Below are positions 1 to 64,000 of a stretch of DNA of 64,000 nt, piece by piece; positions within the stretch are counted from its first letter, which is position 1, and each line of letters starts with the position of its first letter. The DNA is from Octopus sinensis (Eukaryota): the NCBI RefSeq assembly GCF_006345805.1, contig NC_042999.1, positions 103,912,001-103,976,000 on the forward strand, given 5' to 3'. The position numbers were made by a program, and so were the translations under genes. The notes below the pieces were generated by a model. It searched no databases and had not been told where the DNA came from. It saw only the letters and a list, made by a program, of their open reading frames with translations.

Positions 1-240
1 CATCAGTTAGCATTCATTTTCCATACTGGCATGGGTTAGACAGGTTGACCAGAGCTGGCACCAAGTTTGAATCTGATTTGGCTTGGTTTCAAAAGTTGGA
101 TGCTCTTCCCAATGCCAACCATTTTACAGAGTGTGCTGGGTGCCTTTTACATGGCACCAGTACAGGTGGTATAACATGGTGCTGGCATTGAGAGCTTTTT
201 ACATGGCACCAGCACAGGGCTCTTGCAGGCCAATTCCCTT
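1..240 (-). mobile_element. RTE-derived non-autonomous retroelement (family D), decayed fragment
   Basis: Reverse complement of the family-D 3' end (ccatgcyagcatggaaaa...gatgatg) and internal 'gcttttacatggcaccag' modules, shared with 24622-24959 and 58450-58775. Confidence 0.7.
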
Positions 241-394
241 CAGGGGTAGGGGGCAGTATTGTGTGATAGAAACATTTCTTCTACAAAAAGTTTGGTCTCA
301 TAAATCAAGGACAAATTTATTAAATACTCGTATACAAATATTCTTCATACATGCAATATGTATGTATGTATCATAAATCAAGGATGCACAGAGC

Positions 395-740
395 ATTTTA
401 GTGGCTTCTTGACTTGCTAGAAATATCAGTTAAATGGCACAAAAGAACAAGAAATACTGTAATCCTAAATGCAGCTAAAATGATAGATAGGGTGATCAAA
501 GCACGAATTCATTTGATCAAAAGGACCTTTGATTAGGATTGACTGGGGTTATCAAACAAGTCATACAAACAATATATGCTGAGGAAATTCCTATGCAGTC
601 ACCTGAAATGCTAGAAATAGCAACCAAACTCTCTCAAATCACATCCTACTATTTTAATAAAAGAAAGGAGGATACATTGGATGATGCAGTCCTGTAAACA
701 TTGTACATAAGAAATAGATTGGATACTCTTTTGGCCTTTT
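395..740 (+). repeat. Family G repeat, two adjacent decayed copies
   Basis: tgcta-GAAA-tagca-type hairpin at ~416 and ~609; first copy ends in the 'ggggttatcaaac' tail variant. Confidence 0.7.
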
Positions 741-1099
741 GTTTCAATCATTTGACTGTGGCCATGCTGGAGCACTGGTTTTAGTCGAGCAAATTGACCC
801 CAGGACATATTCTTTGTAAGCCTAGTACTTATTCTATTGGTCTCTCTTGCCGAACCGCTAAGTTACAGGGATGTAAACACACCACCATCAGTTGTCAAGC
901 GATATGGGGGGGGGGGCACAAACACATACATACACATATATACAACAGGCTTCTTTCAGTTTCCGTCTACCAAATCCACTCAAAGGCTTTGGTCGGCCCG
1001 AGGCTATAGTAAAAACACTTGCCCAAGGTGCTATGCAGTGGGAATGAACCCAGAACCATGTGGTTGGTAAGCAAGCTACTTACCACACAGCCACTCCTG
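727..1099 (-). mobile_element. tRNA-derived SINE family A (CORE-like; OR-type octopus SINE), full length
   Basis: rc of head 'caggagtggctgtgtggtaagtagcttgc...accttgggcaagtg' and tail 'cagtcaaatgactgaaac'; near-identical to 46372-46781 and 62302-62672. Confidence 0.85.
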
Positions 1100-1589
1100 G
1101 TTATAGTTAGAACGCCTTTTATCATGAATTTATTCAGTATAAACCGATTTGAGACAACAACATAACAACAAAAACAACAGCTCATACAAACATATCAAAT
1201 AGTAAAATATAGAAACCAAATAACAGGTAAGGTGCAATACAGAGTTTTAAGAACTATATAAATAAAAGACTTACATTTTGAGATGAGTTAATTTTATCTG
1301 TGAGGACTTCATTGGCCACTTTGAGCTCTTGGTTCACTTGGTTAGCATGATCTAAGTCCTGCTCCATTTTGGCAAGGTCTCTCTGGCTACACTTGATCTC
1401 CCGATTTGTCTGAAAATTTCAAGAGAAAAACTTTGAGTGTGACATGTGTGATTGAATTTCTGCTGAAGGGAATGGAAATTTCTGGAAATCACAAATTCAA
1501 CAGAAAAAGGATTTTCTACATTGATTATTTGATCTGTGAGAAATGGCTGCCACCTCAAATCATTAATTTCTTCATCACTGTCATCAACA

Positions 1590-1765
1590 TTTAAACCCTT
1601 TATCATTTAAAATGGCTATATCTGGCCAAAATTTTCTACTTGTTTTATGTTCAAACTGACCAGATCTGGTCTCTCACACCTACCCTACAACATCATTCTA
1701 AAACTAAGCAATCACATCATCAAAATCTGAAAGCTACAAGATAATGCAGGATTAATCATTTATGC
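1590..1765. mobile_element. piggyBac-like MITE family E, partial
   Basis: Internal sequence matches complete copies (47919-48131, 59091-59318). Confidence 0.65.
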
Positions 1766-2212
1766 AATTGCTAGCAATAATAGTCCAAATCTTCTTCAAC
1801 CCAACTATCTTAGAAAAAAGGAAAAGACACACTGCATAATGTAGTCCAAGATACACTATTTCTGAAAAAATATGAGATGGTCTTAGTTGGAATATTTTTG
1901 ATTGCTAGTCTGCTAGACAACAATTAAACAAAAAATTGAAGTCTTGAATATTGGGGTTTTTGGGGTCTTTTTATTTGAATTTTCATAGATGCATGGTTTG
2001 ACATCTTTTAATAATGGAACTAAAGAAAAGTACCTTGTGGGAGTGCTCTGAGCACTAAATACTCATAATGTAAGATCTCATATGAATAATATAGTGAGCT
2101 GCAAAACTTCAAATAAGTGAGACTATTCGTACATTTAGTAACCAAATGTTCCTACTATAGATTTTTTAAAATTCTATAAAAAAAGGGAGGTGTGTGAGTG
2201 TGTGTGTGTTAT

Positions 2213-2640
2213 ATATTTTATCATTTACTTATTTCAATCATTGGACTGTGACCATGCTGGGGTACCACCTTGGAAGGTTTAGCTAAGCATAACCCTGGTA
2301 CATATTTATGCAAATCTACCAGTGGCATATGGTGATTGTTGTGCTGAGTGTGCTGCCACACCCAATGCCACCAAATTTCAAGCAGGGGTATGACAAAAGT
2401 TTTCCATTAAGATTTGTGATTAAAGTTAATATTTATAATGAATTTTCCATTTTCAATGGGTGTGGAGCTCATACCTAGCACACTCAGAATATTCACTCCT
2501 AAAGTCTACTACTTATTCATTCTATCAGTCTCTTTTGCTGAATCACTAAGTTGTGAGGATGTAAGTATTCCAACATGTTGTAAACTGCTGGGGGAGTAGC
2601 AGTCAGCCACACACACACACACACACACACACTTATGTGT
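2213..2640 (-). mobile_element. Decayed SINE-A 3' half interrupted by a ~180-bp insertion
   Basis: SINE-A tail pieces at 2213-2310 and 2500-2640 flank unrelated sequence. Confidence 0.55.
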
Positions 2641-3109
2641 ATGCATAAATGTATATTTTTCCTAAGATAATTTCTCCATCACAGAATTCAAGCCTTATCA
2701 TTAACATGGTAATTCCAGGAATCTATATGTAAGAGGAATTGTGTGTGTATCTTCATATATGTTAATGTATGTGTATGTAGAAGTACTTGCACTCATATAA
2801 TGAGAATGTATATATCATTATAGATATACAAGTGTGTATGTGTGCATGTGTGTCTGTGTATGTGCAATTACTTTTTCTCTGTATATGTTCATTCTAAAAA
2901 TTTTACATGGAGAATCTTTGGAATGTACTATAAATCTTCATTGTATATTAATCAATTTATGTGGACACTGCAAATTAGATTGCTTTGTTCTTTCTTTCAT
3001 GTGTGTGTGTGTGTATGTGTAAGAGCGAGAGAGAGAAAGAGAGAGTTTATGAATGTATCAGTGTACAAACATACATATACCTATATATGTGTCAAAATCG
3101 AATGTAAAT

Positions 3110-3580
3110 GTATCCTGTATTTGCAAGGGTTTCTCAAGAGTTTTAAGCAGATGATGCGAGATAAATCCCTGTATTCATACAATGTTTGTAAGGTTTCCTC
3201 TTCAGGGTCTGAAAATACTTCAGCTCTGAGCAGTTACTGAATCTCTCTGCAAAGCTTAAGTGTGACCTACATTGAAGAGCTAGAATGGTGTGCTGCTGTT
3301 ACATACACAAACATCTTGTGGCTACTACATCCCGAAGAAAGCCATCCAGTATGATGAGCAAAGAGTCATTCACCAATATAATACAAGTATTGGCTCTTAG
3401 ATGTATTGTCTCTTTTCGCTGTATCTTCTACTGCTACTACAGTAATTTCTACTCCTCTGTACCATTTGAAACCAGGTTCACCCAATGTACATGCTTATTT
3501 ATCTTGCCAAATCTAAAGTACTTCAACTTTAAATTCTTTGTTTTATTGTAATCTATTCCTTTCTCTCAAGAACTGTCACA
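3110..3580 (-). pseudogene. Heavily decayed RTE-like LINE ORF remnant (RT C-terminal region)
   Basis: Frameshifted translation gives EKGIDYNKTKNLKLKYF, HLRANTCII, SELKYFQTLKRKPYKHC and NS*ETLA, resembling RTE C-terminal motifs (KGISLNTKLKVY, RANT, GEL..G.P..RYKDC, SWETLA); many stops. Confidence 0.35.
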
Positions 3581-3616
3581 GTTTGAGACATCCTCCTTGC
3601 CAACACTGACAGGTAT

Positions 3617-3843
3617 TATTAGCCCTTTTGATATCAAACTACTTGTGATGACTCTTGGTTCTATGGTACAGGCTTCTTGTTTTAAAGTGAGTTAAATTAA
3701 AACTTACATTAAAATTTCATGTTAATTTATGTAGTGAACAGATTAATAACGACAAAGTTATTTTACCATATTCTTCATTATTTTCTAAGTTAATTGTAAA
3801 GAAAAGAATGTGTTCGATAAAAATACGGTAACAAAAAGAATAA
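3617..3843. mobile_element. piggyBac-like MITE family F, decayed
   Basis: Reverse-complement similarity to the complete copy at 47004-47233. Confidence 0.55.
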
Positions 3844-3934
3844 CTGACTTATAAAATTTCAGGCTGAACATCATCCTAACCAGTCTGGGAGGATCTGCAA
3901 AGGTTACAATACATGCTATCCTCACCACCTTAAT

Positions 3935-4170
3935 ATCAACTAAATAACAGTAAAGGAGCCATCTCTATGAGGTCACTCAACTTGCTAAAAATAGTAACCC
4001 AATCTCTCTCAAATCATATCTTACTGATTAGAAAAGGATACACTAGATAATTAGACAATGTGGTTTTTGTTGCACTAAATGTATAAAAATACTGGATGGT
4101 CACAAATGGAATGTCTTTGATTATAAGTCTGTTCGATTAGAGGTAACCTAATGCTAAATAACAGCAGCAA
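3935..4170 (+). repeat. Family G repeat
   Basis: 'aaaggagcc...ggtcactcaacttgctaaaaatagtaacccaatctctctcaaatc' followed by the 'gatggtcac...gctaaataac' tail. Confidence 0.7.
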
Positions 4171-4403
4171 GAAAAATCAAGGTAACAATTACAAAAATAG
4201 TAATATTTCCAAGAGTTATGGTATTCCTAAAAACTAGATTCAATAAAGAACATACAACTGACAGCATAGCTGCCAAAACACAGCAAAAAATAGTTTCGAG
4301 CATGTGGATATATCTTTTAACACACCCTCACCGCATACAGCATGTATATATTTTTGCATTCCCAAACAAAAAAGAGAGTGCTTGAAAGAGATGTGTTAAG
4401 ACT

Positions 4404-4454
<51 letters not shown>

Positions 4455-5129
4455 ACTATATTCATATTATAAATCAATATCATTATGAATGGGCTAATAC
4501 TAGTTAATATAAATAGATCTTTTATCGGATCAGATTCAATGCCGATAAGTATTCCTGTGGTTCAATCAATGGAACTACCTACTCATGAATTTATTGTGAA
4601 TTTAGGTGGCTGAGTATTGCATAAACATATATATATATAAACCCTTATAGTAAGAATCAATGTTATAATGTGACACAAGTCTGGCTTTTTGAATTTACAA
4701 GTAAAGTTTGTCTAATAAGCACATACACACAAGTTTCCAACTACATAGTTCTAACAAGGAATAGGCTGACTTGAGGCTATGACAGAAAATATAAGATATT
4801 TGCCCAGTGTGCTGCACTGTGAGATTGAACCTGGGACCTCATGATTGAGGAGCAAACTTCTTAACTATTTAACCATTCGTATAAACATACACACAAAACC
4901 AGATCTTAGTATTGAGATAAACTCTAAAATAGCTGTTCATCTCTTCCTTTATGCAACAATTCTCAGAGGTCCTAGTAAGATCATGAGCACTACCCCTACC
5001 TCACTTTCCCCTCTGACTAAGCCATAAAAAAATTATCAAAAAATAAACACACTCATTTTTGCACAAAAATATATTTTAAGCATAAATGTGATAAGGTTGC
5101 ATAGGGATTAATTTATGGTTATGTATATA

Positions 5130-5400
5130 TATCATCACCATTATCATCATCAACATTAATGTCTGTTTCCATGCTGGCAGTTTGACTGGAGCTGGTAAAG
5201 TTAGGGGCTGCACCAGGCTTCATTGTCTGTTCTGGCATGGTTTCTACAACCAGATGCCATTCCTTAACATCAATCAATCCACAGAGTACACTGGGTGCTT
5301 TTAACATGGCATCAGCATGAGTGCTTTTTACGTGACACCAGCACCGGTATCAATTCTGCTGTGGCAGACAGGTCTTCTTTAGTACAACAATTTGCCAGAT
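5130..5400 (-). mobile_element. RTE-derived element (family D)
   Basis: (CAT)n tail then rc of the family-D 3' end; 'gtgctttt..atggca(c/t)cagca' modules. Confidence 0.7.
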
Positions 5401-6189
5401 ATCTAAACCCCTAGCCATCTCCTACATCAGGCTCAGTGTCTTGAGATCAGCCTTCGATAAGTACAGTAGAATCTTACAGTACAAGTGCCCCATTGTATAA
5501 GTAATTTGCTGTATGAGCTGAGACTCATGCAAATTTTTGTCTTGAAGTACAAACAAAAGTCCACAGTATGAGGACAGAAATCTTTAAGGTAATTCAGTTA
5601 ATAAAACCAGTTTACATATTCCTTTTGCATTTTCTTTTTTATAATTGTCATTTTACTTGTAACTACACTATATCTGTTTTAAAACCCACAAAAATTATTA
5701 CTGAGTGGTTTTGGGGGGCTGGAATGAATTAATTATATTTTAGTTAATTTCAGTGGGAAAAACTGATTTGTAAAACAAGTAAATCGTAAGACAAGCTCAG
5801 TCATGGAACAAATTAAACTCGTACTGTGAAGTATACCTGAATGTGAAAAAAGTTTCATTTTCATGTAAAAATCAATGCTATAAAATTAATTATATGATAT
5901 AACTGACATTAGGAAGGACATCCAGTTGTAGAAACCAATTTGTTCAGATTGGAAACAAATGACAGTTACCAAAGCTACTGTTTGCAAACCAGTGCACAAG
6001 ATACACACATGTAGACAAAAGAAATATGAAAACATTAGCACACACGTGCACACACTGTGTGAACTGGGATTCCTGTTGACATGCTGCTGATATTAAATAA
6101 AGTGCTAAATATTAATGGTATGCAAATTAGTAGCGCCAGTTCTTTGAAGTTACCGGATTTATTGTGTAGAGATATAGATTGATCATGAG

Positions 6190-6252
6190 ATGTAGACACC
6201 TCTGATGAGGCCCCATAAAGGGTTGAAAACTGGTTAAGGTTAGTCATCACAT
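6190..6252 (+). ncRNA. Type I hammerhead ribozyme motif (minimal, Penelope/retrozyme-like), slightly decayed
   Basis: CTGATGA 6202-6208; stem II ggccc/gggtt with loop cataaa; GAAA 6225-6228; near-palindromic stem III AACTGGTT; cleavage triplet UUA (after 6236); stem I acct/aggt + gac/gtc + atgt/acat. Confidence 0.65.
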
Positions 6253-7184
6253 TTTCAATCTACTGAGAAATAGTTAAATTTGCCATGCTCATAAGTCAAC
6301 TTATTACATAGCTTTACATATGTACATGCATGCATATACAATTGGCTTCTTTAGGTTTCCATTTTTGAAATCCACTAACAAGCCTTTGGTAAGGCTGGTA
6401 GGCTATAGCAGAAGACATTAGCCCAGTCAAAGTGCTAATCAGAAACCACAAGTGAATTTCTTAACTACACAATTATGCCAACACTTAATGTGTGAACATA
6501 GTATATATTGTATACATAGAACTTACCATAGCTTTTTCAGATAAGATAATGCAAGCAACTATAACCCTCCATGGGACCTCTACCACTTGTTGTACTCAGA
6601 TTGGGAACCTGACTTGCACCCATATATCAGGTGGCCAAGTTAAACAGGTTCACAATATTGAATACTACCATTCAAAAACAATGGTCTCTCAATCAGATTT
6701 CCACACTGTTTCTCTCATCCAAATTTCAATCATAACGTACATTTGTTAGCTTCGAAGATGTTGATTAAATGGAGAGAGAGAGAGAGAGATAAAGTATAAT
6801 AAGAGAGGAAGAGGTGGTGATGTCTGCAACTATTTTTTTTTAATATCTCTCCATTATTCATAAAGATATATTGTCATTGTTTAGAGCATCAATAATTATG
6901 AGTTTAATATACTGGATGATAATAAAACCTTAACTATAAGACCATAAAATTTAAGATATTACTGATACTTTTAGCTTTAGATAGAAACTGATTAACTCTT
7001 TTACAGTGAAAAGCAGACACACCACTCAAAATTTCATTAGTCTTAATTGTAGATAGCAATTCCATATACTAATCTATCTTTTGTTGAGGAATGTCATGTT
7101 TGAAACTATTTTCTGTTGATATATGTCAAACTGTTGAATGTGTATATATGTATTCAAGTGTGTATGTGCATGTGAGCATATTTG

Positions 7185-7410
7185 TGTCTCCTTATCTTGA
7201 CACAGTGTGACAGTTGTAAAATGTTAGTCACTCTCATACAAGCTGTGTCATTCAGTTTCCACTATTCTAAAACAACATGTCTGGTCATGGGAAAATATTG
7301 CCTTGCTTGGAAACAGGTGAGGGTTAGCAGCAGAGAGGGCATTTGATCGTAGAAAATTTGCCTCAATAAAATTCTGTCCAAGCCATGCAAGTATTGAAGA
7401 GCGGATGCTT
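7185..7410 (+). mobile_element. SINE family H (RTE-type tail), 3' part
   Basis: 'gtgtctccttatcttgac...gggaaaatattgccttgcttggaaacaggtgagggt...gtagaaaatttgcctcaa' shared with 9270-9560, 15470-15715 and 49090-49320. Confidence 0.7.
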
Positions 7411-7625
7411 AACTTTTCAGCATTCAGATAACTGTCAAATGTGATGCTTACTTCTTCACACTGTTTTGAATTAACTATGCATTATCTTGTCGCTTCAAGA
7501 TTTCAATGATGTTATTGTTTATATTTAGAATGACATCACAGGAAAGGTTCGAGAGGCCAGACTGAACATAAAATAAGTAGAATATCTGGACCAGGTACAG
7601 CCAGTTTAAATGCTAATGGGTTAAA
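7410..7625. mobile_element. piggyBac-like MITE family E
   Basis: ttaact...cagcattcagat to aatgctaatgggttaa; TTAA at both ends. Confidence 0.7.
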
Positions 7626-8339
7626 CAATGACGATGATAATGATGATGATGATGTTATAGCAATTTCGTAGTGAAGATAAATGAGACATGTTTCCCATGG
7701 AGTTTCCATGAGTCTGGCTAATACATAATATAATCTAAGTAATATGTCTCCTGGGGCTAAACAACAGTAGTATTCATCCCAACCAGGACTGCCACATTAG
7801 GTTGGCAAATAATCTTTACTTTAAAGTATTGCTACTGAATATCTCTCATTGAGAAATTTAGGAACAATAATGTTTCTATTTAATATACTGTTATACATAG
7901 TATACACTTAATACATATTAAACATACATACATAGAATGAAAACAATTTCCAACTCACATTTTTGGTTAAAACCTCTTTCTCAGTTTCTAGAAGTTTGAT
8001 TAGCTGTTCATTTTCTACCTTTTCCTTCAGCAGTCGTCTATTTTCTTCTTTTAATCTGAAATGATAATGAAATAATTCATAATTTTGATGTTAAAAAAAA
8101 GAATGAATAATAAAAAATATTCAGGTGTTGAGATTTTTAAGTTTTTGACAATTTACATTGAGTCAGTGCAAAGAAAAAAATACAGAGCTCCAATGTCTGC
8201 TTTGGCAAAGTTTCTAAGATTGGATGCCTTTCTTACGGCCACCCACTTTACAGAGTGTACTAGGTGCTTTTTACACAGCACCAACACTAGTGAGGTCACC
8301 AAATACACGGTAAAAAAAAAAAAAGACCCCTTTCAGTTA

Positions 8340-8634
8340 TGTACGACCATAAGATTGCACCTAGAAAATTACTCACCAAAGGACAAGTCCAGGCAAAGTT
8401 GCCCATGCATACCAGCCTCCCCTTTCCATGCCATCAATGTTATCCAAGGGAAAGGCAAAGGCCGATACAGCTTGACACTGGTAACATTGCAACTCATTTC
8501 TACAGCTGAGTGAACTGGAGCAAGGTGAAATAAAGTGTCTTACTCAAGAACACAAGACAGCCTGGTCTGTGAATCAAACTTACTACCTCAAGACTGTGAG
8601 CCCGATGCTCTAACCAGTGAGCCATGCACCTTCA
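8340..8634 (-). mobile_element. tRNA-derived SINE family C (OK-like)
   Basis: rc head 'aaggtgcatggctcactggttagagcatcgggctcacagtc...gtttgattc' (A/B boxes) then 'cttgagtaagacactttatttcacc'. Confidence 0.8.
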
Positions 8635-8639
8635 ACAAA

Positions 8640-9110
8640 TAACTTGCATGATAAGATCACTTGACAAAGTAGGGGTGCAGTGTTGAAGGAGGTGGGATTG
8701 GGCTATACCTAAAGAGGCTAAAATAGGAAAGAAGGTCAGGAACAGGTATCTTGCTATAGAGCAAATACTTAGGTACCCTAGCAGGAATGGGAGAAAGGAT
8801 GGTAGAGATAAGGTATCAGAGTGTACTCTCGAGGTACCAGAAGGTGGACAGAGGAAGAATAGGACCAGAGAAGTGAGGCTGGTTAGGTGGGCAGATAAGG
8901 GGTGGGGTTAAGTGTGGAGCAGACAGAAGATGAACACTAAACAATGATAGAGGTGGAGCGTACATAGGGGTGGATACGGTAAAACAGGCATCAAGGTCAG
9001 AGGGAAAGTATGTGTAAGTGATGATGTTGGAGGTGCAGGATGGGTAGCAAAAGGAGTCATTCCAAGAAGAGGGATTACTGGTAGCACAAAAAGGGGAATA
9101 TGTGTAGTTC
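8640..9110 (-). pseudogene. Decayed CR1/L2/Jockey-group LINE 3' remnant
   Basis: Strong purine bias on +; minus-strand translation loosely matches the RT C-terminus seen more clearly at 17570-17995. Confidence 0.35.
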
Positions 9111-9269
9111 TATTCTCATATAATTATAACAGCGGGGAAACATTGCTGTAACTAGAGGAGTAGGTCTTATGAAAGATGAGTTGCTGGGAAACTTTGACAG
9201 GTACAAATTGATGGGAAGATAGACATTGGTGATGTGCTCTTAAAACGTCATTTCTGCTGAGATGGACGG

Positions 9270-9560
9270 ATGTATGTGAGTATATGTTTGTGCCTCCTTT
9301 TCTTGACATCACATGATAGCTATAAATGAGTGTCACTTTCATATAAATGAGTGTCACTTTCATATAAACAGTGTCACTTTCATATAAACAGTGTCATTTC
9401 CAGCATTCTAAGAAAAAAAAACGTCAGGCCAAGGGGAATATTACCTTGCTTGAAACAGGCGAGGCTTGCTCATGGGAAGGGCATTCGGCTGTAGAAAATA
9501 TGCCTCAGTAAATTCTGACCATCCCATGCAAGCATGGAAAAGTGGACTTTAAAATGATGA
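9270..9560 (+). mobile_element. SINE family H with internal 21-22-bp tandem repeat (x4 at ~9322-9400)
   Basis: Family-H body; unit 'tataaa(tg/c)agtgtcactttca' repeated four times. Confidence 0.75.
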
Positions 9561-10211
9561 TATATGTGTATGTGCTTGTGCATGTAGTATGTATGTATAT
9601 CATTTATTTCATTTATTTAGCAAGTTAAAATATCAGGTTTCTTTCTTTATAAAATACTCTCCACCCCTATTAACTTTCATTTCCCTTTCTATTTTCATAT
9701 CTCTCTCTGCATTTTATCTTCTCCAATCCTCCCCCCTCTCTCTCTCTCACACACACACACACATGCACACACGCGTGCACATACACACACGCGTGCACAT
9801 ACACACACACACACACACACACTTTGTTCTTCATTTTCTCTCTCCTCTGCCTCTCTTTGTCTGGCTTCTCTGAAGATCTTCTCTCCTTCTTGACATAAAT
9901 GTTAATGCTCCCCAAAGGAAGAGCAGAAAGAAGACAGCAAAACAGCCCCCACTTTCCATGCCACCATCCACCTACCCACCACTTACTTCCAGCATTACAG
10001 AAGCCATAAATCTATATACAGTCATAATAAATCTCTCCGCATCTGTCAGATATGTCAAAAGCTTGGAGAGAGACAAACATCACCTTAGGCCACAATTAAC
10101 TACACAGTAATCTCTACCAAGCACTTAGGGCAATGCATGCAACACACACACACACATACACACAAAGCACTCAAGACACATACACAAGTATGTATATATA
10201 TATATATGTGT

Positions 10212-10246
<35 letters not shown>

Positions 10247-11135
10247 ATAAACAAGGAACAACAACTCAAACAAAATCAACAATAACTGCTCCTGCTTCCA
10301 TACATGGCTAACCCCCACCCCACCTCCCCCCATGGGGTGGGGTTTTTCCATTCAATAAGGATGCCAATATTTTTACAACTTATTTTCTGTTGGGTTTATT
10401 TATTTATTTATTTACTGAAAGAAATCTGCATTCAGACAAATATTTAAAATTAATATTAGATATTTTTTTAATGGGGGGGGGGGCAGAAACTATCACTATC
10501 ATTATCACTAACATCATTAAAATCATCACTACCAATCATCATCACCATCATCATCATTGTTATTTTCTTTATCATCATAATCAGCAACATCACCATAAAA
10601 TAAACATCATTATTATAGCAAACATCATTTATCATAATACTTCTCCCTACCATCTTTATAATCATCATTATAATGAACTGGCAGAATTATTAGAGTCAGA
10701 AAAGAAGGTGCTTTGCAGTATTTGTTCCAGCTCTTTAAGTTGTGAGTTCAAATCCTGCCAAGCTTAACTTTACCTTTCATCCCTCCAGGGTCAATAAAAC
10801 AAAATACCAAAAGTCAAGTACAAGGGTCAATGGCATCAACAAATCCCCCTCCCCTCAAATTTGTTGGCCTTGTGCATAAATCAGAACCATCATCATCACT
10901 ATTTAACATCTGCTTTTCCATGTTGTCATGGGTTGGAAGGTATGGCAGGAACTGGTAAACCAGAGAACGATGTCATGCTCTACTGCAGTGTTTCTCAACC
11001 TTTTTACCCTTGCATAACCCTTTAAAATAAATTACATATCTCAAGAAACACCTGTAGAAAATTATATACAGTTTCCATCCCCTAAATTTCATTTAATGCA
11101 AAGCTATAGAAGACACTTGCCTAAAATTCCACATA

Positions 11136-11320
11136 GGTACAGGAGTGGCTGTGTAATAAGTAGCTTGCTTACCAACCACATGGTTCTGGGTTCAGCCCCA
11201 CAGCATGGCACCTTGGGCAGTGTCTTCTACTATAGCCTCAGGCCGACCAAAGCCTTGTGAGTGGATATGGTAGATGGAAACTGAAAGAAGCCTGTCGTGT
11301 GTGTGTGTGTCTATGTGTGT
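11136..11320 (+). mobile_element. SINE-A 5' half
   Basis: 'ggtacaggagtggctgtg...accttgggcagtg...gaaactgaaagaagcc'. Confidence 0.8.
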
Positions 11321-11423
11321 GTTTGTGCAATGCAAACTATATACATACATAATGCAAACTACATGCAAACACAATGTCAACTATGTATATGTGTGTGTAT
11401 TTGTGTGTGTGTGCATGCAAACA

Positions 11424-11798
11424 GGGGCAGACATGGCTGTGAGGTAAGAAGCTTGCTTCCCAGCCACATGGCTCTAGGTTCAATCCCATTGTGTGACACC
11501 TTGGGCAAGTGTCTTCTACTGTAGCCTCGGACTGACCAAAGCCTTGTGAGTGGATTTGGTAGACAGAAACTGAAAGAAGCCAGTCGTCTGTGTGTGTCTT
11601 TGTCCCCCACCAACCACCATTTGACAACCAGTGTTGGTGTGTTTACATCCCCATAACTTAACATTTTGGCAAAAGAGACTGACAGAATAAGTACTGAGAT
11701 TTAGACAAAAAAAGAATAAGTACTGAGGTTGATTCATTAGATTAAAAGTTCTTCAAGGTGGTGCCCCAGCATGACCACAGTCTAATTGACTGCAACAA
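11424..11798 (+). mobile_element. SINE-A, full length
   Basis: Head, CORE-like segment, (TG) spacer and tail all present. Confidence 0.8.
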
Positions 11799-12048
11799 CT
11801 TGGAAGATATAAGTTAACTACACTAAAAACATCACACACATAGCAAATTATATAGACACACACACACACACACGCTCTAATGAAATTAGTAACAAAATAA
11901 TATTGAAGTAAAGAGAAATGGAGTCGCCCTCCCTTCTTTGAAAGCCTTCCCCACATCATCATCATCACCACATGAGAGAACTACTAAACGTCCACAAGGT
12001 CGCTCAACATCCTAGAAATAGCAGTCAAACACTCTAAAGCCACACCTT

Positions 12049-12263
12049 TTAACCCTTTCTTTTGAGATGCTCTGTGTTTCTTTCAATTAATTTGAAATAT
12101 AACAAAGAATTTAGTAAAATAACTTAGTTATCATTAAGCTAGTATTAGGAACATAAATTGTGATTAGGGTTTGGTGGAAGATTTTAATTCAAAACTTATG
12201 AAAACGACATTTGTACTACAGAGCCAGAGGTGGTTTCAGCAGGATTAGTATGGAAAGGGTCAA
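12049..12263. mobile_element. piggyBac-like MITE family F
   Basis: TTAA-CCCTTT start, ends aaagggtcaa; aligns with 47004-47233. Confidence 0.8.
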
Positions 12264-12447
12264 GGGAGAAAAAGGACACACACACACACACACACATTGT
12301 CCAGTGAAGACTAAGTAGGCCGAAACTTTAAAGTCACTGTAAACTCTAATCTTGTTAAAGAATACATACTCAGCAAAAAATATTCAATAATCCTTCAGTT
12401 TAATGTAAAATTGATTTTATCATAACTTGACATAAAAACAAACATCA

Positions 12448-12454
<7 letters not shown>

Positions 12455-12503
<49 letters not shown>

Positions 12504-12548
12504 TGTGTGTGTGTGTGTGTGCGTGTGCGTGCATGTGTGTGTGTGTGT
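12455..12548. repeat. (TG)n microsatellite
   Basis: Direct reading. Confidence 0.95.
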
Positions 12549-12829
12549 AAAAGGAAAAAGTGTATGATCCACCTAAAAGAAAAAAAAAAGACTGCATGAT
12601 CATGGCTAGAATACTTTTGATCATTGGCCAAATCAATCAGGGTTGGCCCGGGGCTAAACAACAAGAATATCAATACAACTGCCACCACCTTCACTGCCAC
12701 CACAAGGCAGTCATAGTTGCAGGTGCAGTCATGTGACTGACAGTGGCAAATTGTTAGGCCACTCACTACCACCCCAACCAACCAACCAACCAACCAACCA
12801 CTCATGTTCACTATGGAATATTGAGTCAT

Positions 12830-13790
12830 TTAATATTGGGGTTGAGGTGTGAAGAAGGAATAGAGAGCAAGGGGGGAAGGGATTTGAAAGTATGGAGGGG
12901 GAAGTATAGAGTGAGAGAAGGAGGGACAAGGGAAAGGGAAGTGAGGAGAGGAGGATGAAGTGTTTTAGTGGGGGTGAAGAAAAGGGAAGTGAAGACAGTA
13001 GAAGTGGGGAGTGAGATGGTGATAAAAGAGGGAGAAGACGGAGGACAGTGTGGATTAGAAATATTAAAGATGACATAATGAGATGGGAGACATCCAGATG
13101 GAGACAGGTGGGGGGGGAGTGCAGTGCATGTATGAGAGAGAGAGAGAGAGAGAGAGAAAGAAAGAGAGAGATGAGAAAGGAAAGTCATATAGGTGGAAAG
13201 GAAAAAGAAATAGGTGTATGCAAAACGAAAGAGCGGGAGAGAGAAAAGACAAGGAGAGAGTAAGGATGGGATTGAATGAAAGAGAAGTGTTAGAGAAAAG
13301 TTTTAATTGAAAGAGGAAGATGTTGTTGTTGTTGTTAAGCTCCAATGATGAAAGTTATTGTATCTGTGAATATCCTGCATTTTTTTTTTTTTCCATATGT
13401 ACAGGAAACCTAGCACCGTACGATTCAGCATGTCCGTTTTTGGTATCATTCTGAGGGAGATTTAGCTTCTATTTGTAGCTGGTCAAGCAACTATGGAGAT
13501 ACTCTGAGACTGGCTTGAGAAACAAATGTGAAAGACAGGAAAAAATGTGAGAGGGGAAAGGAAGAAGAGATGTGACTGAGAAGAGAAGAGGAGCAGGTGT
13601 GAGGAGAGAGTGAAAGAGAGTGAGAGAGAGGGGGTGGTAAGAGTAAAGACAAAAAGATGGATAAGAATAGGTGTAGGAGAAAGAAAAGAAAGAATAAGGG
13701 CAGAGACAGAGGGGGGAGAGAGACAACAGAATGGAGGAAAAGCAAGAAAAAAGAAAAAGGGAGAGAAATAGTGAGGGAAGAAATCAAAGG
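12830..13790. repeat. Long purine-rich (GA) low-complexity tracts flanking a minus-strand family-G copy (13320-13505)
   Basis: Strong G/A bias on + at 12830-13320 and 13520-13790; the sequence between is rc of family G. Confidence 0.85.
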
Positions 13791-13980
13791 AGATGAGAGT
13801 GGGGATGTCCCCTTTGATGCAGTATGAGTCAAAACAACCAGGGTTAGGGGGGAAAGGGTTTACAGATGTCTCCCAGAACTGAAAGCGGAGGAAAGGAATT
13901 TGTGGAACTGCAGCAGAGCAGAGCAGAGCAAAGAAACAGAAGGGAAAGAAAACCCAAATAAGAGCCATTGTTTCCAACAC
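13790..13980 (-). pseudogene. Decayed CR1/Jockey-group LINE 3' remnant
   Basis: Minus translation FWETSVNPFPPNPGCFDSYCIKGDIPTL resembles the LW.SLP..FP..Y.L..FK..V end motif. Confidence 0.35.
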
Positions 13981-14149
13981 ATCAAAATTTTGATTTAATT
14001 AACATTCCTGTGAAGTGCCACACTCCTGACTAACAGATCATAGCTTCGAAACTATGCCTCAGTTATGGCCGGGCACCCCTCTTCCCTTTGACATATGCAC
14101 ATATTTCAAATGCCTCAATTCACCCAACTAGAACATTATCTAACACTCA

Positions 14150-14790
14150 AGCCAACGACAAAAGACTCGCAGTGGCTGATTGACCTGGTAGAAACAATAG
14201 CAAAATCTCAAATTACACTTACCCTCTTACAGTAAAAAAGGAAATGTTGGGTAATATGGTCATGAGGAAAACGACGAGATGGTCATGGCTGGAATACCTT
14301 TGATCATAGGTCTGCTCAATCATGACTGACTTGGGGTTAATCAACATCTATAACATTAGCTAACCTACAAACCAATGACAAAGACTCTTCATGGTTGCAT
14401 GACCTACCAGAAATAGCAGACAAATCTTCCTCATATCATACCCTACTACCTTAAAAAATGAAGACATATCAAATAACATAGTTCTAAATATACTGTGGTT
14501 GAAAAAGATGAATGAAAAAGATGAATGAAAAAGATGAATGAAAAAGATGAATGAAAAAGATAGGATGGTCACAGTTGGAATGTCTTTGATTATTAGTCTT
14601 TGATCATAAGTTTGATCAATCAGGACTAATTTGAGTCTAAACAATAATTGCACCAGTCCAATGAGGAAGCTTCTTTATAGTCAATAAACTAAATACCAAC
14701 AGCAGCCAAATCTCTCTCAAATTACACCCAACTATCTTAAAAATGAGAACAACAATATTGAATAATATAATCCTAGAAACACTATATCTG
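14150..14790 (+). repeat. Three head-to-tail family G units
   Basis: Unit starts CCAA(C/T)GA at 14152, 14372 and 14658; second unit inflated by a 13-mer (gaaaaagatgaat) x4.6 at 14501-14561. Confidence 0.7.
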
Positions 14791-15082
14791 GAAACAAAAA
14801 AAAAATTTTAATAAAAATAAAAATGTGATCATGACTAAATGCATCAGATCAGTGGTTCTCAACCAATGGGGTCCCAGCCCAAAATAGGTTGGAGTATAAT
14901 TCTAAAAGAATCACAAGAAAGAAAGTCTTTTATTTCTGAAATGTTATTGTGGACTTATTATCATTGGTTTCAAACTGCATTTGCTTTTCTGTGGTCAAAG
15001 TTTGGAACATTTTCCTCACCAAGATACACTGGAGAATGTTATAAGAAACAACCTCAACACTGCCAATTTTTCATTGCAACAG

Positions 15083-15115
15083 AAGCCTGTTGATCTTGAT
15101 CTACAGCATCAGAAG
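15083..15115 (+). CDS. Possible 33-nt micro-exon (KPVDLDLQHQK), host gene unknown
   Basis: tttttcattgcaacAG | 33 nt open in phase 0 | AAG/GTATCT; donor is weak and there is no homology support. Confidence 0.15.
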
Positions 15116-15469
15116 GTATCTGGGTAGAATAATCCTTTCCCCACTCGAGATGGGGGGGGGGACAAGCTGAGATGTCACTAATTACCATATTTTCCAGTGT
15201 ACAAATTGACATAGTATATAGTATAAACATGTTGAATAAACATTCAAACATCACCACTATCTTTCCAAATACTGTTGCATTTCAAATGGCACTTTTAGCC
15301 CTTCAAAATCATCTTGGTGTGTAAGTCAACCTACTTTTTTGACTGGAAATTCTGGTCTGAAAAATATATATATATATAATAGGTACAGATATGGTACCTT
15401 GAATAAGTGTCTGTAGCTAAAGTTTTTGGCTGACCAAACCCTTGTCAGTGGATTTAGTAGATTGAAACT

Positions 15470-15715
15470 AGCCACACATATGTGTGTCGTGTGTATTATT
15501 GTCACTTTGCCCTGATATTGAGCAAGTTGTAAACAAGTGTCACTGTAATACAAGCAGTGTCGTTTGCTTTCAATATTCTGTGTGAAAACATGTCTGCTTA
15601 AGGGGAAATATTACCCTATTTAAAAGTAGGTATGGGTTGGCGATGGAAAGGGCATTCATTCATAGAAAATCTGCCTCAACAAATTCCACCTGACCTATGC
15701 AAGCATGAAAAAACA
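15470..15715 (+). mobile_element. SINE family H
   Basis: Matches 7185-7410 and 9270-9560. Confidence 0.7.
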
Positions 15716-16550
15716 GGTTATTGTGTGCGAGTTTGTGTGTGTACGCGCACACATACATCATATATATTATTCTCATTTCAATAAATAAATGTTTAAAATT
15801 TGTTTGTGCTTTATTTTATTAACAACATTACTAAAAACCTACTCATCTATACACAATTTCAGTTTCATTGGTGACTTCCAGAATCAATCAACCATGTAAG
15901 CCAAGGGACAATGGTGTTAATTTGATATACATCATAAAAGTGCTGAATATATACGGTCTTTAGTCACACACGGGTAACTACACAACGATGAACTGCTAAG
16001 TTATATTATTTGATGCAACAATACCAATTTTTACAACCTGCACTGGTGATAAACACTCGACAAAACAGACATATACACCCTAAAGACTTAGCACATTTTC
16101 CATCTATCAAATACTACTCCCAATACAACCATCAAACAGTGGACAAGCAGTGGAATCATAACTTGGAAACACATGCTTATAGAAAAAAACTTCTTAACCA
16201 GACAGCCATGCTTCTGTCTGTCTGTCGGTCTGTGTGCTGAGTATTTTATTTATCCACTGCTTAAGTTTCAAACTTTCTAATCCATCACGCTCTGTTCCAC
16301 ATCATATATTGAATATCATCTTCCTTTATCATTTACAAGCTATAAAATTATATGTGTGAGAAAGAGAGAGAGAGAGACAGTGAGAGAGAAAACAGAAGTT
16401 CAGTTTGAACTGAGGAGGGAAAAAAACAATTATTTAAACCAATAATTTCTTTACTTAATATTTTAAAGCAGTCATGTTACAAAGTGCAGCCCTCAGGACT
16501 ATCTGAATGGCATGCCAACAAAAACTACCTTGATTTTTTTTTTCTTTTAG

Positions 16551-16569
16551 TAGTGTAGTCCGATTAATG
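16551..16569 (+). other. Possible micro-exon (19 nt, or 16 nt via a NAGNAG acceptor)
   Basis: Poly-pyrimidine tract 16534-16548 + TAG-TAG; donor ATG|GTGAGT at 16570; not in a recognisable repeat. Confidence 0.25.
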
Positions 16570-17569
16570 GTGAGTCATTTTCATACAGCATGCTTCTCAA
16601 AAATGGTTGCCCGTGCCTTTTTTAGAAACTGTAACACCAATACTTGCTTGATCTATTTCTACTTCCACCACAACCACCAACACCTTTAAGCAGAATATTA
16701 ATTCCCATAATTGCTTACTTAATACATTACAATATACATCCCCTTTCATTAAAAAAATCTAAAGGTTCTCTACTGAATTCTTCTAACCAATACCAGATGT
16801 GTTGACTACACACACACACACAGACTCAATTCTTATACACTGTAGGCAAAAAAATTCAACTCATATCCACCACTTCAGGATATTCTTAGAAAGTCTGAAC
16901 TCAAAATGCTAGGTCTCCTCCAGAATTATTAAAAAAGTTTTTACAAATGAAAAATGGGAAAAGCGGATAAAATTAGAAACAATTATATTTTCAATTTCTT
17001 TATCTTATTTTTTATCAAATATTTTTTTTTAGGTAAAAAGGTGTCTTGAGTACAATAAAAAAAAATCTGCACTGAAAGATAAGAGTTAAGTGTTTAAATT
17101 ATTTCAAGGTGAAAAAATGAGGGAAGGGAGTGGAATCCCTGTGTGGTCTCAATTGTTATTTTATCTAACCTATAATTGCTGCCATAACAAGATTGCAAAC
17201 GAAAGTACCTAGAAACAGAAATTAGCCTTGTTGTACAGGCTGCCGTTTTCTTTTTTTTTTTTTAAAGCGTTTTCAGTTTTTGAAAAGAAGCAGTCAGAGA
17301 TACCATCATGATTATGTGGCTCAGAAGCTTGCTTCCCAACTACATGGTTCCAGGTTGGGAAAAAAATTCTTCACTACATAGCCATATATATATTGCAATC
17401 AGTGACCAAGAATGAACCATAAATAGCTTCTGGCAGGGTCCAGGTACTCAGTTACAAGCATTCTGAACAAAGACACCAGTCTGAAGATAAAACTTCCTAT
17501 CTCAATGCACAGTATCCTACTTTCAGCAGATCCCAAACCAACAAGAAACCCATAGTTGTCTGATCTGCT

Positions 17570-17995
17570 AAGAAACAGCATCTAGACTGCATCTTGAAAA
17601 AGATCACTGCACTGACTGGCATGAAGTCAGCCACAGACTAATACCAGATTCTAACCTACAAACATGTTCTCTCTGCTTTCTCTTTCTGTCTACCTTTCCA
17701 TCATCTATTACAATGGCCCCTGCTCCTCAGAATTTGCAAGTCTCATGCCATCTCCACTCAGAAATTCATGACACACACTTTGCTCCTCCTTTCATTAGTT
17801 ACATTATATCCAACCTACCCACCATTATCACCATCACTAGGTCCTGCACTAACCACTGTGCCCTGATTTTTTCCCCAGAACATAAGTCCTTTGGAATTCC
17901 TTCCCTGTACATCTTCTTCTTGGTTATCAACTTAGAACAGTTTGAGGAGACTGTCAACATCCTCACCAGTCTCACAGAGCCAGTGAAGCCATAGG
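17570..17995 (+). pseudogene. CR1/L2/Jockey-group non-LTR retrotransposon RT C-terminus remnant
   Basis: Frameshifted translation HLDCILKKITAL...YNGPCSSEFASLMPSPLRNS*HT...FFP..S.L..LP...INLEQF matches the typical LINE end (LDRIQ...Y.G.CS.EL...P...FFPRT..LWNSLP). Confidence 0.7.
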
Positions 17996-17999
17996 CAGA

Positions 18000-18150
18000 G
18001 AGAGACCCATCCTCCAGACCAAAACACAAGTAAAAAAAATATCCAATACAGTGTTCCTTTCTCTTTTTCTAAGACAGTAAGGTGTGATTTCAGAAAGAGT
18101 TAGTTGCTATCTTTAGCAGGTGAAGCAACCACATAGAGGCTTCTTCAGTG
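18000..18150 (-). repeat. Family G repeat
   Basis: rc 'ccactgaagaagcctctatgtggttgcttcacctgctaaagatagcaac'. Confidence 0.7.
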
Positions 18151-18981
18151 GAGGTCAATCAGTGGATTGATCACATTGGAATTAAATGATGAGTGGAACA
18201 GAAAATAAATATAACAAAACAAAAGAGTCAATAATTAAAAAGACAATGAAGAAGGCCAGGTGCAGAGAAGTTATTACTTACTTTATAAAGAGGAGGAAAC
18301 GTCACAGATTTTTCAAAGCTTGTATTCCCACACATGCCCGCACACTTGGTAGTGGTGGCTTTGAATTAAGTAATGTTTATCAGTGTGAAATTACAACTCT
18401 TATGCTATCAGTCACCGTCCTACCACCTATATTAATTAATATACATGCCCTGCATGTATGTCTGTGTGTGTATGTGTGGACAAGAGATCTACATACCGTA
18501 AATAAATAGGCTAATTTATCCATACACACAGACACAAACAAACATGTATCAACACAGCCCCCCCCCCCAACTCACACATGAATACATAACCATACCAACC
18601 GACAAGGCATACAGCAATGCATAGCTATATGCATAAAACTGACATGCATACACATTATGGTAGACACACACACACTGATACACCCATGCATGCACCACAC
18701 AACACAGCCACACTCACCCACATGCATGGAATATAGCTACACACAAACCAAAATGCATGCACATACAAGTCGTTCGCACAACATAACCATACGAAAAACA
18801 TAGCCACGGTCGGACCAACATGCATTTATCAATCACCTGAATCAATATGCTCACACACACCTGCCAGCCATGGGTCGCTAGCCTAACAAAACTAGCCCTA
18901 TACAAATGCAAATATATACACCAACTTTCAATTAGACACACACAAACATAACTACACATACATAAGTAGATTCAACACACA

Positions 18982-19178
18982 TCTTTACTCTTTACTCTTT
19001 TACTTGTTTCAGTCATTTGACTGCGGCCATGCTGGAGCACCGCTTTTAGTCGAGCAAATCGACCCCGGGACTTATTCTTTGTAAGCCCAGTACTTATTCT
19101 ATCGGTCTCTTTTGCCGAACCGCTAAGTGACGGGGATGTAAACACACCGGCATCGGTTGTCAAGCAATGCTAGGGGGA

Positions 19179-19222
<44 letters not shown>

Positions 19223-19393
19223 CATATATACGACAGGCTTCTTTCAGTTTCCGTCTACCAAATCCACTCACAAGGCATTGGTCGGCCCGGGGCTATAGCA
19301 GAAGACACTTGCCCAAGATGCCACGCAGTGGGACTGTACCCGGAACCATGTGGTTGGTTAGCAAGCTACTTACCACACAGCCACTCCTGCGCC
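18982..19393 (-). mobile_element. SINE-A, young full-length copy
   Basis: Most CpGs intact; (tcttttac)-like tail; head ends ccactcctgcgcc. Confidence 0.9.
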
Positions 19394-19463
19394 TATACAT
19401 CTGTAATGTTCATAATAATTACTGATTGAAAAATCGAAAGAAAAAAAAACTGTGCAACAGTGT

Positions 19464-19830
19464 GGGCATGGCTGTGTGGTAAGAAATTTCCTTCCCAATG
19501 ATATGGTTCCGAGTTCAAACTCTCTGCATAGCACCTTGGGCAAGTGTCTACAACAGCCTGGTGAGTAGATTTGATAGATAAAAACTGGAAAAAAGTCTGC
19601 GTGTGTGTATGTATGTGTTTGTTTGTCCCACACCACTGCTTGACAAGTAGTGTTGGTTTGTTTACACCCCCATAACTTAGTAGTGTAGCATAAAAGACTG
19701 ATATAATTAGTATCAGGCTTCAAAATTTAAAAAATGTTAAGTATGGGGGTTATTCTTTTGACTAAAACCTTTCGAAGTAATATCCTAGCATGGCTGTAAT
19801 CCAATGACTGAGAACAAGCAAAGGATAAAA
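19464..19830 (+). mobile_element. SINE-A, older copy, head-to-head with the previous one
   Basis: 'gggcatggctgtgtggtaagaa...accttgggcaagtg...actgagaacaag'. Confidence 0.8.
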
Positions 19831-20140
19831 AAAGATTTCAGAGATAATGAAAATATATGACAAGATAATTAGCAACGGGCAGTTGACTACATGATCAGGC
19901 GAGCATCGGATCAAATACCTGGTGTTACTTGTTTTATATTCCTTTACATTTTTATTTCTAAATCCATCTAGATCAATGATTCAGCCTTTCATCTGTCTTG
20001 AGATCAAGGAATTAAGTACAAGCATTGAGATCAATATAATTAACTACACTCTTGAAAGAGGTGCTCCAGCATGGCTGCATTCTAATGACTGTGACCATAT
20101 AAAAGAATACATAAATATTCATACACCACTCCTCTCCCCA

Positions 20141-20209
<69 letters not shown>

Positions 20210-20231
20210 TCATCATCATCATCACTACTAT

Positions 20232-20671
20232 TTAACCACTTAGCATTTAAACAGGCCGTATAAACCCCCAAATGTTCTACCAGTTTTATGCTGAAACTGA
20301 CCCGATCAAGCCTCTCATGCCTACCCTACAATGTCATTCTAAAAATAAACAATCACATCATCAAAATCTCGAGACTCAGTGACAATACGTGATTAATTTT
20401 TTAAAATGTGGATAAAGAAGCTTTACATTTGATAAATTAATCTGAATGCTGAAGGGTAAAACAGGTCGTACCCAACCCCTAATGTTCTACCTGTTTTATG
20501 TTCAAACTGGCCAGATCTGGCCTATCACACTTATCTGGCAATGACATTCAAATCATAAACAATCACATCATAAAAATCTCAAAGCTACAAGATAATGCAT
20601 GATTAATTCAAAAACAAAGGGAATAAGTAAACATTACATTTGACAGAGTAATCTGAATAATAAAGGGTTTA
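20232..20671. mobile_element. Two tandem MITE-E units (second 5'-truncated)
   Basis: Body 'atgttctacc...ctacaatgtcattc...gataatgcatgattaatt...aatctgaat' occurs twice. Confidence 0.75.
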
Positions 20672-20789
20672 TATCCATTTCCCATACTGGCATGGGATGG
20701 ACAGTTTTGATAGCTGGATGCCCTTTTCTAATGCTAACCACTTTACAGTGTGTAGTGAGTGTTTTTTTTTTAATACAACAAGCTAGTTA

Positions 20790-21270
20790 GGTTGGCAAGT
20801 GCCTTGTAAAACAAGAACAAGAAGAAGAGAGAAAAATGGGGAAAATGAAAATGCCTCCTTGAGTAAATGGGATAGGTGTATTTGAGCAGGGGGGGGGCAA
20901 CGGTTTTACATCAAGTATGATAGAGGGGCAAGCCCAGGTGTTTTGCATTAGAGGAAATACAAGGCTCCTTGCCCCCTGCATCATAAAAAGGTAGGCAGGA
21001 GTGGCTGGGAAGACGGTAGAGGTGATGGTGATGAGATGCAAGATCATCCCAAGATACAAGAAGGCAAGTAAAGAGACAATAAACAGTGGATTTGAGGGGG
21101 GTGAGAGAAGTTTCATAAGACTGTGAGGGGGAGAGTTATAGATGGTTCACAATGGAGATGTAGCAGTGAATGTAGAACAAGGATGGAGGTGCAGTTGATG
21201 GAAAATACCAGAACAGAGAGGGACAAGGTAAGAGATCAAAGAATAGCTCAGGAAGGAGAATAGATCAGAA
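20790..21270 (-). pseudogene. Decayed CR1/Jockey-group LINE remnant
   Basis: Purine-rich on +; minus translation loosely similar to 17570-17995. Confidence 0.35.
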
Positions 21271-21689
21271 AGTAAGTAAATGGGGGGGGGGGGCACAGAT
21301 ATGGCTGTGTTGTTAAGGAATTCACTTTGCAATTATCAACTTTCAAGTACCATGTTAATCACATGCATTCTTATTCTTGAAAGTGGTGTGACCCAGTAGT
21401 GCAAATCCAATTTCACAGCTTATACTCACTGAAAGTGGAACCAAGTTACAATTAAAAAGGTCTTAAGAAATGTTTTCTGATAAAACTTAATTAGCAAATA
21501 ACGAGCGCCACTTAACAACAGCAAACCCTGTTCTACCACTTAAAATAATTAAACACTAGGTTTATCAAGAACCCTGCTGGTTCTAGCTGTGAATCTGCAG
21601 TCCCTTTGTTCTGTCACAAACCACTATAAATTACTTTCCTTTCCTATACAATGCTCTCCCACATTATTACAAGTAGGGGTGTTATCGGA

Positions 21690-21915
21690 ACAAGCATGGT
21701 AAGTTTACTTCCCAACCATGGGTTTCAAGTTCCAGTCCCACTACATAGCACCTTGAGCAAAGTGTCTTCTACTATAGCCCCAGGCCACCCAAAGCCTTGT
21801 GAGTGCATTTAGTAAACAGAAACCAAAAGAAACCCATTGTGTGTGTGTATGTGCACGCACATGTGCACATGCATAGAGGAGTCTGTGTCTCCTTGTTTTG
21901 ACATCATGTGATAGG
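21690..21915 (+). mobile_element. SINE-A-type head joined to an H-type body start
   Basis: 'ttacttcccaaccatg...accttgagcaaagtg...gtgtctccttgttttgacatc'. Confidence 0.6.
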
Positions 21916-23576
21916 CACAGTGAATAATGCACTTTTGAATACACTATATCTAGTGGAAATAAAAAAAAAGAGATAGAATGGTCTCAGCTGGAATAACTTT
22001 GATCATAAATTTGGAATCCAAGAAAAATGGTGAAGTTCAAATTTTGGGGACTAAATATGTTTCAAGCCCTTAATCTTTGGATAGCATGGTTCAAGCTCTT
22101 GATCTTTGGAAAGCATGGTTCAAAACAGGTAAAGTTACCTAGGATAGAAAGTGAATTTTACTGAAGCCAGTATACTAATTTCAAAATAGTAAAAGAGTTG
22201 AAGGGGTTAAAGGCAAAGTTGAACTCAACAGGATTTGAACTCAGATAACACAGAACCTGAACAAATACTGCAAAGCATTTCAGCTGATGCTCTAGTAATT
22301 CTGTCAATTCGGGTTCTTTGCTTTGCCTACTTCAAAATCTTAAAGCTAAATTCTATATTGTATGTTAAAGTTTCCAGCCTTAATGTTAATAAATACAGTA
22401 ATATCTTCCTACTGACAGAAACATTTCTTTATGACATTTGTCTTGAGTTTGTGATTAACATCAGTTAACGAGAATCATGCTAAAATCAGATTGTGGCACC
22501 ATGACAGAATTAGATACAGCTTAGATATTATTAACAAGATACAGGAATATTATCTAAATTCTAAAGCAATAGTTATCTTTGTCTTTCACTAGCAAAATAA
22601 ATTGCAAGAGATATTAGTTTGGGATTTTTCAATGAATATTCTAATGATAAAGTAGTCCCAAATACATCTATATCTAAATACATACATTGAGGCTGTAGAT
22701 CACTAAATATGTGTGCCAAGGTTATAGACCAACACGTCTGCAGTTACCTACCTAATCTTACAGCCTGCTTGTTCATAAATTAGAGAGAAAAGCTAAGCAG
22801 CAATAACTTCGAAGTCTTTCATTCATATCTACATGTTTAATAGAGAAGACTAAAAAAACAAATACATAGCACATCTTATCTAAGGGAAGTGAATGCAAGA
22901 ATGTTTGTGTGGTTAAGAAGTTTACTTCGCAATCACCTAGTTTTGAGTTCAATCTCATTGCAGAGCATCATCTTCTATGATATCCACCTTGTAAGTGAAA
23001 CGAAGAAAAAAGAACTGCAAAGAACACACATGCATGTGTAAGTTGTAGAAATGTTGAGAATTGTTGCTGAGAAAGCTAAAAGACCAGTGCTTTTCGAAAG
23101 TGCTCCTTTGATATATTTGTTATGCACTGAGTTGGGCCTCCTTGCTCCCTTATCCCTCCTGCCATCAAAAATGCAGTGGACCAGTGATTGGTTCACTGGA
23201 AACCTGTAATTATCTTCTTGGAATCCAAATTGCATTTTAAAATAAACAAACAACAATTTTGTGGAACCATGTCTTACCATCAAAGTATGGTGGGGGAATA
23301 CCTCAGTTGCCCACTATATATGTTTGCTATTGTTTTTTAACAGAGAAAAATGCCATGAAATTTTGGGAAAACAGTATAACCGATGAAATTGCTCCTTATT
23401 TTAGCAATTATGAAAGGATATGGCAAAGTTAACCACAGTAAGATTTGAACTCAGAATACAAAGGATTTACCAAAGTATTTGGCACAATACTCTACCAATT
23501 CAGCCACTCGCTGGCTTTTTTGTTGCGTAATGTATTAATCAAAATCCATATGCAAAAAGTTGCAAAGACAACAGAG

Positions 23577-23618
<42 letters not shown>

Positions 23619-24169
23619 GTTCAATCAGAATGCAAAATGGGATTAAGATATTCTGAGATTTTGAAATTTATCATATGTTAATAGCATCTGATCAAAGACA
23701 AAATTATCACCATCATCATCATCACTATCATTGTTGCCTTCATCGTTGTTGTCATCGACATTCCTCTAATCTTCATTACTATCACCTATTTAATATCTAC
23801 CTTTCAACCCACATACCTATCCATTCCATACATGTGTGATGAGTTACACAAGCATTTTGGTATGCATTTCTTTGTTTATATTAAAATATGGCCTTCAACC
23901 TGCATGATAATTTCTATGATGTACAACGTACACACTCACACACAAATAGAGATACCTGCTTAGAACACCCACATTGTATAGAGAACACCCACATCACCTC
24001 ACACAAGAGAAAACACCCACACTGTCATGCATAAACGAGCAACTGTGTAGATAAATGAATTCCGTTGACGCATATATGAATGGCATCACAAATATAAATC
24101 AATACATGCCAATGGGAGATCTACAAAAAAATAAAGGAATAAATAAAACAATAAAGTCTTGTATAAAAA

Positions 24170-24440
24170 TGAACATGGTGAGCTCTTGTAAAAACAATAT
24201 GCTTAACTTTTGTAAAGCATACATCCTACATGTTTAGCTCTTGTAGCAAAAAACCACATGTTTAGCTCTTGCAAACATACATGATTTAACTGTTATGAAA
24301 GATATGCTATCTCTAATTAACCATACATGTTTAGCTCTTATAAAACACACATGTTATGACAGATATGTTTAGCTCATATTAAACATACATGTTTAATGCC
24401 TGTAAATAACATGTTTTCGATCTTGTAAAATAAGAACATG
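24170..24440. repeat. Degenerate minisatellite with core acatgtttagctct
   Basis: Core or variant recurs about 8 times at irregular 25-40-bp spacing. Confidence 0.7.
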
Positions 24441-24621
24441 ATTGATTGATGTTGCTGTCACAGTGCTGGTGTTAATGATTGTTGTGGTGATAGGGGTTCT
24501 ACTGCTGGTGGTGGTGGTGGTGGTAGCAGTGCCTGTTGTTGTGGTCATGATAGCAAAGGTGATAGTAGATAACTGTAGTTGTGGTGCTAGTGAGTTTAAT
24601 GGTATTGATAATGGTGGTAGT

Positions 24622-24959
24622 CATCATCATCATCGTTTAACGTCCGTTTTCCGCGCCAGCACGGGTTGGACGGTTCGACCGGGGTCTGGGAAGCCAGGGG
24701 CTGCTCCAGGCTCCAGTCTGATCTGGCAGAGTTTCTACGGCTGGATGCCCTTCCTAACGCCAACCACTCCGCGAGTGTAGTGGGTGCTTTTTACGTGCCA
24801 CCTGCACAGGTGCCAGGGGGGGTCCGGCATCGGTCACGATCGGTTGGAGCTTTTAACGTGCCAGCGGCACGGAAGCCAGCCAAGGCGGCGCTGGCAACGT
24901 TTGGATGGTCTGTTTTATGTGCCACCGGCACAGAAGCCAGTCGGGGCGGCGCTGGCATC
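24622..24959 (-). mobile_element. Young RTE-derived non-autonomous element (family D) with 6-bp TSD
   Basis: (CAT)n tail at 24622; CpG-rich; ggtagt at 24616-24621 and 24960-24965. Confidence 0.85.
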
Positions 24960-25243
24960 GGTAGTGATTATAGTTATGGAGGTGTTGGTAGTGGCTGTGC
25001 AGAGGTGGTTGTTATGATGATTGAAATTGTTGCTGTTGTGCTGGTGATAGTCATAATGATTGTGGTCTTGTATGACTTATTGAGTTGATGATGATAGTGA
25101 TTGTCGTACAGGTGGCAGTTGTGGTGGTTATAATAAGTTTTTCTGTTGTTGTTAAGGTACAAGGATTATAGGTAGAGGAGGATTATTGTTCAGTGGTGGT
25201 TTTGCTCTTTCTTTCTTTTTTTATCTTAACTACTGCTAATAAT

Positions 25244-25441
25244 AATCCTTTCTACTATAGACACAAGACTTGAAATTTTGGGGGTTGGAGTTGGATTACA
25301 TCGATCCCAGTACTTGACTGCTATTTATTTTATCAACCCCGAAAGGATGAAAGGCAAAGTCAACCTCAGCAGAATTTGAACTCAGAATGTGAAATGCTGC
25401 TTAGCATTTCACCCAGAGTGCTAATGATTCTGCTAGCTTAC

Positions 25442-25445
<4 letters not shown>
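25244..25445 (-). mobile_element. SINE family B (Meta-domain-like)
   Basis: rc of 'ctgagttcaaattctg...ctttgcctttcatcctttcggggttgataaaat'. Confidence 0.8.
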
Positions 25446-25447
<2 letters not shown>

Positions 25448-25477
<30 letters not shown>

Positions 25478-25777
25478 GTTATGCACCCTTTCCAAGACAA
25501 GCCAGGCACATGGGCCTGGTTGCTGTAGCATATGTGTTCCCCCCAGCTGGACAGGACGCCAGTCCATCACAGTGTTACTCAAGAAACAGGAAGAAAGAGT
25601 GAGAGAAAGTTGGGGCGAAAGAGTATAACAAGGGTCACCACCACCCCCTGCCGTAGCCTCAAGAAGCTTTTAGGTGTTTTCACTCAATAAACACACACAA
25701 TGCCTGGTCTGGGAATCGAAACCCTGATCCTCCAACCGCGAGTCCACTGCCCTAACCACTGGGCCATTGCACCTCTA
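25448..25777 (-). mobile_element. V-SINE-like tRNA SINE with poly(A) tail and 11-bp TSD
   Basis: rc head 'ggtgcaatggcccagtggttagggcagtggactcgcgg...ggtttcgattcc'; 'gatggactggcgtcctgtccag' V-domain-like motif; ~30 T on +; TSD cttactgcctt at 25437-25447 and 25778-25788. Confidence 0.85.
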
Positions 25778-25795
25778 CTTACTGCCTTAATAATA

Positions 25796-25834
<39 letters not shown>

Positions 25835-25835
<1 letters not shown>

Positions 25836-26062
25836 CGTTTCTACTGAAGGCACATGGCCTGAAATTTCGGGGGAGGGGACTAAGTCAATTTCATCGACCC
25901 CAGTGTTTCACTGGCACTTAATTTATCGAGTTAATTTATTGACCCTGAAAGTATGAAAGGCAAAATTGGCCTTGGCGGGATTTGAACTCAGAATATAAAA
26001 ACAGATGAAATACTGCTAAGCATTTCACCCAGCATGCTAATGATTCTGCTAGTTCACTGCCT
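25835..26062 (-). mobile_element. SINE family B
   Basis: Same Meta-like core; (AAT)n tail at 25788-25833. Confidence 0.8.
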
Positions 26063-26554
26063 AGGTAATAACAATAATAATGTTACTACTATCGTTGCTG
26101 CTATTATTACCACTACCAGATAAGCTACTACATCTGCAGTGTCCTAATACTACCTACTATGCTGTCTGTTACTATGATTACTACTACATTACTATGATAA
26201 GTTTTAACACTACCACTACTACTACAACAATGATATTGTTACCTGCATGTAAGCGACACTACCACCACAACAAAATTATTGCAAACACTACCATCAACAC
26301 CACTACTATCAACCATCACTACTGCTACCAAAACAACAGTAGCCATCACCACAAGGTAAGAAGGGAGATTCTCTCTACACAATTGTTTTGGCTGCTATTT
26401 CTAGCAGCCAACTTTTTACACAACACCAGCCTACCATCTTCAATGTGATAGGGAACCTCCTAAAAAAAGATGAGAAAGTCATTAAGATAAGTCAGTCACT
26501 GTTTGAGTGTCAGATCTGCTCTATTAGTGTTGACATGAAACTTCAACTATAACA

Positions 26555-26780
26555 CTAGGCCAATGAAAGGAGCCTCTATGTGGTTGCCTGAAATGCTAGA
26601 AATAGCAGCTAAATCTTCTTTAAATTACACCCTGCCATTTTTAAAATAAAAGACATGTTACATAATGTAGTTCAGGTTACATAATTCAGGAAAAAAAGTT
26701 AACAAAAAAAAAAAAGAAAGAAAATGGGATGGTTTACAGCTTGAATATCATTTGGTCATAAGTCTTCCTGGTTGGTGTTC
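26555..26780 (+). repeat. Family G repeat, best-preserved 5' structured domain (HDV-like candidate 26564-26622)
   Basis: aaaggag/cttcttt stem, cc-tctatgt-gg, tgcta-GAAA-tagca, gctaaat. Confidence 0.7.
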
Positions 26781-27227
26781 ATTTGGGTCTAATAACAACA
26801 GTATATCATGTCTTTAGAAGTTAAAAATAAAGGGTGGGGAAAAACTGCGCAAGTGAATTCTATATTTGCAAAGAGAAATTTTAAAAAATGAAATGAAATG
26901 AAATGCTATCCTACCAAAGCGCCACACCTCTACATCAATCATCAGCGGTGAATCATGATTAAAGAGTGAGTTTTTCCATGTTGCTTTTGTTATTTTTTTA
27001 TTTATTTTTTATTTTCTTTATTTTTATTACTTTTATTTTTTATTTTCATTCTCTACCTCCATCCTACTTTTCTCTTTACTTTTGACACAGATTGTAAAAT
27101 TGCACCGAGAATGAAGTTGGGAGAGTGGGGGGGGGGATCAAGGACAAGGAAAGCAATTCATTCATTCCATAAATATGCTCCTAATGCATTTTCTAATAAT
27201 TATAACATATCAGAGGCTGAACCAACA

Positions 27228-27289
27228 TGAAAGAAAGAAAGAAAGAAAGAAAAAGAAAGAAAGAAAGAAAAAGAAAGAAAAAGAAAGAA

Positions 27290-27321
<32 letters not shown>

Positions 27322-27325
27322 AAAT
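27228..27325. repeat. (AAAG)n microsatellite
   Basis: Direct reading. Confidence 0.95.
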
Positions 27326-27472
27326 AAGAGAGAGAAAGAGAGGGGGGGGGTAAATTGATCACTGCAAATGCCAGAAATAGCAGCCAAGTTAACTTCAAAT
27401 GTCACCACCTTAAATTCCTTTAAAAAAAATAATAAAACAACTAGGTAGAATGCCTTGAACTATGTCCTAAAT

Positions 27473-27696
27473 CAGTGATTCCCAAAACGGGGCATATGCC
27501 CCACTGTTGGGACGTGGGATTCTTTTTCGTTTTTCTTTTTTTTTTTCTTCAGTAGGACTTGGAATTGTGAAAATCTTTTTTTTTTTCACAACAAACATAC
27601 TACACCTATACATTTTTTTCTAACCACTGCAGTGGGGAATACATTTTCCTGCTAAGTTATAGTGGGGCCTGGGCGAAAATAAGTTGAGAAACATTG
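27473..27696. mobile_element. hAT-like MITE with 8-bp TSD, inserted in a family-G copy
   Basis: Ends cagtgattccc / gttgagaaacattg; TSD tcctaaat (27465-27472) / tcctagat (27697-27704). Confidence 0.75.
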
Positions 27697-28032
27697 TCCT
27701 AGATACTGTATCTCAGTATGGAATGGGATAAGATAGAATGGTCAAAGCTGGAATCTGTTCCATAATATACCTGTTCCAGTCAATGATAACCTGGGGCTGT
27801 ACAAGAACAAAAACAGTAGCAGCAATATGAAGGGCTTTTTTTTTTTCTTTCTTTTCCATAGTTGCCACATAGGTGCTGGAATAATGGTGTTTGTGGTAAA
27901 ATTCACTTCAAAACTACATGGTTCCAGGCTCAATTCCACTTAACAGCACTTTGGTCAAGTGCCTTCAACAGATCGTACACACGAACACACAGGCTTTGAC
28001 AGTGGTCAATACTTCAGAAAATAGTGTTAACT

Positions 28033-28200
28033 AAGCACATGGCATGGTGGTTAGAGTGTTGGACTCATAATCGTAAACTGTGGTTTCAATTCCTGGATCA
28101 GGTAATGTGTGTTCTTGAGCAAAACACTTCATTTCATGTTGCTTCAGTCCACTCAGCTGACAAAAAAGAGTAATCCTGTAACAGACCAGTGTCCTGTACA
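28033..28200 (+). mobile_element. SINE family C
   Basis: 'gcacatggcatggtggttagagtgttggactc...cttgagcaaaacacttcatttc...cagtccactcagctg'. Confidence 0.8.
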
Positions 28201-28810
28201 AGAAGGTATAGATACACCAGTGAAACCAAGAAACCAACCCTATCAAAATGTCTTTTTCATAAACAGATTTTGCCTAACTGTGAAAAATATAGTGGCCAAA
28301 CTACAAGCTTTTCTCTCTGTGGACAGAAAAAAAAAAGATTTATCTAATGGGTTTCAGCATTTATTAATACCAGTGATCTAGAGAGAGAATAGTAGCTTAT
28401 ATTTATATTTTGTGCCAACTCTGACAGAACTAAATTAGTTTCCTTAACTTGCATATCATAAGGTAGCTTGGGCAAGTATGAATTAATTGATTAATCCAAA
28501 TGCTATTGAGTGCTTCTTGTTATGCAGATGAAATTTAATAATTTCAACTAAGATTAGACTCTAATCACTGTTCTTTGAGAGCTTATTTCATATTATAGTG
28601 CTCAAAATTGGTCACAAAATTAATGTATTTTGACTAAGTACATACACATATACACACACACTTAAACTCAATCCATCAAAAGATTACTTCATATATTAAA
28701 GCGCTGACTAATTAGTCACAAAGATAATTTATTTTGACTTAAAATACACACATGTCCAATTTTTGTTTCAGAGATAGTTGAATGGTTGAGTAAATCTATA
28801 GTGGCTGAGC

Positions 28811-29138
28811 TTTTATCTTTTATCTGTTTTAGTAATTGGCCTGTGGTCATACTGGGGCAGCACCTTGAACAGTTTAGTTGAACATCAACCCCCTAATACT
28901 TATTTTTGGCTCTTTTGGGCTGCTATTCATTCTTTTAGTCTCTTAGTGATGGAGAACAAACACACACACATATATATGATGGGATTCTTTCAGTTTCCCC
29001 CAACCAAATCCACTTTCAAAGCTTTGGTCACCCAAGGGCTATAGTAAAAGACACTTGCCCAAGGTACCACATGGTGAGTGACGTTGGTTGAACCTGGAAC
29101 TACAAGGTTGGGAAGTAAACCTCTTACCACACTGCCAC
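28811..29138 (-). mobile_element. SINE-A, decayed
   Basis: rc tail and head recognisable. Confidence 0.7.
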
Positions 29139-29152
29139 ACATAAGCCTGTAG

Positions 29153-29549
29153 CCTTATCTTTTATCTTTTACTTGTTTCAGTCATTTGACTACGGCAACG
29201 CTGGAGCACAGCCTTGAAGGGTTTTAGTCAAACAAATCAACACAAGGATTTATCTTTTAAAACTTAAAACTTATTCTATAGGTATTTTTTGCCAAATCAC
29301 TAAGTTATAGGGATGAAAACACACCAACACCAGTTGTCAAGTGGTGGTAGGGGACAAACAGACACACACACAGATACATGCATGTATGCGATGGGCTTCT
29401 TTCAGTTCCTATCTACCAAATCAATTCATAAGGCTTTGGTTGGCCAAAGACTATAGAAGACACTGGCCCAAGGTGACACACAGTGGGACACAACCCGGAA
29501 CCATGTGGTTGAGAAACATGCTTCTTACCACACGGCCACACATGCGCCT
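29153..29549 (-). mobile_element. SINE-A, full length
   Basis: rc tail 'tttacttgtttcagtcatttgac' to head 'accacacggccacacatgcgcc'. Confidence 0.8.
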
Positions 29550-29815
29550 ATAGAACTATAGTATTTTTTAAAATCTTTTTATTCATGCATTTATTGGTAA
29601 TTATAGTTAACAACTCTAGTGGAATAAACAGCAAAGTCAAGCTCTGAAAGATCTGGAAATGAAATAACTCAGCAAGCAGCTACTGTTTTGAGGAAATCAA
29701 CTCACAGCTTTACTATGTCATTAAGATATTAAATCCTTTGGCAGTCCAAAAAAAAAAAAAAGAAAAACACTGGGGAGTACTGATAAGCAAAATCTTCCTC
29801 CTCTTGCCTGCAACC

Positions 29816-29856
<41 letters not shown>

Positions 29857-30183
29857 CAGTCCACTCCACTATTAAGCTATGACAACTCACAATCAGCAAT
29901 GGTCATTAACAACTGCATGCTTTATCAAGCATTGCTTTTAGTGTCTCTATAATATGCTGTACTAGTTTGGGATGTATGTCATGCAAAGATTAAATATTTT
30001 TCTCCACACACACAAACACACACATACAATTACTATGGATTCTCTTACAGCTAGTGAAAAAAACCTCCATTTAAACTGGCCTTGTACAGCTCAAATATTC
30101 AACTTGCATTATGTTAAAACTGGCCATATCAGGCCTCTCACACCTAGCCTACAATGTCATTTTAAAAATAGACAATCACATCT

Positions 30184-30350
30184 AGGTGCAGGCTGTGTGG
30201 TAAGAAACTTGCTTCCAAACCACATGTATCTAGGCTCAGTCCCACTGCATGGCACCTTGAGAAAGTGTTTTCTACTATCTCTTTGGGCCAACCAAAGCCC
30301 TGTGAGTTGATTTGCTAGATGGAAACTAAAAGAAACCCATCGTATATATA
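30184..30350 (+). mobile_element. SINE-A 5' half inserted in a MITE-E fragment
   Basis: 'ggtgcaggctgtgtggtaagaa...gaaactaaaagaaaccc'. Confidence 0.75.
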
Positions 30351-30397
30351 TGTACATACATTCATGTGTATGTGTGCATGGGTGGGGGGTAAAAGCA

Positions 30398-31115
30398 CAG
30401 GAGTGGCTGTTTACAGGTGCAGGAGTGGCTGTTTACAGGTGCAGGAGTGGCTATGTGGTTGGGAGGCTTGCTTTCTAACCACATGATTCTGGGTTCGGTC
30501 CTGCTGTATGGCACCTTGGGTCGGTATCTTCTACTGTAGTCTCAGGCCAACCAAGGCCTTGAGTGAATTTAGTAGACGGAAACTGAAAGAAGCCTGCTGT
30601 GTGTGTGTGTATATATAGATAGATAGATATGTATGTATTTGCGTGTCTGTGTTTGTCCCCCCCCCCCATTGCTTGACAACCAATGTTGATGTGTTTATGT
30701 CCCCATAAACATAGCAGTTCAGCAAAAGAGACTGATAGAGTAAGTACTAGGCTTACAAAGAATAAGTCCTGGGGTCGATTTGTTCAATTAAAGGCGTTGC
30801 TCCAGCATGGCCACAATCAAATAACTGAAACAAGTTAACAAATATAAGTATAAAAGAATATATATATACACATATGTATATATCTGTATGTCTTTGTGTC
30901 TGCATGTCTCTCACCACAGCAAAACTTGACAACTAATGTTGGTGCATTTACGTCCCCGTAACTTAGTGGTTCAGCAAAAGAGCCCAATAGAATAAAGTAT
31001 CAGGCTTAAAAAGTTTTTTAAAAAGTCCTGGGATTGATTTGTTCAACTAAAACCTTTCAAGATGGTGCTCCAGCATGGCCACAGTCAAATGACTGAAACA
31101 AGTAAAAGAATAAAA
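30398..31115 (+). mobile_element. SINE-A with a triplicated 5' 22-mer, followed by a second SINE-A tail
   Basis: caggagtggct at 30398, 30420 and 30442; tails end ~30840 and ~31115. Confidence 0.8.
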
Positions 31116-31377
31116 GAGCATCATTAAAATCTCAAAGCTACAAGATAATGCAAGATTAATTCAAACCAATGTGAATCAATAAGCATTGCATTTGATGAAG
31201 TAATCTGAATGCCTAACAGATAAGATATCAGTTAGCATTGGTTGCCTGCACAATAACTGACAGCAACCCATCTCAAACTACCCCTGGTTCTGTGACACAA
31301 ACTTCCTGTTTTCATTTAATCCAAATTAAAATGTTCCATCAAAATTCCTGATAATATATGTTTCAAACTTCAGTTTA

Positions 31378-31809
31378 ATAATCCTTTCTACTATAGGCAT
31401 AAGGCCTGAAATTTTGGTGGAGGGGACTAGTCGATTACACCAACCCCGGTATTTCACTGGTACTTAATTTATCAACCTTGAAAGGATGAAAGGCAAAAAT
31501 CAACCTTGGCAGAACTTGAACTCAGAACATAGCAACGAGCGAAATACTGCTAAGCATATTGCTGGGCATGCTAACAATTCTTATTTCTTTATTGCCCACA
31601 AGGGGCTAAACACAGAGGGGACAAACAAGGACAAAGGGATCAAGTCGATTACATCGACCCCAGTGCGTAACTGGTACCTAATTTATGGACCCTGAAAGGA
31701 TGAAAGGCAAAGTCAGCCTCGGCAGAATTTGAACTCAGAACATAACGGCAGACGAAATACCGCTAAGCATTTCTCCCGGCGTGCTAACGATTCTGCCAGC
31801 TCACCACCT
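31378..31809 (-). mobile_element. Two adjacent SINE-B copies (31378-31577 old; 31578-31809 young, different tail)
   Basis: Meta-like core twice; second copy keeps CpGs and ends rc 'ggtggtgagctggcagaatcgttagcacgccggg'. Confidence 0.85.
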
Positions 31810-32204
31810 TACTTCAGCTTAATAATGATAGATGTTATATTCATTACTTGTGATCAACTTCTTGTTTTCTAATGACAAAAAATTTTACAAAATTCTTCAT
31901 CATTTTCAAAATTAATTGAAACAAAAGCAAAGCATTTTAATAGAAGCATAGTAATGAAAAAGTTATCATGGGACTAACATATGTACACCAGTATCACATG
32001 CAGACTGTCATAAAAAGCACAAATCCACTTTTACATCTGAGACTGAAACAATTAAGAAACTATGGTATGCTATGGTAAGTACTGGGAATGTTTTTCGTTA
32101 CCTTATCCCAATGTAAGTTCAAATGGTAGACTGTGAGATGAGGGAGATTTGGCTGTTATTCTTAGCAGATCAAGTAATCTCTTAGATGGTCTCTAAAAGG
32201 GTAA

Positions 32205-32530
32205 AAACACCCTTTGGTCATTAATGACTATAGGATTGCACCTAGAAAGATCCCCACCAAGGCAAAGTCCAGGCAAGGTTGTTTATGCAGTCGCCCATGC
32301 ATACCAGCCTCCCCCTTTCCATGCCACTGATGTTATATGAGGGAAAGGCAAAGGCTGATACAACTTGGCACCAGTGACATCGCAACTCATTTCTACAGGC
32401 ATGTGAACTGGAGTAATATGAAATAAAGTGTCTTGCTCAAGAACACAACACACAGCCCAGTCTGGAAATCGAACTCACTACCATATGATTGTGAGCCTGA
32501 CACTCTAACCACTGAGCTATGTGCCATCAC
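32205..32530 (-). mobile_element. SINE family C
   Basis: Aligns with 8340-8634 and 60225-60526. Confidence 0.8.
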
Positions 32531-32604
32531 ATGGGTTCTCTAGATGTTCTCTATTCGTCTAATTATTGATTTCTCACATAGGCACAAGGCCTCAGATGGT
32601 GAGT

Positions 32605-33152
32605 GAGTATAGACAATTCTACTGAGTTCAAATTCTGCCAAGGACAACTTAGCCCTTCATTCTTTTGAGGTCGATAAAATAAGTACCAGGGGAACATGGG
32701 GATCAATGTAATTGACTTAACTATTCTTGGGTAAGTGTATGAGAACTGCACCCCCTCTGCTAAGCCATGTCGAGCCAGAGTGACAGAGTATAGACAATTC
32801 TATTGAGTTCAAATTCTGCCAAGGACAACTTAGCCCTTCATTCTTTTGGGGTCGATAAAATAACTACCAGGGGAACATGGGGATCAATGTAATTGATTTA
32901 ACTATTCTTGGGTAAGTGTATGAGAACTGCACCCCCTCTGCTAAGCCATGTCGAGCCAGAGTGACAGAGTATAGACAATTCTATTGAGTTCAAATTCTGC
33001 CAAGGACAACTTAGCCCTTCATTCTTTTGGGGTCGATAAAATAACTACCAGGGGAACATGGGGATCAATGTAATTGACTTAACTATTCTTGGGTAAGTGT
33101 ATGAGAACTGCACCCCCTCTGCTAAGCCATGTCGAGCCAGAGTGACAGAGTA
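32605..33152. repeat. Recent 181-bp tandem triplication (SINE-B fragment + unique flank)
   Basis: Unit starts at 32605, 32786 and 32967, with a fourth 'gagta' at 33148; copies differ at about 4 sites. Confidence 0.95.
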
Positions 33153-33617
33153 GGCTCATCAAACCAGTATGGGCTCAAGCTCAAATTCATGGCCTGCATA
33201 TCAGACCATGGTTGGTGGAGAAAACATGCTGAAGCCTTTGTCCCGCAATGGAATCAACATAGGCAATCCAATACAAATTGAATGATATAAACAAGAAATG
33301 ACAGGATGGTCACAGCAGGAACACTTCTAATCATAGCTCTCACAAAGAGTGGAACTGAGGCCGAAACAACAACAGAACAAAAACTCTAAGAAAGCAAACT
33401 GAGTCAATGAGACAAGCACCATAACAGTCAAACAATTGAACAAATCAAATAAAATTTCATCAGACATAACTGTTCACATGCATTTATTGGTTTGCATATA
33501 CACACACAACAGCTCAACCCTCTAGAAATAGCAACCAATCTCCCTTAGGTTATAGTCTAATACATTAAATTAGCAGGGCCACAATGGACAATTTAGGCCA
33601 TGATATCCTAAAAGATG

Positions 33618-34013
33618 AAATTGCAATGTTATCAGTCCGAATGTGCTTGATGCATGTTTGAACTGAGGAACAAGCTACTCACTGTGTTTTGTCACAGAAA
33701 ATATATCTCACTTGTTGACAAATGGTGTGTATAGTTCAGCTCAGAGCACCATCTACTTTGACTGCGAGATGCTAGCGTTTTGGAGTAGCTATCTCCTCAT
33801 TGGTCACAGACACTAAGCAGACGATGCTACAAACTGAATTAAGAGATTACCTCACTTATGTTCATAGTCTAGGTAGATGGCATTGATCTAGGTGTATAAA
33901 TACCATTTGTCAAGAAGCAAGGTATAGTCTCCATGACAAAACGCAGTTTGTAGCTTGTTCCCCAGCTTGAACATACATCAAGCAAGTTTGAACTGATAAT
34001 AAGATTGCAATTT
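33618..34013. repeat. Long imperfect inverted repeat / foldback MITE (arms ~140 bp, spacer ~116 bp)
   Basis: 33618-33756 is the reverse complement of 33873-34013; ~80% identity over the ~90-nt core by manual count. Confidence 0.85.
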
Positions 34014-35454
34014 TGATTATCATCACTTAGCGTTCCCCCTCCATAAAAAGATGAAATGGTTACCACTAGAAAGTCAATGATCATACATCTACTGGACCAG
34101 AACTGACACACAAAATTTAAGCTGCAAGGTTTAGAAAATTAGGATCTTAAGAACTTTTCCTTTCATCTTTTCTTAAATCTCTTTATCTCTCCAATCTGTC
34201 TGCACCACATTTACTGCCTCCTCTTGAAAATCAAATGCTATAGACCCTCATACAGCTAAGTATATCTCTCCCTTTTCCCATTATGAGTTCCCACACTTGT
34301 TCTCACAATGTGCTTCGTCTTCACTCAATCTTGCACAACTGGTTCACATTATGGGATGTTTTCACTGAGGTAAATTATTCTTTCTACTCTTTTGCTCACC
34401 TATGCCTCCCTTTCTACCTACTTTCCACAGTTGTCTCCTCTTCTTACTCTTTCATACTACACATACATATGTACATGTTCATATTGGTATAGGTTCAACT
34501 ATTTCTCTCTCTCTCTCTCTCTCTCTGCGTGTGCTTCACTAGCTTTAATCATTGTAATAAGGCCATGCTGGAGTAATACCTCCAAGTGTTTTAAGCGGTT
34601 AGATCAATCCCACTATTTTTATTTCAGTATGGCGCTAATTTCATGTTCAACAATATCTATCTATCTATCTCTCTACATGTTCTTTACTAGCTTTAATCAT
34701 TGTAATAAGGCCATGCTGGAGTAATGCCTTCAAGTTAGATCAATCCCAGTATTTTTATTTCAGTTTGGCGCTAATTTCATCAAATTACTAAATTATGCTT
34801 TGCAGGGTTTGATACTCACCACCAGTATTTCACTGGTAAATATAAACATACACACAGCACTATACATGACATAGTTTCTATCTACTGTGTTCCACTCACA
34901 GGGTATTGGTCACTTCAAAACTATAATAAAAGTGGTGCACTGTGGGACTGATATATATAAAGTGTGTGTGTGTGTGACCTGTGCATACATAAATGTGACA
35001 TATAAAAAGCCCCAATGCCAGTACCCCCTTCTCCGGCACATAAAAAAATTTCAAGTACGGAAGACAGAGGGTGGAGAAAGGAGAAACACTGGTGTTGTTA
35101 TCTGTTTGGTGGGATATGAAAGGTTTAGTCCACTTTGAAGTTTTAAACCCAAACCAAGCGATAACAAAGGGGATCTACTGCAAGCAGCTTAAGTCAATAC
35201 TAGAAGAAAAATCATTTGGACGGAAAAAATATGAATTCTGTAGATGAGGTCAGAACAGTAAAGGAGGAGGAGTATTTTTCATCACGGATAAGTGAATTTT
35301 GGAGGAGGGGCTTTGCAAGTCAATCAGATATATGGAAGAATATTGTAGAAAATGAAAGAGAGAATATTTTAGAATGTTGTTTATCTTAATTTTCAAAAAT
35401 AAAAGTTTTAAAAAATTCCATTATTTATGGGATGACCCAATATATCTATGTTTA

Positions 35455-35670
35455 TGTCTTAGAGTCTATGTTTGTCCCCCCACCACCATCGCTTGACAAC
35501 CGATGTTGGTGTGTTTATGCCCCCGTCACTAAGTGGTTCAGCAAATGAGACTAATAGAATAAGTACTGGGCTTTCAATAAGTCCTGGGGTTGATTTCTTT
35601 GACTAAGACCCTTTAAGGCGGTGCTCCAGCATGGCCACAACCAAATAACTGAACCATGTAAAAGAATTAA
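35455..35670 (+). mobile_element. SINE-A 3' half
   Basis: 'gtttgtcccccc...cgcttgacaaccgatg...ggcggtgctccagcatggcc'. Confidence 0.8.
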
Positions 35671-36114
35671 AAGAACAAAAAAAGAGAGCAATGGTGAAAC
35701 AACAACAACTATAAAAGAAAACACACTGCAAAACAACTATGTTTTTAATCTATCTAATATGTAATGATATGTAATAATACAATAAAAGAGATCAATGAAC
35801 TGTAAACTTTGCAAGCCTGTTCAGCTTCTCTCCTCTCTCTATTGGTAAGCAATTCCTCTGCTGAGTTTCCATAGAAACTTAATTCACTTACAGCCAGGAA
35901 TATATTCAAAAGATTGCATAGTAGGAATGAAAATAATATTGTGTGTTTAACCCTTTTGATATTATATCCTGCCTGACACCACCTCAGTTTCTAGGATACA
36001 AAATAGCTGAATTGACAAGTTTTCATGTATCTGAATTCTAAAACCTTGCATCATAATTGTAAGTAAGAAGCATTTTTGTTGTTGTTGTTGTTCCAAACAA
36101 CAGCTTAAATTATC

Positions 36115-36320
36115 ATCTATCTTTTCACTTGTTTCAGTTACCAGACTATGGCGATGCTGGGGTACTTCCTTGAAGGGTTTTAGTCCAACTATTCAACCCC
36201 AATACCTAATTTTTGTTAAGCTAAGTACTTATTCTACTGGTCTCTTTTGGTGCACCACTAAGTTACAGGGACATAAGCAAACCCCCGCAACAGTTCTCAA
36301 ATGATGGTGGTGAGAAAAAC
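36115..36320 (-). mobile_element. SINE-A 3' half, decayed
   Basis: rc tail motifs. Confidence 0.65.
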
Positions 36321-36940
36321 AACACGCACACAGATAATCCACATTACTCTGTAAGGAGTATAGGGCTGGGTTTCCTAGTTTATCTGGCGTATATATTTCT
36401 CTCTGGATGGGACACTAATATATATATATACATACATACACAGTAAAATCAATAAAAGAAATACAGTGAACTGGAATAAGGAATGGAAAATTGAACGTTT
36501 TGGATGTTATGGACAGTCCTTCATCAGGGAAAAAGTTGAAAAGAGAGAAATTAATGAGTGAGCAGAGTTTTACACTCTACTGTCTTTCATTAATTTCTCT
36601 CCTTTTATCTTTTCCCTTGAAGAAAGACTGTATCCAAAACATTGGATTTTCTGTTCCTCATGGCAAGGTCACTGTACTCTTTCATTGATTTTGCTACATA
36701 TTATATAATTCTTGCCAACACAAAACAAAGTAGTTTCATAGGAATCTGTTTGGCCATACATATGTATATACATGTATAAATGTACATAGTTATCTATAAC
36801 TTAATACATTAAAGTGTTCCCTAATAAGCTATTGTGGGTGAGCATTTGGAACACCTATTCTAGGGTTCCAAACAACCATAATGGTGAAATGTGCTTAAGA
36901 ACTATTTCTCATATATATCACTTAAGCATAGAGGGGACTA

Positions 36941-38243
36941 CCATAAAAACCCATGTAATTTGCGCACCTGTGTAATTTACACAGGTGATTTTCAGGATAA
37001 AAATTATTTAAAAAAACTTCTACTCATATAAAATTTGCACCCAAAAGTTTTCAGAATTGCCGATATGGCCAGGGAGGAAAAAGGTTTTCAATTTAGTTGT
37101 ATATAGCATAATTTCACTTACTTATGATTAGATTTTATTAAATTTTCATTAAATAAAAATAATTTCTGTTTAACAGGTATCACATTGAAAGCTGTTAAAT
37201 TACAAAATGTTTGTGTTGTTTATAATAAACTTTATTTTACATTTCTTGCCCACAAGAGATTATATCCGATTCTTAGCATACATCTGTATGTCTTCTCAAA
37301 TCACTATCACAGGAAAAGTTGTTGATAAGTCTTATCAACAAAATCAAAGCTGATAAATACGCACAAGTGTTGCAAAATAAGTTTAATTACCAATAAATAT
37401 CAGTTTGGATGACACTTTACTCAACCGACAAAAGAAGGTGACCAATCAAACTGATTATGTAAACAGAATTCTGATTGGTCGAAAGTGTCTTCTTTGTCTC
37501 CAGCTCTGACTTTCTGCCTATTCAAAATTTTGATCCCTTTCACACTTATAAAATGTCAAGCAAACTTTGTCATTAGTATTTTAGCTGGGAGACTAAACCG
37601 ATAGTTTGGTAACCCACTAAAATAAACATTAAAAATTGAAAGGAGAAAATAAACAGCTTTTGCAACTTTAACTCAGTGTTTATTGAACAAGATAGGTCCA
37701 AAATTTAAGAAGCAAGTTGTTAGAATATACATGTCTGTGAACAGACGTAAACAAGAATAGCAAAAATCTACTATACCAAAAGAACTGGTAATACATACAA
37801 GTGTCCTATGAAGAGGACATAAGATTGTTGCCTAATTCAACATGAATGTGAAACAACTTTAAACATCATATAAGGTAAATGAAGGTTTCTGTAGGAACAT
37901 TAAGTCATATTCACTTACTGAGTTTACATGAACAAGGATGAATTATGATGATGTTGGCAGCATTAGATGCAGTAAAATATAGCCTGGACCATGGATATCA
38001 GTATGAATGTCAAACTTTGAAAAGTAGTTAACCATTTAATGGTTTTCGTAAATTTATACAGAAAAGTAAGCATTATACTGTCCAGCATAAATAAAAGTCA
38101 ACTTCCATTACGAATGCTTACATTTGTACGTCATTTTTCAACAAAAACATTTCTGGAAACAATCTACTCATGTAACTTATGCACCCACTAAAGTTTATAT
38201 TTGTCTTTGCGAAAAAGTGTGTAAATTACATGGGTTTTTACAG
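36941..38243. mobile_element. pogo/Tc1-mariner-like DNA transposon, non-autonomous (1.3 kb)
   Basis: 27-bp TIRs ccataaaaacccatgtaatttgcgcac / rc ctgtaaaaacccatgtaatttacacac (23/27), flanked by TA at 36939-36940 and 38244-38245; no intact ORF. Confidence 0.75.
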
Positions 38244-38794
38244 TAACAACTTGATGTACAACCCAGTTTACATATGCTTCAGAAAGGAAGCATCAGTTGA
38301 GTACAGAGCAGTGATGCTTTTTCATTCATATATATATATATATATATATGCATTCTTTATACTGATCTAATTCCGAAACGCATACATGGGTAATCAAATA
38401 CCGATTGATTTTTGTTGTTTTCCCTCTCTGCCTGCATGGATTGTTTTCAAGTACTTTGTTTTTACCAGGAGTCCCTTTTTAAAGCAGAGGAAATAGCTAA
38501 GGTTTTGGGGCTGCTATTTCTAAACTTCGGTATGTGGTAAAGCAAATCTTTGCTGAACCCTAATTATAAAGTGTATATATATATATATGCATGATTGTAA
38601 TTCTTTTCCCTAGTGAACTGCACTTCAGATTCAAGGTTTTGATGAAGATATAAGGTGTTATTCAAGCACTCAACTATGAGTCCACTGCATCTTCTAGCAA
38701 AAACAGCCGTAAGCTAATGATGTTCATAAGATAATAATTTATCCTTTTGTCATCTTTTCTTCTTATACATACTACATACATACACACACGCATA

Positions 38795-38976
38795 TGTATG
38801 TATGTGTCTATATATATATATTCAACAGGCTTCCATCACCAAAAAAAGAAAGTCAATCACAAGGTTTTGTCCAGCCTGGGGCTATAGTAGCAGACAGTTG
38901 CCGAAGGTGCCACACAGTGGGATTGAACCCAAGACCACATGGTTGGGAAACAAGCATCTTACTACACAGCCATGCC
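38795..38976 (-). mobile_element. SINE-A 5' half
   Basis: rc head through 'aaggtgccacacagtgggattgaaccc...cacagccatgcctg'. Confidence 0.7.
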
Positions 38977-39504
38977 TGATTATTTGAAACGAAAAATTGT
39001 TTGAAACAAATGGACAATTTTGGGAGATTTTAGGCGTTTCCATATTTTATCAGAAACAGTGTCACAAACAGGCCAAACTCAGTAAAATGTGTCAAGTGAT
39101 AATTCTCATTGCTAATGTTGTTGAACAAGTTTCCTATTACACAAATTCTTTAGAAGAATAGGACAAGGGCACACGGCCTTGACTGTTCCAGAAGACATTT
39201 GTGAGTATTGCAGATCACAGAGAATGATAATTTTGATTAATTTACAAAGCATTACTTAGAAAAAAAATCACATTTTTTTTTTCTTTTCAGAATTAGAGAA
39301 ATGTATTTCATTGTAAGTGAATAATGTTGTTTGTATGTATATAAACAAATACAAAAACATTTCACTAAACCCTGGAATTTCTACCTTTATAAGTAGGCCG
39401 TAACATCCTTAGTACTTATGTGAATTTTTTGCTACCCTAGTAACTATTTATTTATTTTTTCCGTGTTATTTGCACACATTGAAAAAATACACATACATTT
39501 ATAT

Positions 39505-39686
39505 ATATATATGTAAAAAGCACCCACAACACTCATGGAGTGGTTGGCATTAGGAAAGGCATCCAGCTGTAGAAACACTGCCAGATCAGACTGGAGCCTG
39601 GTGCAGCCTCCTGGCTTCCCAGACCCTGGTCGAACTGTCCAACCCATGCTAGCATGGAAAATGGATGTTAAACGATGATGATGATA
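39505..39686 (+). mobile_element. RTE-derived element (family D) 3' part
   Basis: 'ttggcattaggaaaggcatccagctgtagaaac...ccatgctagcatggaaaatggatgttaaacgatgatgatg'. Confidence 0.85.
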
Positions 39687-39692
39687 TGCATA

Positions 39693-39727
<35 letters not shown>

Positions 39728-39856
39728 GTTTAGGACAATCAATAAGTTGCATTATAGTTTCAAAATGTTTGTTTAATTTGTTTAGTGTTTATGTGTGTGC
39801 CTGAACATGTCTGTGTTACACATGGACGGACGGACGGACGGACGGGCAGACAGACT

Positions 39857-39890
<34 letters not shown>

Positions 39891-40233
39891 TGCATGTGTA
39901 TGTATACACACACGTGTGCATGAGTCTGGTTCCACATGTTATCACATTTACACTGCTTGGCTAGCAGAGGTGTTTGTTTCTGTCCTACCCAGCAGCTCAA
40001 TCGCCAGACACCACTGGAATGAAGTACCTTACTTGAAATTAAGTCATAACTGACATCAAGAAAGGCAACTGACCAGAGACTAGTGTTCCCAAGAAGTTTC
40101 ACTGAACCCACACCAACATGGAAAAAGTAAATGTAAAAGTAATAATGATGTGAATAAGAAGAGGTGGGAATTTGCAATATACCAATCAATTACATGTATA
40201 TTAATTTATTACTCCCCTTCGTAAATATATAAG

Positions 40234-40378
40234 GACACAGTAAGTGTGTCGAAGCCAACAGGAAGCGTCGATGCTTCCTAGGGCTAAACAGCGGTGGTGT
40301 AACCCCCTACTGTCACGTTAAGTTGACAGTATACAACCATTATATCGCCCTACCACCGTACATATCTCTATGAGATAT
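40234..40378. ncRNA. Unassigned structured element (4 hairpins + pseudoknot)
   Basis: Stems gacaca/tgtgtc, aggaagc/gcttcct, tactgtca/tgacagta and atatctc/gagatat; crossing pairs agggc/gccct and cggtggt/accaccg; CpGs retained; single copy in the window. Confidence 0.35.
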
Positions 40379-41520
40379 TTAGAAATTTAATGTTTCTGAA
40401 TTAATTACACGCTAAAGTTTTACTGTTGCTACACTAAATTTCATGACACTTGGTGTTCTATTTCCTCTTCTCTCCCTCTCTTTCTCGTGTGTGTGTGTGT
40501 GTGTGCGAGAGATCTGGGTTGGGGCATACCTATATTGTTAAAATAGTTAGAACATCATCTAGAAGTACTATTTACATAAGATGAATAGATTAATATAAAT
40601 TTTACTTTACATAAATTATATATACAACTGATATTTCAGTGCACTAAATAAATAAATATAAATGTTTCAATGTCAATTTACAAAACTTCAAATATTCTTC
40701 TGATTTCATTTATGTCACTTAAGATTGTTGATATACCATCTTAGCCATCTTTAACACACTTTTGTAAGAATAAAAAAACCTATAAACAGGCTTTGCTTGC
40801 ATATATAATGTTGATAGTACACATCGAGTGTATATGAGAGGGGGGAGGACTCATTGAAATCACCATCCAAATGTCAAGATGTAGAATAAATGACAATGAT
40901 AATTTTTTTTTCCATTTTTTTCCCCTTCCAATTAGTTTTCATGTTTCCCACCACCACCACCACTCTACCTGGTTAAATAGATGTTTGTGTGCAATTAAAA
41001 TAGAGAACAGTCTAGAAGTACTTCATTTTTTTTTTTATTATAAAGTCAATGAATTAACAAAGCCTTATAGTATGGTTTTGTCAAACAATTTAAGTGGAGT
41101 GGGAGCCCTAAGCAGTGACGTGTATGTTTGAACTGGCATATTTGATGTGTATATTTGAACACTGAATTTAAGAAGCCTGCTATATTAAAGGGAGAGCATG
41201 AAAAACCTCATGGTCAACGTAACTCACAAAATTTGATTCCGTAAAAGCCACAAAAATACAATTAACACTTTAACAAGTAGTAATAAAGGGTTAAATGACA
41301 TAATAACAATAATTGTACAAAATTTAATGATGATAATTCAATAACATCCTATTTTCACAAGCAACTTTTTATAGTGTACACTAATCATGCTGTTAATGTG
41401 ATATAGCAATATGGTGCTATTGATTGAACCATAAACTCAACATTTATGCCATACAGCCACTGAGCTGTGCTCCTGATAATGACTCAGTCCTTTGATATAT
41501 CAACATACATGACTTCTTCC

Positions 41521-41709
41521 TTAATGCTTTAGCATTTAAACAGACCAGATCCAGCCTCTCATGCCTATCCTACAATGTCATTCTAAAATAAAACAATTAA
41601 ATTATCAAAATATTGACACTCCAAGATAAAGCATGATTAATTAAAAACAATATGGATAAATAAGCATTACATTTGACAAATTAATCTAATCTGCATGCTA
41701 GCAGGTTAA
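41521..41709. mobile_element. piggyBac-like MITE family E
   Basis: TTAA at both ends; family-E body. Confidence 0.75.
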
Positions 41710-42255
41710 GGGATTAACAATGGTATAGCAAGTCAAAACACATTTGCTTCAATATTAAAATAACTAAGATCCATGAATACCATTTGTTCATATTTATTAC
41801 TTGCAAGGCCAGTAAAGTTATTGGAATGAAGAAATGGATGTAAGACAGTAAATACATATATTAAAATATAATGAAAACAAGTCTTTCTTTAATTAACTTA
41901 CATAAAACCTTGGGAAATTAAAGAACAAAATCCTGTTTAAGTGCTAAACTTGGTGTCCAGTTATTATCTATTAGTATATGGGTTTCTCAATAACTAAAAT
42001 ACTGTGGGAGCCTGAATGAAAACCCTCCCATATATATTGTCATAAAAAAACATAAGTAAAGCTCATTTATCCTAGCCTATTTACCAAACAAAAGAGCCAC
42101 AAATACAATCATTCAAATACAAATACAAACATAATTCAAATCAGCCATTCCCAACCCTTTTTGCACCATGGACCACTTTCATGCAGCACAAATTTTTCAT
42201 AGATATGAGCACAAGAAAAACACAAAGTGCATATATAATTTAATTATTACAAATA

Positions 42256-42363
42256 TCAGACTGGAGCCTGGAGCGGCGCCTGGCTTCCCAGACCCCGGTC
42301 AAACCGTCCAACCCGTGCTAGCGCGGAAAACGGACGTTAAACGATGATGATGATGATGATGAT
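42256..42363 (+). mobile_element. Young 5'-truncated family-D 3' end
   Basis: 'cagactggagcc...gctagcgcggaaaacggacgttaaacgatgatgatg', CpG-intact. Confidence 0.85.
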
Positions 42364-42499
42364 AATGCAAATGCACTTATTACATTGTATATATGCACTT
42401 ATTGCTACTATTATTACATTGTAAATATATATATATATATATATAAAGTACCATATTCATCTGAATCTAAATTTTTGCTGAACTTATATAGATATATAA

Positions 42500-42870
42500 C
42501 TAGCAATATCGCCCGGCGTTGCTCGGGTTTGTAAGGGAAATAACTATATAAGCATTTTTAGAGATGTAAAGTATAATAGCCATCTCAATATGGCTAACCA
42601 CAAAGGGAGGGGGTGTTACTGTAGCTTTTTACGTTCTGAGATTTAATAATAAATTTTTAGAGAATGGCAAAAATGCATTAAAAATGGGAAAAATTGATGG
42701 TAAATTTTTTTTTAAATTGTAGACGCGCGCTAATACCCAGAAGGGCTCGATATGAATCACGACTATAAGATACCCGGTTTTGGTTAAACTGCACCGCAAA
42801 ATGTGGGAGTAGTTAGGAATCTAAATCGTAGGAGACAGACAGCACACAACCTTACTTTTATATATAAAGA
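42500..42870 (-). mobile_element. Non-autonomous Helitron, copy 1
   Basis: Minus strand: 5'-TC, 3' hairpin CCCG-AGCAACGC-CGGG then 8 nt then CTAG, followed by host T. Confidence 0.85.
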
Positions 42871-43376
42871 CTAGCAGTATCGCCCGGCGTTGCTCGGGTT
42901 TGTAAGGGAAATAACTATATAAGCATTTTTAGAGAGTTACTTCCCTTATAAATTCGGGCTTTCTTAGCCATTTTTGTTTTGGTGTCTTCAAGCCGTGAAG
43001 TCGTTATTCTAAAAGAACGCTGGTTTCCTTCACAACGCATTACGACGTTGATTTCTTTACACTCCCTTCCCCACAGCTTCACGAGGGAGGGAAGGGGGAG
43101 AAGCAAACAGGTGCAGCTGTGAGCGTGGACGCCAACTCCGCCGCCATCGACACACGATGCACTTTATGCATTAAAATGGAATAAAAAATGATGTTAAATT
43201 ATTTTTAAAATCGTAGACTCATCGTTGACGCGCGCTAATAGTCAGATGGGCTTGACATGAATCACGACTATAAGATACCCGAATTTGGTTAAATTGCACC
43301 GCAAAATGTGGGAGGAGTTAGGAATCTAAATCGAAGGGGACAGACACTCACACAACTAGAGTTTTATATATATAGA
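42871..43376 (-). mobile_element. Non-autonomous Helitron, copy 2 (longer variant), directly abutting copy 1
   Basis: Host A|TC at 43377/43376; same 3' hairpin + CTAG (42871-42874); shares both ends with copy 1 but has a different middle. Confidence 0.85.
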
Positions 43377-43380
43377 TATA

Positions 43381-43590
43381 AGGTAGAGAGCTGGCAGAAT
43401 CATTAGCATGACAGGCAAAATGCTTAGCAGAATTTTGTCTATCCTTACATTCTGAGTTCAAATTCTACCAAGGTCGACTTTGCCTTTCATCGTGTTAAGG
43501 CCAATAAAATAAGTACCAGTTGAACACTGGGATCCATGTAATCAACTTACCTGCTCCCCCAAAACTGCTGACCTTGTGCCAAAATTTTAT
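43381..43590 (+). mobile_element. SINE family B
   Basis: 'gagctggcagaatcattagc...gagttcaaattc...gcctttcatc...aataagtaccag'. Confidence 0.8.
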
Positions 43591-44191
43591 ATATATATAT
43601 ATTAGGTAGTGGGGGCTCCGAAAGGGATCTCAGGGAGTAGCATCCCTGCCTTCCTGAGCTAGTTTTCCACTACATTTCTTAAAACTCATGGTAGAGGCTT
43701 TGGTCTCAGGAACACTCATGTCTAGAAACTGAGGTTGGAGGTAGTAAGCAAGGGCATGATCCCCATTGAAAACCCAGCTCAAAAAAAGCCTCATGATAGC
43801 TAAGGAGAGTGGGCATCAACCAGCCCAAAGATTGGGCTGGGCTGCACCTGCCTACCTCGGTTGCTATGGCATTGAGGTAGATCTGGCCTCCATCTGGTGA
43901 GAGATAAATATTTTTTATTTAAAAGACACATCACATGTCTTTAAGTGCTACTAATAGTTTCATATGTTGAGAAATATCTCTAGCATATTTATCAGGCACA
44001 AATCACATGGTTTGTGCTAGCTGAATATGTTTGAGAACAGGATTTTGTTCTTTAATTTCCCAAGGCTTTATGTATGTTAATTAAAGAAAGACTTCATTAT
44101 ATTTTAATATATGTTTTTACTGTTTTACATCCATATCTATTAGTAGCACTTAAAGACATGTATTGTGTCCTTTAAATAAATAATATATATA

Positions 44192-44231
<40 letters not shown>

Positions 44232-44584
44232 CAACTCAGAATTTAAAAGTTTATTCTTTGTGAGGCTGTTTTGGTCTGCAGCTCAACAGTTTGGGGACCC
44301 TTGACTAAACACACACCCTGCAGAAACACAGAAGACAGGATTATATACTCTGGAAAAATTAAGATAATAAATATGGTATGGCATTCCAGGATTAGCATTT
44401 ATTGTAGGTTTGTTCATTCAAGATTATCAGGAGCTAAACAACAATCTTATGTTAACCAAGTGAAAACAGGGAAGTTGATAGCAAAAAAAAAAAAAAGCTT
44501 TCAATCAATTTCTTCCTTTAGCAATACAAATAAGGTTGTTGTTGTTGTTGCTAATAATAATAATAATAATGGTGGTGGTGGTGG

Positions 44585-44619
<35 letters not shown>

Positions 44620-44969
44620 TAATCTATGGAATGAGCTGAGTAGAAATTAAACCTGTTTAAGTGAATTTTTGTCAAAATAATAGGGTAAGATTAAACAAGT
44701 AGGTAAATAGCAGTTCAAGTATTTTAATTCTTCTCAGTTACTATACAAAAACAAGAAGCCTTGATTGCTTTCCAATAATTTGTGTTGGAAAAAGCTGCTG
44801 ACTATAAAACAAATGCTCCAACAATTCATAGAAATATCATCACTTTAAAGCTAAAAGAAATTACTACAATTACTACATTAGCTTAAGTTATTTCTCATGA
44901 ATAAAAACAGCTAACAGACTTGAAGTGGGCCTCCTCTTCCTCCTGCAACAACAAAATCACACAAACATG

Positions 44970-45460
44970 AGCTACTATTCCTCCAACGAAAGCCAACATA
45001 TTTGAGCTTCTCTTCCTCCAATGAAGAAACTTGAGCTACTCCTCATCCAATGACAAGCGTATATGAACTTGAGCTGGTTTTAAACAAAAGCCAATATATT
45101 TGAGCTTCTCTTCCTCCGATGAGGGTATATAAACTTGAGCTACTTCTCACCCAATGACAAGAGCATATGAACTTGAGCTGCTCTTAAACAAAAGCCAACA
45201 TATTTGAGCTTCTTCTCCTCCTCCTCCTCTGCCACCAACAAAAACATATAAACACGAGTTACTCCTCCTCCAGTGACAAGAACATATGAACTTGAGCTGC
45301 TCTTTCTCAAAGAAAAGCCAACATATTTGAGCTTCTTCTCTTCTTCCAACAAGGGCATACAAACTTGAGCTCTTCCTCATCAAATGATCAACAAATGAAC
45401 TTGAGTTACTCCTCTTTCTCCACCAACAGCCAAAAGACTTGAACTTAACCTCTTCAAACA
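44970..45460. repeat. Minisatellite of ttgagct-cored monomers with a trimeric ~100-bp higher-order unit
   Basis: ttgagct or variant at 45002, 45031, 45069, 45100, 45135, 45173, 45204, 45254, 45292, 45327, 45365, 45401 and 45439. Confidence 0.85.
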
Positions 45461-46371
45461 ACAACAGACCTAAGCTAGCAATCCTCCAACAAGAACAAAA
45501 GTAAAGGTAAACAACACTGATAACAATGAAAAGCAACAAAATAATAGTATTTATTTAAGAATGATTTTGTGTATTTTACTTTGAAAAAAATTCTAATTCC
45601 TATTTATTCATTATCTTCCTCTCATATAATTAATGAGATAAGTCGACTCTTAACTCGATTAAGTGTCGCTTTACCTTTGATAAGTAAATTTTTTTCAACA
45701 TGTAAAGATTAATGAATATAGTTAATAATACAGCTGCTGCACAAGCAGATGGTCATGATGATGATGATGAGTAATCCCAATTATTTCAGCATGTTCTGAC
45801 CCATGGCACAAAGGTTACTTAATTATTTAGGGAAGGAAGGAGCTATGATCCAGTATGCCAGTTATGTGAGGATTTTTTTGTTGTTTTGTTTTGTTTTGGG
45901 GCACTAATGGACAGTCTAGTGTCTGGCTTGCTTGTTTGGTTTTTTGAGTGATGTCTTTTTTTTTTTTAGGAAGGTGCTTTTCTTCTTTTAATCCCTTTGT
46001 CATTCTCAGGAGAAGGAGTAATATTCATAGCCCAAATGTATTTTGAAAAACAATATTCCTAGTGTAAGGGATAAAGCTAACTGGATTTGATAGATTAGAT
46101 TAATATAGTTTATTATTGATGGAAATGAGGCAGTAACTTGAGACAATGCAGTCCTGGGTAAGATAGCAAAGGATTTAGAAGATGGTGGAGGGAAATGAAA
46201 CGGGAGAAAGGAAGAGGGGGATTCAAAGGAGCAACAAGTAGGTTTAGATGGAGAAGAATCATATAAAGTTGATAGAAAGTTTTTGTTGTTGTTTAGCCCC
46301 AAGTTAATCCTGACTGCTGTGAGCATCTGTAACATTTCCTGTGACCATTCTACATTTTTAGAGGGTATATA

Positions 46372-46781
46372 GGTGCAGGAGTGGCTGTGTGGTAAGTAGC
46401 TTGCTTACCAACCAACTGGTTCCGGGTTCAGTCCCATTTCCCAAGGTGCCACTGCGTGGCACCTTGGGCAAGTGTCTTCTACTATAGCCTCAGGCCGACC
46501 AAAACCTTGTGAGTAGATTTGGTAGACAGAAACTGAAAGAAGCCCGTCATATATATGTATATATATGTGTGTGTGTATGTATGTTTCTGTGTCTGTTTGT
46601 CACCTCAACATCGCTTGACAATCGATGCTGGTGTGTTTACGTCCCCTTAACTTAGCAGTTCAACAAAGGAGACCGATAGAATAAGTACTAGGCTTACAAA
46701 GAATAAATCCTGGGGTTGATTTGCTCGACTAAAGGTGGTGCTCCAGCATGACCACAGTCAAATGACTGAAACAAGTAAAAG
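46372..46781 (+). mobile_element. SINE-A, young full-length copy
   Basis: Complete head/body/tail; possible TSD gtatat. Confidence 0.9.
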
Positions 46782-47003
46782 TGTATATTGAACTATATTG
46801 GCCAAATGTGTTCTTATCTCTTTTTTAAGATAGTATAGTCTGTGTGAAAGTGATTTGAGAAAGGTACTGGTGGTTGTGATGGTAGCAGCAGCAGCAACAG
46901 TAAAAATGACAGATTGACACAAACTGTCATTTACTCAGAAGATGTTGTTGCAGTTGTTTAGCCATCTTTGGTTAACCCATCAATACATCACCATCATTTT
47001 ACT

Positions 47004-47233
47004 TTAATCCTTTCGTTACCGTATTTATTTTGAGATGCTCTGTGTTTCATTTAATTAATTTTAAATATAACAAAGACTTTAATAAAAGAACTTGGTTATC
47101 ATTAAGCTAGTGTTGGGAACATAAATTGTGACTAAGGTTTGGTGGAAGATTTTAATTCAATACTTATGAAAGTAAGACATTTGTACTACAGGGCTAGAGG
47201 CGGTTTTGGCCGGGTTGGTATCAAAAGGGTTAA
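47004..47233. mobile_element. piggyBac-like MITE family F, complete
   Basis: TTAA-tcctttcgttacc ... ggtatcaaaaggg-TTAA. Confidence 0.85.
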
Positions 47234-47544
47234 CCAGGTGATGGATTAAGGCTATCATCCAAGTAGGCCATAACAAGATTTGAACTCAAAATCCAAAGAG
47301 CAATAACAAATACCACAAGAAATCCACTCTGATATTCCTGCAGTTCTGCCAATCTGCCACCTCAGATTGACACTTTTTTTTTACCTCCATCATTACTTCT
47401 ACCTCCACCACAAACACACACACCTGAAAATATGAAAGGCAAAGTTGACCCCAGTGGGATTCGGACTCAGAGAGCAGAAAGCTGAAAAGAAAATACTGCA
47501 AGTTCTTCACTCTAACAACTCTTGTCAATTTGTTGCTTGTTAGA

Positions 47545-47830
47545 TATTAGGGTATGATCTGAGGAAGATCATACAACTACAAGCAGGTTGAGTAACTTGC
47601 ACGGAGCCTCTCTCATTGGCCCAACTTGATTAATAAAGTTGTTGAAGTTTGATTAATTAGATGCTTCTTTTCTTCTTGAGTCATCTTTGATCAAAAAGAC
47701 CTATGAAAACCTTTCCAGCAGTGATTGATCATTCCATCTTATTTTTGGACACTGTAAATCAAGAGCTACACTATACAATGTGCTTTTCCTCATTTAAGAT
47801 GGCCTAGCAACCATGCAGAGATGCTTTTGT
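47545..47830 (-). repeat. Two tandem family-G copies (decayed)
   Basis: rc 'ggccaatgagagaggctccgtgcaagttactcaacctgct' preceded by another G tail. Confidence 0.55.
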
Positions 47831-47918
47831 TGTCTTGTGTTTGATTATTCATATACATAATGGTTGCAAGTCATAGAAGTGTAAAGAAGTTCAATAATGT
47901 AAGGTAATACATGCAACT

Positions 47919-48131
47919 TTAACCCTTCAGCATTCAGATTACTCTGAAATATAATGCTTATTTATTCACATTGTTTTGAATCAATCAAGCATTATCTTAT
48001 AGCTTTAAGATTTTCATATGGTAACAATCTTTTATAATGACATTGTATGGTTGGCGTGGGAGGCCAGTTTGAACACAAAACAGGTGAAATATTTAGGCCA
48101 GATATGGCCAGTTTAAATGCTAAAATGTTAA
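47919..48131. mobile_element. piggyBac-like MITE family E, complete
   Basis: TTAA-cccttcagcatt ... aaatgctaaaatg-TTAA. Confidence 0.85.
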
Positions 48132-48710
48132 ACAGAAAAGTGAATGATTGTTGAAGGATCTCTGACATTTACCCTCGAGTCTATGTTTTACTTAAAAGTC
48201 AGACTATAATTGCCTTTATTAAAGTGTTAAATTAATAACCCAGAGAAGCTATTGAGTTAATTATGCAATAAACTGCATCCATAGGCTCCTGTGTGATGAA
48301 CATATTTAATGTACTAAGTCTGCAATGTTAGGCTTCACTGCTGACTAGACGAGGCTGAACTATATAAGTTGAGACTGCACTTATAGAGAGATAAGACAAT
48401 GATTGCTGCCTTAGATTATTTAAGAAGGTTATAAAAATACTTCATGAAAGGTAATTAAAAAAAAACTGTCAGACTTAAGCCAGCCATAAACCCACCCCTG
48501 GCTTCCCCAATAAATTTGTTTTTATAAGCTCATTAATTTGTGTTAATAAAATATGATGTCATAGCTTTTAATATTGGATAACATACTTTTATAACAAGGT
48601 TGTTATTGTTTAGCCCCCTATTCAGCCTTAATTGAGCAAATCCATGACTAAGGGCATTCTACCGATGATTATCCTGTCATTTTACATGTTAGGGACACCA
48701 CCATCTAATA

Positions 48711-49035
48711 CAGTTCTCAACCAGAATTTTTATGGCCCCTGAGGGACAATATAAAAATGGGGGGGGGGTCCACATTGGGGATCCACAAGAGTATTTTAAG
48801 GGCCCTTGAAAAAATTTTGCTCTGGATGTATGTATTGCAAGAAAAAGCTAGGTTTCTTTCTCTAACATTTTACATAGTTCAACCTAAACAAGTTAATGTA
48901 TGGAAAACGAGATAAGAATTTTGAAAGAAGTTTCTATAAAACTAGTTCTTAAACATTGAATATTGGGGGGGGGGGTCCATCAGAATAAAATTGTAATCAA
49001 AGGGGTCCATAGATAAAAAAGAATGGTTGAGAACC
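48711..49035. mobile_element. hAT-like MITE
   Basis: Ends cagttctcaacc / ggttgagaacccctg; body shared with 58290-58994. Confidence 0.7.
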
Positions 49036-49089
49036 CCTGATCCCAAATTTTAAGCCCCAAAAATTAGGGGGTTCCTCATACACGTTAAA

Positions 49090-49320
49090 ATACGGTATAC
49101 AGCATCCACTTTCCCATGCTTGTATGGGTCAGAGTTAATTTGATGCAAATTTTCTATGGTTGAATACCCTTCCTATCACCAACCCTCACCCGTTTCCAGG
49201 CAAGATAATATTTCCCCATGGCCAGGCATGTTCTCGCAGAATATTGGAAATGAGTGATATTGTTTGTATGACAGTGACACACATTTACAACACACAATGT
49301 CAAAACAAGATACACACATA
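49090..49320 (-). mobile_element. SINE family H
   Basis: rc of the family-H body. Confidence 0.7.
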
Positions 49321-49825
49321 CACGTTCCTTTCAGTTTCTATTAACCAAATCCATTCTAAAGGCTTTAGTTGGCTCAGGGTTATACTAGAATAGTAGAAGT
49401 CTCTTTGCCCAAGGGACCATGCACAATATGGTTGGGATGCAAACTTCTTACCACACAGCCATATTTGCACCAACATACATGGACGGACACACACACACAC
49501 AACTGTCATCATCATCATCATCATTTAATGTCCATGTTCCACGTTGGCATTGCATGGTGCAAAGACTGCATTATGCTCCAGTGTCTGCTTTGGCATGGTT
49601 TCTACTGCTGGATGCCAAACACTTTACAGCATAAACTGGGTGCTTTTCCTCATACCACCAACATTAGTGAGGTCACCATGCAGCTCACAAGTCTAGAAAA
49701 CCTGTCAGAAGGGGTTTTATTCTAACTGATGAGGATTAAGCATGAGAGAAGAGGATGGGGAAGAGCAGGTTCATGTTATACAGAAGCTACGTGGCTACTC
49801 ATATTTAGGAATACACACACACCGC

Positions 49826-50110
49826 ACGTGGTTGTGTGGTAAGAAGCTTGTTTCCCAACTACATGGGTCCAGATTCAGTTCCTCTACGTGGTATCTTGGA
49901 CAAATGTTTTCTACTATGGCCTCAGGCAGACCAAAGCCTTGTGAGTGACTTTGGTAGACAGAAACTGAAAGAAGCCCATGAGAGAGAGAGATCTGTCTCT
50001 GTGTGTCTTTGTCCTTGGGTGTATCCCCCACCACTGCTTGACAACCAGTGTTGATGTGTTCATGTCCCTGTAATATAGCAGTTCAGCAAAAGAAACTGAT
50101 AGAATAAGTA
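49826..50110 (+). mobile_element. SINE-A, 3'-truncated
   Basis: Head and body present. Confidence 0.75.
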
Positions 50111-51701
50111 CAGAAAAATTCAGAATACCTGAAACATGTATAACGTAGATAACTCTGCAGCTATTTATTTGAAAGCCTTTAACTGTAGAGATTACACTGT
50201 GGTGGGGAAGGGAAATCCTTTTCTGCTTACTTAGAAAATAAGATATTTTCACATCATTTCAAACTCCACAGCAAAAATACCCTTCAACAATAACTACAGA
50301 GTGATCTACATCGTACTTCCAGAAACATTTTAATGAGCCTTTATCCATGGTAGATGGTTCTAGCAACCCTAAAATTTAATTTTCTACTCAAATTGCAAGA
50401 GTGGTTTTTTACTCTCACATACCCTTACAAATATTAAATTTCCAGCCAGTAAACCAAACCTGGTTTTCTTTAGAAATATCCACAGAGTACTTGATGGTTG
50501 GAGCTTTTCAGTTGCCTCAATATATGAAAGAATATACTACAGCAGCATTGAAAACTGATATTAATCTTATCCAAAGACAAACTAATATCTTCTTTTATCT
50601 TTTGTATCTTCATATTAACTCTTCTTCCACTTCTCAGTTGGCTTCTTAAAAACTTGCTAGCACTGTACCATACCATTCCTCACTGAAACCATCTCTTCTC
50701 TTATAATCACTTACTGCATGTTCAAAAGTTTGACTCAGCCTGATAATAGATCAGGCACATTGCAGTGTTGAAAAACATTTTAGTTATTCTATTGTTTGCT
50801 ACTAGCATTATGAACCTAACAACAGAAACTCTACCTGAATCTTGGACTGCTAGAAATAAGAGCTAAATTTCTTTCAAATCACATACTACTTGTCTTAAAA
50901 GAAAACCACATTGGACAATGTAATTCTAGGTATACAAAAAGAAAGAATAGTAATAGTCAAAATGCTCAATCAGAGCTGACCTGAGGCTAAAAACTACTAC
51001 TACTACTACCACCACCACCAGCAGCAAACATGGTTTTAAAGCACCACCACCACCCTGCCAGCTCTGAGGTTAGTGAGTTCATTTATCACCTTTGGGGGCA
51101 GTGGAAGACTATTTGCTAAGGTTATGAGGAGGGAGGAGAAAGAAAAACAATGATGTGGCTGATCAGGCAAAAGGGAGATAGGAACCCCTTTTTTTTTTTT
51201 TTCACAGACTCCCAGAAGGGTTGCAGGAGTGAAAGGAGGTAGGTTAATAAGTATAATGTACTGTTAACAATAAATAGCAGGCTCCACAGCCTGCCTAGGT
51301 TGTAACACATGATGCCTATTAAAACAGATAACATGTGAACTGGAAGGGAAATAAGGGAATGAGAAGGAGGGGATGGTTAAAAAAGACTGTCAGACAAAGG
51401 TAGGAGGTAAGTGTGAATTTGGAGAGAATTCAGAGGTCAGAGGGATGGATAAGTAGGCACAAGCCTGTCTGTCATTGTAAAACATACAAGTGCCAGTCAA
51501 TATAACTTTTACATTGTGCAAACACACACACATGCATGCATGAAGGCACATGCCTACATACACACGCATGCACACACACGTGCACACCTACACACTTAGT
51601 ATATAGGTTTTTAACCAAATAAGTAAGGTAGGTGTCTATCGCTGGATAATGAGGATTCAGTTTGTTCAATCATCAAAATAACCTACTCCCAAATTAAAAG
51701 T

Positions 51702-52350
51702 TTAATCTTTTAGCATTCAAACCAGCCATATTCAGGAGTGACTGTGTGGTAAGTAGCTTGCTGACCAACAACATGGTTCCGGGTTCAGTCCCACTGTGTA
51801 GCACCTTGGGCAAGTGTCTTCTACAATAGCCTCGAGCCGACCAAAGCTTTGTGAGTGGATTTGGTAAACAGAAACTGAAAGAAGCCTGCCGTGTGTATAT
51901 ATATATATATATAGATATATATGTATGTATGTATGAATGTATGTATGTATGTATGTGTATATGTTTATGTGCCTGTGTTTGTCTCCCCAACAACGCTTGA
52001 CAACTAATGCTGGTGTGTTTACGCCCCCATAACTTATCGGTTCAGCATAAGAGACTGACAGAATAAGTACTAGTCTTACAAAAAATAAGTCCTGGGATCG
52101 AGTTGCTTGACTAAAAGGTGGTGATCCAGCATGGCCGCAGTCAAAAGACCGAAACAAGTAAAAGAGTAACCTGTTTTATATTGAAACTGATCAGATCTGG
52201 CATTTCACCTCACCCCTACAATGCCATTCTAAAACTGAGCACTCGCATCATTGAAATCTCTGAATTACAAGATAATGCATGATTAATTAAAAACAATATA
52301 AATAAACAAACATTACATTTGACAGAATAATCTGAATACTAAAGGGTTAA
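51702..52350. mobile_element. MITE-E (TTAA-bounded) containing a nested full SINE-A (51733-52167, + strand)
   Basis: ttaatcttttagcatt start; SINE-A insertion; MITE resumes to aaagggttaa. Confidence 0.85.
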
Positions 52351-52629
52351 AGATACACTATAGACAGGTGTACCCTAAATATAATTCTCATGTAGAATCA
52401 GTGTGATAGTGTGCAACAATGTTGTCCTTTTGAAGTACATGTACAATCCACCTGACAGGCTTCAGTACAATTTCTGTCTACCCAGTTCCACTCATTAGGC
52501 ATGGGCTGACCTAAGGCTAAAGAAAATAATGACATTTGCCCAAGATGTTCTGCAGTGGGATTGAACTTGGGCCTCGATACAGGTAAATTAAATGTCCATA
52601 GAAACTTTTGCATGCTTAAGATAAGAGTT

Positions 52630-53575
52630 CCCATAATTGAATCTTGAAAAATTAGAGAAATTCCAGACAACAGGTTTCAAAGTAAACCTAAGGAAAGATA
52701 AGTTTTTATTGAGAGAAACGAAGACAGAGTGTAACAGCTATTTAACATCTGTTAAGTCATGTGCAATATGCAGAAAAGGAGTGAGCATAAATTCCATGTG
52801 GTGTATGCAATGTAAACTATGGGTGCACAAGACATGCACTTAGGTCACAACCTAACTGAGAAAAAGGATTACATATGAAGCAGAAGCACATGATTTAGTT
52901 AGCATTTAAGAGTACTCATGATACTAATTCTTTCAAATGCTCAGAGGTCCCTAGATGTAATTGATCATTCTTGTTTTCTATACAGCCTAATTAGCCGTGA
53001 GGGAGGTTGTATAGAAAGCAGTGTGTGTGTGTGTGTGTGTGTTGCTTTGACTGTCAACACAATCCATAAGGATGTTATGGAAAAAGTTCGGGAAGCAATG
53101 GGTTCTGCAGGTAACAAAGGAGTCTTTGTTGAACAGACAGATTGTATGATGCATGCATACAAAGTGCGGATGTTGTATAGTGGTGAAATGTGGGTACTGA
53201 ACAGGAAGAGGGAAAGAAACAAAGAGTGCATGCTTTGTTGGATGCATAGTGTTAATTATGCATGTATGAAATGCACACACAAACCATGAAAAGGGCCAAG
53301 TAGAAGAGAAATCAGATGTAATGTACCAGACAGTAGATTGAGCTTATACAAACATGATGTATATGAAAGCTGACAAGTGGGTAAAGAAGTGCTAAGCAAT
53401 TCAAGGGAAAGAAACTTGCGGGAGACGATCAAAGACAAAGGAAGAAATAAAGAAAGCTAATCTCAGGAAGCTGAGCAAAGATGACAAAGGACTGTAACTA
53501 GTGGAAAGATGCGATACTGAAGAAGATTCATGAAATTCATGTAAGCATGAGGAAAGAGATATAATAATGATGAAT
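52630..53575 (+). pseudogene. Decayed RTE-clade LINE ORF 3' part with PHD-like Cys/His motif
   Basis: Translation TGFKVNLRK..., CAICRKGVSINSMWCMQCKLWVHKTC, SLDVIDH..FLYSLISREGGC, MLYSGEMW, MLCWM; RTE-type 3' end; multiple stops and frameshifts. Confidence 0.8.
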
Positions 53576-53779
53576 TTATTTTAATACATATGCTTTGTTG
53601 TATTTTCATGTCTTAATTAGCTTTACTTTATTATATAGAGTTGTAAGACAGGTACAACGCCAGACAAAAATTTCCTCTAACCAGGCACTGAAACACTGCC
53701 ATTCAATGTTTAAAAACTAGTTTTACAGAAACTTCTACAAAATTCTTTCAACACACTTCCTTCATAATGAAGGATTTCA

Positions 53780-53985
53780 AATTTTGGCACAAGGCCAATA
53801 ATTTTTAGAGGAGGAATAAGTCAATTACAATATCAATTCTGTCAAATGTTTGGTACATGCATAAAGATGAAAGGCAAAGTCAATCTTGGCAGAATTTGAA
53901 CTCAAAATGTAATGAATTGGAAGAATTACTGAAAAACTTTCTGTCCAACTCTCTAGTAGTTCTGCCAGCTCACAGCCTTTACTGC
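53780..53985 (-). mobile_element. SINE family B
   Basis: rc Meta-like core 'gatgaaaggcaaagtcaatcttggcagaatttgaactc'. Confidence 0.7.
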
Positions 53986-54224
53986 CCTTATAATGAATAA
54001 CAATAATAATGTTGTATTTGTAACATAGATATAGGGTCAAAAATTTTAAGGAAGAAGTTGTTCCCAAATCATTCCTGGTTAAGTAGAACTAATAATGCAG
54101 AAGGGAATTAATTATAGGAGTATGTACAAGGTATGTTTGCTGCACATATTAAAATATTAGATAGAATTGTTTTTAATTTTTGCACAGGGCTATGAATTTG
54201 AAACAGGAGAGGTGCATTTTTAAA

Positions 54225-54612
54225 ATTCTTTTACTTGTTTCAGTCATTTGATAGCAGCCATGGGCACCACCTTGAGGGGTTTTAGTTGAACAAATCAACC
54301 CCAAGACTATATTTTCTTTTCTTTTTTTCAAGCCTAGTACTAATTTTATCAGTTCTTTTGCTGAACCACTAAGTTACGGGGACATAAACACACCAACACC
54401 AATTGTCAAGCAGTAATGGGGGACAAACACAGACACAAAGACACACACATAATACGATGAGCTCTTTTCAGTTTCTGTCTACCCAAATCACTCACAAAGC
54501 TTTGGTCAGCTTGAGGCTATAGTTGAAGACACTTGCCCAAGGTGTCATGCAGTAAGACTGAACCCAGAACCATGTGGTTGGGAAGCAAGCTTCTTACCAC
54601 ACAGCCAAACCT
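54225..54612 (-). mobile_element. SINE-A, full length
   Basis: rc tail to head. Confidence 0.85.
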
Positions 54613-55859
54613 GCATGTATAAAGTTATTTTCATTGATCCCATTATATGACAGGTATTATACTGACTTTGGAAAGAGCAGTAAACCTTGACTCACATAGG
54701 ATTTATTTATTTTGTGAACAATAGCATCATTGATTATAGGTTTTGGATGTACGGACCAATCACTAGTTCACTGATGGTGAGAGTGACAAGAGATTATCTG
54801 TGCAACTCAGACAAAATAATTACCAGAAAGTATTTTTATTCAATGCAATGGTTTATGAGAGGTAATTTTATTGCCAATACATATGTATGCTCCTCTGTGT
54901 ATGCGCATGCCTGTGCGTGTGAGTGCACACACACACACGTGCATGCTATGTGCATGCATAATGTTGTTTGTGGCGTGTGTGTTATGAAGATAGCATAAAC
55001 TGACAATATGTCAGAATGCAGTTCCATCCAATCTTACGCCAGCATAGATAGACAGGATGTTAAAACAGCGTCGGAGATGGTGATGTGTATGAATGGAGGT
55101 GTTGTGTGAGCAAGTGTGCATGACCTCCACTCCCAGACACAAACCATTTAGCTAAGTAAAAAGGATGGACAGGAAGACTGATAAACAGCTGACTACATAC
55201 AATACATATATGTTTGTGCGCATGTGTGTGTGCACGAGGTTGCAAGCACACACATACATACGCTTGCATAACAGACAAGCAAAAACCAAACAAATACAAA
55301 TCAGTAGAAAACTCATATGCATACATAATATCAAATATTAGTTCACTAGTAACCTCTAACTGTTTTTGTCTCTTTGTTTGCATCACCACAACCTGTTAAA
55401 ATAAATAGCAGCTAAATTTCCTCCAAATCCCAAGTTTATCTTAAACCTTTTGTTAAGACACTTCTGATGAAATAAAGTTCCTTTGCTTCAATTAATTCTG
55501 AAAATATTGACGGATTCAGTAAAATAACTGTCATTGTTAACTAGTGTTTGGTTTGTAACAAAATGTATCAGAACTAAAAGCAATTTCAGGAGGATTGGCT
55601 GTAAAAAGTTTTCAAAATTTGAAGGACACATTAATTAGATAAGATAATATCAGATTCACTTAAAAGACCAGAATGTTGACAACCCGGATCATAGAACTTT
55701 GATCAAAGATGTTCAAAACTGTCATTAAAAAAACAAAAAACAGACAAGAAATACAAAGAACCAATGAAGTGATATCTCTCACTAAATAAGTAAATTATAT
55801 GTGTGTGCTTGAGTGTGTGTGTGTGTGTGTGAGGATAACTATGCATATATAGATAATGA

Positions 55860-56560
55860 TGATCATCATCATAGTTTAATGTCTATTTTCCATGCTAGCA
55901 TGGGTTGGATGATTTGACAGCAACTGGCTAGTTGAGGACCTGTCCAGACTCCAATTGCCAGTTGCAGCATGGTTTCTATGACTGGATGCCTTTTCCTAAC
56001 ACCAGCCACATCACAGAGTGTGTTGGGTGCTTTTAACATTCGACCACCATGGGTACATTTAAAGTGGCACCAGCACCTGCAAAGGATAAGACAATATGTA
56101 TGAAATGCAGCGATTTTACTTGGCTTGACATCTGAGACACCATTCATCATCTGAGGCATTTTATATTCAAAGAATTGTCCGTATGCCAATTTTTTCATGA
56201 TGAGGGACATTCATAAATTGAGGCTGCACTGTAGTGCAAAAACATACCACAGACTTCAATAGCCAAAAAATCATTATCATCTAATGTGAGTTCTCAATGC
56301 TGGCATGGGTTGGACAGTTTGACAGGAGCTGGTCAGCTTGGGGGGGTTGTCCAAATCACCATTTGCCTGTTTTGGCATGATTTCTACTGCTGGATGCCCT
56401 TCCTGATGCCAACTACTTTACAGAGTGTATCAGGTGCGTCTTATATGGCACCAGCACAGGTGCTTTTACATTTCACTAGTATGGGCACTTTTTTACATGG
56501 CACCTGCACAGGCACTTTTATGTGGCACCAGCACCCACGAACCCATGAGACTAGGATCTC
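55860..56560 (-). mobile_element. Two family-D copies (55860-56075 and 56270-56560)
   Basis: (CAT)n tails plus rc 3' ends and 'ttttacatggcacc' modules. Confidence 0.7.
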
Positions 56561-57202
56561 TCAGCTGAAAGAGGGTTGTAGACAACATGCCTATATGCAT
56601 GAACAACCACGATTTTAAAAATCATAGTTTTAGAAATCAAATTTAATAATTTATTCTTTCTATGCAGCCAAGTACCAAATGATCCATGGCCCAGTACTGG
56701 GCTGGGGTCTGGTGATTGACAGGGACCCCACCATACACCACTATATGATGCATGTTTATTTTATTTGCATGTACATAAGAATGTCTATATTTGTAAATTT
56801 GTCACCAAATGGAATTTTGAGTAGCTTGAGTAAATATAGATGTGGTTTTCAATAGTGTACATGCATATATGTTTGAAATGTCTATGTGCATGTATTATAT
56901 ATCTGTTTTTAAACCAGCATTCTGTCATCTGCAATAAATAAACATAATAGGAAATAAAACTTCTTAAAACCTTTTTCCCTTGTTTACCAACACACTGAAA
57001 CAAAGCGCAGTCTTATGTTGTAACTAAATAATTTCTGCAGCTGTTTACAGTTTGTCTTCACCATTAGGAAAAATTTTCCATTTATTTATATAAAGATTAT
57101 TACTGAAATATATTAGCTGAATTATCAGAGGTAATGAATCCATATTTAAATATTACAACATGTCTCAAGTAGTAAGTGTGTGTGTGTGTATATAATATAT
57201 AC

Positions 57203-57249
<47 letters not shown>

Positions 57250-57864
57250 CTCTAGAGGAAAACTGTTTGTAACTAGGAAGAACAGTGTAGCAGAAATCCT
57301 TTACTGGTTGCTATGAAACTTGATAAAAAGGAAAGAAAAAAAAATTGGGGGAGGGGGTAAGGGGGTAAGAGCTTCAAGACAACCTACAAGAGATCCTCTC
57401 AAAATGGCAGACCTCCTTCAAGTCACATCCCAACTATCTTTAAAAAAAATGGGCTATATTTGATAGATTTACACAATATCTGGGGGAAAAAATCAGAGGA
57501 ACAGATATGCTAATTCATATATTTTATTCTTATATATATAAATCATCATTGTTTAATGTCCGTTTTCCATGCTGGCATGGGTTATATATATATATATATT
57601 TATTCTTTTATTGGTTTCAGTCATTGAAGCATGACTATGACAAGGATTTTAGTTGATGATATCAATCTTAATACTTTTTCTACGTTGACACTTTTTGATC
57701 AATTTCAAATTATCAAATTGTTAATTTACATTTTTTTTTTTTTTACATGAAGGAAAGTAATCTAAAAACCATTTGAAATCTGAAAACATAAGCACTCACT
57801 CATGTGCGTACACATAAACAAACAAACAAAAGTACTCAATATCATACTTGAGATTAATAATCAT

Positions 57865-58035
57865 TTCAAATTTTTGCCACAAGGGCAGCTTGGGATGAGT
57901 CGATTACAGTAACCCCAGTCTTCAACTGGTATTTATTTTATCGATCCCAGAAGGATGAAAGGCAAAGTCAACCTCACGGAATTTGAATTCAGATGGACAA
58001 AATACCACTAAGCATTTCATCAAGCGCACTAATAG
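57865..58035 (-). mobile_element. SINE family B
   Basis: rc Meta-like core. Confidence 0.75.
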
Positions 58036-58057
58036 TTGAGATTAATAATATACTTTA

Positions 58058-58207
58058 TTTGGTCTTGTCAGTCTCTTGCTACTCAAGTTTCTCCTGTGAG
58101 TGCATAGGATCTTCAGGCAAGTTATGAGTCATAACTTGCCTGAAGATTTTGTGCACTCACAGGGGAAACTCAAAGTAGCTAGAGACTAAGAGACTGACTC
58201 AACCAAA
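58058..58207. repeat. Near-perfect ~150-nt palindrome (hairpin) centred on 58128
   Basis: 42 consecutive pairs 58086-58127 / 58129-58170 (38 Watson-Crick + 4 G:U on +); outer arms continue with an 8-nt insertion. Confidence 0.9.
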
Positions 58208-58289
58208 ATAATAGTTGTTTTGTTTTTTTTACCTGTTTCAGTCAATGATCTGCCACCATACTGGGATATCCACCTTGAAGGGTTTAGCC

Positions 58290-58994
58290 CAGTGGTTCTC
58301 AACTGGGTTCCATACGACCTGGGGGGATCCATATAAGTTTTTTAGGGGTTCACACAAGTAAAATAGTAAATTAGAGATCAATCGTAGTTTTTTTTTGGGG
58401 GGGGGGGGTCTATGAAAAAGTTTTGCTTTCCCTATACTCTCAAAGGATCTTTGTCCTGCAAGTTACTTGGTGACCCAGCCAGTGTTGGTGCCACGTAAAA
58501 AGCATCCAGTCCACACTGTAAAGTGGTCAGTGTTTGGAAGGGCATCCAGCTGTAAAAGCCATGCCAAAACTGACCTCACCTGTGCCCATGCTATGTAAAA
58601 AGCACTTTGTCCACTGTTTGGTGGGTGGGTGGGTGGTGTTAGGAAGGGCATCCAGCCGTAAAAACCATGCCAAAACAGACACAGAAGTCTGGTGGTCTCC
58701 TGCCTGGTCAGCTCCTGTCAAACCATTCAACCCATGCCAACATGGTAGACAGACATTAAACAATGATGATGATGATACATTTATTACTAGAAACGGCTAG
58801 GTTTCTTTTTCTAATATTATACATAGTTCAAACTACACAAGTGAATGCGTGAAAAAAAAAAAAAATAGAAATTTTAAAAGAAGTTTCTACAAAACTAGTT
58901 TTTAAACATTGAATGGTTAATGGGGAGGGGAAGTCCACCAGAACAGAATAATAATCAAAGGATCTCATAAGTAAAAAATGTTTGAGAACCACTT
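58290..58994. mobile_element. hAT-like MITE (8-bp TSD) inside a SINE-A tail, itself containing a family-D copy (58450-58775)
   Basis: cagtggttctcaac ... tttgagaaccact(t); TSD gtttagcc / gtttagtc; SINE-A tail resumes on both sides. Confidence 0.8.
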
Positions 58995-59090
58995 GTTTAG
59001 TCAACCAAAATGACTCGACCCCAGCACTTATTTATTTTTTAAGCTTAGTATATAGCAAAAGCAGATGTGATGATCGTAGTTGGACCACTT

Positions 59091-59318
59091 TTAACTCTTT
59101 AGTATTCATATTATTCTGTTGAAAGTAGTACTTATTTATTCACCTTGTTTTGAATTAATCATGCATTATCTTGTAGCTTTGAGATTTTGATGAGGTAACT
59201 ATCAATTTTCAGAATGATATTATAGGGTTGGTGTGAGAGGCTAGATCTGGACAGTTTGAAGATAAAACAAGTTGAATATTTTGGCTGGATATGGCAGGTT
59301 TAAATGCTGAAGTGTTAA
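59091..59318. mobile_element. piggyBac-like MITE family E
   Basis: TTAA at both ends. Confidence 0.8.
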
Positions 59319-59642
59319 ACAGGTTTGCTTGATCAGAACTAAATCGGATGGAGTGAGCAGAGCTAAACAACAATAATTACAACCAATTAAGCAGAATACT
59401 ATTTATCAACTCAGGTATCCATGAAGTCCCTTCAAGAGAAAAGAGCAGGGACCCAACTCTAAAACAAGTAAGACTGATACAATTGAGTCGATGCTTATGG
59501 CCAGAGATGGTGTGTGGGTGAGATACAATATGGATAATGAGAAAAGGAAACTGATGTTGGGTGGTTTTCACTAAGCCAGTTCGGAAGAACAGAGGCAGTT
59601 GTAATACCAATAAAAGTAGAATGAGGAGTTATCATTGCTGAC

Positions 59643-59960
59643 AAGTGCATGGCTTAATGGTTAGGGTATTTGGCTCACGACCATAAGGTCGTGAGTTCAT
59701 TTCCTGGTGATGCATTGTGTCCTTGAGCAAGACACTATTTCATGTTGCTCCAGTTCACTCAACTGGCAAAAATGAGTAGCACCTATATTTCAAAGGGCCA
59801 GCCTTGTCACACTCTGTCATGCTGAATCGCCCTGGGATTAAGTTAAGGGTACACGTGTCTGTGGAGTGCTCAGCCACTTGCATGGTAATTTCATGAACAG
59901 GCTGTTCTGCTGATTGGATCAACTGGAACCCTCATAACTGACAGAGTACCAGTTACAAGC
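59643..59960 (+). mobile_element. SINE family C, variant tail
   Basis: 'gtgcatggcttaatggttagggtatttggctcacga...ccttgagcaagacactatttc...'. Confidence 0.8.
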
Positions 59961-60224
59961 CAATAACCATACCATACTTAACTCTGAGAAATGCTATCTG
60001 CAGTATAACCTACTTATAAAGAACATACTTTCTCATAGCATTCCAAACCACTTAAAATATTTAATTATTTTATTTTCTTAGTATCTGAACTCATTATAAA
60101 AGGCAAATCAAAATTCTAGCATGCACCTTGTCTAATTAAATTATAAGTTAAGTCTGAATTAATTGCTTAAATTAACTATAAATATATACATATACACACA
60201 CATACATATATATAAACTTTTGGT

Positions 60225-60526
60225 CATGAATGACCATTGGAATGCACTTAGGAAGTTACCCCTGAGGCACAAGTCTGGGCAAGGTTGTTTATGGAAGACC
60301 AGCAGTCCACCTATGCATACCAGCCTCCCCTCTTCACACCACCGATGTTATCCAAGGGAATGGCAAAAGCCAATACAGCTTGGCACCAGTGATGTCTGAG
60401 TGAACTGAAGCAACATGAAATAAAGTGTCTTGCTCAAGAATACAACACACAACCCAGTCCAGGAACCGAACTCACTATCTCATGATTATGTACCTGACAC
60501 TCTAACCACTGAGCCATGCACCTTCA
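60225..60526 (-). mobile_element. SINE family C
   Basis: Aligns with 8340-8634. Confidence 0.8.
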
Positions 60527-61085
60527 CTACATATATACACACCCATATTTATACATATCTGATACTGGAATATACACATTTATGTATTTTTATATTAAAA
60601 TGCTTATAAAAATACACACATACACCCACACATGAATGGGTGAATGAGCCACCAAGTAACAGACAGAATGATGGGCAGACATCAATATTATATAATTGTT
60701 ATTTGTTTTGCATATGCATGCTGCAAACAGAATCAAGCAACAATGTGTATATTTGTCATACTATAGCATAACTGGCTGAATATTCCACAAATGTCAATCC
60801 TTGAAGTGATCCTTGAATTTACAAAACAAAAGGTGACATTATATGACGAGATTGATTGAACCTTTGAATTACAAGTATAGCCTAACTGAATGGGCTTCTA
60901 CATAGAATCCCTTTATCTAATTTTTCTGTCATGGATTCAGTCAACTTGAGTCAGCGCTAGAAACATTTGGCTCAGGGTGACACGAAATGGAAACAAATTT
61001 GCAGCTTTATTGAAGCAAAGTCAACTATTCAGCAACTAATAGCAGAACCATTGATGTATGCATAAATTGTTTGTGTGTGTGTGTG

Positions 61086-61158
<73 letters not shown>

Positions 61159-61337
61159 CAGAGAGAGAGAGAGAGAGAGAATATAGACAACAGGAAAACT
61201 ATAATTGTAACTAAATATGACTAGTGTTAGAAACACCTATATTGCTAGAAATAAGAGCTAAAATGCTCTAATGCTGTAGTTAAAGCATATAATTGTATAC
61301 ATTATGTACTGACAAGGACTGCAATTGCCCAAAAACA

Positions 61338-61650
61338 CAGCTGTGTGGTAAGAAGTTTGCTTCCCATCCATGTACCAAACCCTGAGTGGATTTGGTAGAG
61401 GGAAACTGACAGAAGGCTGTAGTGTGTGTGTGTGTGTGTGTGCATGCGCATTTGTCTCCACTGTCACTTGACAACTGATTTTGGTTTGTTTACATTCACA
61501 TAACTTAGCGTTTTGGCAAGTAGACTAGTAGAATAAGTATCAGGCTTTAAAAAAAAATGTAAATACTGGAATCAATTCGTTCAACTAAAATCTTTCAAGA
61601 CGGTGCCCCAGCATGGCCACAGTTAAATGACTGAAACAAGTAAAAGAAAA
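61338..61650 (+). mobile_element. SINE-A with internal deletion
   Basis: Head and tail motifs. Confidence 0.75.
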
Positions 61651-61664
61651 AAAGATACAACACT

Positions 61665-61900
61665 TAAGCATTTACTCTACAGGTTTTATGTTCTCTACTT
61701 GCTTTATGTGCTCTACAGGTTTTATATTCAAACTACCCAGATCCACCCCCTTGCACCTAACCTACAATATCATTCTAAAAATAAGCACTCACATTATCAA
61801 AAATTTGAAAGATACAAGATAATGCATGATTAATTCAAAACAATGTAGACAAATAAAGCATTACATTTGACAAAGTAACCTGAATGTTAAAGGGGTAATG
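61665..61900. mobile_element. MITE-E fragment
   Basis: Family-E body ending aaaggggtaa. Confidence 0.65.
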
Positions 61901-62301
61901 AGCAGGCATGGCTGTGTGTTAAGAAGTTTACTTCTCAATTACATCGTTCTGGGTTCAATCCCACTGTATGGCACTTGAGCAAATATCTTCTATCTGGGAC
62001 AAAAAAAAAGACTTCTGAGTGGATTTGGTAGCCAGAAACTAAAGAAGTCCAGCATACACACACACACACACACACATACACACACACAGGGTTTACTCGC
62101 AAACAAGAACATTGTTAACAGTGACTGGCTTAGCTGATGATGGCTCAGCTGGCCAAAACTTCAAAGTTACTGTCAACAATAGTCTTGTTTAAGAATAAGC
62201 TTGTACTCCAGATTAATGTATTCCCCAATTTAATGTAAAATTGTTTTTTTTTTAATTATAACTAATCATAAAAAATGTTAACATATATGTGTTAACATAT
62301 A

Positions 62302-62672
62302 GGCGCAGGAGTGGATGTGTGGTAAGTAGCTTGCTAACCAACCACATGGTTCCGGGTTCAGTCCCACTGCGTGGCATCTTGGGCAAGTGTCTTCTGCTAT
62401 AGCCCTGGGCTGACCAATGCCTTGTGAGTGGATTTGGTAGACGGAAATTGAAAGAAGCCTGTCGTATATATGTATATATGTATGTGTGTATATGTGTTTG
62501 TGTTTGTCCCCCTGGTGTGTTTACGTCCCCGTCACTTAGTGGTTCAGCAAAAGAGACCGATAGAATAAGTACTGGGCTTACAAAGAATAAGTCCTGGGGT
62601 CGATTTGCTCGACTAAAAGGCGGTGCTCCAGCATGGCTGCAGTCAAATGACTGAAACAAGTAAAAGAGAGAA
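62302..62672 (+). mobile_element. SINE-A, young full-length copy
   Basis: ggcgcaggagtgg head; CpG-rich; gaaacaagtaaaaga tail. Confidence 0.9.
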
Positions 62673-63367
62673 AGAGAAAGAGAGTGTGTATGCCTGTGTG
62701 TGTGTGTGTGTGTGCATTGGAAACCAATGTGGGTTGGTGACAGAAAGGGCATCCAACCATAGAAAATCTTCCTCAGTAAATTCTATGCAACCCCTGCAAG
62801 CCAGGAAAAAATGGATGTTGTTGTTGTTGATGATGATGATGATGGTCATGCTGGTCCTGGTGTTGTGTGCTGTGTGTTTTACATCTGTTTTTCCATGCAA
62901 GCATAAATAATTTGAATTCAAAACCTAATTAGTGTAAGATACTTATTAGAATACATTATTAATTAGTAAAATTTGTTTCAAGTTAATAAGTAACCAAACA
63001 AGTTTTGGTATGGTCACAATGACTTTGTTGTAAAGGTTTGAGGCAAAAATCTTATATAAAAACAATAAAAAAACCAAAACAGAAGGTAACAATAAGGCCT
63101 ACACCGGAAAAACCAAGTGCAAATTTGGACAACTCACACAAACTCATATAATACACAATGCTTTAGATATTGCTAGTGTAGGAAAGGAAAGTCAATGTCA
63201 AGGCCATTCAATTGTTTGCTTCCGCCACCACTTCTACTAATAAAGAGCAAAAGTATCCAAAAAAAAAAAATCTCAAAATAACAATTTGTATCATGGTCAT
63301 CTATTAATAAGCACATCTTAATTAGACTATAGCTATAAAATATAGACCAATCTCTCTCTCATATATA

Positions 63368-63398
<31 letters not shown>

Positions 63399-63607
63399 TT
63401 ATATATATAAAATACTTAAATACTTATATAAGTAATTAAAAACTTACAAACCAATAAAATAGCCTAGTGGTGATTACATAATAAAAACATACACATAAAT
63501 ACAATAACTACACTATAAAGATTGACCAGCTTTTTTCTTCCCTTTTTGTACAACCAAAGGCATAATATACATATTGTGGTCATTAAATAAAAACAAATCA
63601 TTCATAG

Positions 63608-63650
<43 letters not shown>

Positions 63651-64000
63651 AGGGGGGAGTGACAAAATAATAGAATATAATAGTGGGAGAAGAGGAGGTA
63701 AAAAAATAAGAGAAAGAGAGAAAAACGAAAGAGTAAAACGATCATATAGAGTGCACATCAGAATTATTAAGATAAAACTTACTTGGAAGATGCATGGCAT
63801 TCAATCATATAATAATATATTTAACAAATATATGCATATATACATATGTATATATACATACTCACATCTATACGTATATACATCTATGCATATGTGGGCA
63901 GAGGACGCCATGAAACATGTACAACAAAAAGAATACGAAGTACGAGCACATGGAATATGAACTATTTTTTCAAACAACGAAAGACATAAATGGAAAACAA

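What the first reader, a model, noticed from the sequence alone, without database searches (positions are those of the whole stretch)
40226..40411. Unexplained compact, CpG-retaining, highly structured element: candidate novel ncRNA or ssDNA structure
Seen within ~145 nt: hairpins 40234-39/40245-50 (6 bp), 40260-66/40273-79 (7 bp), 40308-15/40324-31 (8 bp) and 40362-68/40372-78 (7 bp). Two crossing helices, agggc(40280-84)/gccct(40347-51) and cggtggt(40292-98)/accaccg(40352-58), have contiguous 3' strands, giving a pseudoknot or switch. CpGs are retained despite depletion in old flanking DNA. TATATAAG at 40226 lies ~30 nt before GGAAG (40261) and TTTT occurs at 40408-40411. No match by eye to any repeat family in the window or to hammerhead, HDV, twister, pistol or spliceosomal snRNAs. 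Inference: could be a ~150-nt Pol III type-3 RNA, a new ribozyme-like fold, a promoter, or a transposon terminal structure.
Basis: partly seen in the sequence, partly recalled or inferred. Interest (0 to 1): 0.7.

Follow-up and report, generated by a model that had tools for sequence, protein, structure and literature searches.

The report
Young copy of a short repeat
The hairpin-rich, CpG-rich 190-base patch is most likely a recently inserted copy of a short non-coding mobile repeat, because an older decayed copy lies 32 kb away in the same window; this is ordinary in a repeat-filled octopus-like genome.

Summary
All four hairpins and both long-range helices are at the stated coordinates. CpG o/e is 1.0 against 0.25 for the window. 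The fold beats all 16,000 dinucleotide shuffles (z about -5). Only the TTTT coordinate is wrong (40418-21, not 40408-11). The claim of no repeat relative in the window is also wrong: nhmmer finds a diverged same-strand copy at 7744-7877 (E=2e-6) matching 40271-40398, with every CpG lost, three of four to TG/CA. Homology ends exactly where a 9/10 direct repeat (40203-12 / 40399-408) delimits a 186-nt unit, 40213-40398, holding 8 of the 9 CpGs. Copy 2 lacks the 5' 58 nt (TATA-like octamer, hairpin 1, half of hairpin 2). Seven of the eight other CpG-retaining blocks in the window are also repeat copies. The old copy keeps 28 of 33 pairs of the shared helices (neutral expectation 21-22, p 0.001-0.008), so the source lineage probably maintained the fold. 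The pseudoknot, TATA box and T-run are at chance level. Rfam, tRNA scans, Pfam and viral, prokaryotic and metagenome scans find nothing. Best reading: a young SINE-like or truncated-LINE-tail retroposon copy of an unclassified family. Genome-wide copy number and orthologues could not be reached. Interest is low.

The parts
40213..40398 (+). Copy 1: proposed 186-nt unit of the repeat. It is young, with CpG o/e 0.96, and holds 8 of the 9 clustered CpGs.
   Evidence: Bounded on the right by the end of homology to copy 2 and on both sides by a 9/10 direct repeat. RNA fold z = -4.1 and ssDNA fold z = -5.4. Stops in all six frames.
40203..40212 (.). Candidate left target-site duplication, AATTtATTAC.
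   Evidence: Matches 40399-40408 at 9 of 10 positions. Chance p = 0.02-0.04 when the right copy is required to sit at the homology end.
40399..40408 (.). Candidate right target-site duplication, AATTaATTAC.
   Evidence: Starts at the base after the last position shared with copy 2.
40226..40233 (+). TATATAAG octamer, inside the unit and absent from copy 2.
   Evidence: TATAWAWR occurs 3 per kb in the window, so it is not distinctive.
40234..40250 (+). Hairpin 1 (6 bp, loop 5), present in copy 1 only.
   Evidence: No counterpart in copy 2.
40253..40285 (+). Hairpin 2 (7 bp plus a 4-bp extension). Only its 3' arm lies in the part shared with copy 2.
   Evidence: z = -3.6 for 40213-40290.
40271..40398 (+). 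Module shared with copy 2 (about 65% identity).
   Evidence: nhmmer E = 2e-6. Local alignment scores 88 against a shuffled maximum of 70. A 22-nt motif occurs only in the two copies, with 0 expected by chance.
40291..40359 (+). Long-range helix (40291-99/40351-59) enclosing hairpin 3 (40308-16/40322-31).
   Evidence: Predicted independently in both copies. The outer helix keeps 8 of 9 pairs in copy 2, with two G-C to A-U double changes, one of them CpG-driven. The inner helix keeps 7 of 9, with one U-A to C-G double change.
40362..40378 (+). Hairpin 4 (7 bp, loop 3).
   Evidence: 6 of 7 pairs unchanged in copy 2.
40379..40399 (+). Hairpin 5 (7-8 bp including 2 G.U), ending at the 3' end of the unit.
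   Evidence: 7 of 8 pairs kept in copy 2, three through one-sided changes.
7744..7877 (+). Copy 2: an older copy of the same family, shorter at the 5' end and free of CpGs.
   Evidence: Three of the four shared-region CpGs of copy 1 are TG or CA here. It folds into the same four helices, but its own z is only -1.3.

Best explanation
The element is a recently inserted copy (unit 40213-40398, + strand) of a short, non-coding, non-autonomous interspersed repeat of an unclassified family. It most likely spreads through an RNA intermediate, either as a SINE-like retroposon or as the 3' end of a 5'-truncated non-LTR (LINE) element.

Proposed mechanism. The family's + strand RNA carries a string of stem-loops, the last of which ends at the RNA's 3' terminus. 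A partner LINE reverse transcriptase would recognise that structured 3' end and copy it into a nicked AT-rich target by target-primed reverse transcription. That process leaves a duplication of about 10 bp and often yields 5'-truncated copies.

How this accounts for the observations. Copy 1 is too young to have lost CpGs in a region where older DNA has lost about 75% of them. Copy 2 (7744-7877) is an old, 5'-shorter insertion that has decayed. The hairpins are a property of the family's RNA that was maintained in the source lineage. They are not a locus-specific gene.

Shown here: a second copy exists, its CpGs have decayed, the two copies share a 3' end but differ at the 5' end, there is a candidate TSD, and pairs are retained above the neutral expectation.

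Inferred, not shown: the RNA intermediate, recognition by a LINE partner, and the copy number in the whole genome.
For: A second copy is found by nhmmer (E = 2e-6), by local alignment and by a 22-nt motif unique to the two loci. The flanks on both sides show no homology (p = 0.53 and 0.99; p = 0.25-0.33), so this is an interspersed unit and not a segmental duplication. Three of the four shared-region CpGs of copy 1 are TG or CA in copy 2, and copy 2 has no CpG. The candidate TSD (9/10) starts exactly at the homology end, with p = 0.02-0.04. Copy 2 starts inside hairpin 2, which fits 5' truncation. Seven of the eight other CpG-retaining blocks in the window are repeat copies with 8-35 relatives. 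The unit is non-coding: all frames have stops and Pfam finds nothing. Copy 2 keeps 28 of 33 pairs against a null of 21-22 +/- 2.2, p = 0.001-0.008. Slid-partner controls give 33-52% of cells paired against 92%. G.U pairs occur on the + strand (4 in copy 1, none of the A/C type). Literature context: O. vulgaris is about 66% repeats, and 893 unclassified SINE families account for 4,510 recently active insertions (PMC13282606). Octopus 5mC is concentrated on a subset of gene bodies (PMC9476566).
Against: Only two copies could be examined, so genome-wide copy number is unknown. No tRNA, 5S or 7SL-like head and no A/B boxes were found. ARAGORN finds nothing and Rfam finds nothing. A B-box-like GTGTCGAAGCC at 40246-56 has 2 mismatches, and my own calculation gives about 0.2 such matches expected by chance. 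There is no poly(A) or simple-repeat tail at the 3' end. The TSD is AT-rich and only moderately significant. The count of double-sided compensatory changes (4) is not clearly above its null (p = 0.03-0.24), and one of the four is a predictable outcome of CpG decay in both arms. Copy 2's own fold is not significant (z = -1.3). CpG retention could also come from protection against methylation rather than from youth.
Confidence: 0.75

Rival explanations
1. It is a DNA-level mobile element fragment (MITE, Mutator-like or hAT-like non-autonomous element, or a Helitron end). On this reading the hairpins act in single-stranded DNA or as protein-binding palindromes.
For: Hairpins 1-4 are perfect Watson-Crick palindromes. 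The unit folds even better with DNA parameters (z = -5.4). A 10-bp TSD would fit Mutator-type elements. Recently active TIR elements and Helitrons exist in octopus (PMC13282606).
Against: There are no terminal inverted repeats at the unit ends or nearby. By direct reading, the Helitron signature is not met (5' TC after a host A, 3' CTRR before a host T, GC-rich hairpin 10-12 nt from the end). The two copies share one end and differ at the other, which is typical of 5' truncation during reverse transcription. G.U pairs occur on the + strand only in copy 1.
Confidence: 0.12
2. Copy 1 is a functional gene for a structured small RNA of about 140-165 nt, for example a Pol III type-3 gene with TATA at about -30. 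Copy 2 would be its retro-pseudogene. CpGs would be kept by selection or by lack of methylation, not by youth.
For: TATATAAG lies about 30 nt before hairpin 2, and copy 2's homology starts about 10-15 nt after the predicted start site, as expected if only transcribed sequence was retroposed. The first T4 run lies 20 nt after the last hairpin. The fold is well below shuffles, and pairs are retained in copy 2.
Against: The TATA octamer lies inside the TSD-delimited unit. TATA-like octamers occur 3 per kb and T4 runs 7.5 per kb. The shared unit ends about 20 nt before the TTTT. No Rfam family matches, even at E<=10. A retro-pseudogene lying only 32 kb from its parent gene is improbable unless the family is very abundant, in which case this copy is probably just another insertion (inference). 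A pseudogene decaying neutrally would not be expected to keep pairs above the neutral rate.
Confidence: 0.07
3. It is unique non-mobile sequence, such as an unmethylated promoter or first exon or another protected regulatory patch. The match to 7744-7877 and the hairpin cluster would both be coincidences.
For: The hairpin cluster alone is at chance level for a best-of-64-kb pick. A TATA-like motif is present. Octopus promoters are reported as unmethylated (PMC9476566).
Against: The match to copy 2 is significant by three methods. It shows the CpG to TG/CA pattern expected of true homologues. No ORF or Pfam signal was found, and no convincing splice donor downstream (and direct reading).
Confidence: 0.04

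Closest known systems
SINEs and other short non-autonomous retroposons of octopus. The named examples are the tRNA-derived OK, OR1 and OR2 families of Ohshima and Okada 1994, as cited in PMC4824008. Also relevant are the roughly 900 'unclassified SINE' families in the curated O. vulgaris repeat annotation (PMC13282606).
   Same: It is short (186 nt), non-coding and interspersed. It has a candidate TSD of about 10 bp. Its copies share a 3' end and differ in 5' extent. It shows a young CpG-intact copy alongside an old decayed one. It sits in a window dense with SINEs.
   Different: No tRNA, 5S or 7SL-derived head or A/B boxes were detectable. There is no A-rich or simple-repeat tail. It shows no sequence similarity to the abundant SINE families of the window.
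Structured 3' tails of 'stringent' LINEs and their partner SINEs, such as eel UnaL2/UnaSINE1 and the 'common tail' concept of Ohshima and Okada 2005. This comparison rests on my own knowledge; the reference is listed in PMC4824008.
   Same: Stem-loops sit at the very 3' end of the unit. The shared module is the 3' part. The helices are retained between diverged copies.
   Different: No partner LINE was identified. There are no short tandem repeats after the terminal hairpin. Recognition by a reverse transcriptase is inferred, not shown.
Pol III type-3 small RNA genes (U6, 7SK, RNase MRP, Y and vault RNAs) and their retro-pseudogenes.
   Same: A TATA-like octamer lies about 30 nt upstream of a compact structured region of about 140 nt. 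A T4 run lies downstream. The second copy lacks the upstream part.
   Different: No Rfam match was found. The motifs are at background frequency. The TATA octamer falls inside the TSD-delimited unit. The T4 run falls outside the shared unit.

Membership tests
SINE (sensu stricto) | Short (<~700 nt), non-coding | tested here: met
   The unit is 186 nt. All six frames have stops. Pfam finds nothing.
SINE (sensu stricto) | Many interspersed copies | tested here: inconclusive
   The 64-kb window holds two copies with unrelated flanks. Genome-wide number could not be tested because the genome is not in any reachable collection.
SINE (sensu stricto) | Internal Pol III promoter in a tRNA-, 5S- or 7SL-derived head (A and B boxes) | tested here: not met
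   ARAGORN finds nothing in standard, mitochondrial or relaxed modes. Rfam finds nothing at E<=10. The only B-box-like 11-mer (40246-56) has 2 mismatches, which is near chance expectation.
SINE (sensu stricto) | Flanking target-site duplication | tested here: inconclusive
   A 9/10 direct repeat lies at 40203-12 / 40399-408, with p = 0.02-0.04 given the independent boundary. Copy 2 has only a weak 6-bp candidate.
SINE (sensu stricto) | A-rich, simple-repeat or LINE-derived 3' tail | tested here: inconclusive
   There is no A-tail or tandem repeat after 40398. A structured 3' end is present, but no partner LINE is known.
5'-truncated non-LTR (LINE) 3' end | Copies share the 3' end and differ at the 5' end | tested here: met
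   Copy 2 begins at the position matching 40271. The CpG-intact part of copy 1 extends to about 40213. Both copies end at ...AATGTTTCT.
5'-truncated non-LTR (LINE) 3' end | Longer copies run into a reverse-transcriptase ORF | not testable with these tools
   No longer copy is available. The window has no RT-like ORF.
Pol III type-3 small-RNA gene | PSE plus TATA box at about -30, and a T-run terminator at the RNA's 3' end | tested here: inconclusive
   TATATAAG is present but lies inside the TSD-delimited unit. TATAWAWR occurs 3 per kb. The T4 run at 40418 is outside the shared unit, and T4 runs occur 7.5 per kb. The cephalopod PSE is unknown.
Pol III type-3 small-RNA gene | Belongs to, or is conserved like, a known small-RNA family | tested here: not met
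   Rfam 15 finds no hit on the element at E<=10 and none in the window at gathering score.
Self-cleaving ribozymes (hammerhead, HDV, twister, pistol and others) | Match to the family's covariance model or catalytic core | tested here: not met
   No Rfam ribozyme model hits at E<=10. No CUGANGA...GAAA core by direct reading.
TIR DNA transposon / MITE | Terminal inverted repeats at the unit ends | tested here: not met
   No inverted repeat links the ends. Only AT-rich chance-level pairs were found.
Helitron terminus | 5' TC and 3' CTRR termini, a hairpin about 10 nt from the 3' end, and insertion between A and T without a TSD | tested here: not met
   By direct reading, the base before the TC at 40213 is C. 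The CTGA at 40396-99 is followed by A. Copy 2 has CTAT at that position.
NUMT / mitochondrial tRNA cluster | Mitochondrial-type tRNA genes | tested here: not met
   ARAGORN -mt and -mtmam find 0 genes.

The most novel reading that the evidence does not exclude
Copy 1 is not a dead insertion. It would be a live source gene of a lineage-specific structured small RNA of about 140-185 nt, an unrecognised Pol III- or Pol II-transcribed ncRNA whose helices are under selection. Copy 2 would be one of its retro-copies.
Probability: 0.06. Interest if true: 0.5.

Novelty: new member of a known kind. Interest (0 to 1): 0.12.

Why it matters
As found, it matters little. It adds one more short, unclassified, recently active repeat to a genome type already known to hold hundreds of such families. 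There is a methodological lesson for the scan. In a CpG-depleted window, a small CpG-intact patch is a marker of recent insertion. Also, a by-eye verdict of 'no repeat relative' can miss a 65%-identical decayed copy that a profile search finds. If the fold retention holds up across many copies, the 3' module would be a candidate recognition structure for a partner LINE reverse transcriptase in octopods. That would interest transposon specialists modestly.

Tried and rejected
1. Known RNA families were rejected. Rfam found nothing on the element at E<=10 over 38-43 kb and nothing in the whole window at gathering score.
2. tRNA and mitochondrial tRNA (NUMT) were rejected. ARAGORN found none in any mode.
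3. A coding exon was rejected. The + frame is open for only 47 codons, no Pfam hit appeared in any frame, and the splice sites are unconvincing.
4. A foreign or contaminant origin was rejected. Exact 25-26-mers and a degenerate 22-mer gave zero hits in viral, prokaryote-genome and metagenome collections.
5. Reaching orthologues or more copies through protein handles failed. The flanking 135-aa mechanical ORF is not on record and has no relatives. A SINE-encoded ORF returned only one 538-nt ENA contig.
6. A search for a third copy in the window failed with a two-sequence nhmmer profile and with a covariance model run with filters off (the next best hit is 13.5 bits, E about 0.1).
7. Homology of copy 1's 5' part to the 70 nt upstream of copy 2 is not significant.
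8. No empty-site paralogue of the joined flanks exists, because copy 1's flanks are unique in the window.
9. No convincing TIRs or tandem structure surround the element.
10. The first whole-window z-score scan timed out. It was replaced by a regression on dinucleotide content.
11. A search of SINE-superfamily paper text for the conserved blocks found nothing.

Full report
1. THE OBSERVATION

Reading the sequence and an automatic hairpin scan confirm the four perfect hairpins at the stated coordinates:
- 40234-39/40245-50 (6 bp)
- 40260-66/40273-79 (7 bp)
- 40308-15/40324-31 (8 bp)
- 40362-68/40372-78 (7 bp)

They also confirm the two long-range helices (agggc/gccct and cggtggt/accaccg) and the TATATAAG octamer at 40226. 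The only coordinate error concerns the T run: TTTT is at 40418-21, not 40408-11.

CpG retention is real and sharply bounded. Nine CpGs lie between 40220 and 40410. There are none for about 200 nt to the left and none for 75 nt to the right. CpG o/e is 1.03 in the element against 0.25 for the whole window.

As RNA, the + strand folds at -56.5 kcal/mol with z = -5.3, and the - strand gives z = -3.4. In a deeper test, none of 16,000 dinucleotide-preserving shuffles reached the observed energy; the best was -55.8.

2. HOW FAR THIS EXCEEDS CHANCE

- Across the window, the element's fold excess after regression on dinucleotide content ranks 18th of 2,062 windows, about the 8th distinct locus. It falls behind long inverted repeats at about 58.0 and 36.5 kb and behind several microsatellite and SINE loci.
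- Clusters of at least four hairpins of 6 bp or more per 150 nt occur at three loci in the real window. They also occur in 7 of 20 Markov-simulated 64-kb sequences.
- The per-window p for four hairpins is 0.0004.
- A per-window fold p of about 3-6e-5, over about 700-3,000 effective windows, is borderline at 0.03-0.15.
- A long-range perfect helix of at least 7 bp appears in 52% of shuffles of the element. So the 'pseudoknot or switch' is not supported by copy 1 alone.
- TATAWAWR occurs 3 times per kb and T runs of four or more occur 7.5 times per kb.

What is genuinely unusual is that a strong fold coincides with a CpG-intact patch.

3. A SECOND COPY

blastn with short words found nothing. nhmmer at maximum sensitivity found one significant match, with E = 2e-6: window 7744-7877, same strand, aligned to 40271-40397 (repeated).

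Independent checks agree:
- The local alignment scores 88 against a maximum of 70 in shuffles.
- The 22-nt degenerate motif CCTRGGGCTAAACARCRGTRGT occurs only at these two places even with 3 mismatches allowed, and 0 are expected by chance.

Identity is about 65% over roughly 130 aligned columns. Copy 2 contains no CpG. Of the four CpGs of copy 1 in the shared part, three are CA or TG in copy 2 (CGG to CAG, CACGTT to CACATT, CCG to CTG). That is the signature of deamination of methylated CpG in an older homologue.

Neither flank is homologous (right p = 0.53, left p = 0.99; a gentler test of the 5' part gives p = 0.25-0.33). So this is an interspersed unit and not a segmental duplication.

No third copy exists in the window. 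A two-sequence profile found none. A covariance model run with filters off scored the two copies at 160 and 153 bits, and the next best hit at 13.5 bits.

4. BOUNDARIES

Homology ends at ...AATGTTTCT(G), at 40398 in copy 1 and 7877 in copy 2. Immediately after 40398 comes AATTaATTAC (40399-408), which matches AATTtATTAC at 40203-12. With the right copy constrained to the independently defined homology end, a 9/10 match has p = 0.02-0.04.

This delimits a 186-nt unit, 40213-40398. It contains 8 of the 9 clustered CpGs and folds with z = -4.1 as RNA and -5.4 as ssDNA. The last hairpin ends at the unit's 3' terminus.

Copy 2 begins inside the loop of hairpin 2. It therefore lacks the 5' 58 nt of copy 1, which hold the TATA-like octamer, hairpin 1 and the 5' arm of hairpin 2. 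This is the pattern left by 5' truncation in target-primed reverse transcription.

The TATA octamer lies inside the unit and the TTTT lies outside it. Both facts count against the Pol III type-3 gene reading.

5. IS THE FOLD A PROPERTY OF THE FAMILY?

Folded alone, copy 2 gives the same four helices over the shared part: the long-range helix, the enclosed hairpin and the two 3' hairpins. Its own z is only -1.3.

The MAFFT alignment was not fitted to structure. On it, copy 2 keeps 28 of 33 pairs: 19 unchanged, 5 changed on one side, 4 changed on both sides. Sliding the partners by 1-3 columns gives 33-52% of cells paired, against 92% for the structure itself.

Redistributing the observed substitutions at random gives 21-22 +/- 2.2 pairs kept, so p = 0.001-0.008 under three nulls. 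One of those nulls holds the CpG sites fixed.

The number of double-sided changes is not clearly above its null (p = 0.03-0.24). One of the four (G-C to A-U at 40293/40357) is a likely outcome of CpG decay in both arms of a palindrome.

Wobble pairs sit on the + strand: copy 1 has 4 G.U pairs and no A/C pairs.

With two sequences, this is modest evidence that the source lineage maintained the helices of the 3' module as + strand RNA. There is no comparative evidence at all for hairpins 1 and 2. The 5-6 bp crossing helix degrades in copy 2 to mostly G.U pairs plus a mismatch.

6. CONTEXT

The window has no tRNA gene, no Rfam family at gathering score and no convincing protein-coding ORF. It is packed with tRNA-derived SINE copies and microsatellites.

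Seven of the eight other CpG-retaining blocks are copies of repeats with 8-35 relatives in the window. One example is the two tandem young copies at 42.5-43.4 kb, with o/e 1.09. The eighth block is impure GT/GC low-complexity sequence. So in this window, CpG-intact means recently arrived repeat.

The literature agrees:
- O. vulgaris is about 66% repeats, and 893 unclassified SINE families contribute 4,510 recently active insertions (PMC13282606).
- Octopus 5mC is concentrated on a subset of gene bodies (PMC9476566). That fits a long-methylated, CpG-depleted region in which only new DNA still has its CpGs.

7. WHAT IT IS AND HOW IT LIKELY WORKS

The best-supported reading is a young copy of a short, non-coding, non-autonomous retroposon of an unclassified family. 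It would be SINE-like, or the 3' end of a truncated LINE.

Its structured 3' end would be the handle for a partner reverse transcriptase. This follows the 'common tail' principle of LINE/SINE pairs, which I take from my own knowledge of Ohshima and Okada 2005 and the eel UnaL2 work. That step is inferred, not shown.

I do not file it as a SINE in the strict sense, because the defining Pol III head was looked for and not found and there is no A-rich or repeat tail.

Rivals:
- A DNA-transposon fragment. There are no TIRs and the Helitron termini are not met.
- A live small-RNA gene with a retro-pseudogene. The motifs are at background frequency, the boundaries do not fit, and a pseudogene only 32 kb away is improbable unless the family is abundant.
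- A protected unique regulatory patch. The significant second copy contradicts this.

8. LIMITS

The animal's genome is not in any collection I could search.
- Exact-pattern scans of viral, prokaryotic and metagenomic contigs found nothing.
- The flanking ORF is not on record and has no relatives.
- Even an ORF encoded by the window's most abundant SINE returned a single 538-nt contig.

Genome-wide copy number, the family consensus, the orthologous (empty or filled) site and a proper covariation test therefore remain undone. They are the decisive next steps.

9. VERDICT

It is most probably an ordinary young repeat copy with a family-level RNA fold. Interest is low (0.12). The most novel reading not excluded is a live lineage-specific small-RNA source gene, with probability about 0.06.

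Noticed in passing
window 42490-43380: Two tandem copies of about 370 nt of a young CpG-rich repeat (block o/e 1.09). Each starts ACTAGCA(A/G)TATCGCCCGGCGTTGCTCGGGTTTGTAAGGG and shares a ...GACGCGCGCTAATA...ATGAATCACGACTATAAGATACCCG... body. nhmmer finds relatives elsewhere in the window, for example at 24616-24724.
   Followed up: partly
window 58033-58280 and 36457-36700: These are the two strongest fold excesses in the window (regression residuals of -68 and -50 kcal/mol per 186 nt on both strands). They are long inverted repeats and far more structured than the reported element.
   Followed up: no
window 7453-7674: Copy 2 of the element lies about 70 nt downstream of a copy of an abundant SINE-like family with a (GAT)n tail. 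That family has at least 10 copies in the window, for example 1533-1756, 20209-20412, 47963-48137 and 59137-59322.
   Followed up: partly
window 54902-55087: A CpG-retaining block (7 CpGs, o/e 0.74) with no other copy in the window. On reading, it is impure (GT)n/(GCGT)n low-complexity sequence.
   Followed up: yes
window 39825-39890: A (GACG)n to (GACA)n tetranucleotide array lies 320 nt upstream of the element. Its CpG-containing units grade into CpA units along the array.
   Followed up: no
window 32599-33152: Three tandem copies of a 181-nt unit at 97% identity (family D15 of the repeat scan).
   Followed up: no
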